Virus record (IMG/VR): IMGVR_UViG_3300042517_000577
Location: 8,166 to 72,165 of that record
Strand: one strand, 5' to 3'
DNA: 64,000 bases
Origin: a virus
Positions 1 to 64,000 of this stretch are shown piece by piece. Both the position numbers and the translations under genes were made by a program. Positions within the stretch are counted from its first letter, which is position 1. The number at the start of each line of letters is the position of its first letter. Below the pieces are notes generated by a model. It did not search any database, had not been told where the DNA came from, and was given only the letters and a program-made list of their open reading frames with translations.

Positions 1-653
1 ATGATATTAACCGAGATTTGATTAACTTATACTCTGTTGTATCTGATGATAAGTTATATCCACAACTTCAGAATAGAATTAACCTAATCAAGGAATTAGA
101 GCACGATTCCTTAGAGGTAGAGTATTATGGAGCAAGAGAGGTAATTAACCAATCTTGGGATTGTGTAGATAATTATCAGAGAGCATTATCTTATATTATT
201 GTAAGACAGTTGTGTTTTTCTGGAATGGAAAGATATAATTCCAAAGGAGATTTCAATGTACCATTCGGACATTATAAAAAGTTCTCTTGCAATCTTTCTC
301 CAGATCATCATAATTTCTTGAAAAAGAAATGTAAGATACGATATGGGTCATTTGAAGATTTGTTTGATAATCTAAATGAAGATGACTTTGTATTTGTAGA
401 TCCTCCATACTTAGAAAGACTTGGATATACTCAAGGTGATGGAGGTATAAATTTACATAAAACTCTTTTTGAATGTATTCAATCAACAAAGGCAAAGTGG
501 ATGATTATTCACAGTGATAATGAATTTTATAGAACTTATTATCAAGATTATGATATTATAGAGAAAGACTTTTTATATTCTCAACGATTTGGTAAAGATA
601 AAGATCATACTGGTGCGAGTGTAAAACATCTTTACATCAAAAATTATAAGTGA
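1..653 (+). CDS. dam: DNA adenine methyltransferase (Dam family), 5' end outside the window
   Basis: The frame is open from the window edge and reads DINRDLINLY (Dam motif II-like). Also RYNSKGDFNVPFG and the catalytic FVDPPY motif. The track start at 18 (TTG) is internal. Confidence 0.9.
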   Translation, partial: DINRDLINLYSVVSDDKLYPQLQNRINLIKELEHDSLEVEYYGAREVINQSWDCVDNYQRALSYIIVRQLCFSGMERYNSKGDFNVPFGHYKKFSCNLSPDHHNFLKKKCKIRYGSFEDLFDNLNEDDFVFVDPPYLERLGYTQGDGGINLHKTLFECIQSTKAKWMIIHSDNEFYRTYYQDYDIIEKDFLYSQRFGKDKDHTGASVKHLYIKNYK

Positions 654-654
654 G

Positions 655-713
655 GTGCCACTTGTAGCACTGGCACTATACCCCTTGCAGTGCAGGGGGT
701 TTTTTGGTATCAT
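655..713 (+). promoter_or_regulatory. Early promoter cassette 1: palindrome plus sigma70-type promoter overlapping a terminator-like hairpin
   Basis: GTGCCA(655-660)-N10-TGGCAC(671-676). TTGCAG(685-690)-17bp-TATCAT(708-713) with extended TG. Hairpin ccccttgca/tgcagggg followed by a T-run. Confidence 0.75.
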
Positions 714-736
714 ACTTGTATGGATGAGGAACTCCA

Positions 737-901
737 ATGACTTACACCCCAATTCAATCGAGTATTCCTTACTTGAAAGTTCCAGAAAACCGATTAAATC
801 TTGCTGCTAATTGGTATAACAGGCAGGAAGGTCATCCATTGAACTTCCCCTGCTATTCTTATTGGATTCAACAATGTGAAAATGATGGCACTGACTATTG
901 A
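737..901 (+). CDS. hypothetical early protein (54 aa, not in ORF track)
   Basis: ATG after a GAGGA RBS directly downstream of the promoter cassette; MTYTPIQSSIPYLKV...NDGTDY. Confidence 0.65.
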   Translation: MTYTPIQSSIPYLKVPENRLNLAANWYNRQEGHPLNFPCYSYWIQQCENDGTDY

Positions 902-1082
902 AACTATGATTGATACTGTTTTGATGACTGAAGAATTGCTGAATGAAAAGCAATTAACTGCTCTTCGAGATATGCTTTATCACTACAAAGAGTTTCAAAT
1001 GGAACTCTACAATTATCCTGAAGAGAATACACTCTTCACTCAATCACAACGAGAAATCTTCGACATTTTCGACATCAAATGA
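876..1082 (+). CDS. hypothetical early protein
   Basis: ORF track; ATGA overlap with the next gene; true start probably a later ATG. Confidence 0.6.
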   Translation: MKMMALTIETMIDTVLMTEELLNEKQLTALRDMLYHYKEFQMELYNYPEENTLFTQSQREIFDIFDIK

Positions 1083-1288
1083 CTTCAATTTCATTTACTT
1101 CTGGTGAGTTGCTTGATATTATCAAGGCACTTGATTACTATGAGAATGATGCTTATTATAATCAAAAGGATGCACAACTTGCTGCTTATTATATGAGGAT
1201 GGAAAATCAATTCCAATTAGTATTAGATAAACTCAAACAGTTTACTCCTGAAAATCGTGTTGCTCATCTTGTTCTTGCTGTAAATTGA
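1079..1288 (+). CDS. hypothetical early protein
   Basis: ORF track; translationally coupled to the upstream gene. Confidence 0.65.
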   Translation: MTSISFTSGELLDIIKALDYYENDAYYNQKDAQLAAYYMRMENQFQLVLDKLKQFTPENRVAHLVLAVN

Positions 1289-1360
1289 GGTAAGATTGCC
1301 AATCTGAATGATTCAGGTTATACTTTCAAAGAACTTTCTAATTTGATGGAACAACAAACT

Positions 1361-1510
1361 ATGACTCAATATAAATCTGTGAACCTCACAATTTATTTCA
1401 ATGCTGATTTGGATGATGGTGAGGTGCAAGATTTTATTGACCGTATGACTGAAAAGTATAATCATCCAGATGATATTATCAGCAGTTATGAATACTGGTA
1501 TGATGAGTGA
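1361..1510 (+). CDS. hypothetical acidic early protein (49 aa; may start at 1346)
   Basis: Manual translation MTQYKSVNLTIYFNADLDDGEV...YEYWYDE; ends just before the next promoter cassette. Confidence 0.6.
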   Translation: MTQYKSVNLTIYFNADLDDGEVQDFIDRMTEKYNHPDDIISSYEYWYDE

Positions 1511-1525
1511 GTCTAGTATGAGACT

Positions 1526-1582
1526 GTGCCACCTGTAGAAGTGTCACACTAAATGAGCACAGACCCCAAAGTGTGGTATTGT
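1526..1582 (+). promoter_or_regulatory. Early promoter cassette 2
   Basis: GTGCCA(1526-1531)-N10-TGTCAC(1542-1547); extended -10 TGG-TATTGT (1577-1582). Confidence 0.7.
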
Positions 1583-1626
1583 ATAAGGGTGGTTGAGAGA
1601 CCACCTGTTCTTTATTCTCTACAACA

Positions 1627-1968
1627 ATGGAACTGACTAATTCTTTTCCTCCTGTCGATGCTTTTTTTGAGTTTAGCAACAAGAAACTCAAAGAGTTTAA
1701 TTATGTGAAGTTTGGTGAGAATGTGATTAAGTTTTCTGCTACTTCATATGCTGTTCTTGTTGGTGTAGTTTCATATGTTTGGACTGCATTTCAACTGTGG
1801 TGGGATGATAATGGTGAAACAGTGCAAGTGAATACTATTCGATTTGTTGTGAATGTAATTGACTTCATTGCTGCTGTTGTAATTACTATTCCCAAACTTT
1901 ATCGTTGGACACAACTGAATATCAACCGTCTGGTTGATTCTATGTTTTTTCAGGTTGCCCTTGCCTGA
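1627..1968 (+). CDS. hypothetical early protein with hydrophobic segments
   Basis: ORF track; sits exactly between cassettes 2 and 3; two hydrophobic stretches. Confidence 0.7.
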   Translation: MELTNSFPPVDAFFEFSNKKLKEFNYVKFGENVIKFSATSYAVLVGVVSYVWTAFQLWWDDNGETVQVNTIRFVVNVIDFIAAVVITIPKLYRWTQLNINRLVDSMFFQVALA

Positions 1969-1974
1969 TGCGAT

Positions 1975-2033
1975 GTGCCACCAATCCTAGTGGCACAATA
2001 CACCCCCCAAACCACCTCTGGTGGTGCTATAAT
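1975..2033 (+). promoter_or_regulatory. Early promoter cassette 3
   Basis: GTGCCA(1975-1980)-N10-TGGCAC(1991-1996); TGC-TATAAT (2028-2033). Confidence 0.75.
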
Positions 2034-2056
2034 TACGAAGTAATCAAGGTTAAGCA

Positions 2057-2464
2057 ATGACTGCCACTCAAGTTCAACTCAAAGAATCAACTCAAGATTT
2101 TATCAATGAACTGACTGAAAATAACTATGCTGTCGATGACATCTACGAGTTCATCGAACAGTATGGTGAAGATAATTTCGTACAATTCTATGAGGAATAT
2201 GTACAGTGCGGTGAAGATTATTGTTATGAAGCAGTAGATGCTTTCATTGATACTTTCGACATTGATTGTATTCAATACTTCACTGATGCTTATTATGGTC
2301 AGTATGACAGTGAGGAACAGTTTGCAGAGCAATTTGTTGATGATTGCTATTCCAATCAACTGCAAGATCTTCCTATCGTGATTGATTGGTCTCAAACCTG
2401 GGAGTGCAATCTCCGATATGATTTTGATTTCACTGATGGTTTTGTATTTCACAAGAACTTCTGA
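2057..2464 (+). CDS. ArdA-like antirestriction protein (acidic DNA mimic)
   Basis: Very D/E-rich. The C-terminal YYGQYDSEEQFAEQFVDDCY...IDWSQTW...DFDFTDGFVF resembles the ArdA C-terminal pattern. First gene behind an early promoter. Confidence 0.65.
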   Translation: MTATQVQLKESTQDFINELTENNYAVDDIYEFIEQYGEDNFVQFYEEYVQCGEDYCYEAVDAFIDTFDIDCIQYFTDAYYGQYDSEEQFAEQFVDDCYSNQLQDLPIVIDWSQTWECNLRYDFDFTDGFVFHKNF

Positions 2465-2613
2465 TGCGACTTTATCTTAACGACAATCAAATTAAATTGA
2501 TTCTCTATTGCTTGGAACAACAAGCATATGAGTTCAATGAAAAGGAAAAGGAGGATTATACTGGAATCCTCCACTCTGTTGAAATTGCTCACGCATACGA
2601 TTACGATTCCTGA
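2464..2613 (+). CDS. hypothetical early protein (49 aa, not in track)
   Basis: TGATG coupling at both ends; MRLYLNDNQIKLILYCLEQQ... Confidence 0.65.
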   Translation: MRLYLNDNQIKLILYCLEQQAYEFNEKEKEDYTGILHSVEIAHAYDYDS

Positions 2614-2861
2614 TGAAACTTCAATCTAAAGATGGCAACATGGTGGTAGATTTCTATCCCATCAAAACACCATTTGGTAATGTATCTGATGAGTGGTTTA
2701 TTAAAATCCTCACCTTTATGGGTAAAACTCAATCCAAGAAGTTTCTCAATCGAGTTGAGATGAATCTTGAGATTGATGAATATATCAATCATACTATTCC
2801 TTATGAGGTTGTAGATTTCAATACTATTCCTCAACTTGCTAATCCATTTGCTACTGTCTGA
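2613..2861 (+). CDS. hypothetical early protein
   Basis: ORF track; coupled start. Confidence 0.7.
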   Translation: MKLQSKDGNMVVDFYPIKTPFGNVSDEWFIKILTFMGKTQSKKFLNRVEMNLEIDEYINHTIPYEVVDFNTIPQLANPFATV

Positions 2862-2863
2862 CA

Positions 2864-3070
2864 ATGCTACTTCAACTCACTGATATTGAATTTGATTTTG
2901 TTGATTCATCTGGAGAACTTCCTTATGATGAACAGGTTGCAGTTTCTAAATCTGTGATTGGAGAAGTATTTGAGGTTGATAGTGAGGATGAACTAGCAGA
3001 TGTAATATCTGATGAAACTGGGTGGTGTATTAAATCACTCGATTATGTTGTAATTGCCGAATCTAACTGA
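2864..3070 (+). CDS. hypothetical acidic early protein
   Basis: ORF track; DEISDxTGWC-like motif seen in small cyanophage proteins. Confidence 0.7.
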   Translation: MLLQLTDIEFDFVDSSGELPYDEQVAVSKSVIGEVFEVDSEDELADVISDETGWCIKSLDYVVIAESN

Positions 3071-3072
3071 CA

Positions 3073-3255
3073 ATGGAAACTCAAACTCGCAACGAACTGG
3101 TTGAAGCATATGTGGATCGTGTGCTTGATAATATGTCAACCAAAGATTTGATTCGAATTGTAGGAGATCAACTAGAAGAAAATCTTTCTGCATATACTGA
3201 TGCGGAACTCATTGCGGAAATTGATGAGTATTATCCTGATCTGTTGGAAACATGA
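3073..3255 (+). CDS. hypothetical acidic early protein
   Basis: ORF track; tight operon packing. Confidence 0.7.
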   Translation: METQTRNELVEAYVDRVLDNMSTKDLIRIVGDQLEENLSAYTDAELIAEIDEYYPDLLET

Positions 3256-3289
3256 TCTAACACGATCTCATTGAGACCAATGATGCGAT

Positions 3290-3346
3290 GTGCCACTTGT
3301 TTTTGTGGCACACTAAATGAGCACAGACCCCAAAAGGTGCTATATT
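3290..3346 (+). promoter_or_regulatory. Early promoter cassette 4
   Basis: GTGCCA(3290-3295)-N10-TGGCAC(3306-3311); TGC-TATATT (3341-3346); shares a 26 bp exact block with cassette 2. Confidence 0.75.
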
Positions 3347-3401
3347 AAGAGGGTGGAAGGGGTCAGACCCACCCACAAACGTTCAACTTACTCAATTTAC
3401 G

Positions 3402-3548
3402 ATGACTGTTTCTTTCTCTAAGGATGTGATGATTGGTATGCTCCGCAAGGGTGAGACTGGAAATCAAATTCTGGACATTCTTGATGTGATTGCACCTGAT
3501 CAAACTGAAGTTGAAGATAATTCTGTTACTGATGTTCCTACAGTCTGA
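3402..3548 (+). CDS. hypothetical early protein (48 aa, not in track)
   Basis: First ATG ORF after cassette 4; MTVSFSKDVMIGMLRKGETGNQILDILD... Confidence 0.6.
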   Translation: MTVSFSKDVMIGMLRKGETGNQILDILDVIAPDQTEVEDNSVTDVPTV

Positions 3549-3636
3549 TTAAATAGAAACGATAGAGGGCAAGTCCCTGTTATGTCCTGATGAGGCATAT
3601 CACACTTGCTCCATCAAACTAATTCTTTTTTTCGCA

Positions 3637-3822
3637 ATGTTTGTTTCTTGTCCTGTTTCATTTGATTTGATTGATGCGGAATGGTACGATGATATTGATG
3701 AAGCAAAAGAAGATGCACTTGATTGGAGTGTAGAATTGTCTGGTGAGAATGTGATTGTTTATGAGGCAATCAACAATGAAGGAGATTATTCCTTCAACAA
3801 ACTTTATTCCATCTGTGCCTGA
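3637..3822 (+). CDS. hypothetical acidic early protein
   Basis: ORF track. Confidence 0.65.
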   Translation: MFVSCPVSFDLIDAEWYDDIDEAKEDALDWSVELSGENVIVYEAINNEGDYSFNKLYSICA

Positions 3823-3829
3823 TACTGAA

Positions 3830-4075
3830 ATGTTTGATCAACTTCAATTCCAACCGCATCTGAATGGTATTCCTGGTGCGATTGCCGCACGACATAAGTT
3901 TGAGAATGATTGGGAGATTTCTGTAGTTGCTGGTCCTGGATTGTACGGGAAAGTTGAAGATGAGACATTTGAAGTTGGTATCTTCCGACCGAATGGAAAT
4001 ATGACTGAAGATGTATGTGGATGGAATACGAAACAGGAAGTTTCTGCAATGATGTGGGTGCTATCTCAACTGTAG
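3830..4075 (+). CDS. hypothetical phage protein
   Basis: ATG at 3830 chosen to avoid overlap; FENDWEISVV..GLYG...TFEV pattern of a widespread small phage family. Confidence 0.7.
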   Translation: MFDQLQFQPHLNGIPGAIAARHKFENDWEISVVAGPGLYGKVEDETFEVGIFRPNGNMTEDVCGWNTKQEVSAMMWVLSQL

Positions 4076-4188
4076 TCCAGCATACCCATCAGGGATGCTG
4101 ATAGGTAGAAGAACTCAAAGTGTAGCAGGGCGAACTACGGGACACCCTGCCCCCGTGCTATGATGAACGAAGTTCAGAGGATGAGACC

Positions 4189-4362
4189 TTGACCACACAG
4201 CAACGAATGGAAAAGCAATTCTTTATCAAGTTCATTTCTTTGATTGATGAAGTGCAAGGTAAATCTAAACTTCCTTCACAAATCAATTCAACTCGTAAGT
4301 CTGCCTGGGTTAAACAAACTCAAAATCCCAGACAAAAGAAAGATGCACTGTCCCGAGTTTGA
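4189..4362 (+). CDS. hypothetical basic early protein (57 aa, TTG start)
   Basis: Follows an extended -10 TGC-TATGAT (4159-4164) and a GAGG RBS. Confidence 0.5.
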   Translation: MTTQQRMEKQFFIKFISLIDEVQGKSKLPSQINSTRKSAWVKQTQNPRQKKDALSRV

Positions 4363-4400
4363 TCTTTAGTTTTTTTACTCTTCATACAAACAATCAACTG

Positions 4401-4562
4401 ATGCTCATCAAAACCACTTTCGACATTCAAACAAAACAACCTGTGTATGCTGTTTGTAATGCACAACATCAATGTGGTATGATTACAACTAACATTCTCA
4501 ATGCAATTAAAGCAGGACAATGTAAAGACTTCAATCAAGTTCAAACTCTAATCAATTCCTGA
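4401..4562 (+). CDS. hypothetical early protein
   Basis: In-frame ATG at 4401 within the track ORF. Confidence 0.55.
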   Translation: MLIKTTFDIQTKQPVYAVCNAQHQCGMITTNILNAIKAGQCKDFNQVQTLINS

Positions 4563-4650
4563 TGAAAAGAAAAGAAAAACTCCAACTGCTATCTAAAGCA
4601 ATTAACGGTAAAGAACTACTCATTATTCTCTCTGCATTTAATTGATACTC

Positions 4651-4914
4651 ATGGCAACTCAATTTTACTCTCTTAAGCAACTCAAAGAAAGAGTTAATTC
4701 TTTAATTGAACAGCAAGGAGAAGATGCTCCTGTTTCTTGGTGGATTTATACTAATGAAGATGTATTCACATTTGATGAAAATGGTAATGAACAATATCAA
4801 CCATTAGATGTATGTCAACAAGTGTTATCTAATTTGCAGGATTATGATTATATTCATTCTACAATCTTTGATGCAATTGAAGAAGAACTTACTCAAGTGA
4901 TTAAATCAAAATGA
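4651..4914 (+). CDS. hypothetical early protein
   Basis: In-frame ATG at 4651; ATGA coupling to the next gene. Confidence 0.7.
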   Translation: MATQFYSLKQLKERVNSLIEQQGEDAPVSWWIYTNEDVFTFDENGNEQYQPLDVCQQVLSNLQDYDYIHSTIFDAIEEELTQVIKSK

Positions 4915-5123
4915 AATCAAACAAAGTATTTCAAATTGAATTGTGTAAAGAGGATGCACAAAGAATACTTAATTCACTTGAATTACTGAAACGACAGACT
5001 AAACAACAAATCAATGATTGTAAGGATGATGAAACAAAGACGATTGCATGGTTAGAATGGTCTTACATCAGTGAGTTACATTATGATCTTGATTGTAAGT
5101 TTAGATTAGATACCTGGAATTGA
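4911..5123 (+). CDS. hypothetical early protein
   Basis: ORF track; last gene before the non-coding region. Confidence 0.65.
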   Translation: MKSNKVFQIELCKEDAQRILNSLELLKRQTKQQINDCKDDETKTIAWLEWSYISELHYDLDCKFRLDTWN

Positions 5124-5125
5124 TA

Positions 5126-5356
5126 CCCCTATATCGTCCATTTCAGTCTTGATTGATTATAGTTTTCCACAGGGTTGCGGAAAAGATTGTTTTGATTTCC
5201 ACATTTTTTTATTGTTAAATTTATTATGATGCGTGAATTGTATGTTTGTGTTGTTTGATTGTTAATGTGTTCTCTTATTGTTATCTTGGCGAACACAATA
5301 ACATATAAACAGTGATTTGTCAAGGGTTTACAGGACACCCCCTATATCGTCCATTT
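5126..5356 (+). repeat. 18-bp direct repeat cccctatatcgtccattt
   Basis: Exact copies at 5126-5143 and 5339-5356. Confidence 0.9.
5295..5323 (-). promoter_or_regulatory. Leftward sigma70-type promoter
   Basis: Minus strand TTGACA(5323-5318)-17bp-TATTGT(5300-5295). Confidence 0.55.
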
Positions 5357-5555
5357 TCACGTTTACAATACAACAGTCGTTTCGTGATACTGTAAATCAC
5401 TGAGAGGCATCTACAATCGTCTACAATCGTGTTTAATTTCGTATTAGGTATATCTGATCGTTTCGTTGTATTCTCGTGCCTTCCAGGGGATTTTTAATCG
5501 TTCGGTGTTAATCAATTCGTTATATGTGCCACTATGTGATACTAACAGTCACTCA

Positions 5556-5634
5556 TAGTTTTCCACAGGGTTGTGGAAAAAGTACAATAGTTTTCCACAG
5601 GGTTGTGGAAAAAGTCTAATAGTTTTCCACAGGT
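5556..5634. repeat. Tandem 32-bp repeat of inverted TTTTCCACA pairs (about 2.5 copies; an isolated copy at 5159-5184)
   Basis: TTTTCCACA at 5559, 5591 and 5623; TGTGGAAAA at 5572 and 5604; unit atagttttccacagggttgtggaaaaagt. Confidence 0.95.
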
Positions 5635-5642
5635 TATTATAC

Positions 5643-5671
5643 TTGACAGTCTTTGATTGTTCGTGTATAAT
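5643..5671 (+). promoter_or_regulatory. Perfect consensus sigma70 promoter
   Basis: TTGACA(5643-5648)-17bp-TATAAT(5666-5671), 11 bp after the last TTTTCCACA. Confidence 0.85.
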
Positions 5672-5835
5672 TATAGGCAGTAATTCCGATTCGTCCATCG
5701 ACAGTTATATCGGGGGTTGTTGTATTATATTATATTGTAATGCGGTTATAAGAAAAAGGGTCCTATCCAACCTACAGAGGTGACAAATCGAGTGAGTGAT
5801 ATCAAGTGTTAAAAAAAATTTTTTGGGGTCAAAAA

Positions 5836-5982
5836 ATGCCTGTAAGGTTGCTCTATGAGAGGGGGTGGGGAACAAGTATAAGTCCTTTAGATGAGATCGA
5901 ATATATTGTAAGTTGTCTGAGAGAAACCTTAAATATACTTAAATCCCATATTCGTAAAAAAATTTCCCAGGGTAAAAAATGA
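5836..5982 (+). CDS. hypothetical protein (48 aa, not in track)
   Basis: MPVRLLYERGWG...LDEIEYIVSCLRETLNIL; ATGA coupling to the next ORF. Confidence 0.5.
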   Translation: MPVRLLYERGWGTSISPLDEIEYIVSCLRETLNILKSHIRKKISQGKK

Positions 5983-6149
5983 CATATAGGTTAATTGCAA
6001 GGGACAGGGTATTTTGTGAGGGAACTTTGAATGAATGTCAAAAGACACTCACAGACATTTCCCAGATGATTAGTGCAGGATTATCTACGGATTTCCAAGT
6101 AGAAGAGTTTGTGATACTAAAAAATAAATATCTAAAAAACGAACAATGA
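5979..6149 (+). CDS. hypothetical protein (56 aa, not in track)
   Basis: ATGA overlaps at both ends; MTYRLIARDRVFCEG... Confidence 0.6.
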   Translation: MTYRLIARDRVFCEGTLNECQKTLTDISQMISAGLSTDFQVEEFVILKNKYLKNEQ

Positions 6150-6361
6150 AGACTTTCCAAGAATTTTTAGATGAGGCAGGGGATTGGTGGCATCCAGATC
6201 CTAAGAAGGATCGTAGGATCAGTGGACCTGCGAATAAGATGAGAGCAAAAGAAGATCGTGGAGAGGATACATCAGTACAGAAGAAACCAGATTATAGTAA
6301 AAGATTAATGCCAGGTGAGACATATCTACAATTTGCCAATCGTAAGAAGGCAGGAAAATGA
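6146..6361 (+). CDS. putative internal head protein with T4-type capsid targeting sequence
   Basis: N-terminus MKTFQEFLDE resembles the T4 IP CTS MKTYQEFIAE; late promoter ATAAATA at 6124-6130. Confidence 0.6.
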   Translation: MKTFQEFLDEAGDWWHPDPKKDRRISGPANKMRAKEDRGEDTSVQKKPDYSKRLMPGETYLQFANRKKAGK

Positions 6362-6666
6362 ATTGGTTTGAGTATTGGATTGGTCATTGTTGGATGAGTG
6401 GGTGGCAATCTATCAGAGGGGCATATAGAATATGGTCTGATTTAATGACAGACAATTATAAGGATTATGCACTCCTTCCTAGTGATGACCCTTACACAGA
6501 ATGTCTAGAATGGTTCTGGGTGTCACTTGGTGAGGACAATACTTATCCCAGGGAGTTTCTGGAATATCTGATACAACTGGCAAAAGATGTGGAAAGTGGT
6601 AAGGAAAAAACTATTCCTGTGGATGAGGATTTCTTTGATAGACTGAAAGAATCTCTTGAATTGTGA
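6358..6666 (+). CDS. hypothetical cyanophage protein
   Basis: ORF track; Trp-rich N-terminus; ATGA coupling. Confidence 0.75.
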   Translation: MNWFEYWIGHCWMSGWQSIRGAYRIWSDLMTDNYKDYALLPSDDPYTECLEWFWVSLGEDNTYPREFLEYLIQLAKDVESGKEKTIPVDEDFFDRLKESLEL

Positions 6667-6726
6667 GTGTCTTTGTGCCGGTTTCTCTAGCATCTTTATG
6701 GCGCTCGTAATCTCTAGCAATGGTGA

Positions 6727-6755
6727 TTGACGTGGGATAAATAATGGAGTATCAT
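6727..6755 (+). promoter_or_regulatory. Composite sigma70 plus late promoter
   Basis: TTGACG-17bp-TATCAT with ATAAATA (6737-6743) inside the spacer. Confidence 0.65.
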
Positions 6756-6794
6756 ATGAAGTGGTACTACGTAGTTACTCATTGAAGTATTAAC

Positions 6795-7553
6795 ATGGCA
6801 AAAGGATTTACTGTAAAGGCAAAACCTCCAGAGCAAGAAGAAGAATCCCTTTTTAATCTAGAGGAATGTAAAGAAAGAATTAAGGGTAAAACAATTGTAT
6901 TTTGTTTACCCGGAAGAGGAGTTTCATATCGATTTTTGAAGAGTTTTGTTCAACTTTGTTTTGATTTAGTACAATCAGGTGCGAGCATTCAAATTAGTCA
7001 AGACTATAGTTCAATGGTGAACTTTGCTCGTTGTAAGTGTCTTGGGGCAAATGTTCTTGCAGGACCAGATCAACTTCCTTGGCAAGGTAAACTTCAGTAT
7101 GATTATCAACTCTGGATTGATAGTGATATTGTATTCAATACTGATGCCTTCTGGGCACTGGTACAGATGGATAAGGACATTGCTTGTGGTTGGTATGCAA
7201 CAGAAGATGGAAGAACCACTTCAGTTGCTCATTGGTTGGATGAAGACGACTTCAAGAACAATGGTGGTGTCATGAATCATGAGATGGTTGATACGATCTC
7301 AAATCGTAAAAAACCATTCACTGTTGATTATACTGGATTTGGTTGGGTACTAATTAAGAAAGGTGTATTTGAACATCCTGAAATGAAGTATCCTTGGTTT
7401 GCTCCTCAGATGCAAGTCTTTGATTCTGGTGAGGTTCAAGATATGTGTGGTGAAGATGTATCATTCTGTCTTGATGCAATTCGTAAATGTGACTTTGAAA
7501 TTTGGTGTCATCCAAAAATTAGAGTAGGACATGAAAAAACAAGAATTATTTGA
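6795..7553 (+). CDS. GT-A fold glycosyltransferase-like protein (conserved in cyanomyoviruses)
   Basis: LWIDSD (DxD motif), VDYTGFGWVLIKKGVFE, GEDVSFC, VGHEK. Confidence 0.8.
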   Translation: MAKGFTVKAKPPEQEEESLFNLEECKERIKGKTIVFCLPGRGVSYRFLKSFVQLCFDLVQSGASIQISQDYSSMVNFARCKCLGANVLAGPDQLPWQGKLQYDYQLWIDSDIVFNTDAFWALVQMDKDIACGWYATEDGRTTSVAHWLDEDDFKNNGGVMNHEMVDTISNRKKPFTVDYTGFGWVLIKKGVFEHPEMKYPWFAPQMQVFDSGEVQDMCGEDVSFCLDAIRKCDFEIWCHPKIRVGHEKTRII

Positions 7554-7704
7554 TATTCTTTGTAATGGTAGAGTGATCTATAAAGATCTCTCTGAAGAGG
7601 ATCTAATGGATGCAATGGATGACCTGTCTCAACAATTTTATGAGACAGGGGTTCCCAAACCAGAGGATCTTATGGTAGAATGTAAAAGTATTGAGGTAGA
7701 ATGA
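7531..7704 (+). CDS. hypothetical protein (57 aa, not in track)
   Basis: MKKQELFDILCNGRVIYKDLSEED...QQFYETGVP. Confidence 0.65.
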   Translation: MKKQELFDILCNGRVIYKDLSEEDLMDAMDDLSQQFYETGVPKPEDLMVECKSIEVE

Positions 7705-7707
7705 ATT

Positions 7708-7851
7708 ATGGCAAAACGTCCTTCATTGAATGGTAAAGTAATCATTGAGAGCAAACCCAAAAAAACTCGTCAAGGTTGTTCTCAAAATACAAAACTTTCT
7801 GCTTCATCTCGTAATGGAGCAAAGAAACGTTATCGAGGTCAAGGCAACTAA
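7708..7851 (+). CDS. small basic protein ending KKRYRGQG (47 aa, not in track)
   Basis: Manual translation; C-terminal YRGQG motif is common in T4-like phages upstream of gp25. Confidence 0.75.
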   Translation: MAKRPSLNGKVIIESKPKKTRQGCSQNTKLSASSRNGAKKRYRGQGN

Positions 7852-8069
7852 TGCTTCAACTTGATCCACAAATCCCAGTCCTGACCCCAAAAGGTCCAGG
7901 CTGGGCATTTTTTTTAATTGATCGTTCTCAAGAACACGACCTTGAATGGGTTGTCTTCCTAGATAATGGTGGATACTGTTGGACTTTTAAAAATTCAGAT
8001 ATTAGAATTCAAAAAAACTTAACTCTTCACAGGAAAGATATTTCTGATTTCGGGATAGCAACCCCGTAA
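7851..8069 (+). CDS. hypothetical protein
   Basis: ORF track; TAATG coupling. Confidence 0.75.
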   Translation: MLQLDPQIPVLTPKGPGWAFFLIDRSQEHDLEWVVFLDNGGYCWTFKNSDIRIQKNLTLHRKDISDFGIATP

Positions 8070-8102
8070 AAAGTTCTAATTCACATCGAATTAGGAAGCA
8101 AA

Positions 8103-8345
8103 ATGTCTAACTTACCAGTAGATCGAAACGAAGATTATATGTACCAAATGTGGGGTACAACAAAACTGACTACAGATTATAATGCACTCAATGAAAAAAG
8201 AGTTCTTCAAGAAATTGTAAATGATGACATTGGGAAGAAGCATCATTTGAAAGAACAAACTGATCTTCACCAGAGAATTCGTAATGATGAAGATTACGAT
8301 GATTGGGAGTATGGAACTGAACCTTCTTATGGTAAACCACAATAA
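8103..8345 (+). CDS. hypothetical cyanophage protein
   Basis: ORF track; MWGT and DYDDWEYGTEP motifs. Confidence 0.75.
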   Translation: MSNLPVDRNEDYMYQMWGTTKLTTDYNALNEKRVLQEIVNDDIGKKHHLKEQTDLHQRIRNDEDYDDWEYGTEPSYGKPQ

Positions 8346-8372
8346 ATATAAGTATTATATTCCTAATATAAA

Positions 8373-8780
8373 GTGCCAGTAGAATCTGCAGTATCAAGAT
8401 ATTTTAAAGATATCAGTTTGTCTTTTAAAAGACATCCTGTAACCAATGATATTGCTGTGATTACAAATGAAGATGCAATTAAAAGATCTGTCATCAATCT
8501 AGTTCGTACTAGAATTGGTGAGAGATTTTTTAATTCTCTTCTGGGATCAAATGTGGAATCAATGTTATTTGAACTTGCAGATTCTGGAATTGTCGATCCA
8601 ATCACAGAAGAGATTAGTACTACAATTAATAACTTCGAACCACGAGTTAATTTAAGGCAAGTAAATGTTGATTTAAGGGCAGACCAAAATGAGATGGAGG
8701 TTTTCATCATTTATGACATTGTTGGACTTGCTGTTCCTACACAAAATATAACCTTCGTATTACAACCAACAAGATACTAA
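8373..8780 (+). CDS. gp25: baseplate wedge subunit gp25
   Basis: FKDISLSFKRHPVTND, GERFFNSLLGS, FEPRV; late promoter AATAAATA at 8341. Confidence 0.92.
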   Translation: MPVESAVSRYFKDISLSFKRHPVTNDIAVITNEDAIKRSVINLVRTRIGERFFNSLLGSNVESMLFELADSGIVDPITEEISTTINNFEPRVNLRQVNVDLRADQNEMEVFIIYDIVGLAVPTQNITFVLQPTRY

Positions 8781-10654
8781 TGGCATTTACTCAATTTACA
8801 AATCTAGACTTTGATCTAGTCAAAACATCCATTAAAGATTATCTTAGGTCAAATAGCACCTTTACAGATTTTGACTTTGAAGGTTCTAATTTATCTGTCC
8901 TGATTGATATTCTTGCCTACAACACTTATATTACTGCATATAACAGTAATATGGTGGCAAATGAATCCTTCTTGGATAGTGCCACACTTCGAGAGAATGT
9001 AGTTTCTTTGGCAAGAAACATTGGATTTGTGCCTTTATCTAGAAGAGCAGCAAAGGCAAATGTCTCAATGTTAGCATCTGGACTAGAAAATACTGATTTA
9101 AAGACTGCTACACTCAAGGCAGGGATTGTTTGTACTGGAAATCAGAGAAATACTTCATACATTTTCTCAATTCCTGAAGATATTACAGTTGGTATTGATG
9201 ATGGGGAAGCATTCTTAAGTGAAATTGACATCTATCAGGGCACATTTTTAACAAAAACCTTCACAGTTGATAATTCTCAACCAAATCAGAAGTATATTTT
9301 ACCAAATCCATACATTGATACCTCAACAATTCGTGTAAAAGTTGCGGTAAATGGTACAACAGAGCAATATTCTTACGTAGATAACATAATTGGCATCAAT
9401 TCTCAATCACAAATCTTCTTGGTTCAGGAAATTTCTGACGAAAAGTATGAAATTTTCTTTGGAGATGGTATTTTTGGTAAAAAACCTGAGAATGGAAGTG
9501 TCATTACAGTAAGTTATATCACTACAGATGGAAAAGATGGCAATGGTGCCTCAAATTTCACATTTTCAGGCACACTAGTTGGGGAAGATTCATCAAATTT
9601 AAGTGGAAGTGTTGGTTCAGTCATCACAAATTCGGCAGCAGAGAACGGAGATAGCATTCAACCTACCGAATCTGTACGTTATTATGCTCCAAGACTGTAT
9701 GCATCGCAGTATAGAGCAGTAACAGCAAATGATTATGAGGCACTTTTACCTTCTATATTCCCAAATGTAGAATCTGTGACTGCTTATGGGGGTGAAGAAC
9801 TCACTCCACCAGAATATGGAACAGTATATTTGGCAGTTAAACCAAAAAATTCTGATTATTTGTCAGAATTTACAAAACAATCAATCTTAAATTCATTAAA
9901 ACAATATAGTGTAGCAGGAATTAAAGTCAGATTTACTGATATTAATGTACTATACGTAGAATTGGATTCTACAGTTTATTATAATTCAAATTTAGTGAAT
10001 TCTGTTAGTGATCTGGAATCGCAAGTTTATACATCACTAGATTCTTACTCAAATTCTTCAGATTTGAATAGATTTGGTGGAAGATTTAAGTATAGTAAGG
10101 CATTGAGATCAATAGATGCTACAAATGATGCTATTACGTCAAACATTACTAGAGTTATAATTAGAAGGAATATTGGTATTATCAAGAATCCAACTAATTA
10201 TGAAATTTGCTTTGAAAATAGATTTAATGTTTCGCCAAGTGGATACAATATAAGATCTACTGGGTTTAAAATTCAAGGAAATTCTAAGACACTTTATATT
10301 TCAGACACTCCAAAGTCCGATTTAAAAACTGGAACCTTATTCCTATTCTCTATTGAAAATAATAAGGTTGTTATTGAGACAACTTCTGTTGGTACAGTAG
10401 ATTATATCACTGGTGAAATACGTATAGATAATATAAATGTAAGTTCTACATCTGTTGAAAATGACATTATTCAAATTGAGGCAACCCCTTACTCCAACGA
10501 TATTATTGCTAGAAAATCAGTATATTTAAAACTTGATGTTGGAAGTAGCAAAATTTCACTTGTGAAGGACATCATTTCATCTGGTGAGAATTCGTCTGGA
10601 AGTAGATTTAACCCCGAATCAAGTTATACAACAGAGTCAAAAATAAGAAACTAA
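8780..10654 (+). CDS. gp6: baseplate wedge subunit gp6
   Basis: LDFD..K..DFDFEGSNLSVLIDILAYNT, ESFLDSATLRENVVS, RAVTANDY. Confidence 0.95.
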   Translation: MAFTQFTNLDFDLVKTSIKDYLRSNSTFTDFDFEGSNLSVLIDILAYNTYITAYNSNMVANESFLDSATLRENVVSLARNIGFVPLSRRAAKANVSMLASGLENTDLKTATLKAGIVCTGNQRNTSYIFSIPEDITVGIDDGEAFLSEIDIYQGTFLTKTFTVDNSQPNQKYILPNPYIDTSTIRVKVAVNGTTEQYSYVDNIIGINSQSQIFLVQEISDEKYEIFFGDGIFGKKPENGSVITVSYITTDGKDGNGASNFTFSGTLVGEDSSNLSGSVGSVITNSAAENGDSIQPTESVRYYAPRLYASQYRAVTANDYEALLPSIFPNVESVTAYGGEELTPPEYGTVYLAVKPKNSDYLSEFTKQSILNSLKQYSVAGIKVRFTDINVLYVELDSTVYYNSNLVNSVSDLESQVYTSLDSYSNSSDLNRFGGRFKYSKALRSIDATNDAITSNITRVIIRRNIGIIKNPTNYEICFENRFNVSPSGYNIRSTGFKIQGNSKTLYISDTPKSDLKTGTLFLFSIENNKVVIETTSVGTVDYITGEIRIDNINVSSTSVENDIIQIEATPYSNDIIARKSVYLKLDVGSSKISLVKDIISSGENSSGSRFNPESSYTTESKIRN

Positions 10655-10655
10655 A

Positions 10656-13600
10656 ATGAATCAAGATAAAAAAGTAGTCAAAATTAGTGATGTAGTTGAG
10701 AATCAAATTCCAGAATTTATTCTTACCGAAAATCCAAATTTAGTCGAGTTCTTACAACAATATTATATTTCTCAGGAATATCAAGGTGCTACTATAGACC
10801 TTGTTGAGAATTTAGTAGACTATAAAAATTTTGACAGTTTTGATTCTACAAACTTAATTAAATCAACTGTAACAACTCAAGAAGTTTCTTATTTTGATGA
10901 TGTCATCAATGTAGATTCCACACACGGTTGGCCTAGTCAATATGGTCTTCTCAAGATTGACGATGAGATCATTACCTATACTGGAATTGAGGAGAATTAT
11001 TTAACTGGAATTTGTACGATATCAGTTGGATCTAACGTTGCCTATGTGTCTGGAATAGATACCAGTTTATACATTGGAAGACCTTTTAATATACCATCCA
11101 TAAACAAAACTCTAATTATAGAATCAGTAGATTCTACGTCTGTTACTTTATTAAACACTGTTTTAGACAGCACCTCTGATTTTGGGTATTCTGATACCAA
11201 TAATTATGCATTTTATATCAATAGTCCCAAATTTACTGGGTGTATCCGAGGATTTAGTGGAGTAGAATCTCTTTCTGATCCAACATCACCAGAATATCTG
11301 AAGTTCTCTTCTTCCGAAGTAGACGAGCACGAAAATACTTCAACAGTTTATAATCTAAGTAACTTATTCTTATTAGAATTCTTCAGAAAAATTAAGTATC
11401 AATTTTCTCCTGGGTTCGAGGAGTTTGATTTCGACCCCAGAATTGATGCTCCCAATTTTATTAGTAAGGTAAAAAACTTCTATCAGACCAAAGGAACAGA
11501 CGAAGCATTTAGAATTCTGTTTAAGGTTCTGTACGGTGAAGAGATTGATATCATCAAACCAAAAGACTTCCTATTCACTCCATCAGATGATCAGTGGATC
11601 GTAGTAGAGAGATTTATTGGAGAAGCAGTTAATGGTGATCCTTTAAAACTAAACGGACAGACTTTATATCAGGATCAGTATGCTTTCACAGGTGGTTTGT
11701 CTGCAAATGGTTCAATCTATAAAGTAAGTTCAGCATCACTAGATGGAAATCAATATTATAATATTGATATTTTCTCTGGTTATTCAAATAACTTAAATCC
11801 AAAAGGATCTATTTTTGGAGAGTTTAAAATTACTCCAAAAACATATTGTACCGAAAATGTATTGGCAGGTAGTACAACTATTCCTGTAGTTTCTACAATA
11901 GGATTTCCAAAATCAGGATTTTTAGTTTTTGGAGATCTAATTATTGATTATCAAGATAAGACAAATACTGAATTTTTAAATTGTTATAATATCACGGAAG
12001 ACATTAGTTCTTCTTCTGCGATATATGCCGAAAATTTTGCATATTCTTATGAAAATGGTGATTCTGATAAGTTGGTAAAGATTAGATTATTAAATACTAT
12101 TTCTCAAATTGACACTTCTAATACTATTCTTGCGACTAAAAATGATTTATTAAAAATTGATAATATTGGCGAAATTAAAGAAAATAAATTTACCAAGTCA
12201 TTAGTTTATAATATCCCATCAATTATTACTGTAGGTAAAGTATATTCATCCATTCCTTCTGGTAAATTTGGAATTAATAAAAATTCAGGTCAAGTAAAGA
12301 CTCAATATAAACATTATTTGAGAAATGGAGATATTGTAGAAGTTTATAGTAAAACTTTAAACCAAAAATTATATGATGCTGAAGTCAGTAATGTCACCGA
12401 AAAGGGATTTACTCTTAATGGCACTTCGCAATTGTCTATCGGACACAGCATTAAGTTGTTTAGGAAGGTATTCAAATCATTTTCTTCCAACTATCCGGAA
12501 GTAAATCAAAAGTTTTCTATCAACATTCAAAATTCTTATGAAGACTCTGATAACTATTATTTGACCTCTAACGGGTTCAATTTAGGAAATATTAATTCTT
12601 ACAAGAGAGAGTACACTCTTGCTCTAGAAACCCCTTCTGCTGGCATCTCCACATCAATTTTAGGAAGTCATCAACTCTATGATGGAGAACTAGTCACTGT
12701 TTCAAATTATACCATTCAAGTGGTTCCAGGAACAGTTGGTTTTAGAAACAATGTTGGGATCTACACAGGTCTGTCTTTATATGCTAAAAGGATTGATTCC
12801 GACGAAATTAAATTAGCATTTACAAAACAAGATTTGTATGATGGAAATTATATCAATTTTGCAGAAACTATCTCAGAATACAGTACAGATTTAACTGGAT
12901 ATGTAAAAACTATTAAATTGACACTATCCAAGTTATATGGAAATCAATTTACTAGTTCTAAATTATTCAAGAAAATTCCAAAGGATTTAACCTATTCTCA
13001 AGAAAAAACTTCTACTCCATCTGGTTCAATTGGAGTTTTTGTGAATGGGATTGAAATACAAAACTATAAATCATTTGATAAAGTTTATAGTGGAGAAATA
13101 AAATCTATTGATATTTTAGATGGTGGAGATAACTATAGTTTATCAAATCCCCCACAATTTGATATAGATTATGGTAATGATACCACTACTATCTTAACTC
13201 CAAATTTAATTGGAAATATCAAATCCGTCTCTGTTCTCGATCCTGGGTTTGATTATCTAGAGACCCCAATAGTAAAAATAAAGGGTGGTGGGAACGATTC
13301 AGTTAGAACTGAGGTAAAGTTAAAGAAAATACAAAAAGAAATTTCATTCAACTCCCAAGATCCGAATGTTGTTATTACAACTGACCCAATCAATAAATTC
13401 GTATTTGAAGATCCTCATAGATTAGTTGTGGGAGATGCAGTAATTTATGAATCATTTGAAAATACTCCCATTGCCAACTTACAAAATAATGGAATTTATT
13501 ATATCTTCGACGTTGGAGCAGGAACTTCATTTAAACTAGCAGCAAATAAGTTAGATGCATTTGCTGGGATTGGGACAATTAATATCGGTTCTGGAGGTAA

Positions 13601-16600
13601 GGGTCTTCAGAGATTTACTTCGGTGAAAACTGTTAGTGTTATTGATTCGGTAAATGTAATAGATTTGGAGACTGAATTCAAATACAAAAAACTTCCACTA
13701 ATTAAAGAAAATGTCAATCATTATGATGATATACTTGAGTTTGAAAATCACGGATTTTTAGATGGTGACGAAGTTGAATATTCATATACTGGAACTTCAA
13801 TATTAAGTACAGCAAGTTACTATTATGTCATTAAGATTGATGATAATAAATTTAAGTTATCTTCAACTAAAGACTTATCAACCCCAGTAAATATCAGTTC
13901 ATCAAACACATCTAGCGTACATTATTTCTCATATTCTCCTATTAGAGCACAAATTAAAGGCAGAATTACTAAAGTTGGGGTCTCTGAAATAGGGTATTCA
14001 GCAGACCTTTTACCAATTGTCACTGGATCCATAGAGAATGTTAATGTTTGTAATTCGAAGACATATAGCAGCACTATATTAAATTTTGAGAAACCACCAA
14101 GAATTCAAGTTAAAAAGGGAAGATATGCCTCAATAAAACCAATCATAATCAATGGAAAGATTGTGAAGGTCTTAATTCAAAATCCAGGTGAAAACTACTT
14201 CAATAATATCAGCATTCAAGTTATTGGATCTGGAACTGGAGCAGAATTGCAACCCATTATAACAAACGGTCAAATTACAGACGTTAAAATTTTAAGTCCT
14301 GGAATTGGATACGATCAATATACAAGACTTTTAATTAAGTCAGATGGGTCTGGAGCATCATTGAAGGCAAATATAACTCAATTAAATCTAAATGAAGTTT
14401 CAAAATACTCAAGTTCTATTTTAAATAGAGGACTTTTAGTAGGTCAAAAGCAAAATGCCAATAGAAATACTATAGGAGTATATTACTTAACTCCAACTCT
14501 TACTACAGAATTCGGAATTTCAAGTGATGCTCATTCAAAGATTATTGGTTGGGCCTATGATGGATGTCCAATCTATGGTCCATATGCATATGAAAATGTG
14601 GATGGCACTGGAAATATTATCAGAATGACTAGTAGTTATAGAAAAGTTAAGATTTCTCCATCAATCTCAAATTCAAGCACTTTAGATTGTGCTGAAGACT
14701 ATGTTTATAGAGGAGGAAGGGGAACACTTGATGAATTTAATGGAAGATATTGTGTAACCCCAGAATATCCAAATGGGGTATATGCATATTTTGCAACATC
14801 AACATTCCCCTATTTTATTGGACCAAACTATAGATACTCACCTGTTATTGATAACTTTGACCCACAACACACTCAAGACCTCAATATAGGAGATTTGGGC
14901 ATCTTCAAACATACTTTCCCATATTATGTTGAGGATAAAGATAATTACTATGATTATTTCGACTTCTATCCAAATATTTACAGTGAAGATATTTCTGTTA
15001 TAGATGTATCGGAAGGAACTGTTGACGATATTGAGATTATTGCTGGTGGAAGAGGATATTCTATCGGAGATAAAATTGTCTTCAATAATGAAGGAACTGA
15101 AGGATTTGGTGCAAGTGCAGAAGTTTCGGAGTTGAGGGGAGTAGGAATAAGCAGTGTATCATCAGAAACAATAACATCTTCTGACGCGACATTTATCCAG
15201 AACGGGGACACTGTGACTGTAATTTGCAATGCCCCTATAGATCTTCAAGATGAATTCTATGTTAATATAGATGGAATTTCAAATTCTCTCTATTCCACTT
15301 TAGAGGGAAATAAGAAAATAACATTTACTGAATTTACAACAAAATTAAGTTCAAATCTTTCTTCAGGAACTGGTGCAGTAACTGAAATTAAAGTTACTGA
15401 TTCGATTTCTATCTTTGATATAGATTCTCAAATTAAAATTGGAACAGAAACTCTTACTGTAATTGGATTTGATTATATTAATAACTCAATAGTAGTATCT
15501 AGGGGAAATGATTCCCTCTCTGCATCTGCTCAAACAGAAGTTACTTTACTTCAGAATAAGTTCCAATTTAAAGAAAGTAAGGATTTAAATATTGCCACAA
15601 AGAATGAGACTTATTACTTTGATTCGGAACTAATTTCAATTGGTACTGACCTTGAACCAGCAGGTGGAAATACTATTACAAAAACTCCTCTAATAGATGG
15701 AAAGTCCGAAACTAGATTTGTTAGAAATGGTGCCATTTGGATGCCAAATCACAAGTTCAAACACGGAGAAGAGGTAACTTATACTAGAGATCCTGACTCC
15801 GATTTCATTAGAATTGATGATTCACCTAGCACACTACTACTCGATCAAATTTCTCCTTTATATGTTGTAGATTTAGGGAATGATTTAATTGGATTTGTTG
15901 ATGATAAGACAAAGATTAATTCTACAGATGATTTATTATTATTCGTATTTGCAGGAACTGGTAAGCAACATAAGTTAGTTACTAACAGATCTGTTGTTAC
16001 AGGTGATGTTCTATTCAACCAAACTACAGTTTATACTAATTCACGTCATAATTTACTTGTTGGGGATGTAGTGAATATTGACTTAACGTCAAAAGAAACC
16101 ATTCTGTATACTGTTACCAGAAATTCATCAACTGCAAAATTACGTATAAATTCTCAAAATAATCCAGAATTAGTTACATATCGAAATCAAACTTTGGAAT
16201 TTGATACCTCTGGACTAGGTTCTTCAGAATTCAAATTATATCTTGATGAAAATTTTGAAAATGAATATCTTGGAAATAGTGATACTGGTCTTGAAGTTAT
16301 AAAGACCTCTGATAAACTAACACTTACTATATCAGATAACACACCATCAAAACTATATTATAACCTAGAAACTACCAATGATCTATATCAAGATCTTTCT
16401 GTGAGAAATGGAAACAGTATCCAAATAATTCCAAGTAAATACTCTTCAATATCAACTATTGTTGATAAGACAAATAGAACGTACACAATTAACTTACCAG
16501 TAGAACCTGAAGTTTCTGAATACTTAAGTGGTGATTTTTCGGCAACTTATTCAGTATTAAAGTCTAATGCAACTGGTTCAATAAAAGATGTTAGAATTAC

Positions 16601-19094
16601 TTCAAAAGGAGTAAATTATAAGAAAATTCCAACGATCTCTGAAATAGAATCTACTGGAAAAAATGCAATATTAATTCCAATTACTAACAGTATAGGAAAA
16701 ATTAATAAGATTGAGAGTATTTCTAATTTTATATGCCCCTCTGATAAAACTTTAAAACCATCATCAAACTTATATTCGTTAGTATATTTAAAAAATCACT
16801 ATAAAGTATCTAATATAAACCTAACTTATGGAGGTTCAAATTACTTGTCTCCGCCAACAATAAAAATTTACAATGAAGACACTAACAAGATTTATGATCA
16901 AGTTGGTGCTTATTGTGAATTATCTGGTGGATCAGTAAGCAATATCGTACTTTATAATGAAGGTTCGGGACTTCCAAAGAATGGAAATAAGGCAATATTT
17001 ACTGATAATTCAAATGGATTGAAGATATTAGATGCTACTTCTACTTTATCTGGAGAAAATTATCTAGTATCACTGACTGTAGAAACACCAATTTCTGGGT
17101 TCACTACATCTAGTCCAATTCCTTTTGAAGTTGGTGATGAAATTTTTGTTGAAGGGATCGTTTCGTTAGGTTATGGATTTAACTCTTCAAAATATGAGTA
17201 TGAAACATTCACTGTAGTTGGAATAGTCACAAATTATTCCAGTCCAGATCAATCTATTATTAGATATGAACTTCCAAATAGTCCAGGTACACCAGTATCT
17301 TACGATCTTGCATATGTAATCAATGCGAAAGATATTCCAACTTGTGAGTTGACAATATCAGAAAGTGAATTTTATGCAAATGAAATAGTTGATAAAACAA
17401 AATTAATTAACAATAAAGTTGATACTACCAGCAAATCAACAATAAAAGTTTATGATTCTTCCAATATATCAATTGGAGAAGTTTTAGAAGGTTCAAATAG
17501 TAAATCTAAAGGAACCGTTATAAAGATTGACAGTGTTATTGCAGATTTTGATGTTTCTAGCAGTAAATCAAAATCAATTGGATGGATTACTCAAAGAGGA
17601 AATCTATCGGAAATAACACAAAAATTACCAGATAATGATTATTATCAAAACTTCTCATATTCATTGAAGAGCAAACAAGAGATATCAAAGTGGGAATCTC
17701 CAGTTTCAGACCTTACTCACGTTGCAGGTCTAAAGAAATTTGGTGATCTTCAAGTAGAATCTAAAGATTCCAATCCATATCAAATAACTACAAATGATGT
17801 TTCTGATATAAACATTTCGTTAACTTCATATGTAAATATCAATACTATTAATGATATTGATTTAGTATTAGAAGATGTTGACGATCATCAAAATTTATAT
17901 TCAGAAATTCTTAAGTTTAGAAGTCTGAAATTATCTGATTATCTATTATGCCTTAATAATAGAGTTCTCTCCATAGATGATATTTCAAATAACTTTAATA
18001 CTGACGAATCATTTGTATCAATAATAATTGATACAACTCCTACTTATGGAGATGGTTCTCTTATTGCAAAATATCTCGTATTTTTAGAGTCTACAAAATC
18101 ATTCTATACCGACTTTGAGTTGCCATCACTTTCTGAAATATATTTGGCTAGAAATAATTCCGATGTTAATTTTGTTGCATACTCATATTTTGAAGATATA
18201 GAATTAGGTGCCTTCAATGCTAGAATAAGAACCACCCTTAATAATAAATCAGAAATTGTATTGGAACTTATTCCATACAGCATATTCAACATTTTAAGTG
18301 CAAAAACTATTAAAGAACTTGTCCCATTAGACAATGGAATAGTCATTAATGATTATGGAAATACTAGCAACGTTGCAATAACAACTTCCTTATCCTCACA
18401 GGCAATTCCATCTGAAAGGACAATTAATCTTTGTGATATATCAGAATGCAAATCTGGAAATGTTTATGTGGGAATTTCTACAGGTCCTAACAGCATAGAA
18501 GAGTTTATTGAATTTACTTTCTTATATAATGGAACTTCAGTGATACAATCTGTATATGCCGAGAACGAAATTAGAAACTTAGGAGAAGTTGGAATTAAAA
18601 CTGGACCTTCGAGCAATATTCAGATTACATATACTGGAATTCCCAATACTGCGGTAAAACTATACATCAATGCCAATCTGTTAGTTGAAACTTCAACTAA
18701 TCCAAAAGAGCAAACACTTGCTTATGGGAGATTAAATAGTGATAGAGTTCAGTTTACTGCTTCTACATTAGACCCAGTTGGCATTACAACTATAACAAAA
18801 GATTATGCAGCATCTAAATATGTAATTGAAGTTGAAAAGACAATAGGTGCCACTGTAACTAGAAATATTATTCAAATAAACTCGGTTCATTACGATATAG
18901 TTACTGAGATTGAAAAGTACTTAAATAATGTAAATTATGGAATTATTGGAAATTTTGATGATCTAGAATTTTCTACTATCTTTGATCCAAATCAGGGAAC
19001 ATATACGTTAGCATATTATCCAAGTGATTTGGCAGATTATGACATCAAGTTTTATGAGAAAAATATTGAAAGAGCAACTAATCCACTATTATAA
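10656..19094 (+). CDS. gp7: giant baseplate wedge initiator (gp7-like), N-terminal ORF
   Basis: Position after gp6; QIPEF, FYQTKGT..AFRILFKVLYG; YHYH-like region IIGWAYDGCPIYGP...LDEFNGR..TPEYPNG; DNDYYQNFSYSLKS. Confidence 0.8.
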   Translation: MNQDKKVVKISDVVENQIPEFILTENPNLVEFLQQYYISQEYQGATIDLVENLVDYKNFDSFDSTNLIKSTVTTQEVSYFDDVINVDSTHGWPSQYGLLKIDDEIITYTGIEENYLTGICTISVGSNVAYVSGIDTSLYIGRPFNIPSINKTLIIESVDSTSVTLLNTVLDSTSDFGYSDTNNYAFYINSPKFTGCIRGFSGVESLSDPTSPEYLKFSSSEVDEHENTSTVYNLSNLFLLEFFRKIKYQFSPGFEEFDFDPRIDAPNFISKVKNFYQTKGTDEAFRILFKVLYGEEIDIIKPKDFLFTPSDDQWIVVERFIGEAVNGDPLKLNGQTLYQDQYAFTGGLSANGSIYKVSSASLDGNQYYNIDIFSGYSNNLNPKGSIFGEFKITPKTYCTENVLAGSTTIPVVSTIGFPKSGFLVFGDLIIDYQDKTNTEFLNCYNITEDISSSSAIYAENFAYSYENGDSDKLVKIRLLNTISQIDTSNTILATKNDLLKIDNIGEIKENKFTKSLVYNIPSIITVGKVYSSIPSGKFGINKNSGQVKTQYKHYLRNGDIVEVYSKTLNQKLYDAEVSNVTEKGFTLNGTSQLSIGHSIKLFRKVFKSFSSNYPEVNQKFSINIQNSYEDSDNYYLTSNGFNLGNINSYKREYTLALETPSAGISTSILGSHQLYDGELVTVSNYTIQVVPGTVGFRNNVGIYTGLSLYAKRIDSDEIKLAFTKQDLYDGNYINFAETISEYSTDLTGYVKTIKLTLSKLYGNQFTSSKLFKKIPKDLTYSQEKTSTPSGSIGVFVNGIEIQNYKSFDKVYSGEIKSIDILDGGDNYSLSNPPQFDIDYGNDTTTILTPNLIGNIKSVSVLDPGFDYLETPIVKIKGGGNDSVRTEVKLKKIQKEISFNSQDPNVVITTDPINKFVFEDPHRLVVGDAVIYESFENTPIANLQNNGIYYIFDVGAGTSFKLAANKLDAFAGIGTINIGSGGKGLQRFTSVKTVSVIDSVNVIDLETEFKYKKLPLIKENVNHYDDILEFENHGFLDGDEVEYSYTGTSILSTASYYYVIKIDDNKFKLSSTKDLSTPVNISSSNTSSVHYFSYSPIRAQIKGRITKVGVSEIGYSADLLPIVTGSIENVNVCNSKTYSSTILNFEKPPRIQVKKGRYASIKPIIINGKIVKVLIQNPGENYFNNISIQVIGSGTGAELQPIITNGQITDVKILSPGIGYDQYTRLLIKSDGSGASLKANITQLNLNEVSKYSSSILNRGLLVGQKQNANRNTIGVYYLTPTLTTEFGISSDAHSKIIGWAYDGCPIYGPYAYENVDGTGNIIRMTSSYRKVKISPSISNSSTLDCAEDYVYRGGRGTLDEFNGRYCVTPEYPNGVYAYFATSTFPYFIGPNYRYSPVIDNFDPQHTQDLNIGDLGIFKHTFPYYVEDKDNYYDYFDFYPNIYSEDISVIDVSEGTVDDIEIIAGGRGYSIGDKIVFNNEGTEGFGASAEVSELRGVGISSVSSETITSSDATFIQNGDTVTVICNAPIDLQDEFYVNIDGISNSLYSTLEGNKKITFTEFTTKLSSNLSSGTGAVTEIKVTDSISIFDIDSQIKIGTETLTVIGFDYINNSIVVSRGNDSLSASAQTEVTLLQNKFQFKESKDLNIATKNETYYFDSELISIGTDLEPAGGNTITKTPLIDGKSETRFVRNGAIWMPNHKFKHGEEVTYTRDPDSDFIRIDDSPSTLLLDQISPLYVVDLGNDLIGFVDDKTKINSTDDLLLFVFAGTGKQHKLVTNRSVVTGDVLFNQTTVYTNSRHNLLVGDVVNIDLTSKETILYTVTRNSSTAKLRINSQNNPELVTYRNQTLEFDTSGLGSSEFKLYLDENFENEYLGNSDTGLEVIKTSDKLTLTISDNTPSKLYYNLETTNDLYQDLSVRNGNSIQIIPSKYSSISTIVDKTNRTYTINLPVEPEVSEYLSGDFSATYSVLKSNATGSIKDVRITSKGVNYKKIPTISEIESTGKNAILIPITNSIGKINKIESISNFICPSDKTLKPSSNLYSLVYLKNHYKVSNINLTYGGSNYLSPPTIKIYNEDTNKIYDQVGAYCELSGGSVSNIVLYNEGSGLPKNGNKAIFTDNSNGLKILDATSTLSGENYLVSLTVETPISGFTTSSPIPFEVGDEIFVEGIVSLGYGFNSSKYEYETFTVVGIVTNYSSPDQSIIRYELPNSPGTPVSYDLAYVINAKDIPTCELTISESEFYANEIVDKTKLINNKVDTTSKSTIKVYDSSNISIGEVLEGSNSKSKGTVIKIDSVIADFDVSSSKSKSIGWITQRGNLSEITQKLPDNDYYQNFSYSLKSKQEISKWESPVSDLTHVAGLKKFGDLQVESKDSNPYQITTNDVSDINISLTSYVNINTINDIDLVLEDVDDHQNLYSEILKFRSLKLSDYLLCLNNRVLSIDDISNNFNTDESFVSIIIDTTPTYGDGSLIAKYLVFLESTKSFYTDFELPSLSEIYLARNNSDVNFVAYSYFEDIELGAFNARIRTTLNNKSEIVLELIPYSIFNILSAKTIKELVPLDNGIVINDYGNTSNVAITTSLSSQAIPSERTINLCDISECKSGNVYVGISTGPNSIEEFIEFTFLYNGTSVIQSVYAENEIRNLGEVGIKTGPSSNIQITYTGIPNTAVKLYINANLLVETSTNPKEQTLAYGRLNSDRVQFTASTLDPVGITTITKDYAASKYVIEVEKTIGATVTRNIIQINSVHYDIVTEIEKYLNNVNYGIIGNFDDLEFSTIFDPNQGTYTLAYYPSDLADYDIKFYEKNIERATNPLL

Positions 19095-19099
19095 TAAAA

Positions 19100-21811
19100 A
19101 TGTCAGACAATTCTTCAAGTTCAATTTACGTTCCTTCAGTTTTTGGAACCAATTCATTTACATTAAAACACAAAAATGAACCTATTTTTTATAAAGAATT
19201 TGATGGAGAAGATTCTGAAGTCGTAGATTCTGGCAATGACATTATATCAATTAAAGATCACTTCTTTGTTACTGGGGAAAAATTAACTTACATTCCACCT
19301 GCACTTGGATATAGAATAAGAATATCACCATCTAGTCCAGGAAATACATTAAGCACCTCATTTTTGCCAGATGAGGTGTATCCAATTGTAGTGGATTCCG
19401 GAAAAATCAGATTGGCATTTACTGAAGAATTGGCAGTTCAGAATGACTATATTGATATAGTAGGTGTAGGAACTGGAAACCCACATGCATTTGAATGTGA
19501 GAAGCAGAACACAAAATGTTTGATATCTATTGACAATATTATTCAATCTCCAATATCAGTTGCTTCCACTGTAGCAATTTTAGATATTGTTGATAATACA
19601 ACTTTAGAATTGGCATCATTGGAAGGAATAACTCCAGGCACAATATTAAAAGTTAATGATGAATATGCAAAGGTCATATCAGTTAAATATGGAGCAAGTA
19701 ATACTGGCATTGGAACAGTTGTACTATTTCGTGGAGAAGCAATATTGGGAACCCCAGAAATAGAATGGGATGCTTCACTTGATTATGTCAGTGTAATGTC
19801 AGGTCAATATAATATTGTAGAAGATAGAATTTATTTTACAGACGCACCATTTGAAGGGAGAAAATTTAATTACACACTAACACCAAATGATTTCATAGAA
19901 TCTAGTTTCTCATTTAATATTTTTAATACGAATATTAAAACTGGATCTTTAGTTGGAATTACTACACAAAACCCTCCACAGGGATTAGATTCTGGTAGAA
20001 TATATTTTGCAATCAAGAATTATGAAAATAATTTTAGTTTTGCTGATACCTATCAAGATGCTATTTCAAAGGTAAAGGTTGAATTTGATATTGATAAAGG
20101 TCAATATGATAAACTTAAACCAATAGGAGATGTTGTTATTAATCATATTGATTTACTTGGAAATTCCTCCTTTTCGGGAAGAGCATTTTTAAGATCTGAT
20201 TATGATGGTAACGCAGTATTTGATGACATATCTCAAGGATTTAATGGAATTAGCACCTCATTTGAATTAAAGACATCTGGCATTTCTACTGTAGGAATTG
20301 CATCAGATAATGGAATTGTATTAATTAATAATGTATTCCAATATCCAGAATTTGAGGAGTCCTTTGTCTATGAAGAAGTTGGGGGAACTCAAACAAATAT
20401 TAACTTCATAGGAATAGGAACAGACTTTTATACCACCAAAGATTATGATGTTAATGTTAAAGGATTTCCTCGTGGTGGAATTATTGCTGGATATGGATTG
20501 AGTGGTGGGTATAACTATCAACCATTAAGAGAAGCAAAACTAGTAGAAACCTCCAAAATAGAAGAAGATGGAAATTATATTATTAGTAATGACAATATTG
20601 GAATAGCATATTCTGGTTCTGGATATAGAAATGAGGTTGGTTATGCAGTTTCAGTAATGTTTGAGCAAAATGGAGAGAGAATAGTTGGATATGGAACTGG
20701 AATCATCCAAGATGGTTATATTGTTTCGATTAATATTTTAGAAAATTGTGAATATCCAATTGGAACTGGAACACCAGCAATTGTAATCGAACCTCCATTT
20801 GAATATGAAAATCTAGAGTTAACTGGTTCCACTAATGGAATTGGCGCCAGAGTGTCATTTAGTGTTTCAGATTCTGGAAATATAGAGGAGTTCAAAATTA
20901 CCAACCCTGGATATGGATATACAGTTGGTGAAACTTTGTCGATTCCGAATGTTGTCGGAAAATCAACTCAAATTTCAGGAGATGAACTTAAAGTAATTGT
21001 TCTATATGTTGAGAAAGATAAGTTCTCTGCTTGGAATCTAGGTAACTTGAGAAAATTAGATGATCTTTCTAGTTATGTAAATGGTGTTAGAAGGACATTC
21101 AATTTAATGGAAAATGGTCAATTAGTCAGTATAGAAGCACTTCCAGGATCTCCAATAGAAATATCACAAACACTTCTAGTATTTGTAAATGATGTTCTAC
21201 AAATACCAGACGAATCTTATTTCTTTAATGGAGGTACTCAACTTATATTTGATGAGGCACCCCCATCAGGAAGCACTCTAAAAGTATATTTCTATACTGG
21301 AAGTGAAGGAGATACTATTTTCAATGATATCGATCCTAGAATTAAGGTTGGCGATAAAGTTGTTGTGAAGAAAAATATAGAATTAAATCCAAAGACACAG
21401 TTTAGTAGAACAGTTAAGAGAATACTGAGTTCTGACCGTTTGAAAACAGAAATCTACAATAAAGTTGGTCTTTCGTATGATTCAATTACATATCGTCCAG
21501 TTGATCTAACTCCACAATCAACAGATTTAATTATTGGAGGAGAAATTGTAAGCAAGGCAAGAGATTATTTAAGTTCTACTGGAATTGCATTCACATCTGT
21601 TACTACGGTTACTGGAACATTTGCAGCAGCATATGCTTCTACTGTAGGAATTAACACAGTTGGAATTCAAACTGGAGATTATATAGAATCTGAATATACA
21701 GATTCATATCAGGTCATTTCAATTTCCAGTGGAGTTATAGGAATTTCAACTTCTGCTACTAATACTGGAGCAACAACATCTACAATAACTGTTTGGAGAA
21801 AACAAGAATAA
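19100..21811 (+). CDS. baseplate structural protein (gp7-like C-terminal part)
   Basis: FSGRAFLRS, FDDISQGFNG, PRGGII motifs recalled from the C-terminal half of cyanophage wedge initiators; lies between gp7 and gp8. Confidence 0.7.
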   Translation: MSDNSSSSIYVPSVFGTNSFTLKHKNEPIFYKEFDGEDSEVVDSGNDIISIKDHFFVTGEKLTYIPPALGYRIRISPSSPGNTLSTSFLPDEVYPIVVDSGKIRLAFTEELAVQNDYIDIVGVGTGNPHAFECEKQNTKCLISIDNIIQSPISVASTVAILDIVDNTTLELASLEGITPGTILKVNDEYAKVISVKYGASNTGIGTVVLFRGEAILGTPEIEWDASLDYVSVMSGQYNIVEDRIYFTDAPFEGRKFNYTLTPNDFIESSFSFNIFNTNIKTGSLVGITTQNPPQGLDSGRIYFAIKNYENNFSFADTYQDAISKVKVEFDIDKGQYDKLKPIGDVVINHIDLLGNSSFSGRAFLRSDYDGNAVFDDISQGFNGISTSFELKTSGISTVGIASDNGIVLINNVFQYPEFEESFVYEEVGGTQTNINFIGIGTDFYTTKDYDVNVKGFPRGGIIAGYGLSGGYNYQPLREAKLVETSKIEEDGNYIISNDNIGIAYSGSGYRNEVGYAVSVMFEQNGERIVGYGTGIIQDGYIVSINILENCEYPIGTGTPAIVIEPPFEYENLELTGSTNGIGARVSFSVSDSGNIEEFKITNPGYGYTVGETLSIPNVVGKSTQISGDELKVIVLYVEKDKFSAWNLGNLRKLDDLSSYVNGVRRTFNLMENGQLVSIEALPGSPIEISQTLLVFVNDVLQIPDESYFFNGGTQLIFDEAPPSGSTLKVYFYTGSEGDTIFNDIDPRIKVGDKVVVKKNIELNPKTQFSRTVKRILSSDRLKTEIYNKVGLSYDSITYRPVDLTPQSTDLIIGGEIVSKARDYLSSTGIAFTSVTTVTGTFAAAYASTVGINTVGIQTGDYIESEYTDSYQVISISSGVIGISTSATNTGATTSTITVWRKQE

Positions 21812-21833
21812 ATAAGGTAAAAACACCACAAAA

Positions 21834-23405
21834 ATGCCAGCAATTATAACTGATAATTTAAAAATACAAAATTGCACCAATTTTGTAGATTCAATTAAGA
21901 ATGTTGAGGATAATCCTTCACAAGGAAATTATTATGTTTTTATTGGTTATCCAAATCCTGATGAATATTGGAATTCTTGGAATACAAATACACAAAGTCC
22001 AATAGATAATTTCAATTATCATAATTCATATAAAGAATCCATTCTCGGAGTGAAGAAAATTACATCATCTGATGTAATTAGAGCAATCCCTAAAATTGTT
22101 TGGACTTCTGGGACCAGATATGATATGTATAGGCACGATTATAGTGCTTATAATTTATCTGGCAACTCACAATTCCCTAGACTTTATGATAGTCAGTACT
22201 ATGTAATGAATAGTGAATTTAATGTTTATATGTGTTTGAATAATGGAACTAATCCAGGAAACTTAAAGGGAGTTCCATCTACGATTGAACCAACACATAC
22301 AGATACTAATGAGTACGTAGATAGAGGTGATGGTTATGTGTGGAAATTTATGTATAGCATTAGTCCAGCAGATTATTTGAAGTTTGATTCTACAGACTAT
22401 ATACCAGTTCCAAATAATTGGAAGACAAGCACTAATACATTAATATCAGAAGTAAGATCTAGTGCAATACCAGGTGCTATCAGAACCATTTTAATTGAAA
22501 GATCAACTCAATATTTAATTGGAACTGATCCAGAGTTGGGTGTAGTATGCCCTATACTGGGTGATGGAACTGGAGGCACTGCTTTAGTCACATTCAATGC
22601 TGAAGGATACCCAGAGACCGTAGAAGTAGTCAATCCCGGTTCTGGATACACTTATGCCACATTAGATTTGGATTCAGTCGTCCCTAGAGATATATCTATT
22701 GAAAAAAGTATTTTCAATGTAATCATTCCACCACCAGGTGGATATGGAGCAGATATTTACAAAGATCTTGGAGCATTTAGATGCTTGGTGTATAGCAGAA
22801 TTGAAAACTCCATAACAAATCCAGACTTTATTGTGGGAAATGAATTTGCTAGAGTTGGAATTATAAAAGATGTTTTAAGTAATGGTTCTGGGTCATATTT
22901 TAGTGGATCCACTGGATCAGGAGTTTATGGAATAGCATTAAATGATACTGGATTAACTATTAACGTAGATGATCCAATTACTCAATCTTCCACTGGGGCA
23001 AAGGGATACATTGTAACCTCTGAAGAAATAGGATCTGCGACATTTGTTAAGTATATTCAATCTAGAGAACTTTATGTAGATACTTATTCTTCTAATGATT
23101 ATATTGTAAAAACTTTTGATCCATATATTACTAATCCAGACTTTTCTGGTATCACCACTTCATCATCGTACACATATTCTACATTTAATACATCATCAGT
23201 AGCAATAGGTTCAAGTACTTACTCTGTTGCTGATATTGATGGTTCTGAATATTCAGGTGATTATTTGGGACAAACTTATACAAACGGACTATCAAATCCA
23301 GATATAAATACAAAGAGTGGTGATATTCTATACGTAGATAATAGATCTACTATCACTAGAGCATCAAATCAAAGAGAAGACATTAAAATTATTATAGAGT
23401 TCTAA
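21834..23405 (+). CDS. gp8: baseplate wedge subunit gp8
   Basis: MPAIITD, YDMYRHDY, DGYVWKFMY, SGDILYVDNR...QREDIKIIIEF. Confidence 0.93.
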   Translation: MPAIITDNLKIQNCTNFVDSIKNVEDNPSQGNYYVFIGYPNPDEYWNSWNTNTQSPIDNFNYHNSYKESILGVKKITSSDVIRAIPKIVWTSGTRYDMYRHDYSAYNLSGNSQFPRLYDSQYYVMNSEFNVYMCLNNGTNPGNLKGVPSTIEPTHTDTNEYVDRGDGYVWKFMYSISPADYLKFDSTDYIPVPNNWKTSTNTLISEVRSSAIPGAIRTILIERSTQYLIGTDPELGVVCPILGDGTGGTALVTFNAEGYPETVEVVNPGSGYTYATLDLDSVVPRDISIEKSIFNVIIPPPGGYGADIYKDLGAFRCLVYSRIENSITNPDFIVGNEFARVGIIKDVLSNGSGSYFSGSTGSGVYGIALNDTGLTINVDDPITQSSTGAKGYIVTSEEIGSATFVKYIQSRELYVDTYSSNDYIVKTFDPYITNPDFSGITTSSSYTYSTFNTSSVAIGSSTYSVADIDGSEYSGDYLGQTYTNGLSNPDINTKSGDILYVDNRSTITRASNQREDIKIIIEF

Positions 23406-23407
23406 AA

Positions 23408-26400
23408 ATGCCACAAAGCACTAACTTAAATGTAAGTCCTTACTATGATGATTTTAGTGAGGACAAAAACTACTATAAAGTTCTTTTCAAGCCTGGTGTA
23501 ACAGTTCAGACTAGAGAATTAAATAATTTACAGTCAATTTTACAAAGTCAAATTGAAAAATTTGGTAGTAAGTTCTTCTCTAATGGTGGAATTGTTATCC
23601 CAGGAAACTTTGCTTATGATGGCAATTTTAGTTGTATTGAAATTGAATCTACTTACAAAGGTGTTTTAGTAGAGACATATTTTGAAAATTTTGTTGGAAA
23701 GAAAATAAGAGGAAGAAATACAGGAGTTACTGCTAAAGTTGAATATGTATTATCTAAAGATAGTGCAGATTCAACTAGAAAAACCACAGCACTTTATGTT
23801 AAGTATTTGAAGTCTTCATCCCAAGATTTTGATGCTGAAGTTTTTGAAGATGGGGAAGAGTTAGTTTCAGAGCAAGACGTTACCGCAGGAACTACATTAT
23901 TCGCACAAGATTCTGCAGTATTCAGAGTTTTATCTCCAGTTGATAGAACTGCTTCTTCTGTTGGATCTTCTGCAAAAATCGAAGATGGAATTTATTTCAT
24001 AAGAGGTTATTTTGTTGATATAGAAAAAAATACTGTTATATTAGATCCTTATACAAATACCCCTTCATATAGAGTTGGATTGCAGATAACAGAATCTATC
24101 ATAGATTCTAATGAAGATACCGATTTGGTTGATAATGCCAGAGGATTTTCGAACTATGCTGCTCCAGGAGCAGACAGACTTAAAATTAGTGCAACATTAA
24201 TTAAGAAGGATATAGAAGATTATAATGATGATGATTTCATTGAACTGTTTAGAGTTGAAAACGGAATCGTAAGAAAGATAGATCAAAATGATCCATATGC
24301 TTTTATAACTGATGTTTTGGCAAGAAGAACTTACGATGAATCTGGAAACTACTACGTCAGACCATATAAAGTTACTGCTCGTGAATCCCTGAATGATGAT
24401 TTTGGGAACAAAGGTCAATATACCAGTGATGAAAAGACATCAGGTGGTTTAGTACCATCTGATGATTTAGCAGTCATTAAAGTATCCCCAGGTAAAGCAT
24501 ATGTGAAGGGATATGAAGTTCCTACAACTACCACTTTAATTGACTATCCAAAACCAAGAACTACAAAAACTGTAGATTCATCTTCTTCAAATTTCAGAAC
24601 AGGAAATATATTAAAAGTTAATAATATAGAAGGAATTCCAAAAATTGGAATTACCACTGATTCTTCTGTATTACTTCATAAGGTAAGGTTGGATGATAAT
24701 CATGAAGTAGTAGCAGATAATCAAATCGGAATTGCGAGAGTATATGATTATGAGTATGATAATAATAGTTTTTCAGATGAGTCCAGTGAGGCAAATCTAT
24801 ACCTATTTGATATCCAAACATATACCGAAATAAACACAAGCGCCACAATTAGTGGTATTACTAATGGAGATTATATACAGGGTCAATATAGTAACGCATC
24901 TGGATACGTTAAATCAAACTCAGGGCAAGACATTACTCTTTATCAAGTTTCTGGAACTTTTATAATAAACGAACCATTAGTTGTATGCGGAATTAGTACT
25001 ATAACTACCATTGATACAGTAGTAGATTATTCAATTAAGGACATTAAATCAGTATCTTCTGAAGATGGAACTTCATTTACGGCAGATTCAGTTTTATCAA
25101 AGAAAAAAAATATAGACGGTCCCTTTAATATCGTCGTCAGTTCAGGAATAGCAACAATTACCAGTCAAGATGGTTCTTCATTTGCTTCCGGATTTAAAGT
25201 AAGCGATATTATTTCATATACGATACCAAGTTCAACTTTACCAACATATTCAGGGATTTCTACTGTTGGTGCAGGAGGAACTTCTATAACAATAGATAAT
25301 ACCTTAGTTGCATCAGTTTCTAATGTGTGTTCCAATAGTTTAGGATCTACTGGCACTTTAAATAAAATTAAATTGGTTAGACCTAGAATTAAGAATTATA
25401 ATGATTCTGAATTCTATGCCCCATTAGAAAATCCAAATGTTTCTGAAGTAAGTTTCTTAAACTCTAGTATTTTCGTTAAAAAATATTATACAGGACTAAC
25501 AATATCTTCAGGAACATTAGACCTCCCAACATTAGAGAATACAAACTTTGTATATGCTGATTTTGATGAGGAAAGATATTGCGTTGTATTAAATGATGGA
25601 ACTAACATTTCATTGTCGGGTGATGATTTTGAGATTACTGCAGGAGGAAAGGAAGCATCATTTGATGGTTTATCTCCAGATGGAACTGCTAATGTCATCG
25701 TTACTCAAATTAAATCAGATATTTCATCCAAATTTAAAAAGTTGGATAGATGCCAATCAGTATCAATAACTAGATCTAAATACAATCCAGCATCAAATGG
25801 ATTGACTTACTCTAGAGTATATGGAAGACGTGTAGAAGATGAAGAAATTAGTTTAAATTATCCTGATATCTTCGAAGTTCACGGAGTATTTCAATCCACA
25901 AATTCAGATGATCCTCAACTTCCAGAATTAACAATTTCTGGATTAAACACTAACAGTTTAATTATAGGTGAAAAGATTGTAGGTCAGACTTCTGGTGCTG
26001 TTGCAATTTGTGTAGCAACTCCATCAAGTTCTAGAGTATCATTTATATACAAGTCCAAAAATACATTCAATTTCAATGAAATAGTTACCTTTGAGGAGTC
26101 TGAAACTCAAGCAACAGTTACTAATATTACATTTGGTTGTGATAACATATTATCAGAGTTTATAGTTGATAACGGTCAGAGAAAACATTTCTATGACATT
26201 GGGAGATTAATTAGAAAGGCTTCTTCTAGAGAACCTTCTAAAAAATTAACTATTATATTTGATTACTTCAAGTTTAAGACAACTGATTCCGGAGATATTA
26301 TCTCAGTAAATAGTTATCCATCAGAACTGTATGGGGATAAAATTCCAGTATTTAAGGGAGTAAGAAACACTGACACTATTGATACTCGTCCCAGAGTTGC

Positions 26401-29400
26401 TGATTATACATCAAGTTCACGTAGTCCATTTGATTATATTTCCAGAAAATTCACTTCAGCATCAAATAATTCGGCAAATATTTTAAAATCTAATGAGTCT
26501 GTAGTTTTTGATTATAAGTTCTATCTCCCAAGAAGTGATAAACTGACTTTAGATAAAGATGGAAACTTTAACATCGTACTAGGAGAACCCAGTGAGTTCC
26601 CAATAGTTCCAAAAGTATCTAAAGAAGTTCTCGATGTAGCTACGATTAGATCATCTGCCTATGTTTTCGATGTCAATAAGGACATTGAAATTGAATTAGT
26701 GGATCACAAACGTTACACTATGTCTGATATTAGAGATCTTGAAACTAGAATAGAAAATCTGGAGTATTATACTTCACTATCACTTCTAGAAGTAGCAACT
26801 CAAAATCTTTTAATTGAAGATGCTGATGGATTTAATAGATTTAAGTGTGGATTTTTCGTTGATAACTTCAAATCTTACGATGGAGCAGATCAAAATAATA
26901 GCATCTTTAGAGCAGAAATTTCTAACGATTCCTTAAAAGCAGAAACTGTTAGAACAGAAATTGATTTAGTTCAAACCTCAGCAACAAATTTACAAGTTAC
27001 TGGCAATAGTTTAACCTTAAAATATTCCGAAAAAGAATATCAAAAGCAACCATTTGCTAGCAAATTAGTCAATATAAATCCATTTAATATTGTAACTTGG
27101 TCTGGTAGAATGGAGTTGCTCCCAGATAGTGATAGATGGGAGGTTAGAGTTGATGTTGATGATAGATCTCCAGTACAAGGATCTTTTTGGCAAGCATTTA
27201 CTGCAGAAAGAACAAGAACAGAAAGATCAAATATTAGATATATTAGATCTAGAAATATTGGATTTGTTGCCACAAGAATAAAACCAATTAATAAGTTTGA
27301 TTTCTTATTTGATTCCAGAAACTTATCTAACAACAGTTTAGAATCTACTTATGCTTTCCCCAAACTGGTTCAAGTATCAGGTGTAACTGGAAGTTTTGAA
27401 GTTGGTGAAACTGTAAGTGGTTCAGATTCGAATGGAAATACTGCTAGTTTTAGATTATGTACTCCAAATCATAAGTCTGGCACGTATAATAATCCATCAT
27501 CAATTTATAATGTAAACCCATATAGTCCAAATACATCAATTCCAGAATTATATGGTCCAGAATCAACAATATTAAATGTTGATGTAGATTCATTAAGTGA
27601 TATTAGTGCTTCACAATTCTTTGGAAATATCACAGAAGGAATGAGTTTGGTAGGACAATCCTCTGGTGCATTAGCAACTGTTTCTTCCGTGGAATTGGTA
27701 AGTGATGACAACGGAGCATTAATTGGGGCATTCTTCATACCAAATCCAGAAGAAAGTGATGTTACTTTTGAAACTGGAAACACAACTGCAAAAGTCGTTT
27801 CTTCTCAAGGTTCAAGTGCTGCAGAAGCAAACTTTATATCTGAAGGAGAAAGAATTACTACAACTAGAATAACCTACGCAGATCCTCTAGCACAAACATT
27901 CAATGTACCAGAGGAGCAAGGAGTATTTGTAACATCTGTTGATATCTTCTTTGGTTCTAAGGATGATACGATTCCAGTCGAACTTCAAATTAGAGAAGTA
28001 TCTTCAGGAATTCCAGGAGGTCCAGATAAAATTGTTGGATCTCTTTCGAAAGTGTTGAACCCAAGTGAGATTGGTATAAGTGCTGATGGATCTGTTGCCA
28101 CTAACTTCAAGTTTGATAATTTGACTAGATTAGAGGGTGGAAGAGAATATGCAGTTGTTCTCATCTCAGATTGCGATTCCTATAATGTTTGGGTATCTAG
28201 AGTAGGACAGGTTGAAATTTCAACTGCCTCATTACCAGAGATACAAAAAATTATTATTGGTAAGCAACCTTCTCTCGGTTCAATATTTAAATCTCAAAAT
28301 GGTTCTACTTGGACTCCAACTCAAGAGGAAGATTTGAAATTTACATTAAACCGTGCAGAATTCTCTAACACTGGTGGAACTGCATTCCTTACAAATGCAG
28401 TATTATCCGCAAAATCATTACAAAATAAACTTCCCACAAATCCACTTGCAGCATTATCATCATCTGCAGATTCTCCATATAATGATGGTCGTCATATCTT
28501 GGTCTATCATCCAAACCACGGAATGTATTCTGAAAATAATAAAGTAACTATTTCTGGCATTGATCCCGATGGACTGCCAGTGAAATTGACATCTCAACTT
28601 GATAAAGACTCAAGTGGTCCAATTGATCTCTCTTCAATTTCTGGATTTAATGTTTTTGGCGATATTCCAGTTGAAGCAGCTAACCCAGGATATATTAAAA
28701 TTAATGATGAGATTATTTCTTATGAGGAAGCAACAGGAGGACAATTAATTAACATTACTAGAGGACTATTAGGAACAGTAGCAGCAAATCATCCTTTAAA
28801 TTCAAAAGTCTATAAGTATGAGTTTAATGGAATTGATTTGAGAGAAATTAATACTACATTTGATAGCATTATTGATCCAACTATTGACAGTTACTACGTT
28901 CAAATTTCGAATTCTGGACCAGTTTTTGAATCTACTAAATTTGGTGGAGGAAGCAATGCTTATGCCACAAAGAATATCCAATTTAGTATGCTTGAGTTTT
29001 CAGAAGATTTTGTCATTAAGTATGAGGCAACATCAGTATCTTCTTCAGTAAGAACAGTATCTTCAACCAGTGTGTCTAGTTTGCCTGGAACAGAAGTTTC
29101 ATTTGCCGATCAAGGATTTGATGCAGTTTCTATCACTGGAGTGAATGAATTCAAAACACCTAGAATGGTTTGCTCTAGAGTAAATGAATTGGAATATCTA
29201 CCATCATCACAATTTACTGATAGAAAATCTTTCACAGTTCAATTGAATTTAGATACTTCAAACACATACCTATCACCAATTATTAATCTAGATTCTGCTT
29301 CGGCATTTGCTGAAAATTATAGAATTAATAAAGGGGTTGCAGATTATAAAATTGATTCTAGAATCAATTCAAATGTAAATGATCCAAATGCATTTATTTA

Positions 29401-29779
29401 CATTTCCAAGAGAATTAATCTCACAGAGTCTGCTACATCATTGAAAGTTCTCCACTCTGCCTATAGAAATGTTGATTCTGATATTAGAATTCTTTATAAG
29501 ATTTTTGATGATAAGTCACCAGATAACGATCAAATTTGGAGATTGTTCCCAGGATATAATAATCTAGATATTAATGGAAATATAATTAATTTTGAAGATA
29601 ATAATGGAAGACCTGATGAATTTGTTCCCGAAAGTTTAAAGGATGAGTATCGTGATTATACATATAGTATTGATAACTTGCCAGAATTTACTTCATTCTC
29701 AATTAAAATAGTTGGAACATCAAGAAATCAATCCTATTCACCAATATTAAAAGACTTGAGAGTGATAGCACTTAAATGA
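23408..29779 (+). CDS. VrlC / DUF4815-type large virion structural protein
   Basis: NLNVSPYYDDF, VQTRELNNLQS, APGADRLK, LARRTYDESG, GFFVDNF, DPLAQTF, DLRVIAL. Confidence 0.88.
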   Translation: MPQSTNLNVSPYYDDFSEDKNYYKVLFKPGVTVQTRELNNLQSILQSQIEKFGSKFFSNGGIVIPGNFAYDGNFSCIEIESTYKGVLVETYFENFVGKKIRGRNTGVTAKVEYVLSKDSADSTRKTTALYVKYLKSSSQDFDAEVFEDGEELVSEQDVTAGTTLFAQDSAVFRVLSPVDRTASSVGSSAKIEDGIYFIRGYFVDIEKNTVILDPYTNTPSYRVGLQITESIIDSNEDTDLVDNARGFSNYAAPGADRLKISATLIKKDIEDYNDDDFIELFRVENGIVRKIDQNDPYAFITDVLARRTYDESGNYYVRPYKVTARESLNDDFGNKGQYTSDEKTSGGLVPSDDLAVIKVSPGKAYVKGYEVPTTTTLIDYPKPRTTKTVDSSSSNFRTGNILKVNNIEGIPKIGITTDSSVLLHKVRLDDNHEVVADNQIGIARVYDYEYDNNSFSDESSEANLYLFDIQTYTEINTSATISGITNGDYIQGQYSNASGYVKSNSGQDITLYQVSGTFIINEPLVVCGISTITTIDTVVDYSIKDIKSVSSEDGTSFTADSVLSKKKNIDGPFNIVVSSGIATITSQDGSSFASGFKVSDIISYTIPSSTLPTYSGISTVGAGGTSITIDNTLVASVSNVCSNSLGSTGTLNKIKLVRPRIKNYNDSEFYAPLENPNVSEVSFLNSSIFVKKYYTGLTISSGTLDLPTLENTNFVYADFDEERYCVVLNDGTNISLSGDDFEITAGGKEASFDGLSPDGTANVIVTQIKSDISSKFKKLDRCQSVSITRSKYNPASNGLTYSRVYGRRVEDEEISLNYPDIFEVHGVFQSTNSDDPQLPELTISGLNTNSLIIGEKIVGQTSGAVAICVATPSSSRVSFIYKSKNTFNFNEIVTFEESETQATVTNITFGCDNILSEFIVDNGQRKHFYDIGRLIRKASSREPSKKLTIIFDYFKFKTTDSGDIISVNSYPSELYGDKIPVFKGVRNTDTIDTRPRVADYTSSSRSPFDYISRKFTSASNNSANILKSNESVVFDYKFYLPRSDKLTLDKDGNFNIVLGEPSEFPIVPKVSKEVLDVATIRSSAYVFDVNKDIEIELVDHKRYTMSDIRDLETRIENLEYYTSLSLLEVATQNLLIEDADGFNRFKCGFFVDNFKSYDGADQNNSIFRAEISNDSLKAETVRTEIDLVQTSATNLQVTGNSLTLKYSEKEYQKQPFASKLVNINPFNIVTWSGRMELLPDSDRWEVRVDVDDRSPVQGSFWQAFTAERTRTERSNIRYIRSRNIGFVATRIKPINKFDFLFDSRNLSNNSLESTYAFPKLVQVSGVTGSFEVGETVSGSDSNGNTASFRLCTPNHKSGTYNNPSSIYNVNPYSPNTSIPELYGPESTILNVDVDSLSDISASQFFGNITEGMSLVGQSSGALATVSSVELVSDDNGALIGAFFIPNPEESDVTFETGNTTAKVVSSQGSSAAEANFISEGERITTTRITYADPLAQTFNVPEEQGVFVTSVDIFFGSKDDTIPVELQIREVSSGIPGGPDKIVGSLSKVLNPSEIGISADGSVATNFKFDNLTRLEGGREYAVVLISDCDSYNVWVSRVGQVEISTASLPEIQKIIIGKQPSLGSIFKSQNGSTWTPTQEEDLKFTLNRAEFSNTGGTAFLTNAVLSAKSLQNKLPTNPLAALSSSADSPYNDGRHILVYHPNHGMYSENNKVTISGIDPDGLPVKLTSQLDKDSSGPIDLSSISGFNVFGDIPVEAANPGYIKINDEIISYEEATGGQLINITRGLLGTVAANHPLNSKVYKYEFNGIDLREINTTFDSIIDPTIDSYYVQISNSGPVFESTKFGGGSNAYATKNIQFSMLEFSEDFVIKYEATSVSSSVRTVSSTSVSSLPGTEVSFADQGFDAVSITGVNEFKTPRMVCSRVNELEYLPSSQFTDRKSFTVQLNLDTSNTYLSPIINLDSASAFAENYRINKGVADYKIDSRINSNVNDPNAFIYISKRINLTESATSLKVLHSAYRNVDSDIRILYKIFDDKSPDNDQIWRLFPGYNNLDINGNIINFEDNNGRPDEFVPESLKDEYRDYTYSIDNLPEFTSFSIKIVGTSRNQSYSPILKDLRVIALK

Positions 29780-30006
29780 TAAAAAAATATGCTAAAGTTG
29801 ATGGGTATCCAAATCTAATCAGAGATTTGGATACTAATGCAATAATTAATACAGATTCTGTAGAATCTGTCAATTATGATCGAAATAGAAGACTAAGGCA
29901 AAAAAAGGATAGTGAATTCAATAAGATCAAATCCGACATAGTCGAATTGAAGTCTTCAGTTGAAGAGATTAAAAATTTACTTAAGGAGATTATTGATGGA
30001 AAGTGA
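29776..30006 (+). CDS. conserved small coiled-coil protein
   Basis: VDGYPNLIRD..TNAIIN motif typically follows VrlC. Confidence 0.8.
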   Translation: MIKKYAKVDGYPNLIRDLDTNAIINTDSVESVNYDRNRRLRQKKDSEFNKIKSDIVELKSSVEEIKNLLKEIIDGK

Positions 30007-30178
30007 TTCCGTACAATTAACTAGTATTTCAAAGTTATTTGAATATGAAAAAATATCTAGGGAAATTGAAAATTGTAATGATATAAATGAATTGAAAAAT
30101 ATCTCCAAGTGTTATGTTAAATTATATTTTGCATTAGAAGAGATGATTCAGAATTTAAATCTAATGCCAACGGAATAA
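29996..30178 (+). CDS. hypothetical protein
   Basis: In-frame ATG at 29996 with GGAG RBS; LFEYEKISREI. Confidence 0.7.
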   Translation: MESDSVQLTSISKLFEYEKISREIENCNDINELKNISKCYVKLYFALEEMIQNLNLMPTE

Positions 30179-30200
30179 ATAACTAAAAAGTGTTTGAATA

Positions 30201-31031
30201 ATGGCAAAACCTGCATCAAGACAAGGATTAATCGATTATTGCTTAAGAAAACTTGGTGCTCCTGTATTGGAAATTAATATTGCAGAAGAGCAACTTGATG
30301 ATTTAGTTGATGATGCTCTGCAATATTTCCAGGAGAGGCATTTTGATGGTGTTGAAAAAATGTTTCTCAAGTATAAATTAACTCAAGAAGATAAGGATAG
30401 AGGTCGTGCTAGAGGTGGAGAAACATCTGCTGGTATAGTTACTACATTCGGGACTTCTGGAATTGGCACATTTGGTTGGGAAGAAAATAGTAATTATATT
30501 CCAGTTCCAGAAACTATAATCGGAGTGGAGAGGGTATTTAAACTTGACAATAGAACAATTTCATCAAACCTTTTTAATGTAAATTATCAATTGTTCTTAA
30601 ACGATATTTACTGGTTTAGTTCAACAGAACTGTTAAACTATTATGTCACAAAAAGATATCTTGAAGATATTGATTGGATAGTCAATCCAGAAAGAAGAAT
30701 TAGATTTAATAAAAGGCAAGATAGGTTATATTTGGATACAAGTTGGGATACTCTACAAGTAGATGATTATCTACTGATAGAATGTTATAGAATTTTAGAC
30801 CCAAATGATTACACTAAAGTGTGGAATGATTCATTCCTTAAGTTATATCTCACAGCATTAATTAAGAGGCAGTGGGGACAAAATCTAATTAAATTCCAAG
30901 GAGTAAAACTTCCTGGTGGAGTTGAGTTGAATGGAAGACAAATTTATGATGACGCATTGAAGGATCTTCAGGATATCCAAGATCGTATGATGCTAGAATT
31001 TGAATTACCTCCTATGGATTTAATCGGATAA
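30201..31031 (+). CDS. gp13: neck protein gp13
   Basis: YCLRKLGAPVLEIN, KRQWGQNLIKFQGVKLPGG, ELPPMDLIG. Confidence 0.95.
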   Translation: MAKPASRQGLIDYCLRKLGAPVLEINIAEEQLDDLVDDALQYFQERHFDGVEKMFLKYKLTQEDKDRGRARGGETSAGIVTTFGTSGIGTFGWEENSNYIPVPETIIGVERVFKLDNRTISSNLFNVNYQLFLNDIYWFSSTELLNYYVTKRYLEDIDWIVNPERRIRFNKRQDRLYLDTSWDTLQVDDYLLIECYRILDPNDYTKVWNDSFLKLYLTALIKRQWGQNLIKFQGVKLPGGVELNGRQIYDDALKDLQDIQDRMMLEFELPPMDLIG

Positions 31032-31032
31032 T

Positions 31033-32115
31033 ATGTTAAATTCATTTTTCCTACAAGGATCCAACTCCGAGCAAGATCTCGTTCAGGATCTAATTAACGA
31101 GCAATTAAAAATTTATGGGGTAGATGTTTATTATCTGCCCCGACAAATTTTTTCGGAAGGAAAAGTAATCAGAGATGTAATTTATTCCAAATTCAAAAAT
31201 GCCTTTCCAATAGAGGCATACGTTATGAATTATGAAGGATTTGATGCAAATAGTGTTTTGATGAGTAAATTTGGAGTTAAAGTTACTGATGAAATGTCTC
31301 TGATAATTTCCAAAGAAAGATTTGAACTTTATATATCAGAGTTGATGAAGAATATAGAAAATGTAAAGAGTTCTTTAAGACCAAATGAAGGAGACTTAAT
31401 TTATGTTCCATTAAGTGATAGTTTAATGGAAATTAAGTATGTCGAAAATAGAAAACCATTCTACCAACTTCAAAAGAACTATGTTTATGAATTGAGGTGT
31501 GAAGTTTATGAAATTGAAGACGATGAAATAGATACTGGTCTTAATGACATAGATTTAAAATTGAAGGATCTTGGATATACTTCAGTATTAACTTTATCTG
31601 CAATTGGATCTACTGCTACAGCATATACTTCCGTTTTAAATGGAGGAATTCGAAAAATAGATGTTATTGAGGGTGGATATGGATATACTTCATCCCCAAC
31701 TATCATAATTGAGGAACCAGAAACTGGAATTCAAGCACAAGTAGTTGGAATAGTAACAGAAAAGAGAAGTTTCTTAACAAAGAAAAGTTTAGATAAAATT
31801 TATATCACAAATCCTGGATCTGGATATACATCAACTGACTTGCCATCAATATCTTTCTTTGGGGGAAGTGGAACTGGAATAAAAGTAGTACCTACAATAT
31901 CCGATTATGGTAATATTGGAATAGTTACGATTACTTATCCAGGTTCAGGATATACTTCAGCACCTACAGTTACATTTTCACCTCCACCAGCAGCTGCCTC
32001 TGCTACTGCCACAGTAGATACGTTAGTTGAAGATAACTTTTCATATCCAATGAGTTTTGATTCAATAGAAGTCAAATTTGATTCCACCGAAATTACTTTT
32101 GATACTGAATTATAA
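31033..32115 (+). CDS. gp14: neck protein gp14 (N-terminal part, with an atypical FD-repeat C-terminus)
   Basis: EQDLVQDLINEQLKIYGVDVYYLPR, RPNEGDLIY, PFYQL; lacks the usual DFSExNPFG tail. Confidence 0.9.
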   Translation: MLNSFFLQGSNSEQDLVQDLINEQLKIYGVDVYYLPRQIFSEGKVIRDVIYSKFKNAFPIEAYVMNYEGFDANSVLMSKFGVKVTDEMSLIISKERFELYISELMKNIENVKSSLRPNEGDLIYVPLSDSLMEIKYVENRKPFYQLQKNYVYELRCEVYEIEDDEIDTGLNDIDLKLKDLGYTSVLTLSAIGSTATAYTSVLNGGIRKIDVIEGGYGYTSSPTIIIEEPETGIQAQVVGIVTEKRSFLTKKSLDKIYITNPGSGYTSTDLPSISFFGGSGTGIKVVPTISDYGNIGIVTITYPGSGYTSAPTVTFSPPPAAASATATVDTLVEDNFSYPMSFDSIEVKFDSTEITFDTEL

Positions 32116-32141
32116 ATATTTTTAAAGGTATCCTCAAATAG

Positions 32142-33860
32142 ATGGCAAAGCAAAATATAAACATAGGATCATCTGCAAATGATAGAAGTGGAGATTCTCT
32201 TAGATCTGGTGCATCTAAGATTAATCAAAATTTCAATGAGATTTATTCAACTTTTGGGGATGGCAATAGTCTAAACCAAGTATCTATACAAGGAGTTCAG
32301 GGAACTAGAGGTTCTCAAGGAATTCAAGGAACAATCGGTCAAGGAGTTCAAGGAATTCAAGGTCCTGCTGGATCTGGTGAAGGTGGAGGTTCTCAAGGAG
32401 TTCAGGGAATTCAAGGTCCTGCTGGATCTGGTGGTGGAGGGGGAGGAGGAGAATCATACTGGCAACAAACAGCAGCGGGTATTCATACACTTTCTAATGT
32501 TGGTATTGGAACTACAAATCCAACAAGTGCTCTTACAGTTAGTGGGAGTTTAAGTGTTTCTGGCATTTCCACATTAAGTTCAAATGTATCAATAGGTGGA
32601 ACTGTCTCTGTTAATGGTGGAGTAAAACTTGTAACAAATAATGCGACAATTGTAGGAACATCAGGAACAGTAGGAGAAATTAAGAGAATTGGTGGAGCAC
32701 CATTCTTCTATGATGGAAGTGCTTGGAGAGAATTTGTTCTTTCTTCAGGTACTCCAGTTTCTGTTCCTGCAGATACTGAATGGGATAGTGTTGTTTTCAG
32801 AGCAACTTTTGATGATAATTATACTGATGCAAAGTTTGGAGCAACTCCAGTTTATGTAAGTGCTGGTTCTAGTATTGTAGGTGCTGCAGTTACAATTGGA
32901 ACTGGTGCTTATAGAAATGATGGTTCTATTGGTGCTGGTATTTCTTATGCTTATAGGTCAGAATATGATTTTACAGGTTCTTGGACTATTGAGTTTTGGA
33001 TATATGTGGATTCTGGTCCTGTTTATTATAATCCAACATCTCCAGTATCTTTAGTTTCTATGCATTCAACTACTGGTATTGGTACTAGTGGAAATTGGTC
33101 TCTTGCTATGTGGAGGGATTTATCTAGTAATACACGAATTAATTGGTTTAACCAAAATGGTGTTGGAGCTGAATTATATATTCAAGCAGGTTCTGTTTGG
33201 GACAATTCATTTGTAGATAAATGGAATCATTTTGCACTTGTTAGGCAAGGTAATAATGGATCTCTACATTTTTATATTAATGGTACTGAAACTTCTAGTA
33301 CTATAGGTAATACTACAATTGATAATGATATACTCAATATAAGTACTAATGGATTAAATGTTGGAGGTGCTACTACTTTTACAGTTGGAAATTTAACTTT
33401 TAATTCAAATTCATCTGCTGATGTAATAATTGATGATATGAGAATTTCCTGTGGTGTTGGAACTGCAGGTCAAAGATATACATCTATTGGAATTAGTACT
33501 TATGCAACATTCACTCCTCCAACTACTGCACTTCCAACTACTGGAACACTTTCATCTTATGTTCAACCACCAGGAGACAAGTATGGTGAGATTACTTTAG
33601 GTGGTTCACCAACCTGGAGAGGAACTTCTGGAGTTACTGTTTCTCAACAATCTAGTGGAAACTATCGTGTAAGTTTTGCAAGTACTTATACTAATAAAAA
33701 TGATTATTATGTCCTATCTCAAGGTATGGATCAAGGATTTGCTTCTTATGTTGGTATTGCTAGATCTACAACTCACGTAGATTTATCAGTCAATAGACAG
33801 AGTAATGATGCTGCAGTTGATACTGGATCCCTTGCAGTTCAGATTAAAAATCATATTTGA
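32142..33860 (+). CDS. fibre protein: gp9/gp10-type N-terminus, collagen-like repeats, LamG/ConA-like domain
   Basis: N-terminus MAKQNINIGSSANDRSGDSLRSGASKINQNFNEIY resembles T4 gp10. G-X-Q repeats; WTIEFW, WNHFALVR, IDDMRIS. Own late promoter TATAAATA at 32111-32118. Confidence 0.85.
   Translation: MAKQNINIGSSANDRSGDSLRSGASKINQNFNEIYSTFGDGNSLNQVSIQGVQGTRGSQGIQGTIGQGVQGIQGPAGSGEGGGSQGVQGIQGPAGSGGGGGGGESYWQQTAAGIHTLSNVGIGTTNPTSALTVSGSLSVSGISTLSSNVSIGGTVSVNGGVKLVTNNATIVGTSGTVGEIKRIGGAPFFYDGSAWREFVLSSGTPVSVPADTEWDSVVFRATFDDNYTDAKFGATPVYVSAGSSIVGAAVTIGTGAYRNDGSIGAGISYAYRSEYDFTGSWTIEFWIYVDSGPVYYNPTSPVSLVSMHSTTGIGTSGNWSLAMWRDLSSNTRINWFNQNGVGAELYIQAGSVWDNSFVDKWNHFALVRQGNNGSLHFYINGTETSSTIGNTTIDNDILNISTNGLNVGGATTFTVGNLTFNSNSSADVIIDDMRISCGVGTAGQRYTSIGISTYATFTPPTTALPTTGTLSSYVQPPGDKYGEITLGGSPTWRGTSGVTVSQQSSGNYRVSFASTYTNKNDYYVLSQGMDQGFASYVGIARSTTHVDLSVNRQSNDAAVDTGSLAVQIKNHI
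32289..32450 (+). repeat. Collagen-like coding repeat with a 54-bp duplication
   Basis: caaggagttca(a/g)ggaattcaaggtcctgctggatctggtg at 32340 and 32394. Confidence 0.9.
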
Positions 33861-33906
33861 TGATTGTATTAGTGAGTAATAAATAAAATATAAACACATT
33901 AACACT

Positions 33907-34563
33907 ATGAGGACAGTTCCTGGATCAGGTGCCATATTGTCACCAACATTTAATAGTGAATATGGAGTATCCTCAATAGATGTTATTGATGGGGGATCTG
34001 GATATGCAACTACAGATCCTCCAAAAATAACAATAAACAATACTCAATCTCCAATAGAAGGGGGAATATTTTATCCAATTATTGAAAGTGGAGAAATAAG
34101 TTCTATTGTTATAATTGACCCAGGGGTAGGTTATTATCCAATATCCTCAAGTGTAACTGCCACTGGAATTGCATTTTTAAATTCATCTGGATCAGTTTCG
34201 GATATTAAAATTACCAATGCAGGTTACGGTTACACACAACCTCCGACAATTACAATTTCTGGAGGTTCCACAGTTTCTAGTGGAAACTTTATCTTTGGTG
34301 AGAATGTAACATCTTCAATTACTAACATAACTGGAATAGTTCAAAATTGGGATCCGACTACAAGAGAATTAAAAATATCAGGAATTGGATCAGATTTTGT
34401 AGTTGGTGAAATTATTACAGGAGAAACATCAAATTCCACATATATTATTTCTAATTATCAATCTCCAACATCTTCTACTAAATATGATGATAATGAAAAT
34501 ATAGAGAACGAAGCAGACCAAATCATAGATTTCAGTGAATCCAATCCATTTGGAGACGTGTAA
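33907..34563 (+). CDS. structural protein carrying the gp14-type C-terminus
   Basis: GSGY...PxITI repeats; ends DNENIENEADQIIDFSESNPFGDV; late promoter AATAAATA at 33878-33885. Confidence 0.75.
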   Translation: MRTVPGSGAILSPTFNSEYGVSSIDVIDGGSGYATTDPPKITINNTQSPIEGGIFYPIIESGEISSIVIIDPGVGYYPISSSVTATGIAFLNSSGSVSDIKITNAGYGYTQPPTITISGGSTVSSGNFIFGENVTSSITNITGIVQNWDPTTRELKISGIGSDFVVGEIITGETSNSTYIISNYQSPTSSTKYDDNENIENEADQIIDFSESNPFGDV

Positions 34564-34596
34564 TTTATTAAATAGTATAGTTAAGGGAATTTTAAA

Positions 34597-35451
34597 ATGC
34601 TTGGAGATTATTTTTATAATAAATGTATCCACAAAACAGTAGTTGCTTTTGGAACTTTATTTAATAATATAAAGATACAGCATAACGATGCTAATGATAA
34701 TTCTTTATCAACTTTTAAAGTTCCATTAGCATATGGACCAATACAAAAGTTTTTAGCTAGAGTAGAACAATCTCCAGATGGGAATAGGAGAGTTGCAACT
34801 ACTCTTCCTAGAATGTCATTTGAAATGATTTCCCTTGAATATGCCTCTGCAAGAAAATCATCAACAATTCAAACTTTCAAAGGAACTAGTTCTGTAGATG
34901 GAAAGGAAATAAAAAATATTTACGTTCCAGTTCCTTATGATATTGGGTTTGAATTGACTATCGTTTCAAAAATACAAGATGATTGCCTTCAGATTATAGA
35001 ACAAATTATACCATTCTTCCAACCATCATTTAATTTGAGTGTTAATTTGATCTCCGAAATAAACGAAGTCAAGGATATTCCTGTTATATTAAATAGAATT
35101 AATTTTAGAGATACTTATGAAGAAGATTTTAATCAGAGAAGACTAATTTATTATACATTAAGTTTCACAGCAAAAACTTATATCTTCAATCAAATACCAG
35201 ATGATTCTACTGGATTAATTAAGAAAGTTCAAGTTGATTATGCTACAGATGCAATAAAGAATGCCAAGAGAGAGATGAGATATACCGTAACTCCAAAGGC
35301 ACTTCAAGATTATAATGATGATGGAGTTATTAACTCACTCGATGATCCTCTAATTGAATATGGAGACGATTTTGGTTTCAATAGTCAATTAGAAAATTTT
35401 GGAGACTTCAAAGAATTTAGTACTTCACTAGGAACTGATGTTGATGCGTAA
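34597..35451 (+). CDS. gp15: tail sheath stabilizer/terminator gp15
   Basis: AFGTLFNNI, VPLAYGPIQKFLAR, LPRMSFEM, QIIEQIIPFFQP. Confidence 0.95.
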   Translation: MLGDYFYNKCIHKTVVAFGTLFNNIKIQHNDANDNSLSTFKVPLAYGPIQKFLARVEQSPDGNRRVATTLPRMSFEMISLEYASARKSSTIQTFKGTSSVDGKEIKNIYVPVPYDIGFELTIVSKIQDDCLQIIEQIIPFFQPSFNLSVNLISEINEVKDIPVILNRINFRDTYEEDFNQRRLIYYTLSFTAKTYIFNQIPDDSTGLIKKVQVDYATDAIKNAKREMRYTVTPKALQDYNDDGVINSLDDPLIEYGDDFGFNSQLENFGDFKEFSTSLGTDVDA

Positions 35452-35453
35452 TT

Positions 35454-35870
35454 ATGAAAGAAAATAAATTCAATTCTATAGAACAATCACTTAATATCGA
35501 AACTAGTTTGGCTCCCGTCGAACCAGTTGAGGTATCTTCTGTAGAAGTTCCAGATGATCCAAGAAAAGATTATGAATATACTAGAGCAAATTTATATAAT
35601 TTGATAGAAAAGGGTCAGGAAGCAATTAATGGTATTTTGGAGGTAGCACAAAGTTCAGATCATCCTAGAGCATATGAAGTTGCTGGACAACTAATTAAGT
35701 CTGTTGGAGATGTGAGTGACAAATTGTTAGATCTTCAGAAGAAAATGAAAGATCTTGATGCGCCAGTGAAGGGAAGTCCAACTACAGTAAATAATGCTTT
35801 GTTCGTAGGATCGACAGCAGAGTTATCAAAACTTATAAAACAAGGACTTCTAAATAATATCGAAGAGTAG
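35454..35870 (+). CDS. gp16: terminase small subunit gp16
   Basis: DYEYTRANLY, SDHPRAYEV, NNALFVGSTAEL. Confidence 0.95.
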   Translation: MKENKFNSIEQSLNIETSLAPVEPVEVSSVEVPDDPRKDYEYTRANLYNLIEKGQEAINGILEVAQSSDHPRAYEVAGQLIKSVGDVSDKLLDLQKKMKDLDAPVKGSPTTVNNALFVGSTAELSKLIKQGLLNNIEE

Positions 35871-35878
35871 TATTTACT

Positions 35879-36763
35879 ATGAAAGATCCCAAGGGTCCAA
35901 CCAGACCATATAAAACTGCAGAAGAAATTGCCAAGAAGCATAATGTTTCATTGGATTATATCAATAAGCAAGTTGAACTTGGAACTGAAGTTGAGTTCGA
36001 GCATACTACTAGTAAGAAAAATGCAGAAATAACTGCTCTACAGCATTTAGAGGAACTTCCAGATTATTACAGTAGATTAAAAAAGATGGAAAAAAAGAAA
36101 TCTTCAGTCAAAGAATCTTTAGATAATAATAGAGAACTTCTTGCTGGAAAAAGATATTGCTTATTATGCAACAAGCACGAGACAGAATCAGAGTGCTCTT
36201 GGGGTCCTAATATGTGGAAAAAGTATAGCATTGCTTCCATTCATCCAACAAATGAATCTGCAATTTATGAAGATCATAAAGAGATTGCAAGTGGAAAGAA
36301 GAAAGATGAAGAAGGATATATGGCAAGAATTGAATTTGATCAAATTGAAAGGTCAATTAATATTTTAAGAAAATTAGTTAAGAAGGGAGATCAGCAATTA
36401 CCTGCTTGGGTACAATCAAAAATCACTAGAGCAGCAGACTTTATTGATACTGCAGCAGAATATATTTCTAGTGACGAAGATGTATCTGAAGGAAAAACAT
36501 ATTCTCAATTTATGACTGAAGTTGCTGCTTGGCAGAGAAAGGAAGGAAAAAATCCTGAGGGTGGACTTAATGAAAAGGGGAGAAGATCTTATGAAGATGA
36601 AAATCCTGGAAGTGATCTCAAACCACCTCAACCCGAAGGTGGACCACGTAAAAGATCTTTCTGTGCTCGTATGGGAGGAATGCCTGGTCCTATGAAAGAT
36701 GAAAAAGGTAGACCTACTAGAAAAGCACTAGCACTTAGAAAATGGCACTGTGGAAAAAAATAA
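35879..36763 (+). CDS. multi-module hypothetical protein (DUF5661-like, LPAWVQSKIT module, DUF6321-like)
   Basis: VEFEHT..ALQHLEELPDYY; LPAWVQSKIT; AAWQRKEGKNPEGGLN..SFCARM..LRKWHC. Confidence 0.75.
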   Translation: MKDPKGPTRPYKTAEEIAKKHNVSLDYINKQVELGTEVEFEHTTSKKNAEITALQHLEELPDYYSRLKKMEKKKSSVKESLDNNRELLAGKRYCLLCNKHETESECSWGPNMWKKYSIASIHPTNESAIYEDHKEIASGKKKDEEGYMARIEFDQIERSINILRKLVKKGDQQLPAWVQSKITRAADFIDTAAEYISSDEDVSEGKTYSQFMTEVAAWQRKEGKNPEGGLNEKGRRSYEDENPGSDLKPPQPEGGPRKRSFCARMGGMPGPMKDEKGRPTRKALALRKWHCGKK

Positions 36764-36766
36764 ATT

Positions 36767-38419
36767 ATGTCTAGTCAGAATGTATATCTTGGAAACCCTT
36801 TACTAAAAAAGGCAAATACTCCAATTGAATTTAGTGAAGATCAGATTTTAGAATTTGTTAAGTGTAAGAATGATCCCGTATATTTTGCCAAAAACTATAT
36901 TAAAATTGTTACCCTAGACCACGGATTACAACAGTTTAAACCATATAATTTTCAGGAAAATTTAATCAATAATTTCCATAATAATAGATTTAACATTTGT
37001 AAGATGCCTAGACAGACAGGCAAATCTACAACTGTTGTGTCATACTTACTTCATTATGCTCTTTTTAATGACAACGTAAACATTGCTATCCTAGCAAACA
37101 AGGCATCTACTGCTAGAGATTTGCTATCTAGGTTACAGACTGCCTATGAGAACCTTCCAAAGTGGTTACAGCAAGGAATTCTTGCCTGGAACAGGGGTTC
37201 TATGGAACTAGAGAATGGTTCTAAAATTCTTGCAGCATCAACATCAGCGTCTGCTGTTCGAGGTGGTTCTTATAATATCATTTTCTTGGACGAATTTGCG
37301 TTCGTTCAAAATCACTTAGCAGATGATTTCTTTGCGTCTGTTTATCCTACAATTTCTTCAGGTCAATCTACCAAAGTTATAATTGTTTCTACCCCCCACG
37401 GTATGAATCACTTTTATAGACTTTGGCACGATGCTGAACGTGGTAAGAATGAGTACGTTCCAACTGAAGTTCATTGGTCGGAGGTTCCTGGACGAGATTC
37501 AAATTGGAAAGCACAAACAATTGCGAACACATCAGAACAGCAATTTAAAATTGAGTTTGAGTGCGAATTTTTAGGATCGGTAGATACTTTGATTGCCCCA
37601 AGCAAATTGAAGAGTTTGGTATATGATTCTCCAATTAAAAGAAATAAGGGATTAGATATATATTTTGAATCGGAAAAAACTAGAGATTATGTAATTACGG
37701 TAGACGTTGCCAGAGGTGTTGGTAATGATTATTCTGCCTTCGTTGTGTTTGATATAACATCGTTTCCGCATAAAATAGTAGCAAAATACAGGAACAATGA
37801 AATCAAACCAATGCTATTCCCAAGCATCATTCACGAGGTTGCTAAAGCGTACAATAGTGCTTTTGTCCTTTGCGAGGTCAATGATGTCGGAGACCAAGTA
37901 GCTTCTATTTTAAATTATGATCTAGAATATCAAAATGTTTTGATGTGCTCGATGAGAGGTAGAGCAGGTCAAATAGTAGGACAAGGTTTTTCTGGAAAGA
38001 AAACTCAATTAGGTCTTAAGATGTCTAAGACTGTGAAGAAGGTCGGTTGTATGAACCTCAAGACTATGATTGAGGAAGACAAACTAATCTTCAATGACTA
38101 TGAGATCATCAGTGAACTAACTACATTCATTCAGAAACACAACTCATTTGAGGCAGAAGACGGTTGTAATGATGATTTGGCAATGTGCCTAGTGATCTAT
38201 GCTTGGTTGGTCGCACAGGACTATTTCAAAGAACTTACCGATCAAGATGTTAGGAAGAGATTATACGAAGAACAGAAGGAGCAAATAGATCAGGATATGG
38301 CACCGTTTGGATTTATCTTGACTGGAATTGATGATGATAATCAATTTACAGATGCTGATGGGGATTTGTGGAAGGTTGATGAGTATGGAGACAGATCGTT
38401 TATGTGGGAATATAGGTAA
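36767..38419 (+). CDS. gp17: terminase large subunit gp17
   Basis: Walker A PRQTGKST, Walker B IIFLDEFA, VSTPHG, nuclease VDVARG...DDL. Confidence 0.98.
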   Translation: MSSQNVYLGNPLLKKANTPIEFSEDQILEFVKCKNDPVYFAKNYIKIVTLDHGLQQFKPYNFQENLINNFHNNRFNICKMPRQTGKSTTVVSYLLHYALFNDNVNIAILANKASTARDLLSRLQTAYENLPKWLQQGILAWNRGSMELENGSKILAASTSASAVRGGSYNIIFLDEFAFVQNHLADDFFASVYPTISSGQSTKVIIVSTPHGMNHFYRLWHDAERGKNEYVPTEVHWSEVPGRDSNWKAQTIANTSEQQFKIEFECEFLGSVDTLIAPSKLKSLVYDSPIKRNKGLDIYFESEKTRDYVITVDVARGVGNDYSAFVVFDITSFPHKIVAKYRNNEIKPMLFPSIIHEVAKAYNSAFVLCEVNDVGDQVASILNYDLEYQNVLMCSMRGRAGQIVGQGFSGKKTQLGLKMSKTVKKVGCMNLKTMIEEDKLIFNDYEIISELTTFIQKHNSFEAEDGCNDDLAMCLVIYAWLVAQDYFKELTDQDVRKRLYEEQKEQIDQDMAPFGFILTGIDDDNQFTDADGDLWKVDEYGDRSFMWEYR

Positions 38420-38475
38420 AAGGGGAAATTTATAAATACTTTTAGATAAAAAATGAAGCAGTTAGAGGAGTCAAA

Positions 38476-41055
38476 ATGGCTTTAAGCTTATCATCTCCAG
38501 GTATTACAATTAGAGAAGTAGATTTAACTAGAGGTTCAGTTAATGCAACTTCTCCTTTAGCAGCTGGAATTGCAGCACCTTTTGAAAGAGGTCCAGTAGA
38601 AGAAGTTGTAACAATTAGATCTGAGAACGATTTAGTAAATGTCTTTGGATCACCATCAAAGAACGATTATCATTACGAATATTGGTACTCAGCATCAAAT
38701 TTCCTTTCATACGGTGGAAGTCTAAAGGTAGTTAGAGCAGATTCTGACAACCTTAAGAACTCTAATGCCGCAGTTGGTGCTGCTTCAACTAGCACAAAGA
38801 TCAAAAACTTCGAAGATTATCAGAACGCAATTTCATTCAATTCATATTGGATTTCAAAAAACCCAGGATATTGGGCTGATGGGATCAAAGTATGTGTAAT
38901 TGATAATTTTGCCGATCAAACTTTCTCTGGAATTAGCACTGCATCAATTACAGTTGGTGCTGGAATTACACAAGCAATTACTGGAGGACACCTGAAGGGT
39001 ATCGTTTCTGGAATTGGAAACTCTGAGTTCTACGTTAAAGTAACAAATAAAGTTATTGGTGGAGTTGAGACCGATCAGGAATATACTGAAAGGGGAACTT
39101 ATGCCTTCGGCACTACAAATCCAATCTATATCAATGGATCAATTGGAGTTGGAATTACTGCTGTAACACTCACTCGTGCAGGTTTAAGTACATTCTCTGC
39201 TGCATCTGTTGGATCAGGTCAAACTTTAACTACATTAAACGTAGTAGGAACAACAACTGTCGATATGGCAGGATCTGAAGTTTTTGCTTCTGGTAATAGC
39301 ATACTATACGTCCAGAGCAGCACTGGAATTACTGCTTCCAGCTTCTTATTAATTGATAATGAGATAGTTGATGTAACTAATGTTTCTGGTACTGAACTTA
39401 CTGTAACAAGAGGTTCATTTGGAACAGTAGCAGCAAATCATAATGACGGATCTACCATCAAGATTTTAACATCTCTACCCGCAAACGTAACTGCTTCTGC
39501 AGGCATTTCTAGCACTGCGACAAGTTTACAGTTAAACTCACTTGGCAGTGTAAGTGCTGGAGATTATTTAATCAACCCAGCAAGTAATGAGATAATGTCT
39601 GTCACTGGAGTTTCTAACTCCGGAACAATTCAACCATCTACAGTGTCTGATTGGTACAATCAGCAGTATGTTTTAAATACTGCAAATGGTGATAGACAGA
39701 CAATTCTCTGGAAGTCAATTGCTTCTAAGCCAAGGACAAATCAATATGTAACCTCTAGGGGAGGAAGCAACGATGCTATGCACGTTGCCATTATTGATAA
39801 CACAAGAGCATCTAACTTTGCAGGAAATCCACAGCAAATTTTAGAAATCTTCAGAAACTTATCAAAAGCAACTGATGCTGAAGTTAGTCCCTCAGAAAAG
39901 ATTTACTATAAGGATTACCTTGCACTGAACTCCAGATATGTTTATGCAGGTTCTGTAATGGGAACTGATGCTTATTGGGGAGTTTCTGAAGTTGCTTCCA
40001 ATTTCTCTTCAGGATTTACTCCAGTTTCCACAGGAGTAAATGGATGGGGACAAGAATCTAATGAGGTTCATTTCAACTCTGTCGGAAATGTTTCCTTCAC
40101 CATAACAGGTGGTAAAGATTATAGTGGTGAATCAAACATTGGAGGTTTCTCTGCTTCATTAAGTGACATCACAGATGCCCTAGATAAACTCTCCAACCCA
40201 ACTGAAGTAGAACTAAACTTCCTCCTCCAGGGAAGTGCTTCAGGTTCTGTAGAAACAGAACAAGCAAAGGCAAATTATTTAATCTCACTTGCAGAAAATA
40301 GAAAGGATTGCCTGGCATTTATTTCTCCCTACAGATCAGCAACTGTAAATGTTGCGATTGAATCCAATAAACTGAATAATGTTCTTTCGTTCTTCACTCC
40401 ATTATCATCATCCTCATACGCAGTATTTGATTCTGGATATCAATACATCTATGACAGATTTAACAAGCAATATGTTTATATTCCTTGTTCTGCAGATGTT
40501 GCTGGACTTTGTGTAAGAACTGATATTAATCAGTTCCCTTGGTACTCACCAGCAGGAAAGGTTAGAGGAACCTTCAAGAACACTATTAAACTTTCCTACA
40601 ACCCAGATCAAGATGATCGTGATGAACTCTATTCAAACAGAGTAAATCCAGTAATCACCTATCCTGGTTCGGGAACAATTCTCTTCGGAGATAAAACTGC
40701 CCTTGGATACCCTTCAGCATTCGATAGAATTAACGTTCGTAGATTATTCATCACAATCGAACAAGCAATTAGAGGTGCCGCAGACGATCAACTGTTCGAA
40801 TTCAACGATGCCTCAACGAGAGCAAACTTCATCAATATCGTTGAACCATATTTGAGAGACGTTCAAGCAAAGCGTGGAATTACTGATTTCTTACTTGTTT
40901 GTGACGAAACTAACAATACCCCTGCAGTAATTGACAGAAATGAGTTTATTGCAGATATATATGTAAAACCTGCCCGTTCTATCAACTTTATTGGTCTGAC
41001 ATTTGTTGCGACTAGAACTGGTGTTTCGTTTGAAACTGTCGTCGGAACCGTTTAA
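38476..41055 (+). CDS. gp18: tail sheath protein gp18
   Basis: SPGITIREVDLT, PWYSPAG, FDRINVRRLF, KPARSINFI. Confidence 0.97.
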   Translation: MALSLSSPGITIREVDLTRGSVNATSPLAAGIAAPFERGPVEEVVTIRSENDLVNVFGSPSKNDYHYEYWYSASNFLSYGGSLKVVRADSDNLKNSNAAVGAASTSTKIKNFEDYQNAISFNSYWISKNPGYWADGIKVCVIDNFADQTFSGISTASITVGAGITQAITGGHLKGIVSGIGNSEFYVKVTNKVIGGVETDQEYTERGTYAFGTTNPIYINGSIGVGITAVTLTRAGLSTFSAASVGSGQTLTTLNVVGTTTVDMAGSEVFASGNSILYVQSSTGITASSFLLIDNEIVDVTNVSGTELTVTRGSFGTVAANHNDGSTIKILTSLPANVTASAGISSTATSLQLNSLGSVSAGDYLINPASNEIMSVTGVSNSGTIQPSTVSDWYNQQYVLNTANGDRQTILWKSIASKPRTNQYVTSRGGSNDAMHVAIIDNTRASNFAGNPQQILEIFRNLSKATDAEVSPSEKIYYKDYLALNSRYVYAGSVMGTDAYWGVSEVASNFSSGFTPVSTGVNGWGQESNEVHFNSVGNVSFTITGGKDYSGESNIGGFSASLSDITDALDKLSNPTEVELNFLLQGSASGSVETEQAKANYLISLAENRKDCLAFISPYRSATVNVAIESNKLNNVLSFFTPLSSSSYAVFDSGYQYIYDRFNKQYVYIPCSADVAGLCVRTDINQFPWYSPAGKVRGTFKNTIKLSYNPDQDDRDELYSNRVNPVITYPGSGTILFGDKTALGYPSAFDRINVRRLFITIEQAIRGAADDQLFEFNDASTRANFINIVEPYLRDVQAKRGITDFLLVCDETNNTPAVIDRNEFIADIYVKPARSINFIGLTFVATRTGVSFETVVGTV

Positions 41056-41072
41056 TTTAAAGGAGAAGAACA

Positions 41073-41699
41073 ATGCCATCATTTTCAGATAGAACTATTG
41101 ATAGATTTAAAAAACAATTAACTGGTGGAGGTGCTCGCAGTAACTTATTTGAGGTAAGTTTTGGTGATTCATTTGATTCTGGAAAATTTGATTTTCCAGG
41201 AGATATTGGATCTGTAGAGGCATCTCACAACATGTTAATTAAAACTGCGGGACTTCCAGCCTCTACTATCTCAGAAATTCCAGTTCCATTTAGAGGAAGA
41301 ACTCTAAAAATTGCTGGAGACAGAACATTTGACGTTTGGTCAATTACAGTTATCAATGATACTGATTTCAAATGGAGAAATATTTTTGAAAGATGGATGA
41401 ATTATATTGTTAAAGTTTCTGATGGAAGTGGTTCCATTAATCCTAATGACTATCAAGTAAATGCAATAGTATCTCAACTTTCTAGAGGTCCAGGTTCTGC
41501 ATTATCTACAGCAGGAAATACTAATAGCACTAAAATTGAATCTTTAAGATCATATAAACTGTGTGGATTATTCCCAACTAATGTATCTCAAATTGAGCTT
41601 TCTTACAATAATGAAAATGAAATTGAAGAATTCACCGTAGATCTTCAAGTTCAGTGGTGGGAAGCATATGATGGAACTAACTCCGGACAAGTAATCTAA
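41073..41699 (+). CDS. gp19: tail tube protein gp19
   Basis: GGARSNLFEV, VPFRGRTLKIAGDRTFDVW, IEEFTV. Confidence 0.97.
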   Translation: MPSFSDRTIDRFKKQLTGGGARSNLFEVSFGDSFDSGKFDFPGDIGSVEASHNMLIKTAGLPASTISEIPVPFRGRTLKIAGDRTFDVWSITVINDTDFKWRNIFERWMNYIVKVSDGSGSINPNDYQVNAIVSQLSRGPGSALSTAGNTNSTKIESLRSYKLCGLFPTNVSQIELSYNNENEIEEFTVDLQVQWWEAYDGTNSGQVI

Positions 41700-41725
41700 A
41701 TAGTAGTAAGATTTAATTTTATAAT

Positions 41726-43390
41726 ATGACAAGATTATTTGGATTCTCGATAGAGGACGATAATAAATTACCAAAGAATGCAGTCTCCCCCGTCCCCAAA
41801 AATAATGAGGACGGGGCAGATTATTATTTGACTAGTGGTTTTTATGGTCAATATGTAGATATTGAAGGTGTATTCAGAAATGAATACGATTTAATTAAGA
41901 GATACCGTGAGATGGCACTTCACCCAGAGTGTGATAGTGCTATCGAGAACGTTGTGAATGAAGCAATTGTAAGTGATCTAAATGATTCCCCTGTTGAAAT
42001 TGAGCTCAGCAATCTAAATGCTAGTGATGGCCTCAAAAAAATTATTAGAGAAGAGTTTAAGTATATTAAGGATTTACTAGACTTTGATAAGAAGTCTCAC
42101 GAAATATTCAAGAATTGGTACGTTGACGGAAGATTATTATATCACAAAGTAATTGATCTGCAGAAACCTCACGAAGGAATTCAAGATTTACGATACATTG
42201 ATGCACTTAAAACAAGATTTATCAGGCAGCAAAAGAAAGATAAATCTCAAATGAATTTGGGTGGGAATTACCTCAATAATATTGATCCGAGCAATCCCAA
42301 ATCATTCCAAGAACCAGAAATCGACGAGTATTTTATATACTATCCACAGGGAACTATTCAGAAAGTAGGTTCTACTAATAGAGGTATTAAGATCGCAAAG
42401 GATTCGATTACCTATGTAACATCTGGTCTTGTTGATAGGAACAGGCAACTTACTCTATCCTATCTTCATAAAGCAATTAAGTCACTCAATCAATTACGAA
42501 TGATTGAGGATGCTCTTGTAATCTATAGACTATCTCGTGCTCCAGAACGTAGAATTTTCTACATTGATGTGGGCAATCTTCCTAAGGTAAAGGCAGAGCA
42601 ATATCTTCGTGATGTTATGAACAGGTATAGAAATAAACTTGTTTATGATGCTAACACTGGTGAAATGCGTGATGACAAGAAGTTTATGTCTATGATGGAA
42701 GACTTCTGGTTGCCTCGTAGAGAAGGTGGAAGAGGAACTGAAATCACCACACTTCCTGGAGGTCAAAACCTAGGGGAACTCACAGATGTTCAATATTTCC
42801 AAAAGAAACTCTTCAGAGCATTAAATGTTCCGGAATCAAGAACTGCCTCTGATGGTGGGTTCAATTTAGGTAGATCTTCAGAGATCCTACGTGATGAATT
42901 AATGTTTGGTAAGTTTGTAGGAAGATTGAGAAAGAGATTTAGTAATCTGTTTCACGATCTCCTTAAGACACAATTAATTCTAAAGAATATCGTAACTCCA
43001 GAAGATTGGGAGTTGATGAGTGATCATATTCAATATGATTACTTATATGACGGACATTTTTCTGAATTGAAAGATACAGAATTGATGAACGAAAGATTGA
43101 ACTTGATGGTAGCAATTCAACCATATATCGGAACATATTACTCCCAAGATTATGTCAGACGTAAGATACTTCGTCAAACCGACCAAGAGATCGTAGATGA
43201 AAATGAACTGATGAAGAAGGAAATTGACGAAGGATTGTACCCAGATCCAAAACTTGCTCCTCCTATTGGTCCAGATGGGCAACCAATGATCCCTGGTTCA
43301 GATGGGCAAATGCTGGGACAAGTTCCTATGGAACCTCAAGTATCTGCAGACAAGGATATGAAGATAAATGCCAAGGCAGCAGAGATATAA
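41726..43390 (+). CDS. gp20: portal protein gp20
   Basis: RAPERRIFYIDVGNLPKVKAEQYL, EDFWLPRREGGRGTEITTLPGG. Confidence 0.99.
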   Translation: MTRLFGFSIEDDNKLPKNAVSPVPKNNEDGADYYLTSGFYGQYVDIEGVFRNEYDLIKRYREMALHPECDSAIENVVNEAIVSDLNDSPVEIELSNLNASDGLKKIIREEFKYIKDLLDFDKKSHEIFKNWYVDGRLLYHKVIDLQKPHEGIQDLRYIDALKTRFIRQQKKDKSQMNLGGNYLNNIDPSNPKSFQEPEIDEYFIYYPQGTIQKVGSTNRGIKIAKDSITYVTSGLVDRNRQLTLSYLHKAIKSLNQLRMIEDALVIYRLSRAPERRIFYIDVGNLPKVKAEQYLRDVMNRYRNKLVYDANTGEMRDDKKFMSMMEDFWLPRREGGRGTEITTLPGGQNLGELTDVQYFQKKLFRALNVPESRTASDGGFNLGRSSEILRDELMFGKFVGRLRKRFSNLFHDLLKTQLILKNIVTPEDWELMSDHIQYDYLYDGHFSELKDTELMNERLNLMVAIQPYIGTYYSQDYVRRKILRQTDQEIVDENELMKKEIDEGLYPDPKLAPPIGPDGQPMIPGSDGQMLGQVPMEPQVSADKDMKINAKAAEI

Positions 43391-43415
43391 ATAAATTATA
43401 CATTTGAGGTCATTT

Positions 43416-43583
43416 ATGGAATCTAGTCAGGAATTGATGGATATTATTTTATCCGATAATTCGTCAGAAGAAATTTCAGATAAGATAAAAGAAATTCTAT
43501 TCACGAAATCTAGTGAGAATATTGATAGTGTAACCCCATACATTGCTCAATCATTATTCGGAACACAAGTAGAAGAGGAGTGA
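43416..43583 (+). CDS. small acidic protein after portal (gp67-like position; 55 aa, not in track)
   Basis: MESSQELMDIIL...ISDKIKEILF..SSENID..P.IAQSLFG; late promoter TATAAATA and GAGG RBS upstream. Confidence 0.75.
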   Translation: MESSQELMDIILSDNSSEEISDKIKEILFTKSSENIDSVTPYIAQSLFGTQVEEE

Positions 43584-43586
43584 TAA

Positions 43587-44390
43587 GTGGAAGAAATCAA
43601 TGTCGAACTACTTGATTTTTTCAAAGCAGTAAAATCGGAAAAAAAGGAAAAGAAAGATAAGATAGATTCTATCATCGGGAATTCCTTTTTTGAAGATTTT
43701 GTAAAGCCATTATCGGAAGAAGTTAAAGCAAAAGAAACTAAAATTGCTCCAAAAAAATCCAAAAAACCAATTCAAGTAAAGGAAGAAGTTAAAGAGGATT
43801 TAATTGAAAAGTCTTTAGGACTTCTTTCAGAACCTTCAAATACTAAACAACAAAAAGATCCACTTACTCCATTAGACCAAAAGTTCGCAACACTTGATGA
43901 TTTACAAAAACATTACAGTACTTTCCTTTCTCGTATTCAACAACAACTCTCCACATTAGGTGGAGGTGGAGAAACCAGATTAAGATACTTAGATGATATT
44001 GTAGGTATTGCAACTAATTCTGGTGCTTATAATAATAAATTTTTACAGTGGAATTCTATAACAAATAAAGCAGAGTTTGTTGACCCAAATGATGTTGGTG
44101 GAACAACAATAGTCAATATTAGTGGAACTACTAACTACTATCAGGCATCAAATGTTGATGATTATATTGGAGTGAGTGCTGATGTTCCAGTAACAATTGT
44201 ATTGCCACAAATTCCTTCCTATGGTAAGAAGTTAATTGTAAAAGACGAAGGTAATAAAATTGCTACATACAATATAACAGTCCAGGCAGGTGCTGGAACA
44301 AGTGTAGAGAATGATAGTTCAGTTATTATGACTACCAATCATCAAAGTTTTACTTATTTTTACAATGGAAACAATTGGTTCTTAATCTAA
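43587..44390 (+). CDS. hypothetical virion-associated protein
   Basis: RIQQQLSTLGGGGETRLRYLDD, then a fibre-like beta domain ending NGNNWFLI. Confidence 0.75.
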   Translation: MEEINVELLDFFKAVKSEKKEKKDKIDSIIGNSFFEDFVKPLSEEVKAKETKIAPKKSKKPIQVKEEVKEDLIEKSLGLLSEPSNTKQQKDPLTPLDQKFATLDDLQKHYSTFLSRIQQQLSTLGGGGETRLRYLDDIVGIATNSGAYNNKFLQWNSITNKAEFVDPNDVGGTTIVNISGTTNYYQASNVDDYIGVSADVPVTIVLPQIPSYGKKLIVKDEGNKIATYNITVQAGAGTSVENDSSVIMTTNHQSFTYFYNGNNWFLI

Positions 44391-44391
44391 T

Positions 44392-45966
44392 ATGTCTTAT
44401 AATCCCCTTCCACAACCAGCAACTTCTGTAGTTCTTACAGGTGCAGGAACATCAGTAGTAACATTTGATAATCCATTTCCAGTATCTCTTGGAAGTTCTA
44501 GTATTACTATTAATGGTGATATTACTATTCCAGGTATTGTAACAGTTACAAGTACACCAGAAAATCCAATCCATTCTCATTTAGTTGAAGTTGGAACTAG
44601 TGGAACATTAACAACACCATATCTTCCAGTTGGTATTTCAACATTACTGAATACTGTAGGTATTGGAACCACAGGGCAAGTATCAATCAACCTCAATAAT
44701 TCACCAGTTAGCACTACAAATCCATTTCCTGTTACTGGATCAGTTGATATTGAATTACCACCAACAGCAACTGATGCATTTGGTAGACAAAGAATGTCTA
44801 CCCCACTCACACTTTTTGATAGTTCTCACAGATATAGAGACAATAATCTTTGGAGTGGTTTAGTTGTTGGTACTGGTTCAACAGTTGGATTTTCGACAGC
44901 ACAAGGTTTGATTAATATGACTGTTGGTGTTGGAAGCACCGCATCAATCATCAGAGAAACTACAAAAGTATTCTCTTATCAACCAGGAAAATCATTACAG
45001 GTATTGAATACATTTGTAATGAACCCAGCAAAAGCAAATCTTCGTCAAAGAGTAGGATACTTTGGTGCAGATAATGGAATGTATCTAGAACTTGATGGAA
45101 GTAATTTATATTTTGTAGAAAGAACATATGTTCCAGGAATTACAACAGAAACAAGAGTATCACAAGCAAGTTGGAATGTTGATACGATGCTTGGTCCTGG
45201 GCATCTCAATCCATCTGGTGTCACATTAGATATTTCCAAAGCACAAATTATGTGGATGGATATTGAATGGTTGGGACTTGGAACGGTAAGACTAGGATTT
45301 GTAGTTGATGGTAAGTTTATTCACTGCCACTCATTCCATCACGCAAATCTTATCAATACAACTTATATCACAACAGCATCATTACCTTTGAGATATGAGA
45401 TTGCAAATACTGGAATTACAACGAGTGCGAGCACATTAAAACAAGTTTGTTCCACTGTAATTTCAGAGGGTGGTTATGAACTTCGTGGATTGCAACAAGC
45501 AATAGGAACACCAGTTCAAACACCAGTTGATTTAACAACGGCAGGAACATATTATACAGTCGCATCAATTCGTCTTAAAGCAATACCAAATAGATTAGAT
45601 GCAATCGTAATTCTAACTGCACTTTCTATTTTAGGTATTACAAACAATGCAACTTATAATTGGCAAGTAAGAGCAAGTGGAACATCTAATGGTGGAACTT
45701 GGTCTGATGCTGGTCTCGATAGTGCTGTTGAATATAAGATTGGTGGAGGAACTTATACTGGTGGAAGAATACTAGCATCTGGATATACATATGGTTCCAA
45801 TCAAGGTTCAACATCAGTAGATATTCTCAAGGAGGCATTATTTAAGTTCCAGTTGGAAAGAGATGCACTAACTGGGACACCCTATGAACTTTCTATCGTA
45901 TGTGCCTCTGATGCTAATGGTGCAGATATTCACGCATCTATGGACTGGGAAGAAATTAGTAGGTAA
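44392..45966 (+). CDS. hypothetical virion structural protein
   Basis: DAFGRQRMSTP.TLFDS, YQPGKS, DIEWLGLG.VR.GF, ends MDWEEI; beta-rich. Confidence 0.75.
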   Translation: MSYNPLPQPATSVVLTGAGTSVVTFDNPFPVSLGSSSITINGDITIPGIVTVTSTPENPIHSHLVEVGTSGTLTTPYLPVGISTLLNTVGIGTTGQVSINLNNSPVSTTNPFPVTGSVDIELPPTATDAFGRQRMSTPLTLFDSSHRYRDNNLWSGLVVGTGSTVGFSTAQGLINMTVGVGSTASIIRETTKVFSYQPGKSLQVLNTFVMNPAKANLRQRVGYFGADNGMYLELDGSNLYFVERTYVPGITTETRVSQASWNVDTMLGPGHLNPSGVTLDISKAQIMWMDIEWLGLGTVRLGFVVDGKFIHCHSFHHANLINTTYITTASLPLRYEIANTGITTSASTLKQVCSTVISEGGYELRGLQQAIGTPVQTPVDLTTAGTYYTVASIRLKAIPNRLDAIVILTALSILGITNNATYNWQVRASGTSNGGTWSDAGLDSAVEYKIGGGTYTGGRILASGYTYGSNQGSTSVDILKEALFKFQLERDALTGTPYELSIVCASDANGADIHASMDWEEISR

Positions 45967-46007
45967 TTTAGGATTTACTAAATACTTAATATTGTCAAAT
46001 TATAAGA

Positions 46008-46538
46008 ATGTCATACAAAATAGTGCAAACAATTGCACCATTAACTGGTGTCACAACTGGATCAGCATCAACTAGTGATGCCATTTCACTGAAAAGTGGT
46101 GTTTTGAGAATTTCAACTTCTGCAGCAAATGCAAATGTTGCTATTGGAACTGCGCCAACTGCAACCTCATCAGATTTTCATATTGTAACTTCTCAACCAG
46201 AAGTCCTGAAGGAAAGAGTTGCTAGACAGCAAATTTCAGGTATTACAACTGGAGCAACCACTATAGTTCTATTCGGAGAAAACTACGGAAATCCATTTGT
46301 AGTTGGGGATTATGTATCGATAGAAGGTGCAACTACATCTGGTATCAACACCTCGCACGTAGCAGTAACTGCAAAGACTGATGGGTCAATTACCATTAAT
46401 CACGACTCATCTTCAGTAGTTGGAGTAATTACAGTAACAGGTGCGGTAGTTGCAAGAAGTGTAAAAGTTTCTGCCTTGGGTCAAGGTGGAACTGCGAATG
46501 TCTTTATTTCAGAAGTACAAATCTCATCCCAGGCATAA
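46008..46538 (+). CDS. conserved hypothetical structural protein upstream of gp21
   Basis: S/T/V/G-rich; late promoter CTAAATA upstream; ends ISEVQ. Confidence 0.8.
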   Translation: MSYKIVQTIAPLTGVTTGSASTSDAISLKSGVLRISTSAANANVAIGTAPTATSSDFHIVTSQPEVLKERVARQQISGITTGATTIVLFGENYGNPFVVGDYVSIEGATTSGINTSHVAVTAKTDGSITINHDSSSVVGVITVTGAVVARSVKVSALGQGGTANVFISEVQISSQA

Positions 46539-46540
46539 AA

Positions 46541-47191
46541 ATGAAACTCATCACAGAAGAAATCGAATCAGTAGAAATTATTACTGAAGAAAAGAATGGT
46601 ATAAAGACCCTGTATATTCAAGGTCCTTTCCTTCAAGCAGAAGTTACTAACAGAAATGGTAGAAACTATCCTCTTTCTATTATGGAGAGAGAAGTAAAAA
46701 GATATAACGATAGTTTTATTTGCAAAGGAAGAGCACTTGGTGAACTCGGTCATCCAGATGGTCCAACTGTAAATTTAGATAGAGTTTCTCATATGATTAC
46801 TTCTCTTCATAGAGAGGGTAATAATTTCATTGGAAAGGCAAAACTTCTTGATACTCCAATGGGAAACATTGCAAAGTCACTTTTGGGTGAGGGAGTAACT
46901 CTTGGAGTTTCATCTAGAGGAATTGGTTCTTTAGTTGAGAAGAATGGTATTAAGTATGTGGGTGAAGATTTTATGTTGGCAACTGCTGCTGACATTGTTG
47001 CTGATCCATCTGCACCTGATGCCTTCGTTCAAGGAATTATGGAAGGAAAGGAATGGGTATGGGATGGTGGAATCCTAAAGGAAATGAATGCGGCAGAAAC
47101 AAGACAGAAAATTGAAAGACTTACCAAAGCAAGAAAGTTGAGTGAGCATAATAAACTCAAACTATTAAACGACTATCTTTCAAATCTATAA
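46541..47191 (+). CDS. gp21: prohead protease gp21
   Basis: NRNGRNYP, ALGELGHP, GVSSRGIGS, DIVADPSAPDA. Confidence 0.98.
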   Translation: MKLITEEIESVEIITEEKNGIKTLYIQGPFLQAEVTNRNGRNYPLSIMEREVKRYNDSFICKGRALGELGHPDGPTVNLDRVSHMITSLHREGNNFIGKAKLLDTPMGNIAKSLLGEGVTLGVSSRGIGSLVEKNGIKYVGEDFMLATAADIVADPSAPDAFVQGIMEGKEWVWDGGILKEMNAAETRQKIERLTKARKLSEHNKLKLLNDYLSNL

Positions 47192-47244
47192 TTTATAAAT
47201 AAATATAGAATAAATTAATTAAAGATTTTATTCGGAGAATAAAA

Positions 47245-48381
47245 ATGAGTGTCGGTAACGATTTACAAGAAATGGAAGTATCTACTAAAAAATCTACTAC
47301 TGCAGTAAACAAAGGTGCTAAGCCTGCTGAAGGAATGCCAAAAGGCACAGTTCCAGGTGAAGGTCTTAATAATTCTGTAGAAGATCTCGGAGGTCCCACT
47401 CCTCAAAATTCAAGACCAGAAGATGAGTCGAACAAACTCAAGACTCCTGCAAGAACTCTTTCCAGAGTTAGCAACGTCGTAAATAAGGGTGCCAAGGCTC
47501 CCGATCCTATGCCCGTTGCTAACAAAGGTGCTATGAGTTATGAGGAGACTGAACTTGAGGATGAAGAGTACATCTCTGAAGAAGAAGAGATTGAGACTGA
47601 AGAAGTAGAAGAGATTGCTGAAGATATTCTTTCATTAGAAGAGAAACTCGATGAGATTGTATCTGAAAGAGTAGATTACTCTGACGATATCAATGCTCTG
47701 ATGGAAGGAGAGGATCTTTCCCCTGAGTTTATGAATAAGGCAGCAATCATTTTTGAAGCTGCGATTAAGCAAAAGTTAATCGCAATCGTTGAAGCATACG
47801 AAGAAGAGTATGCTCAAAGACTTGTAGAAGAAGTTACCGAAATCAGAAACGAATTGACTGAAAGAGTTGATTCTTATCTGGAATACGTTTCCGAAGAGTG
47901 GATGGTCGAGAACTCACTGCAGATTGAGACTGGTATCAGATCACAATTAGCAGAATCGTTCTTAACCAACCTCAAAGGACTTTTTGAAGATCATTATGTA
48001 GAAATCCCTGAAGAGAAATATGATGTCCTAGAAGGAATGGTCGAAAGACTAGATGAAATGGAAGAAAAACTCAACGAACAGATCGAAAGAAATGTTCAGT
48101 TAAATAGAAGACTTAGTGAGGCAGTTAGTGACACCATTTTAAATGATGTTGCTGAAGGATTAGCTTTAACTCAAAAGGAAAAGCTTGCAAGTCTTGCTGA
48201 AAGTGTTGAGTTTGAAAGTGAAGAAGACTATCGTGAGAGACTGGAGACCCTAAAGGAGTCATACTTCACAAAAATTCCAGTATCTTCATCAAAAGGAGAA
48301 ATTCTTTTGGAGCAAGCAGATGAGGATTACGGTCCCCAAATGAATGCTTATTTGAAAGCACTTGGTAAATATGCCAAGTGA
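47245..48381 (+). CDS. gp22: prohead core scaffold gp22
   Basis: Acidic coiled coil; KAAIIFEAA, VDSYLEYV.EEW, LKESYF. Confidence 0.95.
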   Translation: MSVGNDLQEMEVSTKKSTTAVNKGAKPAEGMPKGTVPGEGLNNSVEDLGGPTPQNSRPEDESNKLKTPARTLSRVSNVVNKGAKAPDPMPVANKGAMSYEETELEDEEYISEEEEIETEEVEEIAEDILSLEEKLDEIVSERVDYSDDINALMEGEDLSPEFMNKAAIIFEAAIKQKLIAIVEAYEEEYAQRLVEEVTEIRNELTERVDSYLEYVSEEWMVENSLQIETGIRSQLAESFLTNLKGLFEDHYVEIPEEKYDVLEGMVERLDEMEEKLNEQIERNVQLNRRLSEAVSDTILNDVAEGLALTQKEKLASLAESVEFESEEDYRERLETLKESYFTKIPVSSSKGEILLEQADEDYGPQMNAYLKALGKYAK

Positions 48382-48448
48382 AATCTACATTATACTAAAT
48401 ATTTGTAGTTAAAAACACTTTAACAAGACTAAACAAGGAGAAAAGCAA

Positions 48449-49873
48449 ATGTTCCTTTCAGAACAATTGCAGAATAAGTGGAAACCACTTCTTGAGGCAA
48501 ACGGCCTTGATGACATCAAGGATCCTTATAGAAAAGCGGTTACTGCAGTTCTGCTCGAAAACCAAGAAAGATTTTTAAAAGAAGAGAGAGGTTTCCTCAC
48601 CGAGGCTGCCCCTAACATCAACACTGACCCAGGTGCTACTGGTGCCGCCGGTTTCTCTGGTGGTGCATCTGCTCCAGTTGCAGGTTTCGATCCAGTTCTG
48701 ATCTCACTGATCAGACGTTCAATGCCTAACCTGGTTGCTTATGATCTTGCTGGCGTTCAGCCAATGAATGGTCCTACTGGACTGATCTTCGCAATGAGAA
48801 GCAAGTATGTAAATCAGGACGGTACTGAAGCTCTGTACAACGAGCCTGATACTGCTTACTCAGGTCAGGACGACGGTTACAACCTGGCTCAAGGCGACTA
48901 CACCGGAGGAAGTGACGGTGGTGCTTCCGTTGGTTTCGGAACCACTGGTTTCGTTGGTGGTGGTACTGCTGCTGGTACTAACCCTGCTCTTCTGAACAGT
49001 GCAGGTGCTGTTGGAACTGACTACAGAGTTGGTCAGGGTATGAGCACTCAAGCTGCTGAAGCACTTGGTGGTGCTGCTGGAGATCAGTTCAACCAGATGG
49101 CATTCAGCATCGAAAAGATTGCTGTTACTGCCAAGTCAAGAGCACTCAAGGCAGAGTACACTCTGGAACTGGCACAAGACCTTAAGGCAATCCACGGTCT
49201 GGATGCTGAGGCTGAATTAGCAAACATTCTCTCAACTGAGATTCTTGCTGAAATCAACCGTGAAGTTATCCGTACTATCTACAAGATTGCTGAAGCTGGT
49301 GCTCAAACCAACGTAGCAACTGCTGGTATCTTCGACCTCGATGTTGACTCAAACGGTCGTTGGTCCGTTGAGAAGTTCAAGGGTCTTCTTTTCCAACTGG
49401 AAAGAGATGCCAACGCAATCGCACAAAGAACTCGTAGAGGAAAGGGTAACGTTATCCTTTGTTCTGCTGACGTTGCTTCTGCTCTGACCATGGCTGGTCT
49501 GCTGGATTATACTCCTGCTCTCAATGCCAACCTGAACGTTGATGATACTGGCAATACTTTTGCTGGTGTTCTCAACGGTAAGTTCAGAGTTTATATTGAC
49601 CCATTTGCTGCCAACCTTGCTGCTGAGCAGTATTACGTTGTTGGTTACAAGGGAACTAATCCTTATGATGCTGGTCTGTTCTATTGCCCTTACGTTCCTC
49701 TCCAGATGGTTCGTGCTGTTGGTCAGGACACCTTCCAGCCCAAGATTGGATTCAAGACCAGATACGGTATGGTTGCCAACCCATTCGCAGAAGGCACCAG
49801 TGCTGGTCTGGGAAGAATTCAACAGAACACAAACCGTTACTACAGAAGAGTTCAAATCAAGAACCTTATGTGA
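48449..49873 (+). CDS. gp23: major capsid protein gp23
   Basis: GVQPMNGPTGLIFAMR, SRALKAEYTLELAQDLKAIHGLDAE, FQPKIGFKTRYG. Confidence 0.99.
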   Translation: MFLSEQLQNKWKPLLEANGLDDIKDPYRKAVTAVLLENQERFLKEERGFLTEAAPNINTDPGATGAAGFSGGASAPVAGFDPVLISLIRRSMPNLVAYDLAGVQPMNGPTGLIFAMRSKYVNQDGTEALYNEPDTAYSGQDDGYNLAQGDYTGGSDGGASVGFGTTGFVGGGTAAGTNPALLNSAGAVGTDYRVGQGMSTQAAEALGGAAGDQFNQMAFSIEKIAVTAKSRALKAEYTLELAQDLKAIHGLDAEAELANILSTEILAEINREVIRTIYKIAEAGAQTNVATAGIFDLDVDSNGRWSVEKFKGLLFQLERDANAIAQRTRRGKGNVILCSADVASALTMAGLLDYTPALNANLNVDDTGNTFAGVLNGKFRVYIDPFAANLAAEQYYVVGYKGTNPYDAGLFYCPYVPLQMVRAVGQDTFQPKIGFKTRYGMVANPFAEGTSAGLGRIQQNTNRYYRRVQIKNLM

Positions 49874-49892
49874 GCCATTCACAAGTTTCGGG

Positions 49893-49917
49893 GAGGGTCT
49901 TCGGACCCTCTTTTTTT
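49893..49917 (+). terminator. Rho-independent terminator after gp23
   Basis: GAGGGTC-TTCG-GACCCTC followed by T7. Confidence 0.95.
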
Positions 49918-49947
49918 ATGCAAATAAATAGTTAAAAACACAAAATT

Positions 49948-50502
49948 ATGACGAATAGTACTTGGAGTGGGCAACCATCAAATAAAAATTTCCTATCACC
50001 AACTGGGTTTAAGTTTAACCTGAATAAGGCACCTAAGGTTGATTTCTATTCCAATGCTGCGAACATACCAGCAATATCTTTAGGATCTGCAATCCAAACA
50101 AGGTATGGAAAAAATATTGATATCCCTGGAGATAAGATGACCTTTGGGGATTTCAATCTAAGATTTTTAGTTGATGAAAATCTAGAGAACTATTTGGAAA
50201 TATGGAATTGGATGACTGGTTTAGGATTTCCTTATAGTTTAGAACAGTATGATGACCTGATGAAATCTACTAAGATTTCTAATCCAGAATCAAATAATTC
50301 AACTGAATTTTACGAACAATCAGATGCTACATTGCAAATTTTAAATAGTAATTTCAATCCAACATTTTCAGTTAAATTTACAGGGATGTATCCTACTTCA
50401 TTATCATCTTTGGAATTTGACGCAACAGAAGAAAATATTAATTATTTTACAGCACAAGTTAATTTCAAATATACTTATTATAAAATTATTCCGAATTTAT
50501 GA
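49948..50502 (+). CDS. gp3: tail completion protein gp3
   Basis: NFLSPTGFKF, PGDK, FLVDENLENY.EI.NW, SDATL. Confidence 0.92.
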   Translation: MTNSTWSGQPSNKNFLSPTGFKFNLNKAPKVDFYSNAANIPAISLGSAIQTRYGKNIDIPGDKMTFGDFNLRFLVDENLENYLEIWNWMTGLGFPYSLEQYDDLMKSTKISNPESNNSTEFYEQSDATLQILNSNFNPTFSVKFTGMYPTSLSSLEFDATEENINYFTAQVNFKYTYYKIIPNL

Positions 50503-50930
50503 TTGACCTTGAAAAAATTCAAGAGATGTGGAAAGAAGATTCTCAAATCAACATTGATGATCTTCACAACGAATCCTTAAAGGTAGCATCTCTACACTCA
50601 AAATATTATGAAATTTACAATAATGTTTCCTTATTAAGAAAAAGATCAGAACTTCAGTACAAGCAGAAGAAGTTAGAACGATACAATTACTACAACGGCA
50701 AATCTGCTCCAGAAGTTTATAAAGAAGAACCATTCCCTTACAAAGTAAGAGATAAAGAAGGTATGAATAGATATCTGGAAGCAGATCAGAAACTATCAGA
50801 TATTTTTATGAAAATTGAATATTATGATATAATATTAAAATATTTGGAGGAAATTATAAAAATGATTTCCAACAGAACTTATCAAATTAAAAATTCAATT
50901 GACTTCTTAAGATTCCAATCGGGAATGTAA
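50499..50930 (+). CDS. uvsY: recombination mediator UvsY
   Basis: W..DS.I..DL..ES....LHSKY, RTYQIKNSI; gene order. Confidence 0.92.
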   Translation: MIDLEKIQEMWKEDSQINIDDLHNESLKVASLHSKYYEIYNNVSLLRKRSELQYKQKKLERYNYYNGKSAPEVYKEEPFPYKVRDKEGMNRYLEADQKLSDIFMKIEYYDIILKYLEEIIKMISNRTYQIKNSIDFLRFQSGM

Positions 50931-50931
50931 T

Positions 50932-52422
50932 ATGGCAGATCTTATTATATCCAAGAAAAATGAAATATATTTAAAAGTAGAATGCGAACCTCATATCAAA
51001 TACGAACTGAGTGATCAATTTACTTTTGATGTTCCTGGGGCAAAGTTTATGCCTCAATTCAGGAGCAAGCATTGGGATGGAAAAATTAGATTATTCAACG
51101 TTCAAACTGGAGAGATCTATGTTGGTCTATTGGATAAACTAATTACTTTTTGCGATAATCATAACTATAAGTTTGAGTTCAAAGAAAACAAATATTATGG
51201 ATTTCCTGGAGAAGTAGATTCTACTATTTCTATGGAGGGAGTGAAAGATTATATGAAAAGTATATGCTCTCACGAACCAAGAGATTATCAAATACAAGGA
51301 GTTTATGATGCATTAAAATATAAAAGAAAGTTAATTCTTTCTCCAACTGCATCTGGAAAATCTTTAATGATTTACTCTGTGGTTAGATATTTTGTCGAGA
51401 AAGGAAAGAACATACTCCTCATAGTCCCTACCACATCACTCGTAGAACAGATGTATAAGGACTTTGAAGACTATGGATGGAACTCTGAGGCATATTGCCA
51501 CAAAATCTATGGTGGAATGTCTAGAGAGGCAGAAAAACCAGTTACAATATCCACTTGGCAATCAATATACAAATTAGATAAATCTTATTTCCAAAACTAT
51601 GATGTAGTCATTGGAGATGAGGCACATCAATTCAAATCTAAATCTTTAATCAGCATTATGGATAAACTTCACGATGCAAAATATAGATTTGGATTTACTG
51701 GTACTTTAGATGGATCTCAAACTCACAAACTAGTTTTAGAAGGATTGTTTGGTCCAACATATAAACTTATCAAGACTGATGACCTCATTAAAAAGGGTTA
51801 TCTATCTCAATTAAAAATTAAAGTTCTTCTTCTATCTCATGACGATAATGAATTTAATGATTATGAAGAAGAAGTTCAATATTTAATTGGAAACGGTAAA
51901 AGAAATAATTTTATAAAAAATTTAGTTTTGGATTTAAAGGGAAATACTCTTGTATTGTTTAATCGTGTTGCAACTCATGGTCAACCATTATATGAACTCA
52001 TAAATAAGAGTGCCAGTGAAAATAGAAAAATATTTTTTATTCATGGTGGAGTGGATACTGAAGAGAGAGAATTGGTAAGAAAAATTACCGAGGAAGAATC
52101 CAATGCGATTATTGTTGCTTCTTATGGCACTTTTAGTACAGGTATCAATATTAGAAACTTACACAATATTGTCTTCGCATCACCTTCAAAATCTAGAATA
52201 AGAAATCTCCAATCAATTGGAAGAGTTCTCCGAAAGGGAAAAGAAAAAGTATCAGCAACCTTATATGATATTGCTGATGAAGTTAAATACAAATCAAAAA
52301 GAAATTATACTTTAAATCATTTGATTGAAAGAATTAAAATTTACAATGAAGAAAACTTTGATTATGAAATTATCACCATCAACTTCAAAACAAATGGAAG
52401 AAGACTTTTATGCAACAATTAA
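50932..52422 (+). CDS. uvsW: DNA helicase UvsW
   Basis: SPTASGKS, DEAH, QSIGRVLR. Confidence 0.97.
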   Translation: MADLIISKKNEIYLKVECEPHIKYELSDQFTFDVPGAKFMPQFRSKHWDGKIRLFNVQTGEIYVGLLDKLITFCDNHNYKFEFKENKYYGFPGEVDSTISMEGVKDYMKSICSHEPRDYQIQGVYDALKYKRKLILSPTASGKSLMIYSVVRYFVEKGKNILLIVPTTSLVEQMYKDFEDYGWNSEAYCHKIYGGMSREAEKPVTISTWQSIYKLDKSYFQNYDVVIGDEAHQFKSKSLISIMDKLHDAKYRFGFTGTLDGSQTHKLVLEGLFGPTYKLIKTDDLIKKGYLSQLKIKVLLLSHDDNEFNDYEEEVQYLIGNGKRNNFIKNLVLDLKGNTLVLFNRVATHGQPLYELINKSASENRKIFFIHGGVDTEERELVRKITEEESNAIIVASYGTFSTGINIRNLHNIVFASPSKSRIRNLQSIGRVLRKGKEKVSATLYDIADEVKYKSKRNYTLNHLIERIKIYNEENFDYEIITINFKTNGRRLLCNN

Positions 52423-52771
52423 ATTAGTATCAGGAGAAGAGATATTTTCCTTGGTATGCATTAGTGAGGAAGATGATAGAAGATTTTTGATACTGGATAA
52501 TCCAGTTATTATTACTCCTATTCAATCTAAATCCAGTCGTACTATGGGATACAAAGTTGTTCCCTGGGTTAATATCTCTGATGATGAAATGTTTATTCTT
52601 AACTTCGATAAAGTACTTACTATGACTGAAATTAAGGATGCAAACATAATATCAATCTATAAAAGATTTAATCGTCCAAGTGCTCAAGTACAAGTAACCA
52701 AGCAAATGGGTCTCATCTCTAAAGTTGATTCTGCGAGAGAAACCTTAGAAAGACTATATAAAAGTAATTAA
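52394..52771 (+). CDS. conserved hypothetical protein (Sm-like fold suspected)
   Basis: IKLVSGEEI motif; usual position between uvsW and gp55. Confidence 0.8.
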   Translation: MEEDFYATIKLVSGEEIFSLVCISEEDDRRFLILDNPVIITPIQSKSSRTMGYKVVPWVNISDDEMFILNFDKVLTMTEIKDANIISIYKRFNRPSAQVQVTKQMGLISKVDSARETLERLYKSN

Positions 52772-52803
52772 AGATATAACTAATCTTGAAACCCAACAGA
52801 GTG

Positions 52804-52866
52804 ATCCTACTCAAGGTTTCGTTTCCTGTCAAGCACTTGTCAAAGGACTAATTTTAGAGTAGAGTA
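52804..52866. promoter_or_regulatory. Back-to-back sigma70-type promoters (one antisense, one towards gp55)
   Basis: Minus: TTGACA(52832-52827)-17-TAGGAT(52809-52804). Plus: TTGTCA(52838-52843)-17-TAGAGT(52861-52866). Confidence 0.6.
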
Positions 52867-52895
52867 TCAGCAATGTTAGGATTAAAAAATTTAAT

Positions 52896-53387
52896 ATGTT
52901 TTTAAAAGTTATGGTTAAGGAAAGAAAAAGATCAGAACATTATGTAAGCAATAAAGACTTTCATCAAGCTTTGGTTGATTATAAAAAACTTGTAGATGAA
53001 GCAAAAGATAAAAATCTACCAAAACCAAAAATTCCAAATTATATTGGAGAATGCTTTTTGAAGATTGCCACTCACTTATCATATAAACCGAACTTTGTGA
53101 ATTATATGTTTAAGGATGATATGATATGTGATGGAATTGAAAATTGTGTGTTATACATCCATAACTTTGATGTGACTAAAAAGAATCCTTTTGCCTATTT
53201 CACTCAAGTAATTTACTATGCCTTCTTGAGAAGGATTGCAAAAGAAAAGAAACAACTGGAAATTAAAACAAAAATTATAGAAAAGTCAGGATTTGAAGAA
53301 GTTTTTAGTGCAGATAGTTCTGATGTTGGATATGATCATGGCAATATGAATAGCATTAAGGATGGTATCAATTATAGATTTACATGA
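52896..53387 (+). CDS. gp55: late sigma factor gp55
   Basis: HYVSNKDF, YIGECFLKIA.HLS.KPNF.NY, NPFAYFTQ..YYAFLRRI. Confidence 0.97.
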   Translation: MFLKVMVKERKRSEHYVSNKDFHQALVDYKKLVDEAKDKNLPKPKIPNYIGECFLKIATHLSYKPNFVNYMFKDDMICDGIENCVLYIHNFDVTKKNPFAYFTQVIYYAFLRRIAKEKKQLEIKTKIIEKSGFEEVFSADSSDVGYDHGNMNSIKDGINYRFT

Positions 53388-53402
53388 TTTTGGAGATTGC
53401 AA

Positions 53403-54443
53403 GTGAAGGTTTGTCTAATTACTGATACCCATTTTGGATTTAAGAAAGGGAATAAAATATTTCATGATTATTTTCAAAAGTTTTATGAGAATGTTTTTCA
53501 TCCATACCTAATTAAGAATAATATTAATACGGTTATTCATTTGGGAGATTCCTTTGATAATCGTAAAGGTATTGATTATTGGTCCCTGAAGTGGGCACAG
53601 GATATATTTTATGATACCCTAGAGACATTAGGAATTACTGTTTATAATATTGTTGGTAATCACGATATCTATTATAAAAATACAAACTCTTTAAATTCAT
53701 TAGAATATCTTCTACAAGATTACGATAACGTAATCAAAATATCTTCACCGACAGAAGTTAATATTGACGGACTTGACATTTTATTTTTACCCTGGATCAA
53801 TCAAGAGAATGAAAAAACTACTTTCAACCTTATTCAAAACACAACTTGCCCGTGTGCGATGGGGCACCTTGAGTTCCAAGGATTTAGAGTTAATAAACAA
53901 ATCATCATGGAGCACGGTCTGGAGAGCAAACTATTTGACAAGTTCCAACGTGTCTTCTCGGGACACTTTCACACTAGATCGAACAACGGAAGGATATTCT
54001 ACGTAGGAAACCCTTATCACCTCTTCTGGAGTGATTTAGGAGACCCTAGAGGGTTTACTGTGTTCGATACTGATACTATGGAACACGAGCATATCAATAA
54101 TCCATATGATATTTTTAAAGTTATTGAATATGATGAAGATAACCTAAATGAAGATCTTAATGAATACGAAAATTGCATCGTAAAGGTTGTTGTAAAAAAT
54201 AAAAACGATCAAAAGAAGTATGAGAAATATCTTGATAAATTAGTTAAATGTAATCCATATGAATTGAAACTGATAGAATCTTGTATAATTAATACTAATA
54301 TAGAACTACCAGAATCTAATGCCGAATCCGAGGATACTTTATCTTTACTAAAACGGTATGTAGATGAATCTGAAGTTAGTTTAAATAAGAATGAGATTAA
54401 GAGATTAATCAATTCAATATATCAAGAGTCTTATCAGATATAA
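53403..54443 (+). CDS. gp47: recombination endonuclease subunit gp47 (Mre11/SbcD-like)
   Basis: ITDTHFG, HLGD.FD, GNHD, SGHFH; GTG start after GGAG. Confidence 0.96.
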   Translation: MKVCLITDTHFGFKKGNKIFHDYFQKFYENVFHPYLIKNNINTVIHLGDSFDNRKGIDYWSLKWAQDIFYDTLETLGITVYNIVGNHDIYYKNTNSLNSLEYLLQDYDNVIKISSPTEVNIDGLDILFLPWINQENEKTTFNLIQNTTCPCAMGHLEFQGFRVNKQIIMEHGLESKLFDKFQRVFSGHFHTRSNNGRIFYVGNPYHLFWSDLGDPRGFTVFDTDTMEHEHINNPYDIFKVIEYDEDNLNEDLNEYENCIVKVVVKNKNDQKKYEKYLDKLVKCNPYELKLIESCIINTNIELPESNAESEDTLSLLKRYVDESEVSLNKNEIKRLINSIYQESYQI

Positions 54444-54445
54444 TA

Positions 54446-54727
54446 ATGTATATTCTTACTCTGGCATCAAATCAAAATGAAGGAGCATTTGCCATCGAAG
54501 ATGAGTATGGTGATAATGTCCTGATGATTTTTGAAGAATATGATGATGCTGAAAGATATATTTCAATGTTGGATGAATTGGATTATCCCGAAATGGAAAT
54601 CACAGAAGTAGAAAGGGAAACTGTAATAATTGCTTGTGAAACATTCAACTATGAATATGTTATAATTACTCCAAATGATCTAGTTGTTCCTCCAAATTAT
54701 GATAAAATTTCAAAAAATTCGTTATAA
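54446..54727 (+). CDS. conserved hypothetical protein
   Basis: FEEYDDAERY...ITPNDLVVPP; usual position between gp47 and gp46 in cyanophages. Confidence 0.8.
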   Translation: MYILTLASNQNEGAFAIEDEYGDNVLMIFEEYDDAERYISMLDELDYPEMEITEVERETVIIACETFNYEYVIITPNDLVVPPNYDKISKNSL

Positions 54728-56414
54728 AAATTTATTATCTTCTGGTAATTATTGGACTACTATAGATTTACTGAAGAACAATTCCACATTAATTATTGGA
54801 CAAAATGGAGCAGGAAAAAGTACATTACTGGATGCCTTAACTTTTGTTTTATTCAATAAACCTTTTCGGAAGATAACCAAAGGTCAACTAGTAAACACTG
54901 TAAATGAAAAGGATTGTGTAGTTGAAATTGATTTCTTGGTAAACGCAGATCAGTATAAAATTATAAGAGGAATAAAACCTAGTATATTCAAAATTGAAAA
55001 GAACGGAAAGTTATTGGACGAACTATCGTCTTCTACCGATCAGCAAAAATGGTTGGAGCAAAATTTATTAAAACTAAATTATAAATCTTTTACTCAGATT
55101 GTAATACTCGGGTCATCAAATTTTGTTCCATTTATGCAACTTTCTTCTCAACATCGTAGAGAAGTGGTCGAAGATTTACTAGACATCAAAATATTTTCTT
55201 CGATGAATGATGTCACTAAAAATAAAATTAGGAGTTTAAGAGATGATATCAAAGAAACTGAATACAAAAAAGAAAATATTGAAGATAAAATTGAATCACA
55301 AAAGACACTCATTGCTGAACTTGAAAACAGAAACAAGGAAGATGTTGAGGAAAAGGAAAGAAAGCAATCTGAAATAGAATTAGAAGTATCTCAACTTCAA
55401 GATAAAATTACTAAGAATCTTTCTTTTGTATCTGATAAGCAGGATGAGTTAAAGGCAGTATCTAAATCACAATCCAAAATTAAAAAGTTAGACATACTAA
55501 AAGCAAAATTACTTCAAAAGGTATCTAATTTTACTGAAGATTGTGACTTCTTCGAGAATAATGATACTTGCCCTACCTGCACTCAATCTATTGAAAATGA
55601 ATTTAGGTTAAATAAGATTGCTAGTATTAAAGGTAAGCAAGATGAATTGAAAGTTGCTTGTGAAGAACTTGAAACTAACATTCGTAATGAGAAGAAAAAT
55701 GAATCTAAATTTCTAAAAATATCAGATGAAATTACCAAATCCAATAGTCAAATTAGTTTGGACCAAATTAAAATATCTCAATTGGAGAAACAGAAGAAAG
55801 AACTCCAATCTGAAATTCAAAGACTTATCACCAAAAGCACAGGAACTAATATTGAGTATGAAAAACTAAAAGGATTTGAGGTTAAGTTAGATGAGATTGT
55901 AGAAGAGATTTGCTCTAAAAAAGAAGAACTATTAAATTGCGAGTTCATTCATCTACTACTTAAAGACGGGGGAGCAAAGACTAGCATCATTAAAAAGTAT
56001 ATTCCGATCATCAATCAGAACTTAAATAAGTATCTTGATCTGATGGAATTCCCAGTAAACTTTACATTGGACGAAGAGTTTAATGAGAAGGCATTGAACC
56101 CAATATATGAAGACTTTTCATATGATTCTTTTAGTGAAGGTGAAAAAATGAGAATTGACCTGGCACTACTTTTCACCTGGAGGGAAGTTGCTAAAGTTAA
56201 AAACTCTGTGAATACTAACCTACTAATTCTCGATGAAGTATTTGATAGTTCATTGGATGAATTTGGAACTGACAACTTTACTAAAATTATTAAATATGTT
56301 ATTAAAAATTCTAATGTCTTTGTGATTTCACATAAGAAAGATGAATTGGAAGATAAGTTTGAATCAATACTATCCTTCCAGAAACAAAAAGGATTTGGGG
56401 TACTGCTTGACTGA
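54699..56414 (+). CDS. gp46: recombination endonuclease subunit gp46 (Rad50/SbcC-like)
   Basis: GQNGAGKST, CPTC zinc hook, FSEGEK signature, LILDE. Confidence 0.97.
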   Translation: MIKFQKIRYKNLLSSGNYWTTIDLLKNNSTLIIGQNGAGKSTLLDALTFVLFNKPFRKITKGQLVNTVNEKDCVVEIDFLVNADQYKIIRGIKPSIFKIEKNGKLLDELSSSTDQQKWLEQNLLKLNYKSFTQIVILGSSNFVPFMQLSSQHRREVVEDLLDIKIFSSMNDVTKNKIRSLRDDIKETEYKKENIEDKIESQKTLIAELENRNKEDVEEKERKQSEIELEVSQLQDKITKNLSFVSDKQDELKAVSKSQSKIKKLDILKAKLLQKVSNFTEDCDFFENNDTCPTCTQSIENEFRLNKIASIKGKQDELKVACEELETNIRNEKKNESKFLKISDEITKSNSQISLDQIKISQLEKQKKELQSEIQRLITKSTGTNIEYEKLKGFEVKLDEIVEEICSKKEELLNCEFIHLLLKDGGAKTSIIKKYIPIINQNLNKYLDLMEFPVNFTLDEEFNEKALNPIYEDFSYDSFSEGEKMRIDLALLFTWREVAKVKNSVNTNLLILDEVFDSSLDEFGTDNFTKIIKYVIKNSNVFVISHKKDELEDKFESILSFQKQKGFGVLLD

Positions 56415-56435
56415 CCCCTTCAGATTTGATAGACT
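56407..56435 (+). promoter_or_regulatory. sigma70-type promoter for the clamp/clamp-loader operon
   Basis: TTGACT-17bp-TAGACT with extended TG. Confidence 0.7.
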
Positions 56436-56459
56436 GTTTAAGAGATACTTTACTTTACT

Positions 56460-56798
56460 ATGAATGATGATTTTATTTCGATTTCTAATTTTGACTTTAA
56501 GGAGGAATCTAAAAATTTGAATAACTTTTGGAAATATAATGAGGATAAAATCCTCAAGCAGTTGGAAGAATATATTAAGTCTACGTATGGACAGCATTAT
56601 GTTGATAGAACTGGAGGTGGCACAGAACAGACTCTAGACAAAATTAAACATAATCGTAGGGAAGGTTTTTGTGCTGGGAATGTTACCAAATACATCGACA
56701 GGTATGACACTAAGGGAACTCCTCGTGCCGACTTGTTTAAGGTCCTTCATTACACTATTCTCCTCATCAATCACCTCAATCTCATTGAAAATAAATGA
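56460..56798 (+). CDS. DUF3310-like protein (T7 gp1.7 nucleotide-kinase-like)
   Basis: TY.QHY, GFCAGNVTKY..RY..KG....DL.KVLHY. Confidence 0.75.
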   Translation: MNDDFISISNFDFKEESKNLNNFWKYNEDKILKQLEEYIKSTYGQHYVDRTGGGTEQTLDKIKHNRREGFCAGNVTKYIDRYDTKGTPRADLFKVLHYTILLINHLNLIENK

Positions 56799-57460
56799 AA
56801 CTATCAGCACATACAATTAACATCCTCAAAAACTTCTCTACAATTAATCAATCTATTTTGATTAAATCTGGTTCCAAAATTAGAACCATTTCAATTCTTA
56901 AGAACATTTATGCTGAAGTTGAAGTTACTGAAACATTTCCAAAAAACTTCGCAATTTATGATCTCAATGAATTTTTGAATGGAATTGAATTGCACCAAGA
57001 TCCAGATCTAGATTTTGATAATGATTCATATGTTCAAATTAAAGAAGGTAAGAGAAAAGTTAAATATTTCTATGCAGATCCAGAAGTAATTGTCTGTCCT
57101 CCAGAAAAGGAAATCGAACTCCCATCTCAAGATGTTTGTTTCCAAGTGGAGCATTCTCAACTGGACAAACTTAAGAAAGCAGCAGCAGTCTATAAACTTC
57201 CTGACTTGTCAGTGATCGGGAAGGATGGTACGATACGTATTGTGGTTCGAGATAAGAACAATGATACCTCAAATGAATATTCCCTAGAGGTAGGGGAGAC
57301 TGATGAAGAATTTACTCTCAACTTCAAGGAAGAGAATATTAAAATTATTCCAGGAAGTTATGATGTAGTAATTTCAAAACAACTGTCTGCGAAATTTATG
57401 AGTCAAAAATATAAATTGACTTATTTTATTGCCCTTGAACCTGATTCCACTTTTGGTTGA
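56795..57460 (+). CDS. gp45: sliding clamp gp45
   Basis: MKLS..T..ILKNFSTINQSI, FAIYDLNEFL, YFIALE. Confidence 0.96.
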   Translation: MKLSAHTINILKNFSTINQSILIKSGSKIRTISILKNIYAEVEVTETFPKNFAIYDLNEFLNGIELHQDPDLDFDNDSYVQIKEGKRKVKYFYADPEVIVCPPEKEIELPSQDVCFQVEHSQLDKLKKAAAVYKLPDLSVIGKDGTIRIVVRDKNNDTSNEYSLEVGETDEEFTLNFKEENIKIIPGSYDVVISKQLSAKFMSQKYKLTYFIALEPDSTFG

Positions 57461-57478
57461 TTGTTTAATTTTTTTATT

Positions 57479-58006
57479 ATGAACATTTTTGTGACGGATG
57501 AATGTCCAGTTCTATCTGCTGCAGCACTTCCAGATAAACATATTGTAAAGATGCCTCTGGAGTGCTGTCAGATGATTTCTATTATCTACAGTCCCTGGTA
57601 TCATAACTGGGGAACTATTCCTAAGAAGGATGGGACCCCCTATAGCACCGCAAAGGGAGCATTTAGAAATCATCCTTGCACTCAATGGGCAGCAGAGTCA
57701 TATGAAAACCTTGCCTGGTTGATTCGGCACGGATATGCTCTCTGCAATGAATATAAAAATCGATATGGCAAGAAACATTCTTGTTTTGATGGACTGCACG
57801 AAGCAGAATACATATTCACAATGAAAACTTGTGATACCATCTATATTCATAAGAATGTGAAGTCATTCACCCGTGCAATGCCAGACGAATGGAAGCACGA
57901 CAATACTATTGACACCTTTGAGGCATATAAGAGATATATTGCTTCAAAACCTTGGGTTGCGGATAATTATCTTCGCATCCCATCTAGAAAACCTGACTGG
58001 ATTTGA
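57479..58006 (+). CDS. pyrimidine-dimer DNA glycosylase-like protein (DenV/Pyr_excise superfamily)
   Basis: MNIF, DKHIVKMPLE..QM, NHPCTQW, EY..RYGK.H, AMPD. Confidence 0.7.
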   Translation: MNIFVTDECPVLSAAALPDKHIVKMPLECCQMISIIYSPWYHNWGTIPKKDGTPYSTAKGAFRNHPCTQWAAESYENLAWLIRHGYALCNEYKNRYGKKHSCFDGLHEAEYIFTMKTCDTIYIHKNVKSFTRAMPDEWKHDNTIDTFEAYKRYIASKPWVADNYLRIPSRKPDWI

Positions 58007-58008
58007 TT

Positions 58009-58953
58009 ATGAGTAAAGACTTCCTCTGGGTCGAAAAATACCGACCAAAGAAAATTGAAGATTGTATTTTGCCAGCAGGCATTAAGAAAACATTTCAGGA
58101 CTTTGTAGATAAAGGAGAAGTTCCTAATCTTCTTCTTGCTGGTCCTGCAGGATGTGGTAAAACCACAGTAGCAAAAGCACTATGTGAAGAGTTGGGAGTA
58201 GATTATTATGTCATCAATGGATCAGATGAAGGGAGATTTCTCGATACTGTCAGGAATCAAGCAAAGAACTTTGCTTCGACCGTATCACTTCAAGCAACTG
58301 GAAAACATAAAGTCATCATTATTGATGAGGCAGACAATACCACCACAGATGTACAACTCTTACTTAGGGCAAATATTGAGACGTTCTATAAAAACTGTAG
58401 ATTCATCTTCACCTGCAACTATAAGAACAAGATCATCGAACCCCTACATTCAAGATGTGCAGTTGTTGATTTCTCAATTAAAGGGAAGGAAAAAACAAAA
58501 CTTGCAGGAGAGTTCTTCAAGCGTCTCGGGTCTATTCTTGAGGAAGAGAGCATTGAATTTGAGCAAAAAGTTCTGGCACAAATTATCAACAGTCATTTCC
58601 CAGACTGGAGGAGGGTCCTCAATGAGTGTCAAAGATACTCTGTAAGTGGAAAGATTGACTCTGGAATTCTAACCACATTCTCTGATGTATCAGTAACTGA
58701 CCTAATTAAGAACCTAAAGGAAAAAAATTTCCCAGAGGTTAGGAAATGGGTTTCTCTGAATATGGATAATGATTCATCAACAATTCTCAGGAAAGTTTAT
58801 GATGCTCTTTATGAGAAAGTTGATGGTCCAAGTATTGCTGCTGCAGTTTTGATTGTAGCAAAGTATCAATATCAAAGTGCATTTGTGGCAGACCAAGAAA
58901 TTAATCTTCTTGCAGCATTAACTGAAATTATGGTTGAGGTGAATTTTAAATGA
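58009..58953 (+). CDS. gp44: clamp loader large subunit gp44
   Basis: LWVEKYRP, GPAGCGKTT, IIDEAD, SRC. Confidence 0.97.
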   Translation: MSKDFLWVEKYRPKKIEDCILPAGIKKTFQDFVDKGEVPNLLLAGPAGCGKTTVAKALCEELGVDYYVINGSDEGRFLDTVRNQAKNFASTVSLQATGKHKVIIIDEADNTTTDVQLLLRANIETFYKNCRFIFTCNYKNKIIEPLHSRCAVVDFSIKGKEKTKLAGEFFKRLGSILEEESIEFEQKVLAQIINSHFPDWRRVLNECQRYSVSGKIDSGILTTFSDVSVTDLIKNLKEKNFPEVRKWVSLNMDNDSSTILRKVYDALYEKVDGPSIAAAVLIVAKYQYQSAFVADQEINLLAALTEIMVEVNFK

Positions 58954-59114
58954 GACCTGAAACAAGAAAGGCAATGGAAATGCTTTTTAATGCCAAATGG
59001 AATTTGCCAAAGGCAGCAGATTATTGCAATCTAACTCAAAAAGAATGTAAGATTGTGTTTAACGAATATTGCAATTTTCATCCTCCAGTTTATTCCAATG
59101 AAGATAGAACTTAA
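58950..59114 (+). CDS. small conserved hypothetical protein (54 aa, not in track)
   Basis: MRPETRKAMEMLFNAKWNLPKAA..CNLT.KE.KI.FNEYC; ATGA coupling to gp44. Confidence 0.75.
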   Translation: MRPETRKAMEMLFNAKWNLPKAADYCNLTQKECKIVFNEYCNFHPPVYSNEDRT

Positions 59115-59484
59115 AGATTGGTTGAACTCAATTAATACTACTAAAAAGAGTATTATTGAAGAAGATATATCAAATGAACGGGAGTATCCACCGTTCATTA
59201 TTAATAGATGTATGTCAGGTCATATTGATACTTTGATGTATTCTAATGAAATGAATATGAACCATTCATTAGATAAAAAAATGCAATATGATTTTTATAT
59301 AAATATTGTTAGGAAAAGGAAAAGATTTTCTCCTTGGATCCGAAAAGAAAAAATCAAAGATCTTGATATAGTGAAATCTTACTATGGTTATAGTAATGAA
59401 AAAGCACTCCAAGCTTTGAAAATTCTCACACAAGAACAACTTAACTTTATAAAATCGAAATCTGAAATTGGAGGAATGAAATGA
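59098..59484 (+). CDS. gp62: clamp loader small subunit gp62
   Basis: LKDWLNSIN, YPPFIINRC, RKRKRFSPW, YYGYS.EKA. Confidence 0.93.
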   Translation: MKIELKDWLNSINTTKKSIIEEDISNEREYPPFIINRCMSGHIDTLMYSNEMNMNHSLDKKMQYDFYINIVRKRKRFSPWIRKEKIKDLDIVKSYYGYSNEKALQALKILTQEQLNFIKSKSEIGGMK

Positions 59485-59921
59485 GTGTTGTTATTGAGCC
59501 AAAAGTAGATTGGACTCCATCTCAAATGGTGGAAGTCATTTTGAATGAACCTGATGATTTTCTTAAAGTCAGAGAAACATTAACTCGAATTGGAGTTGCT
59601 TCTCGGAAGGAGAAAAAGATCTATCAATCTTGCCATATTCTTCATAAGCAAGGTAAATATTATATTACACATTTTAAGGAACTCTTTGCTCTTGATGGAA
59701 AGCACGCAAATATTACGGTAAATGATTTCCAAAGACGTAATCGTATCATCCAACTTTTGGCTGATTGGGGTCTTATTAGTGTTGTTAATGTCGATCAAAT
59801 TTCAGACATCGCACCATTGAATCAAATCAAAGTTCTTTCTTACAAAGATAAGGACGACTGGGTTCTTGAGACCAAGTATAATATCGGATCCAAGAAACGT
59901 AGAACTGAAGAATCTGAATAA
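59481..59921 (+). CDS. regA: translational repressor RegA
   Basis: PDDFLKVRETLTRIG, QSCHILHKQG.Y.I.HFKE. Confidence 0.97.
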   Translation: MSVVIEPKVDWTPSQMVEVILNEPDDFLKVRETLTRIGVASRKEKKIYQSCHILHKQGKYYITHFKELFALDGKHANITVNDFQRRNRIIQLLADWGLISVVNVDQISDIAPLNQIKVLSYKDKDDWVLETKYNIGSKKRRTEESE

Positions 59922-59929
59922 ATAAGTAC

Positions 59930-60005
59930 GAGACCTTTCGTGCGGTCTCTACGAAAGTCGGAACACCCTAAAAAGAGGTTCGGTTTTGCCGATACCTCTT
60001 TTTTT
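59930..60005 (+). ncRNA. candidate late small structured RNA between regA and hsp20
   Basis: Late promoter AATAAATA (59917-59924), GC-rich pairing elements, then an intrinsic terminator; no ORF. Confidence 0.4.
59970..60005. terminator. Intrinsic, potentially bidirectional terminator
   Basis: AAAAAGAGGT...ACCTCTTTTTTT. Confidence 0.85.
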
Positions 60006-60080
60006 CGTATCTTGTATAATTACTAATGGATGCCTTAGGGGTCCACAAAACACAAACTCGCTTACAAAGGAGCTACCATA

Positions 60081-60515
60081 ATGACTAATCTGATGAAATA
60101 TCAAGCTTCGGATCTTCCTGCTTTGCTGGAAAGAATTAATCGCAACACTATTGGACTTGATGAATATTTTGATCGTATCTTTAGTCTTCACGAAACTACA
60201 TCGAATTATCCCCCATACAATCTAGTTCAGGTAAATAATGTAGAATCTCGTCTAGAGATTGCTCTTGCAGGATTTAAGAAGGAGGAGGTTCATGTCTTCA
60301 CAGAGTATGGAAAACTTTTTGTCGAAGGAAAAAAACCTGACAATCAGTCGGACGGGACGTTTATCCACAAGGGCTTGGCTAGCAGAGATTTCAAAAGAAC
60401 CTGGACCCTATCGGACGACACAGAAGTTAGAGAAGTCACCTTTGAAGATGGATTACTTGTCATTCGACTAGGAAAGATTGTTCCAGAACATCACGCACGT
60501 AAAGATTATCTATAA
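60081..60515 (+). CDS. hsp20: small heat shock protein Hsp20
   Basis: NYPPYN, EIALAGF, HKGLASRDFKRTWTL, FEDGLL. Confidence 0.95.
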   Translation: MTNLMKYQASDLPALLERINRNTIGLDEYFDRIFSLHETTSNYPPYNLVQVNNVESRLEIALAGFKKEEVHVFTEYGKLFVEGKKPDNQSDGTFIHKGLASRDFKRTWTLSDDTEVREVTFEDGLLVIRLGKIVPEHHARKDYL

Positions 60516-60538
60516 ATATAATTGAATATCGTCGGCGC

Positions 60539-60591
60539 GAGGAGCACCTGGCAAAATCCAGGTTGACTCCTCCTTTTTTTGTTGCTAGAAT
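60539..60591 (+). terminator. Terminator hairpin overlapped by a sigma70 promoter for the gp43 operon
   Basis: GAGGAG-CACCTGG..CCAGGT-TGA-CTCCTC plus T7; TTGACT(60563)-17-TAGAAT(60586) with extended TG. Confidence 0.8.
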
Positions 60592-60614
60592 ACACTGGAG
60601 ATGTTAGACCGAGT

Positions 60615-60908
60615 ATGTCAGTAAAAATTGTAATTCTTAAGTCGATGGAAGATGTCATCGCAGATGTAAAGGAGATGGTATCTTCTGACAAGACTATTGG
60701 ATATGTTCTTGTCAATCCATATGTTGTGTCTTTGAGTTCTGATGGAAGTCAAGTTGGATTCTATCCTTATGCCCCTCTTTCTAAAGACACTTCTGTTCCT
60801 ATTCCGTGTGATTGGGTAGTATCTGTGCTAGAACCCAAAGATGAAATTTTAAACTCTTATATGGAGAGAATTAATGCAAAACCTGAAAATTCTAATTCTG
60901 AAGAATGA
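60615..60908 (+). CDS. conserved hypothetical protein (Sm-like fold suspected)
   Basis: LKSMEDVIADVKE, P.APLSKD...IPCDWVV. Confidence 0.8.
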   Translation: MSVKIVILKSMEDVIADVKEMVSSDKTIGYVLVNPYVVSLSSDGSQVGFYPYAPLSKDTSVPIPCDWVVSVLEPKDEILNSYMERINAKPENSNSEE

Positions 60909-61140
60909 TGCTATTTTAGTATCAGAAGTTCATGAAGTTCCCGAATCTGATCTTGGAGAACCTGATTGTAAATTGGTAAACCCAGTTCAAATGATAGTCT
61001 CTGATCGTAATACTTATGAGATGAGACGATGGCCTGTATTTACAGACCAGAGGGAACTTAAAATTCATTCAGACTCAATCTTTACTATTGTAGATCCAAC
61101 ACCAGATCAAGTTGAACTTTATTTGAAAACTATTAAATGA
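60874..61140 (+). CDS. conserved hypothetical protein
   Basis: LGEPDCKLVNP, HSDSIFTIVDP; usual position before gp43. Confidence 0.8.
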   Translation: MQNLKILILKNDAILVSEVHEVPESDLGEPDCKLVNPVQMIVSDRNTYEMRRWPVFTDQRELKIHSDSIFTIVDPTPDQVELYLKTIK

Positions 61141-63632
61141 ATTTTTACACCAACGTAGTTCTTGTCGGAAACGAAATACTTTCCAGAGGGTTTAAGAATG
61201 GAGAGCATTTTCAAAATAGGGAAATGTTTTATCCAACCTTATATGTAACAAGTAATAAAAAAACTAAATTCAAAACTCTTGAGGGTAATTATGTAGAAGA
61301 AATTAAACCGGGAACTATTAGGGAAACTAGAGAATTCATTGATAAGTATCAAAAGATTGATAACTTTCAACTTTATGGAAATACTCGATATATCAATCAA
61401 TATATCACAGAGAACTATAGGGATGAAGTTATCAAGTTTGATATTTCAAAAATTAAATTAATCACGATTGACATTGAGGTTGCTTCTGAAATTGGATTCC
61501 CTGATGTTCAATCTGCCCAAGAAGAAGTATTGGCAATATCCATTCAGGATTATTCTACGAAGAAGGTTACTACTTGGGGAATCAAATCCTTTGAAAACAA
61601 TGATCCAAACGTAAAATACATTCAGTGCAATAGTGAATATGATCTCCTCGATAGATTTATGTTCTATTGGGAAAATAATTGTCCCGAAGTTATTACTGGA
61701 TGGAATTGCGAATATTATGATATCCCCTATCTCTATAGAAGAATTTCTAGAGTTCTTGGTGAGAAAGTTGCCAAACAACTTTCCACTTGGGGAATAGTAA
61801 CTGAGAATGAAGCAATTATAAATGGCAGACCTCAAATCAGATATGATATTGCTGGAACTACCATTCTAGATTATCTTGATTTGTATAAGAAATTTACATA
61901 TACCAATCAAGAATCATATCGTTTGGACCACATTGCCTTTGTGGAACTCGGTCAGAATAAATTGGACCACTCGGAGTATGATACCTTTAAAGAATTTTAT
62001 TCCAAAGATTGGCAGAAATTTGTAGAGTATAACATCAAGGACGTTCAACTTGTGGACAAACTTGAGGATAAAATGCGTCTCATTGAACTTGCTATCACTA
62101 TGGCATATGATGCCAAGAGTAATTTTAACGACGTGTTCTATCAAGTTAGAATGTGGGATGCAATCATCTACAATTACCTTCTTACTAAAAATGTAGTAAT
62201 ACCTTTCAAGAAAGATTCTAAAAAGGATCAAAGATATGAAGGTGCATATGTTAAGGAACCAGTTCCAGGAAAGTATGATTATGTTGTGAGTTTTGACTTG
62301 AATAGTCTTTATCCACACTTGATTATGCAATACAATGTAAGTCCCGAAACATTGGTAGATGGAAAGTTTCCAGGAATTTCTGTGAATAAAATTCTTAATA
62401 AGGAAGTCGAAATACCAAAGGATTATCCTTATTCTGTGTGTGCTAATGGTGCCCAGTATCGTAAGGACATCCGAGGATTTTTGCCTGAGTTGATGGATAA
62501 AATTTATAGTGAACGAACCATCTACAAGAAGAAGATGCTTGCTGCAAAGCAGCAATATGAAAAGACCCCAACGAAAGATTTGGAAAAGGAAATTGCTCGT
62601 TGTAACAACATTCAATTAGCAAGAAAGATCCAACTTAACTCTGCTTATGGTGCTGTCGGAAATGAATACTTCAGGTATTTTCTTATTGAAAATGCTGAAG
62701 CAATTACTCTTTCGGGTCAGGTTTCAATCCGATGGATTGAGAATAAAATGAATACATATCTAAATAAACTTCTCAAGACTGAAAATGCTGATTATGTTAT
62801 TGCTTCAGATACTGATTCTATTTACCTTAATATGGGTCCTTTGGTTGAACGTATATACCAAGGAAGAGAGAAAACTACTGAAAGCATTGTTTCGTTCCTT
62901 GATAAGATCTGTAGTGTGGAACTTGAAAAATATATTGAAGGTTGCTACCAAGAACTGGCTGACTATGTGAACGCATACGATCAAAAGATGCAGATGAAAC
63001 GGGAGAATATTGCTGACCGTGGAATCTGGACTGCCAAGAAACGTTATATCCTTAACGTATGGGACAGTGAAGGAGTTCGATACTCTGAACCAAAACTAAA
63101 GATTATGGGAATTGAAGCAGTTAAATCTTCTACTCCTGCACCTTGTCGTCAAATGATTAAAGATGCTCTTAAAATCATTATGACTAAAACCGAGGATGAT
63201 CTAATTGATTTTGTGTCTAAATGTAAGAAGGAATTCAATTCACTACTTCCAGAAGATATATCATTCCCTAGAACTGCTAATAATCTTGGGAAATATAAAT
63301 CGGCACATTCAATTTACATAGAAAGGACTCCTATTCATATCAGAGGTTCTTTGTTATATAATTACTATGTGAGGAAGAACAAGTTGGATTCAAAATATCC
63401 AACTATCAACAATGGAGAGAAAGTAAAGTTCTGCTATCTCAAGAAACCAAATACAATTCACGAAAATGTTATTTCATTCATTCAAAAATTCCCAAAGGAA
63501 TTAAATTTGGAAAGGTATGTTGATTATGATTTGCAATTCGAGAAGAGTTTTCTAGATCCATTGAAAATTATACTTCATTGCATTGGATGGAGAGTTGAAA
63601 AGACAAATACAATTGAATCACTTTTCATATGA
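61137..63632 (+). CDS. gp43: family B DNA polymerase gp43
   Basis: Exonuclease DIE; SFDLNSLYP, KIQLNSAYG, SDTDS, KKRY. Confidence 0.99.
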   Translation: MNFYTNVVLVGNEILSRGFKNGEHFQNREMFYPTLYVTSNKKTKFKTLEGNYVEEIKPGTIRETREFIDKYQKIDNFQLYGNTRYINQYITENYRDEVIKFDISKIKLITIDIEVASEIGFPDVQSAQEEVLAISIQDYSTKKVTTWGIKSFENNDPNVKYIQCNSEYDLLDRFMFYWENNCPEVITGWNCEYYDIPYLYRRISRVLGEKVAKQLSTWGIVTENEAIINGRPQIRYDIAGTTILDYLDLYKKFTYTNQESYRLDHIAFVELGQNKLDHSEYDTFKEFYSKDWQKFVEYNIKDVQLVDKLEDKMRLIELAITMAYDAKSNFNDVFYQVRMWDAIIYNYLLTKNVVIPFKKDSKKDQRYEGAYVKEPVPGKYDYVVSFDLNSLYPHLIMQYNVSPETLVDGKFPGISVNKILNKEVEIPKDYPYSVCANGAQYRKDIRGFLPELMDKIYSERTIYKKKMLAAKQQYEKTPTKDLEKEIARCNNIQLARKIQLNSAYGAVGNEYFRYFLIENAEAITLSGQVSIRWIENKMNTYLNKLLKTENADYVIASDTDSIYLNMGPLVERIYQGREKTTESIVSFLDKICSVELEKYIEGCYQELADYVNAYDQKMQMKRENIADRGIWTAKKRYILNVWDSEGVRYSEPKLKIMGIEAVKSSTPAPCRQMIKDALKIIMTKTEDDLIDFVSKCKKEFNSLLPEDISFPRTANNLGKYKSAHSIYIERTPIHIRGSLLYNYYVRKNKLDSKYPTINNGEKVKFCYLKKPNTIHENVISFIQKFPKELNLERYVDYDLQFEKSFLDPLKIILHCIGWRVEKTNTIESLFI

Positions 63633-63748
63633 TAACTATAAAACTTAAAAAGGAAGAGGTGAAAGAAATATTAAATTATCTGAAACCTACTAAAGATCGA
63701 GAGTTATATTACAAACTATGGAGACTATTATTTACAGGAGACAATTGA
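63629..63748 (+). CDS. small hypothetical protein (39 aa)
   Basis: ATGA overlap with gp43; abuts the uvsX start. Confidence 0.5.
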   Translation: MITIKLKKEEVKEILNYLKPTKDRELYYKLWRLLFTGDN

Positions 63749-64000
63749 ATGGATTTTTTAAAGGATATAATTAAAGAAGTTGGTGGTGAATATGCATCAT
63801 TAGCATCTGATATAGAGGAAACAGAAAACTATGTTGATACAGGTTCATACATTTTTAATGCACTGGTTTCAGGTAGTGTACTTGGCGGTGTATCTGGGAA
63901 TAAGATTACTGCTATTGCTGGAGAGTCTTCTACTGGAAAGACTTTTTTCTCTCTCGCAGTGGTTAAGAACTTTCTTGATACTAATCCCGATGGTTACTGT
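63749..64000 (+). CDS. uvsX: RecA-like recombinase UvsX (5' part, runs off the window)
   Basis: [27 protein letters not shown]...[15 protein letters not shown] (Walker A). Confidence 0.95.

What the first reader, a model, noticed from the sequence alone, without database searches (positions are those of the whole stretch)
31033..34563. gp14 neck gene split around a fibre gene and given a threefold docking peptide: candidate neck-anchored fibre system
Seen: the gp14 core (31033-32115) ends in three 7-residue-spaced repeats, FDSIEVK-FDSTEIT-FDTEL. The next gene starts with a gp9/gp10-type N-terminus, followed by collagen-like repeats and a LamG-like domain. A third gene (33907-34563) carries the DFSESNPFG tail I recall as the normal end of cyanophage gp14, directly before gp15. 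Both downstream genes have their own late promoter (32111, 33878), so this looks functional rather than decayed. Established: in T4 the N-terminal domains of the gp9 and gp10 trimers attach to extended segments of gp7 in the baseplate. Inference: a cassette [FD-repeat tail + fibre + new MRTVPGSGA N-terminus] recombined into gp14 through the shared GSGY..PTVT repeats. One FD repeat per fibre subunit would dock a trimeric glycan-binding fibre on the neck, giving a portable peptide/trimer coupling that relocates receptor-binding fibres.
Basis: partly seen in the sequence, partly recalled or inferred. Interest (0 to 1): 0.78.

Follow-up and report, generated by a model that had tools for sequence, protein, structure and literature searches.

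The report
Neck gene split by fibre cassette
In this lake-water T4-like cyanophage relative, the essential neck gene gp14 is cut in two by an inserted tail-fibre gene, and the first half has gained a short peptide 'plug' that probably holds the fibre on the neck.

Summary
Compared with a 98%-identical relative that has an intact 458-aa gp14 (L036), window 31987-34215 (2,229 bp) replaces 75 bp. The result is three genes: gp14N (neck core, repeats and a new tail), a 572-aa fibre, and gp14C. Misassembly is excluded: contigs from 4 of 4 other lake metagenome runs bridge both junctions, and a 2.4-kb contig spans the whole cassette. At least six split loci exist with different cargo, always starting with a gp9/10-N gene. 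The cassette ends copy a baseplate arrangement found in P-TIM40 and S-SSM7: tail, then gp10-like gene, then an 'MRTVPGSGA' protein. Probes from the tails pick out the T4 gp7 docking loop for gp9 and the gp12 N-terminus as the best sites in T4. A complex model of three fibre N-domains with the tail scored 0.80; the best control scored 0.25 (58 of 80 solved complexes and 2 of 110 mismatched pairs reached the mark). This pass may reflect memory of solved T4 baseplates. All pieces show dN/dS of 0.2-0.3. Neck location in virions is inferred, not shown. An earlier scan note on this same stretch agrees.

The parts
30201..31031 (+). gp13 neck protein (context)
   Evidence: phrog_211 head-tail adaptor Ad2, E 5.6e-46
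31033..32115 (+). gp14N: complete neck core (residues 1-170), three GSGY beta-repeats, and the cassette-derived tail
   Evidence: Pfam T4_neck-protein 90 bits. Residues 1-318 are 98.7% identical to intact L036 gp14. The L036 model core matches T4 gp14 in 9mkb, E 1.5e-9.
31987..34215 (+). Inserted cassette (2,229 bp) replacing 75 bp of the intact gene
   Evidence: blastn against L036: window 29486-31986 matches L036 1-2501; window 34216-37000 matches L036 2577-5362
32047..32112 (+). Docking 'plug': gp14N residues 339-360, YPMSFDSIEVKFDSTEITFDTEL, with three heptads
   Evidence: Interface residues in the complex model. Conserved in L005, L006, L035, L156 and L157. dN/dS 0.22-0.32.
32111..32118 (+). 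TATAAATA late-promoter-like box overlapping the gp14N stop codon
   Evidence: Exact match. Conserved at this junction in L005, L006 and L035. The total count in the window is not above chance.
32142..33860 (+). Fibre gene, 572 aa
   Evidence: PF07880 residues 3-42. T4 gp10 residues 2-41, E 2.2e-6. phrog_16570 residues 129-571.
32142..32279 (+). Fibre N-terminal gp9/10-type 'socket' domain (residues 1-46)
32292..32432 (+). Short interrupted Gly-X-Y (collagen-like) stalk, residues 51-97
32796..33458 (+). ConA/LamG-like lectin jelly-roll (fibre residues 219-439)
   Evidence: Model pLDDT 70-89 over this range. Foldseek places it with lectin-like binding domains, E ~3e-8. 8 of the 120 listed homologues carry PF13385.
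33878..33885 (+). AATAAATA, a one-mismatch late-promoter-like box before gp14C
   Evidence: also present in L035
33907..34563 (+). gp14C, 218 aa. Residues 1-103 come from the cassette (gp7-type N-terminus plus two repeats). Residues 104-218 are the original gp14 C-terminal part.
   Evidence: phrog_460 positions 227-376 and phrog_708 positions 3-87. tblastn of residues 1-103 hits 'gp7' baseplate genes at 43-52% identity. Residues 104-218 are 100% identical to L036.
34480..34560 (+). Acidic helix plus conserved DFSESNPFG end; candidate gp15-binding hook
   Evidence: Helix at residues 432-445 of the L036 model. Motif invariant in 43 of 43 intact gp14. The role is inferred from T4.
34597..35451 (+). 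gp15 tail terminator (context)
   Evidence: Pfam T4-gp15_tss, E 2e-78

Best explanation
A cassette copied from the phage's own kind of baseplate/fibre module recombined into the beta-repeat array of the neck gene gp14, through GSGY repeats shared by both. It converted one gene into three.

(1) gp14N keeps the whole neck core. It now ends in a ~22-42-aa 'plug' of three heptads (aromatic-Asp-x5).
(2) The fibre gene encodes a trimeric protein whose N-terminal gp9/gp10-type domain is the 'socket'. A short collagen-like stalk and a lectin-like head follow.
(3) gp14C starts with a gp7-type N-terminus and keeps the conserved acidic C-terminal helix and hook.

Proposed mechanism: the single plug threads along the fibre's trimeric N-domain, one heptad per subunit, as the T4 gp7 docking loop holds the gp9 trimer. 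The gp14 hexamer would then carry up to six fibres at the neck. gp14C would stay on the particle through its C-terminal hook on gp15, by analogy with T4.

Shown: the split, its breakpoints, its recurrence with different cargo, purifying selection, and the donor architecture.
Inferred: plug-socket binding (model plus motif evidence), neck location, glycan binding, and gp14C anchoring.
For: - Empty-site relatives L036 and L037 have an intact 458-aa gp14; the cassette replaces 75 bp.
- Junctions are bridged by contigs in 4 of 4 runs not flagged as a possible source, and by L156, L006 and L034.
- Six split loci have the order gp13, gp14N(plug), PF07880 gene (with or without more genes), gp14C, gp15. 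Cargo is 572; 561; 673; 278; 403+462+258; and 755+633+113 aa.
- Eleven further protein clusters of stand-alone gp14C (218-227 aa, 45-75% identical to the window's) all begin M[RK]xxPGSGA, as does the window's own.
- Donor architecture in isolates: in P-TIM40...KYDTTTVTYDAT*, then a gp10-like gene, then MARTVPGSGA...; S-SSM7 and Sf-FS3 are alike. L159 is alike too.
- Survey of 80 metagenome loci: C-termini followed by a PF07880-type gene score >=12 in 40 of 54, against 1 of 152 other C-termini. The strict 3x[FYWMH]D pattern is found in 10/54 against 0/152.
- Probes taken from cyanophage tails only rank T4 gp7 265-278 first, gp12 12-25 second and gp7 258-271 third of 6,139 positions. The gp7 loop 258-292 is the published gp9 docking loop. 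The gp12 N-terminus is reported to bind the gp10 N-domain.
- Complex model: ipSAE 0.80, best of 3 controls 0.25. That mark was reached by 58 of 80 solved complexes and 2 of 110 mismatched pairs. Partner pLDDT is at least 68 and the runs agree in at least 97% of contacts. Tail residues 19-40 touch residues 6-24 of all three copies.
- dN/dS: tail 0.22-0.32, gp14C 0.19-0.30.
- The split falls between beta-units of a repeat array.
Against: - An HMM built from the tails does not find T4 gp7 significantly (E 6.6). The best outside hit, PTIM40_100, has domain E 0.085. Homology of plug and docking loop therefore rests on rank tests and short motifs.
- The complex pass may be memory of solved T4 baseplates, and my own shallow alignments were used.
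- The plug is not always directly upstream of a PF07880 gene. In viral contigs only 4 of 25 loci with an N-domain match (one sequence group) had it, and L007/L008 have a PF07880 fibre right after an intact, plug-less gp14.
- The loci in the 54-versus-152 survey are related and were selected through the MRTVPGSGA protein, so the counts are not independent events.
- The gp14C end is not significantly similar to the T4 gp14 C-terminus (BLASTP E 1.3).
- No virion, proteome or isolate exists. The contig is an estimated 37% of a genome, so a baseplate partner carrying a similar plug cannot be excluded.
Confidence: 0.6

Rival explanations
1. Passenger tail. The cassette landed in gp14 only because the neighbourhood is a recombination-prone host-recognition region. 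The fibre docks on a baseplate protein as its homologues do, and the gp14N tail is a tolerated leftover of the donor gene.
For: The region between VrlC and gp14 is a known hypervariable host recognition cluster. Homologues of the fibre head lie in baseplate/fibre modules, e.g. S-SCSM1 and S-TIM5. L007 has such a fibre after an intact gp14 with no tail. Cassette ends have lower dS than the flanks, so part of their conservation could reflect recent transfer.
Against: The tail is kept in frame and under dN/dS 0.22-0.32 at dS up to 0.74. It is retained in all six split loci although the cargo differs. It is predicted to bind the adjacent fibre. No other PF07880 gene or plug occurs in the 72-kb contig.
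Confidence: 0.2
2. Bridge model. The fibre trimer is primarily a clamp that re-joins the two gp14 halves. The plug of gp14N and the gp7-type N-terminus of gp14C would both bind the fibre N-domain and so restore the neck-to-tail link that the split cut. Fibre display would be secondary.
For: In T4 the gp14 C-terminal helix and hook lock onto gp15. After the split that part lies on gp14C. The gp14C N-terminus is as conserved as the plug and follows PF07880 genes in donor loci.
Against: In the model a single plug already contacts all three subunits. No test of gp14C N-terminus binding could be run. In 30 of 64 loci with a called ORF, the MRTVPGSGA-type protein is not preceded by a PF07880-motif gene (my tally of its rows).
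Confidence: 0.15
3. Artefact or decay: a chimeric assembly or a dying gp14 pseudogene.
For: The window comes from a metagenome-assembled contig estimated at 37% complete. L089 shows a cargo-less 250+97 aa break that looks like a frameshift.
Against: Contigs bridge both junctions in 4 of 4 runs. 24 runs in 24 studies hold the stretch, 10 of them possibly the source. Independent contigs are L006, L034 and L156. All three ORFs are intact and under purifying selection in diverged lineages.
Confidence: 0.02

Closest known systems
T4 gp7 docking loop (residues 258-292) holding the (gp9)3 baseplate-fibre connector
   Same: An extended peptide with three 7-residue repeats (..DVRW/SADDVRF/SSQDITF) that binds a trimeric PF07880 N-domain. 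It is the top-ranked site in T4 for probes made from cyanophage tails.
   Different: In T4 the peptide is an internal loop of a baseplate wedge protein. Here it is the C-terminal tail of a neck protein. Sequence homology is not statistically established.
T4 gp12 N-terminus bound to the gp10 N-terminal domain
   Same: The fibre N-domain is closest to gp10 residues 2-41 (E 2.2e-6). gp12 12-25 (ESRYVKFDPTDTNF) is the second-best probe site. The binding is stated in the 2010 review.
   Different: In T4 the ligand comes from three chains of a trimer. Here it is one chain with three tandem repeats.
Cyanomyovirus baseplate triples (P-TIM40 PTIM40_100/101/102; S-SSM7 SSSM7_101/102/103)
   Same: The same order: tail-bearing protein, then PF07880 protein, then a protein starting M..R(T)xPGSGA with GSGY repeats. 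This is the likely donor type.
   Different: These lie in the baseplate/fibre module and involve giant structural proteins, not gp14.
Neck fibres: T4 fibritin on gp13 domain III; A-1(L) gp82 on the gp5 pentadecamer
   Same: Trimeric fibres anchored at the neck by their N-terminal domain.
   Different: They use different anchor proteins and a different N-domain. There is no split of the anchor gene and no baseplate-type plug and socket. Similarity to wac was not tested here.
Host recognition cluster between VrlC and gp14 in pelagi- and cyanomyophages
   Same: A hypervariable fibre-gene island next to gp14.
   Different: Here the variable cassette lies inside gp14 and fuses a docking peptide to it. 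The passages I read do not mention that.

Membership tests
T4-type neck protein gp14 (PF11649; phrog_460) | Sequence match to the family model above its cut-off | tested here: met
   90.1 bits against a cut-off of 25, residues 10-166. phrog_460 E 3.8e-95 for gp14N and 6.3e-31 for gp14C.
T4-type neck protein gp14 (PF11649; phrog_460) | Gene lies between gp13 and gp15 | tested here: met
T4-type neck protein gp14 (PF11649; phrog_460) | Core fold like solved T4 gp14 | tested here: met
   The model of intact L036 gp14 (98.7% identical to gp14N residues 1-318) hits 9mkb chain 0, E 1.5e-9, 29% identity over 160 columns.
T4-type neck protein gp14 (PF11649; phrog_460) | One polypeptide carrying both the core and the C-terminal helix/hook that binds gp15 | tested here: not met
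   Core and C-terminal end lie on two separate ORFs 1.8 kb apart. It is a split member of the family.
T4-type neck protein gp14 (PF11649; phrog_460) | C-terminal region binds the gp15 hexamer | not testable with these tools
   A helix is predicted at L036 residues 432-445. BLASTP to the T4 gp14 C-terminus is not significant, E 1.3.
gp9/gp10 N-terminal domain (PF07880) | Sequence match above the cut-off at the N-terminus | tested here: met
   33.5 bits against a cut-off of 25, residues 3-42. T4 gp10 residues 2-41, E 2.2e-6; gp9 E 0.008.
gp9/gp10 N-terminal domain (PF07880) | Forms a trimer that grips an extended partner peptide | tested here: inconclusive
   Prediction only: ipSAE 0.80, best control 0.25; the mark was reached by 58 of 80 solved complexes and 2 of 110 mismatched pairs. 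It may be memory of T4 structures.
gp7-type docking peptide (heptad plug) | Three tandem 7-residue units ending in an aromatic residue with an adjacent acidic residue | tested here: met
   The sequence shows this directly. The strict pattern occurs in 10 of 54 tails upstream of PF07880-type genes and 0 of 152 others.
gp7-type docking peptide (heptad plug) | Statistically supported homology to the T4 gp7 loop | tested here: inconclusive
   The HMM is not significant, E 6.6. The rank test places the loop first and third of 6,139 positions.
Concanavalin A-like lectin / Laminin_G_3 (PF13385) | Pfam match in this protein | tested here: not met
   No hit at E<=1
Concanavalin A-like lectin / Laminin_G_3 (PF13385) | Jelly-roll fold of that superfamily | tested here: met
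   Model core pLDDT 70-89. Foldseek E ~3e-8 to lectin-like binding domains, and GH43 5hp6 at rmsd 4.6 over 243 columns, with TM only about 0.36. 8 of the 120 listed homologues carry PF13385.
Collagen triple helix (PF01391) | Long uninterrupted Gly-X-Y run or a Pfam match | tested here: not met
   Runs of 6, 3 and 5 triplets only. No Pfam hit. The L157 homologue scores 24.5 bits, below the 27.2 cut-off.

The most novel reading that the evidence does not exclude
The heptad 'plug' and the PF07880 'socket' form a general, portable coupling code of T4-like phages. A ~25-aa peptide with three aromatic-Asp heptads, on one chain or supplied by three chains, is enough to dock any trimeric protein that starts with the gp9/gp10 N-domain. 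In cyanomyoviruses the plug is usually encoded at the very end of the gene just upstream of its socket gene. Attachment maps could then be read from gene order. Recombination moves plug, socket and fibre together to new anchor proteins. Here the new anchor is the neck protein gp14, whose protruding repeat loop can be cut because both ends stay anchored (core on gp13, hook on gp15). Split and intact alleles would coexist in lake populations as a host-range polymorphism.
Probability: 0.45. Interest if true: 0.85.

Novelty: new variant of a known kind. Interest (0 to 1): 0.75.

Why it matters
Three things would follow if this is right.

1. An essential, conserved virion gene can be split and used as a landing pad for receptor-binding fibres. 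That extends the 'host recognition cluster' idea into a core structural gene.
2. A sequence-level rule would be available for predicting which protein holds which fibre in uncultured T4-like phages. Such predictions have so far needed cryo-EM.
3. The plug is a short peptide that docks a trimer, so it is a candidate natural tag for attaching proteins to phage particles.

The binding step is directly testable with two small recombinant pieces.

Tried and rejected
- megablast of the locus against isolate phages found only a 13% match. tblastn of the 46-aa tail alone against phages found no match at E<=10.
- S-SCSM1 and S-TIM5, the closest isolate homologues of the fibre head, have neither the tail nor the MRTVPGSGA start next to them.
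- The HMM of the tails against T4, P-TIM40, S-SSM7 and others was not significant.
- BLASTP of the gp14C end against T4 gp14 was not significant.
- A second viral-contig scan with the N-domain alignment returned the same 28 loci as before.
- The viral-contig scan with the full gp14C alignment was swamped by the generic C-terminal pattern. It gave 81 intact, 6 partial and 2 split of 89 loci classified.
- PMC13742148 and PMC11406892 (passages) said nothing useful on gp7-gp9/gp10 contacts.
- Literature searches for a split cyanophage gp14 or the plug motif found nothing relevant by title or abstract: cyanophage+gp14+neck+fiber (11 papers), PF07880 (3 papers), and cyanophage+neck protein+split+tail fiber+T4-like (5 papers). 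Subscription papers are not covered. Taylor et al. 2016 on the T4 baseplate is recalled only and was not seen.
- Supplements are closed and I did not ask for them. Figure S8 of PMC12379486 and the extended data of the T4 preprint may bear on variants near gp14 and on the loop-gp9 contacts.
- No RNA holder was listed among the sequencing runs.
- No psbA was found in the 72-kb fragment. The terminase is 80-82% identical to Synechococcus phages, so 'cyanophage' rests on similarity and the host is unverified.
- Loose ends near both breakpoints in other runs hint at co-occurring alleles but were not resolved.
- Rows left out of the tree: L156 (partial), L039 and L040 (same protein ends as L038), 7 of the 47 intact sequences found, and the long 769-1019 aa forms.

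Full report
WHAT IS THERE. The window is part of a 72-kb viral contig with a CheckV completeness estimate of 37%. Its terminase is 80-82% identical to those of Synechococcus T4-like phages. The stretch is held by 24 lake or freshwater metagenome runs in 24 studies, 10 of which may be the source sample. The host is therefore unverified, and no psbA lies in the fragment. The gene order is gp13 (30201-31031), ORF1 (31033-32115, 360 aa), ORF2 (32142-33860, 572 aa), ORF3 (33907-34563, 218 aa), gp15, gp16, a DUF5661/DUF6321 protein, and gp17. ORF1 carries the Pfam T4 neck-protein domain. ORF2 begins with the gp9/gp10 N-terminal domain PF07880. ORF1 and ORF3 hit the cyanophage gp14 family phrog_460 at positions 16-300 and 227-376. 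Against the single 479-aa gp14 of SynMITS9220M01, ORF1 residues 1-328 align to residues 1-350, and ORF3 residues 21-216 align to residues 273-477.

THE SPLIT IS REAL AND MAPPED. Viral contigs L036 and L037 are 98% and 94% identical to the flanks and have an intact 458-aa gp14. blastn shows that window 31987-34215 (2,229 bp) replaces 75 bp of L036. The left breakpoint follows ...YPGSGYTSAPTVTFSPP, and the right one precedes NAGYGYTQPPTITIS. Both therefore abut GSGY repeat units. The 25 residues replaced in L036 are a diverged homologue of the last 25 cassette residues. The cassette thus supplies the last 42 residues of gp14N, the fibre gene, and the first 103 residues of gp14C. L156, a 2,390-bp contig from another project, spans tail, fibre (561 aa) and the gp14C start at 98% identity. 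L006 and L034 cover one junction each. Logan contigs from 4 of 4 runs not flagged as a possible source bridge both junctions; examples are X11 30900-32753 and 33660-34900 with no differences. Misassembly is excluded.

RECURRENCE. Split loci with the same order were found with different cargo. L005 is partial. L035 carries 403+462+258 aa, L157 673 aa, L186 278 aa, and L229 755+633+113 aa, the 633-aa protein being a subtilase. In every case gp14N is 359-365 aa and ends in a related tail, the first cargo gene starts with a gp9/10-type N-terminus, and gp14C is 218-227 aa and starts M-R/K-x-x-PGSGA. (PF07880 itself was scored for the window, L035, L157 and L186 and passed. L229's first cargo gene has the motif but no Pfam hit at E<=1.) The large protein database holds 11 further clusters of stand-alone gp14C at 45-75% identity to the window's, beside the window's own cluster. 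The form is rare: of 89 gp14 loci classified, 81 were intact, 6 partial and 2 split, and one of the two was a cargo-less probable frameshift. No isolate in the phage collection showed a stand-alone gp14C among the rows listed. On a tree of the gp14 core (51 rows) the split state needs at least 5 changes. It is interleaved with intact genes in two deep clades, and the window's core is identical to that of intact L036. The state therefore moves by recombination rather than with the core. Nei-Gojobori estimates give dN/dS of 0.22-0.32 for the tail, 0.19 and 0.30 for the two parts of gp14C, and 0.18 for the fibre N-domain. dS of the cassette ends is 0.35-0.74, against 1.1-1.3 for most flanking segments.

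WHERE THE CASSETTE CAME FROM. The first 103 residues of gp14C are 43-52% identical to the N-termini of baseplate proteins annotated gp7 or baseplate wedge in S-SSM7, S-SZBM1, P-TIM40 and others. In P-TIM40 the order is PTIM40_100 (ending ...TDFSSTAVKYDTTTVTYDAT), a gp10-like gene, PTIM40_102 (starting MARTVPGSGA...), and gp8. In S-SSM7 and Sf-FS3 a giant protein ending ...FYYDTNRVNSTVTRMDTTTATHDDNPPY is followed by a 340-aa PF07880-type protein and a giant protein starting M..R(V/T)TPGSGA. In L159 a 2,690-aa protein ends ...SSFSYNIPETFDTQILTFDSLNQTMDQN before such a pair. The cassette is a copy of the two junctions of this triple, with a fibre between them. gp14 and these proteins share GSGY repeats.

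IS THE TAIL A DOCKING PEPTIDE? Four lines of evidence bear on this.
(a) Gene-order association. In 80 metagenome loci chosen through the MRTVPGSGA N-terminus, I compared unique last-32-residue ends of ORFs. Ends followed within 120 nt by a gene with the gp9/10-N motif scored >=12 against tail probes in 40 of 54. Only 1 of 152 other ends did so, and that one is itself of the FYYD...DDNPPY type. Medians were 17.4 and 1.75. Explicit patterns are more sober. Three [FYWMH]D at 7-residue spacing occur in 10/54 against 0/152, and a looser heptad pattern in 26/54 against 1/152. The loci are related, so these are not independent events.
(b) T4. A 2026 preprint states that (gp9)3 binds gp7 through a docking loop at residues 258-292 (passages). 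That loop reads STDVRW-SADDVRF-SSQDITF. I took 14-residue probes programmatically from four cyanophage tails, with no T4 input. They rank gp7 265-278 first (25.5), gp12 12-25 second (22.25) and gp7 258-271 third (18.0) among 6,139 positions of T4 gp5-gp17; the next score is 14.75. The first is also the single best of 19,731 six-frame positions. The gp12 N-terminus is reported to bind the gp10 N-terminal domain (2010 review, passages). The window's fibre N-domain is closest to gp10 residues 2-41 (E 2.2e-6).
(c) Complex model. Three copies of fibre residues 1-60 with gp14N residues 321-360 gave ipSAE 0.80, 0.81 and 0.80, against 0.25 for the best of three controls. That mark was reached by 58 of 80 solved complexes and 2 of 110 mismatched pairs. 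Partner pLDDT is at least 68 and the runs agree in at least 97% of contacts. Tail residues 19-40 touch residues 6-24 of all three copies. K28/F29 sit on residues 17-20 of copy 3, and T35/F36 on residues 17-20 of copy 2. Because T4 baseplates are solved, this pass may show likeness rather than independent support.
(d) Against. An HMM of the tails does not reach T4 gp7 (E 6.6). Outside the cyanophage-type loci the tail is mostly absent upstream of PF07880 genes: 4 of 25 viral-contig loci have it. L007/L008 have a collagen-rich PF07880 fibre right after an intact, tail-less gp14.

ARCHITECTURE OF gp14. A model of intact L036 gp14 (mean pLDDT 74.5) has a core (residues 1-160) that matches solved T4 gp14 (9mkb, E 1.5e-9). 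It also has a confident beta-repeat array (183-357), a small beta-domain (373-428), and a terminal helix (432-445) before the invariant DF.E.NPFG end. In T4 the C-terminal helix and hook (residues 212-245) embrace gp15, and fibritin docks on gp13 (passages). By analogy, the cyanophage repeat array would be a protruding loop anchored at both ends. The split cuts it between beta-units, so gp14N stays anchored through the core and gp14C through the hook. This last step is inference, because the two C-termini are not significantly similar.

THE FIBRE. After the N-domain come three short Gly-X-Y runs and a head with 234 homologues at E<=1e-10. Of the 120 listed, 8 carry PF13385 and 27 carry PF07880. 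The model's core (fibre residues 219-439) falls with ConA-like lectin jelly-rolls. The closest isolate homologue, S-SCSM1_230, is annotated as a concanavalin-like virion protein in the baseplate/fibre module. Sullivan et al. 2005 had already noted cyanophage fibre ORFs with gp9/gp10-like N-termini and that wac had not been identified (passages).

REGULATORY SIGNALS. TATAAATA at 32111-32118 overlaps the gp14N stop codon and is conserved in L005, L006 and L035. All 7 copies in the window are on the + strand, but the count is not above chance (8.1 expected). Before gp14C there is only AATAAATA, which is also present in L035.

VERDICT. What remains open is physical: binding, neck location, and how gp14C is held. 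An earlier first-reader note of this scan on the same stretch (e1-6168326) describes the same split. It was not followed up, and it did not alter my reading.

Noticed in passing
L007:3598-6209 and L008: An intact 458-aa gp14 without a plug is followed directly by a 402-aa, very collagen-rich gene with a gp9/10-type N-terminus and then another gene. The gp14-gp15 junction is thus also an insertion site, and this fibre's docking partner is unknown.
   Followed up: partly
L085, L092, L106, L111, L117, L130, L144: Intact gp14 genes of 769-1019 aa, about twice the usual 450-490 aa, suggest large in-frame expansions or fusions within the neck protein.
   Followed up: no
L229:6733-8634: A 633-aa subtilase (Peptidase_S8, E 5e-27) is part of the cargo between the two gp14 halves.
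   Followed up: partly
L011-L015, L018, L019, L028, L029: Very small proteins (83-84 aa) consist of little more than a gp9/10-type N-domain. Some sit just after large proteins with S74-chaperone-like or other ends and no heptad tail.
   Followed up: no
L089: gp14 is broken into 250 + 97 aa with no cargo between the pieces. This is probably a frameshift or an assembly error, unlike the cassette split.
   Followed up: no
L047 (T4) gp12 residues 12-25: The T4 short-tail-fibre N-terminus (ESRYVKFDPTDTNF) resembles the cyanophage plug heptads. It is the second-best site in T4 for the tail probes.
   Followed up: partly
window 31942-31974 and 34248: In other lake metagenome runs, contigs diverge from the window near both cassette breakpoints (loose ends). 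This hints at co-occurring alternative gp14 alleles in the same samples.
   Followed up: no
window 35879-36763: A 294-aa protein with DUF5661 and DUF6321 lies between the small and large terminase genes. Its C-terminal ~85 residues match many PHROG families of unknown function.
   Followed up: no
window 23303, 32111, 38431, 43386, 47194, 59298, 60511: All 7 exact TATAAATA boxes lie on the + strand, although their number is not above chance.
   Followed up: partly
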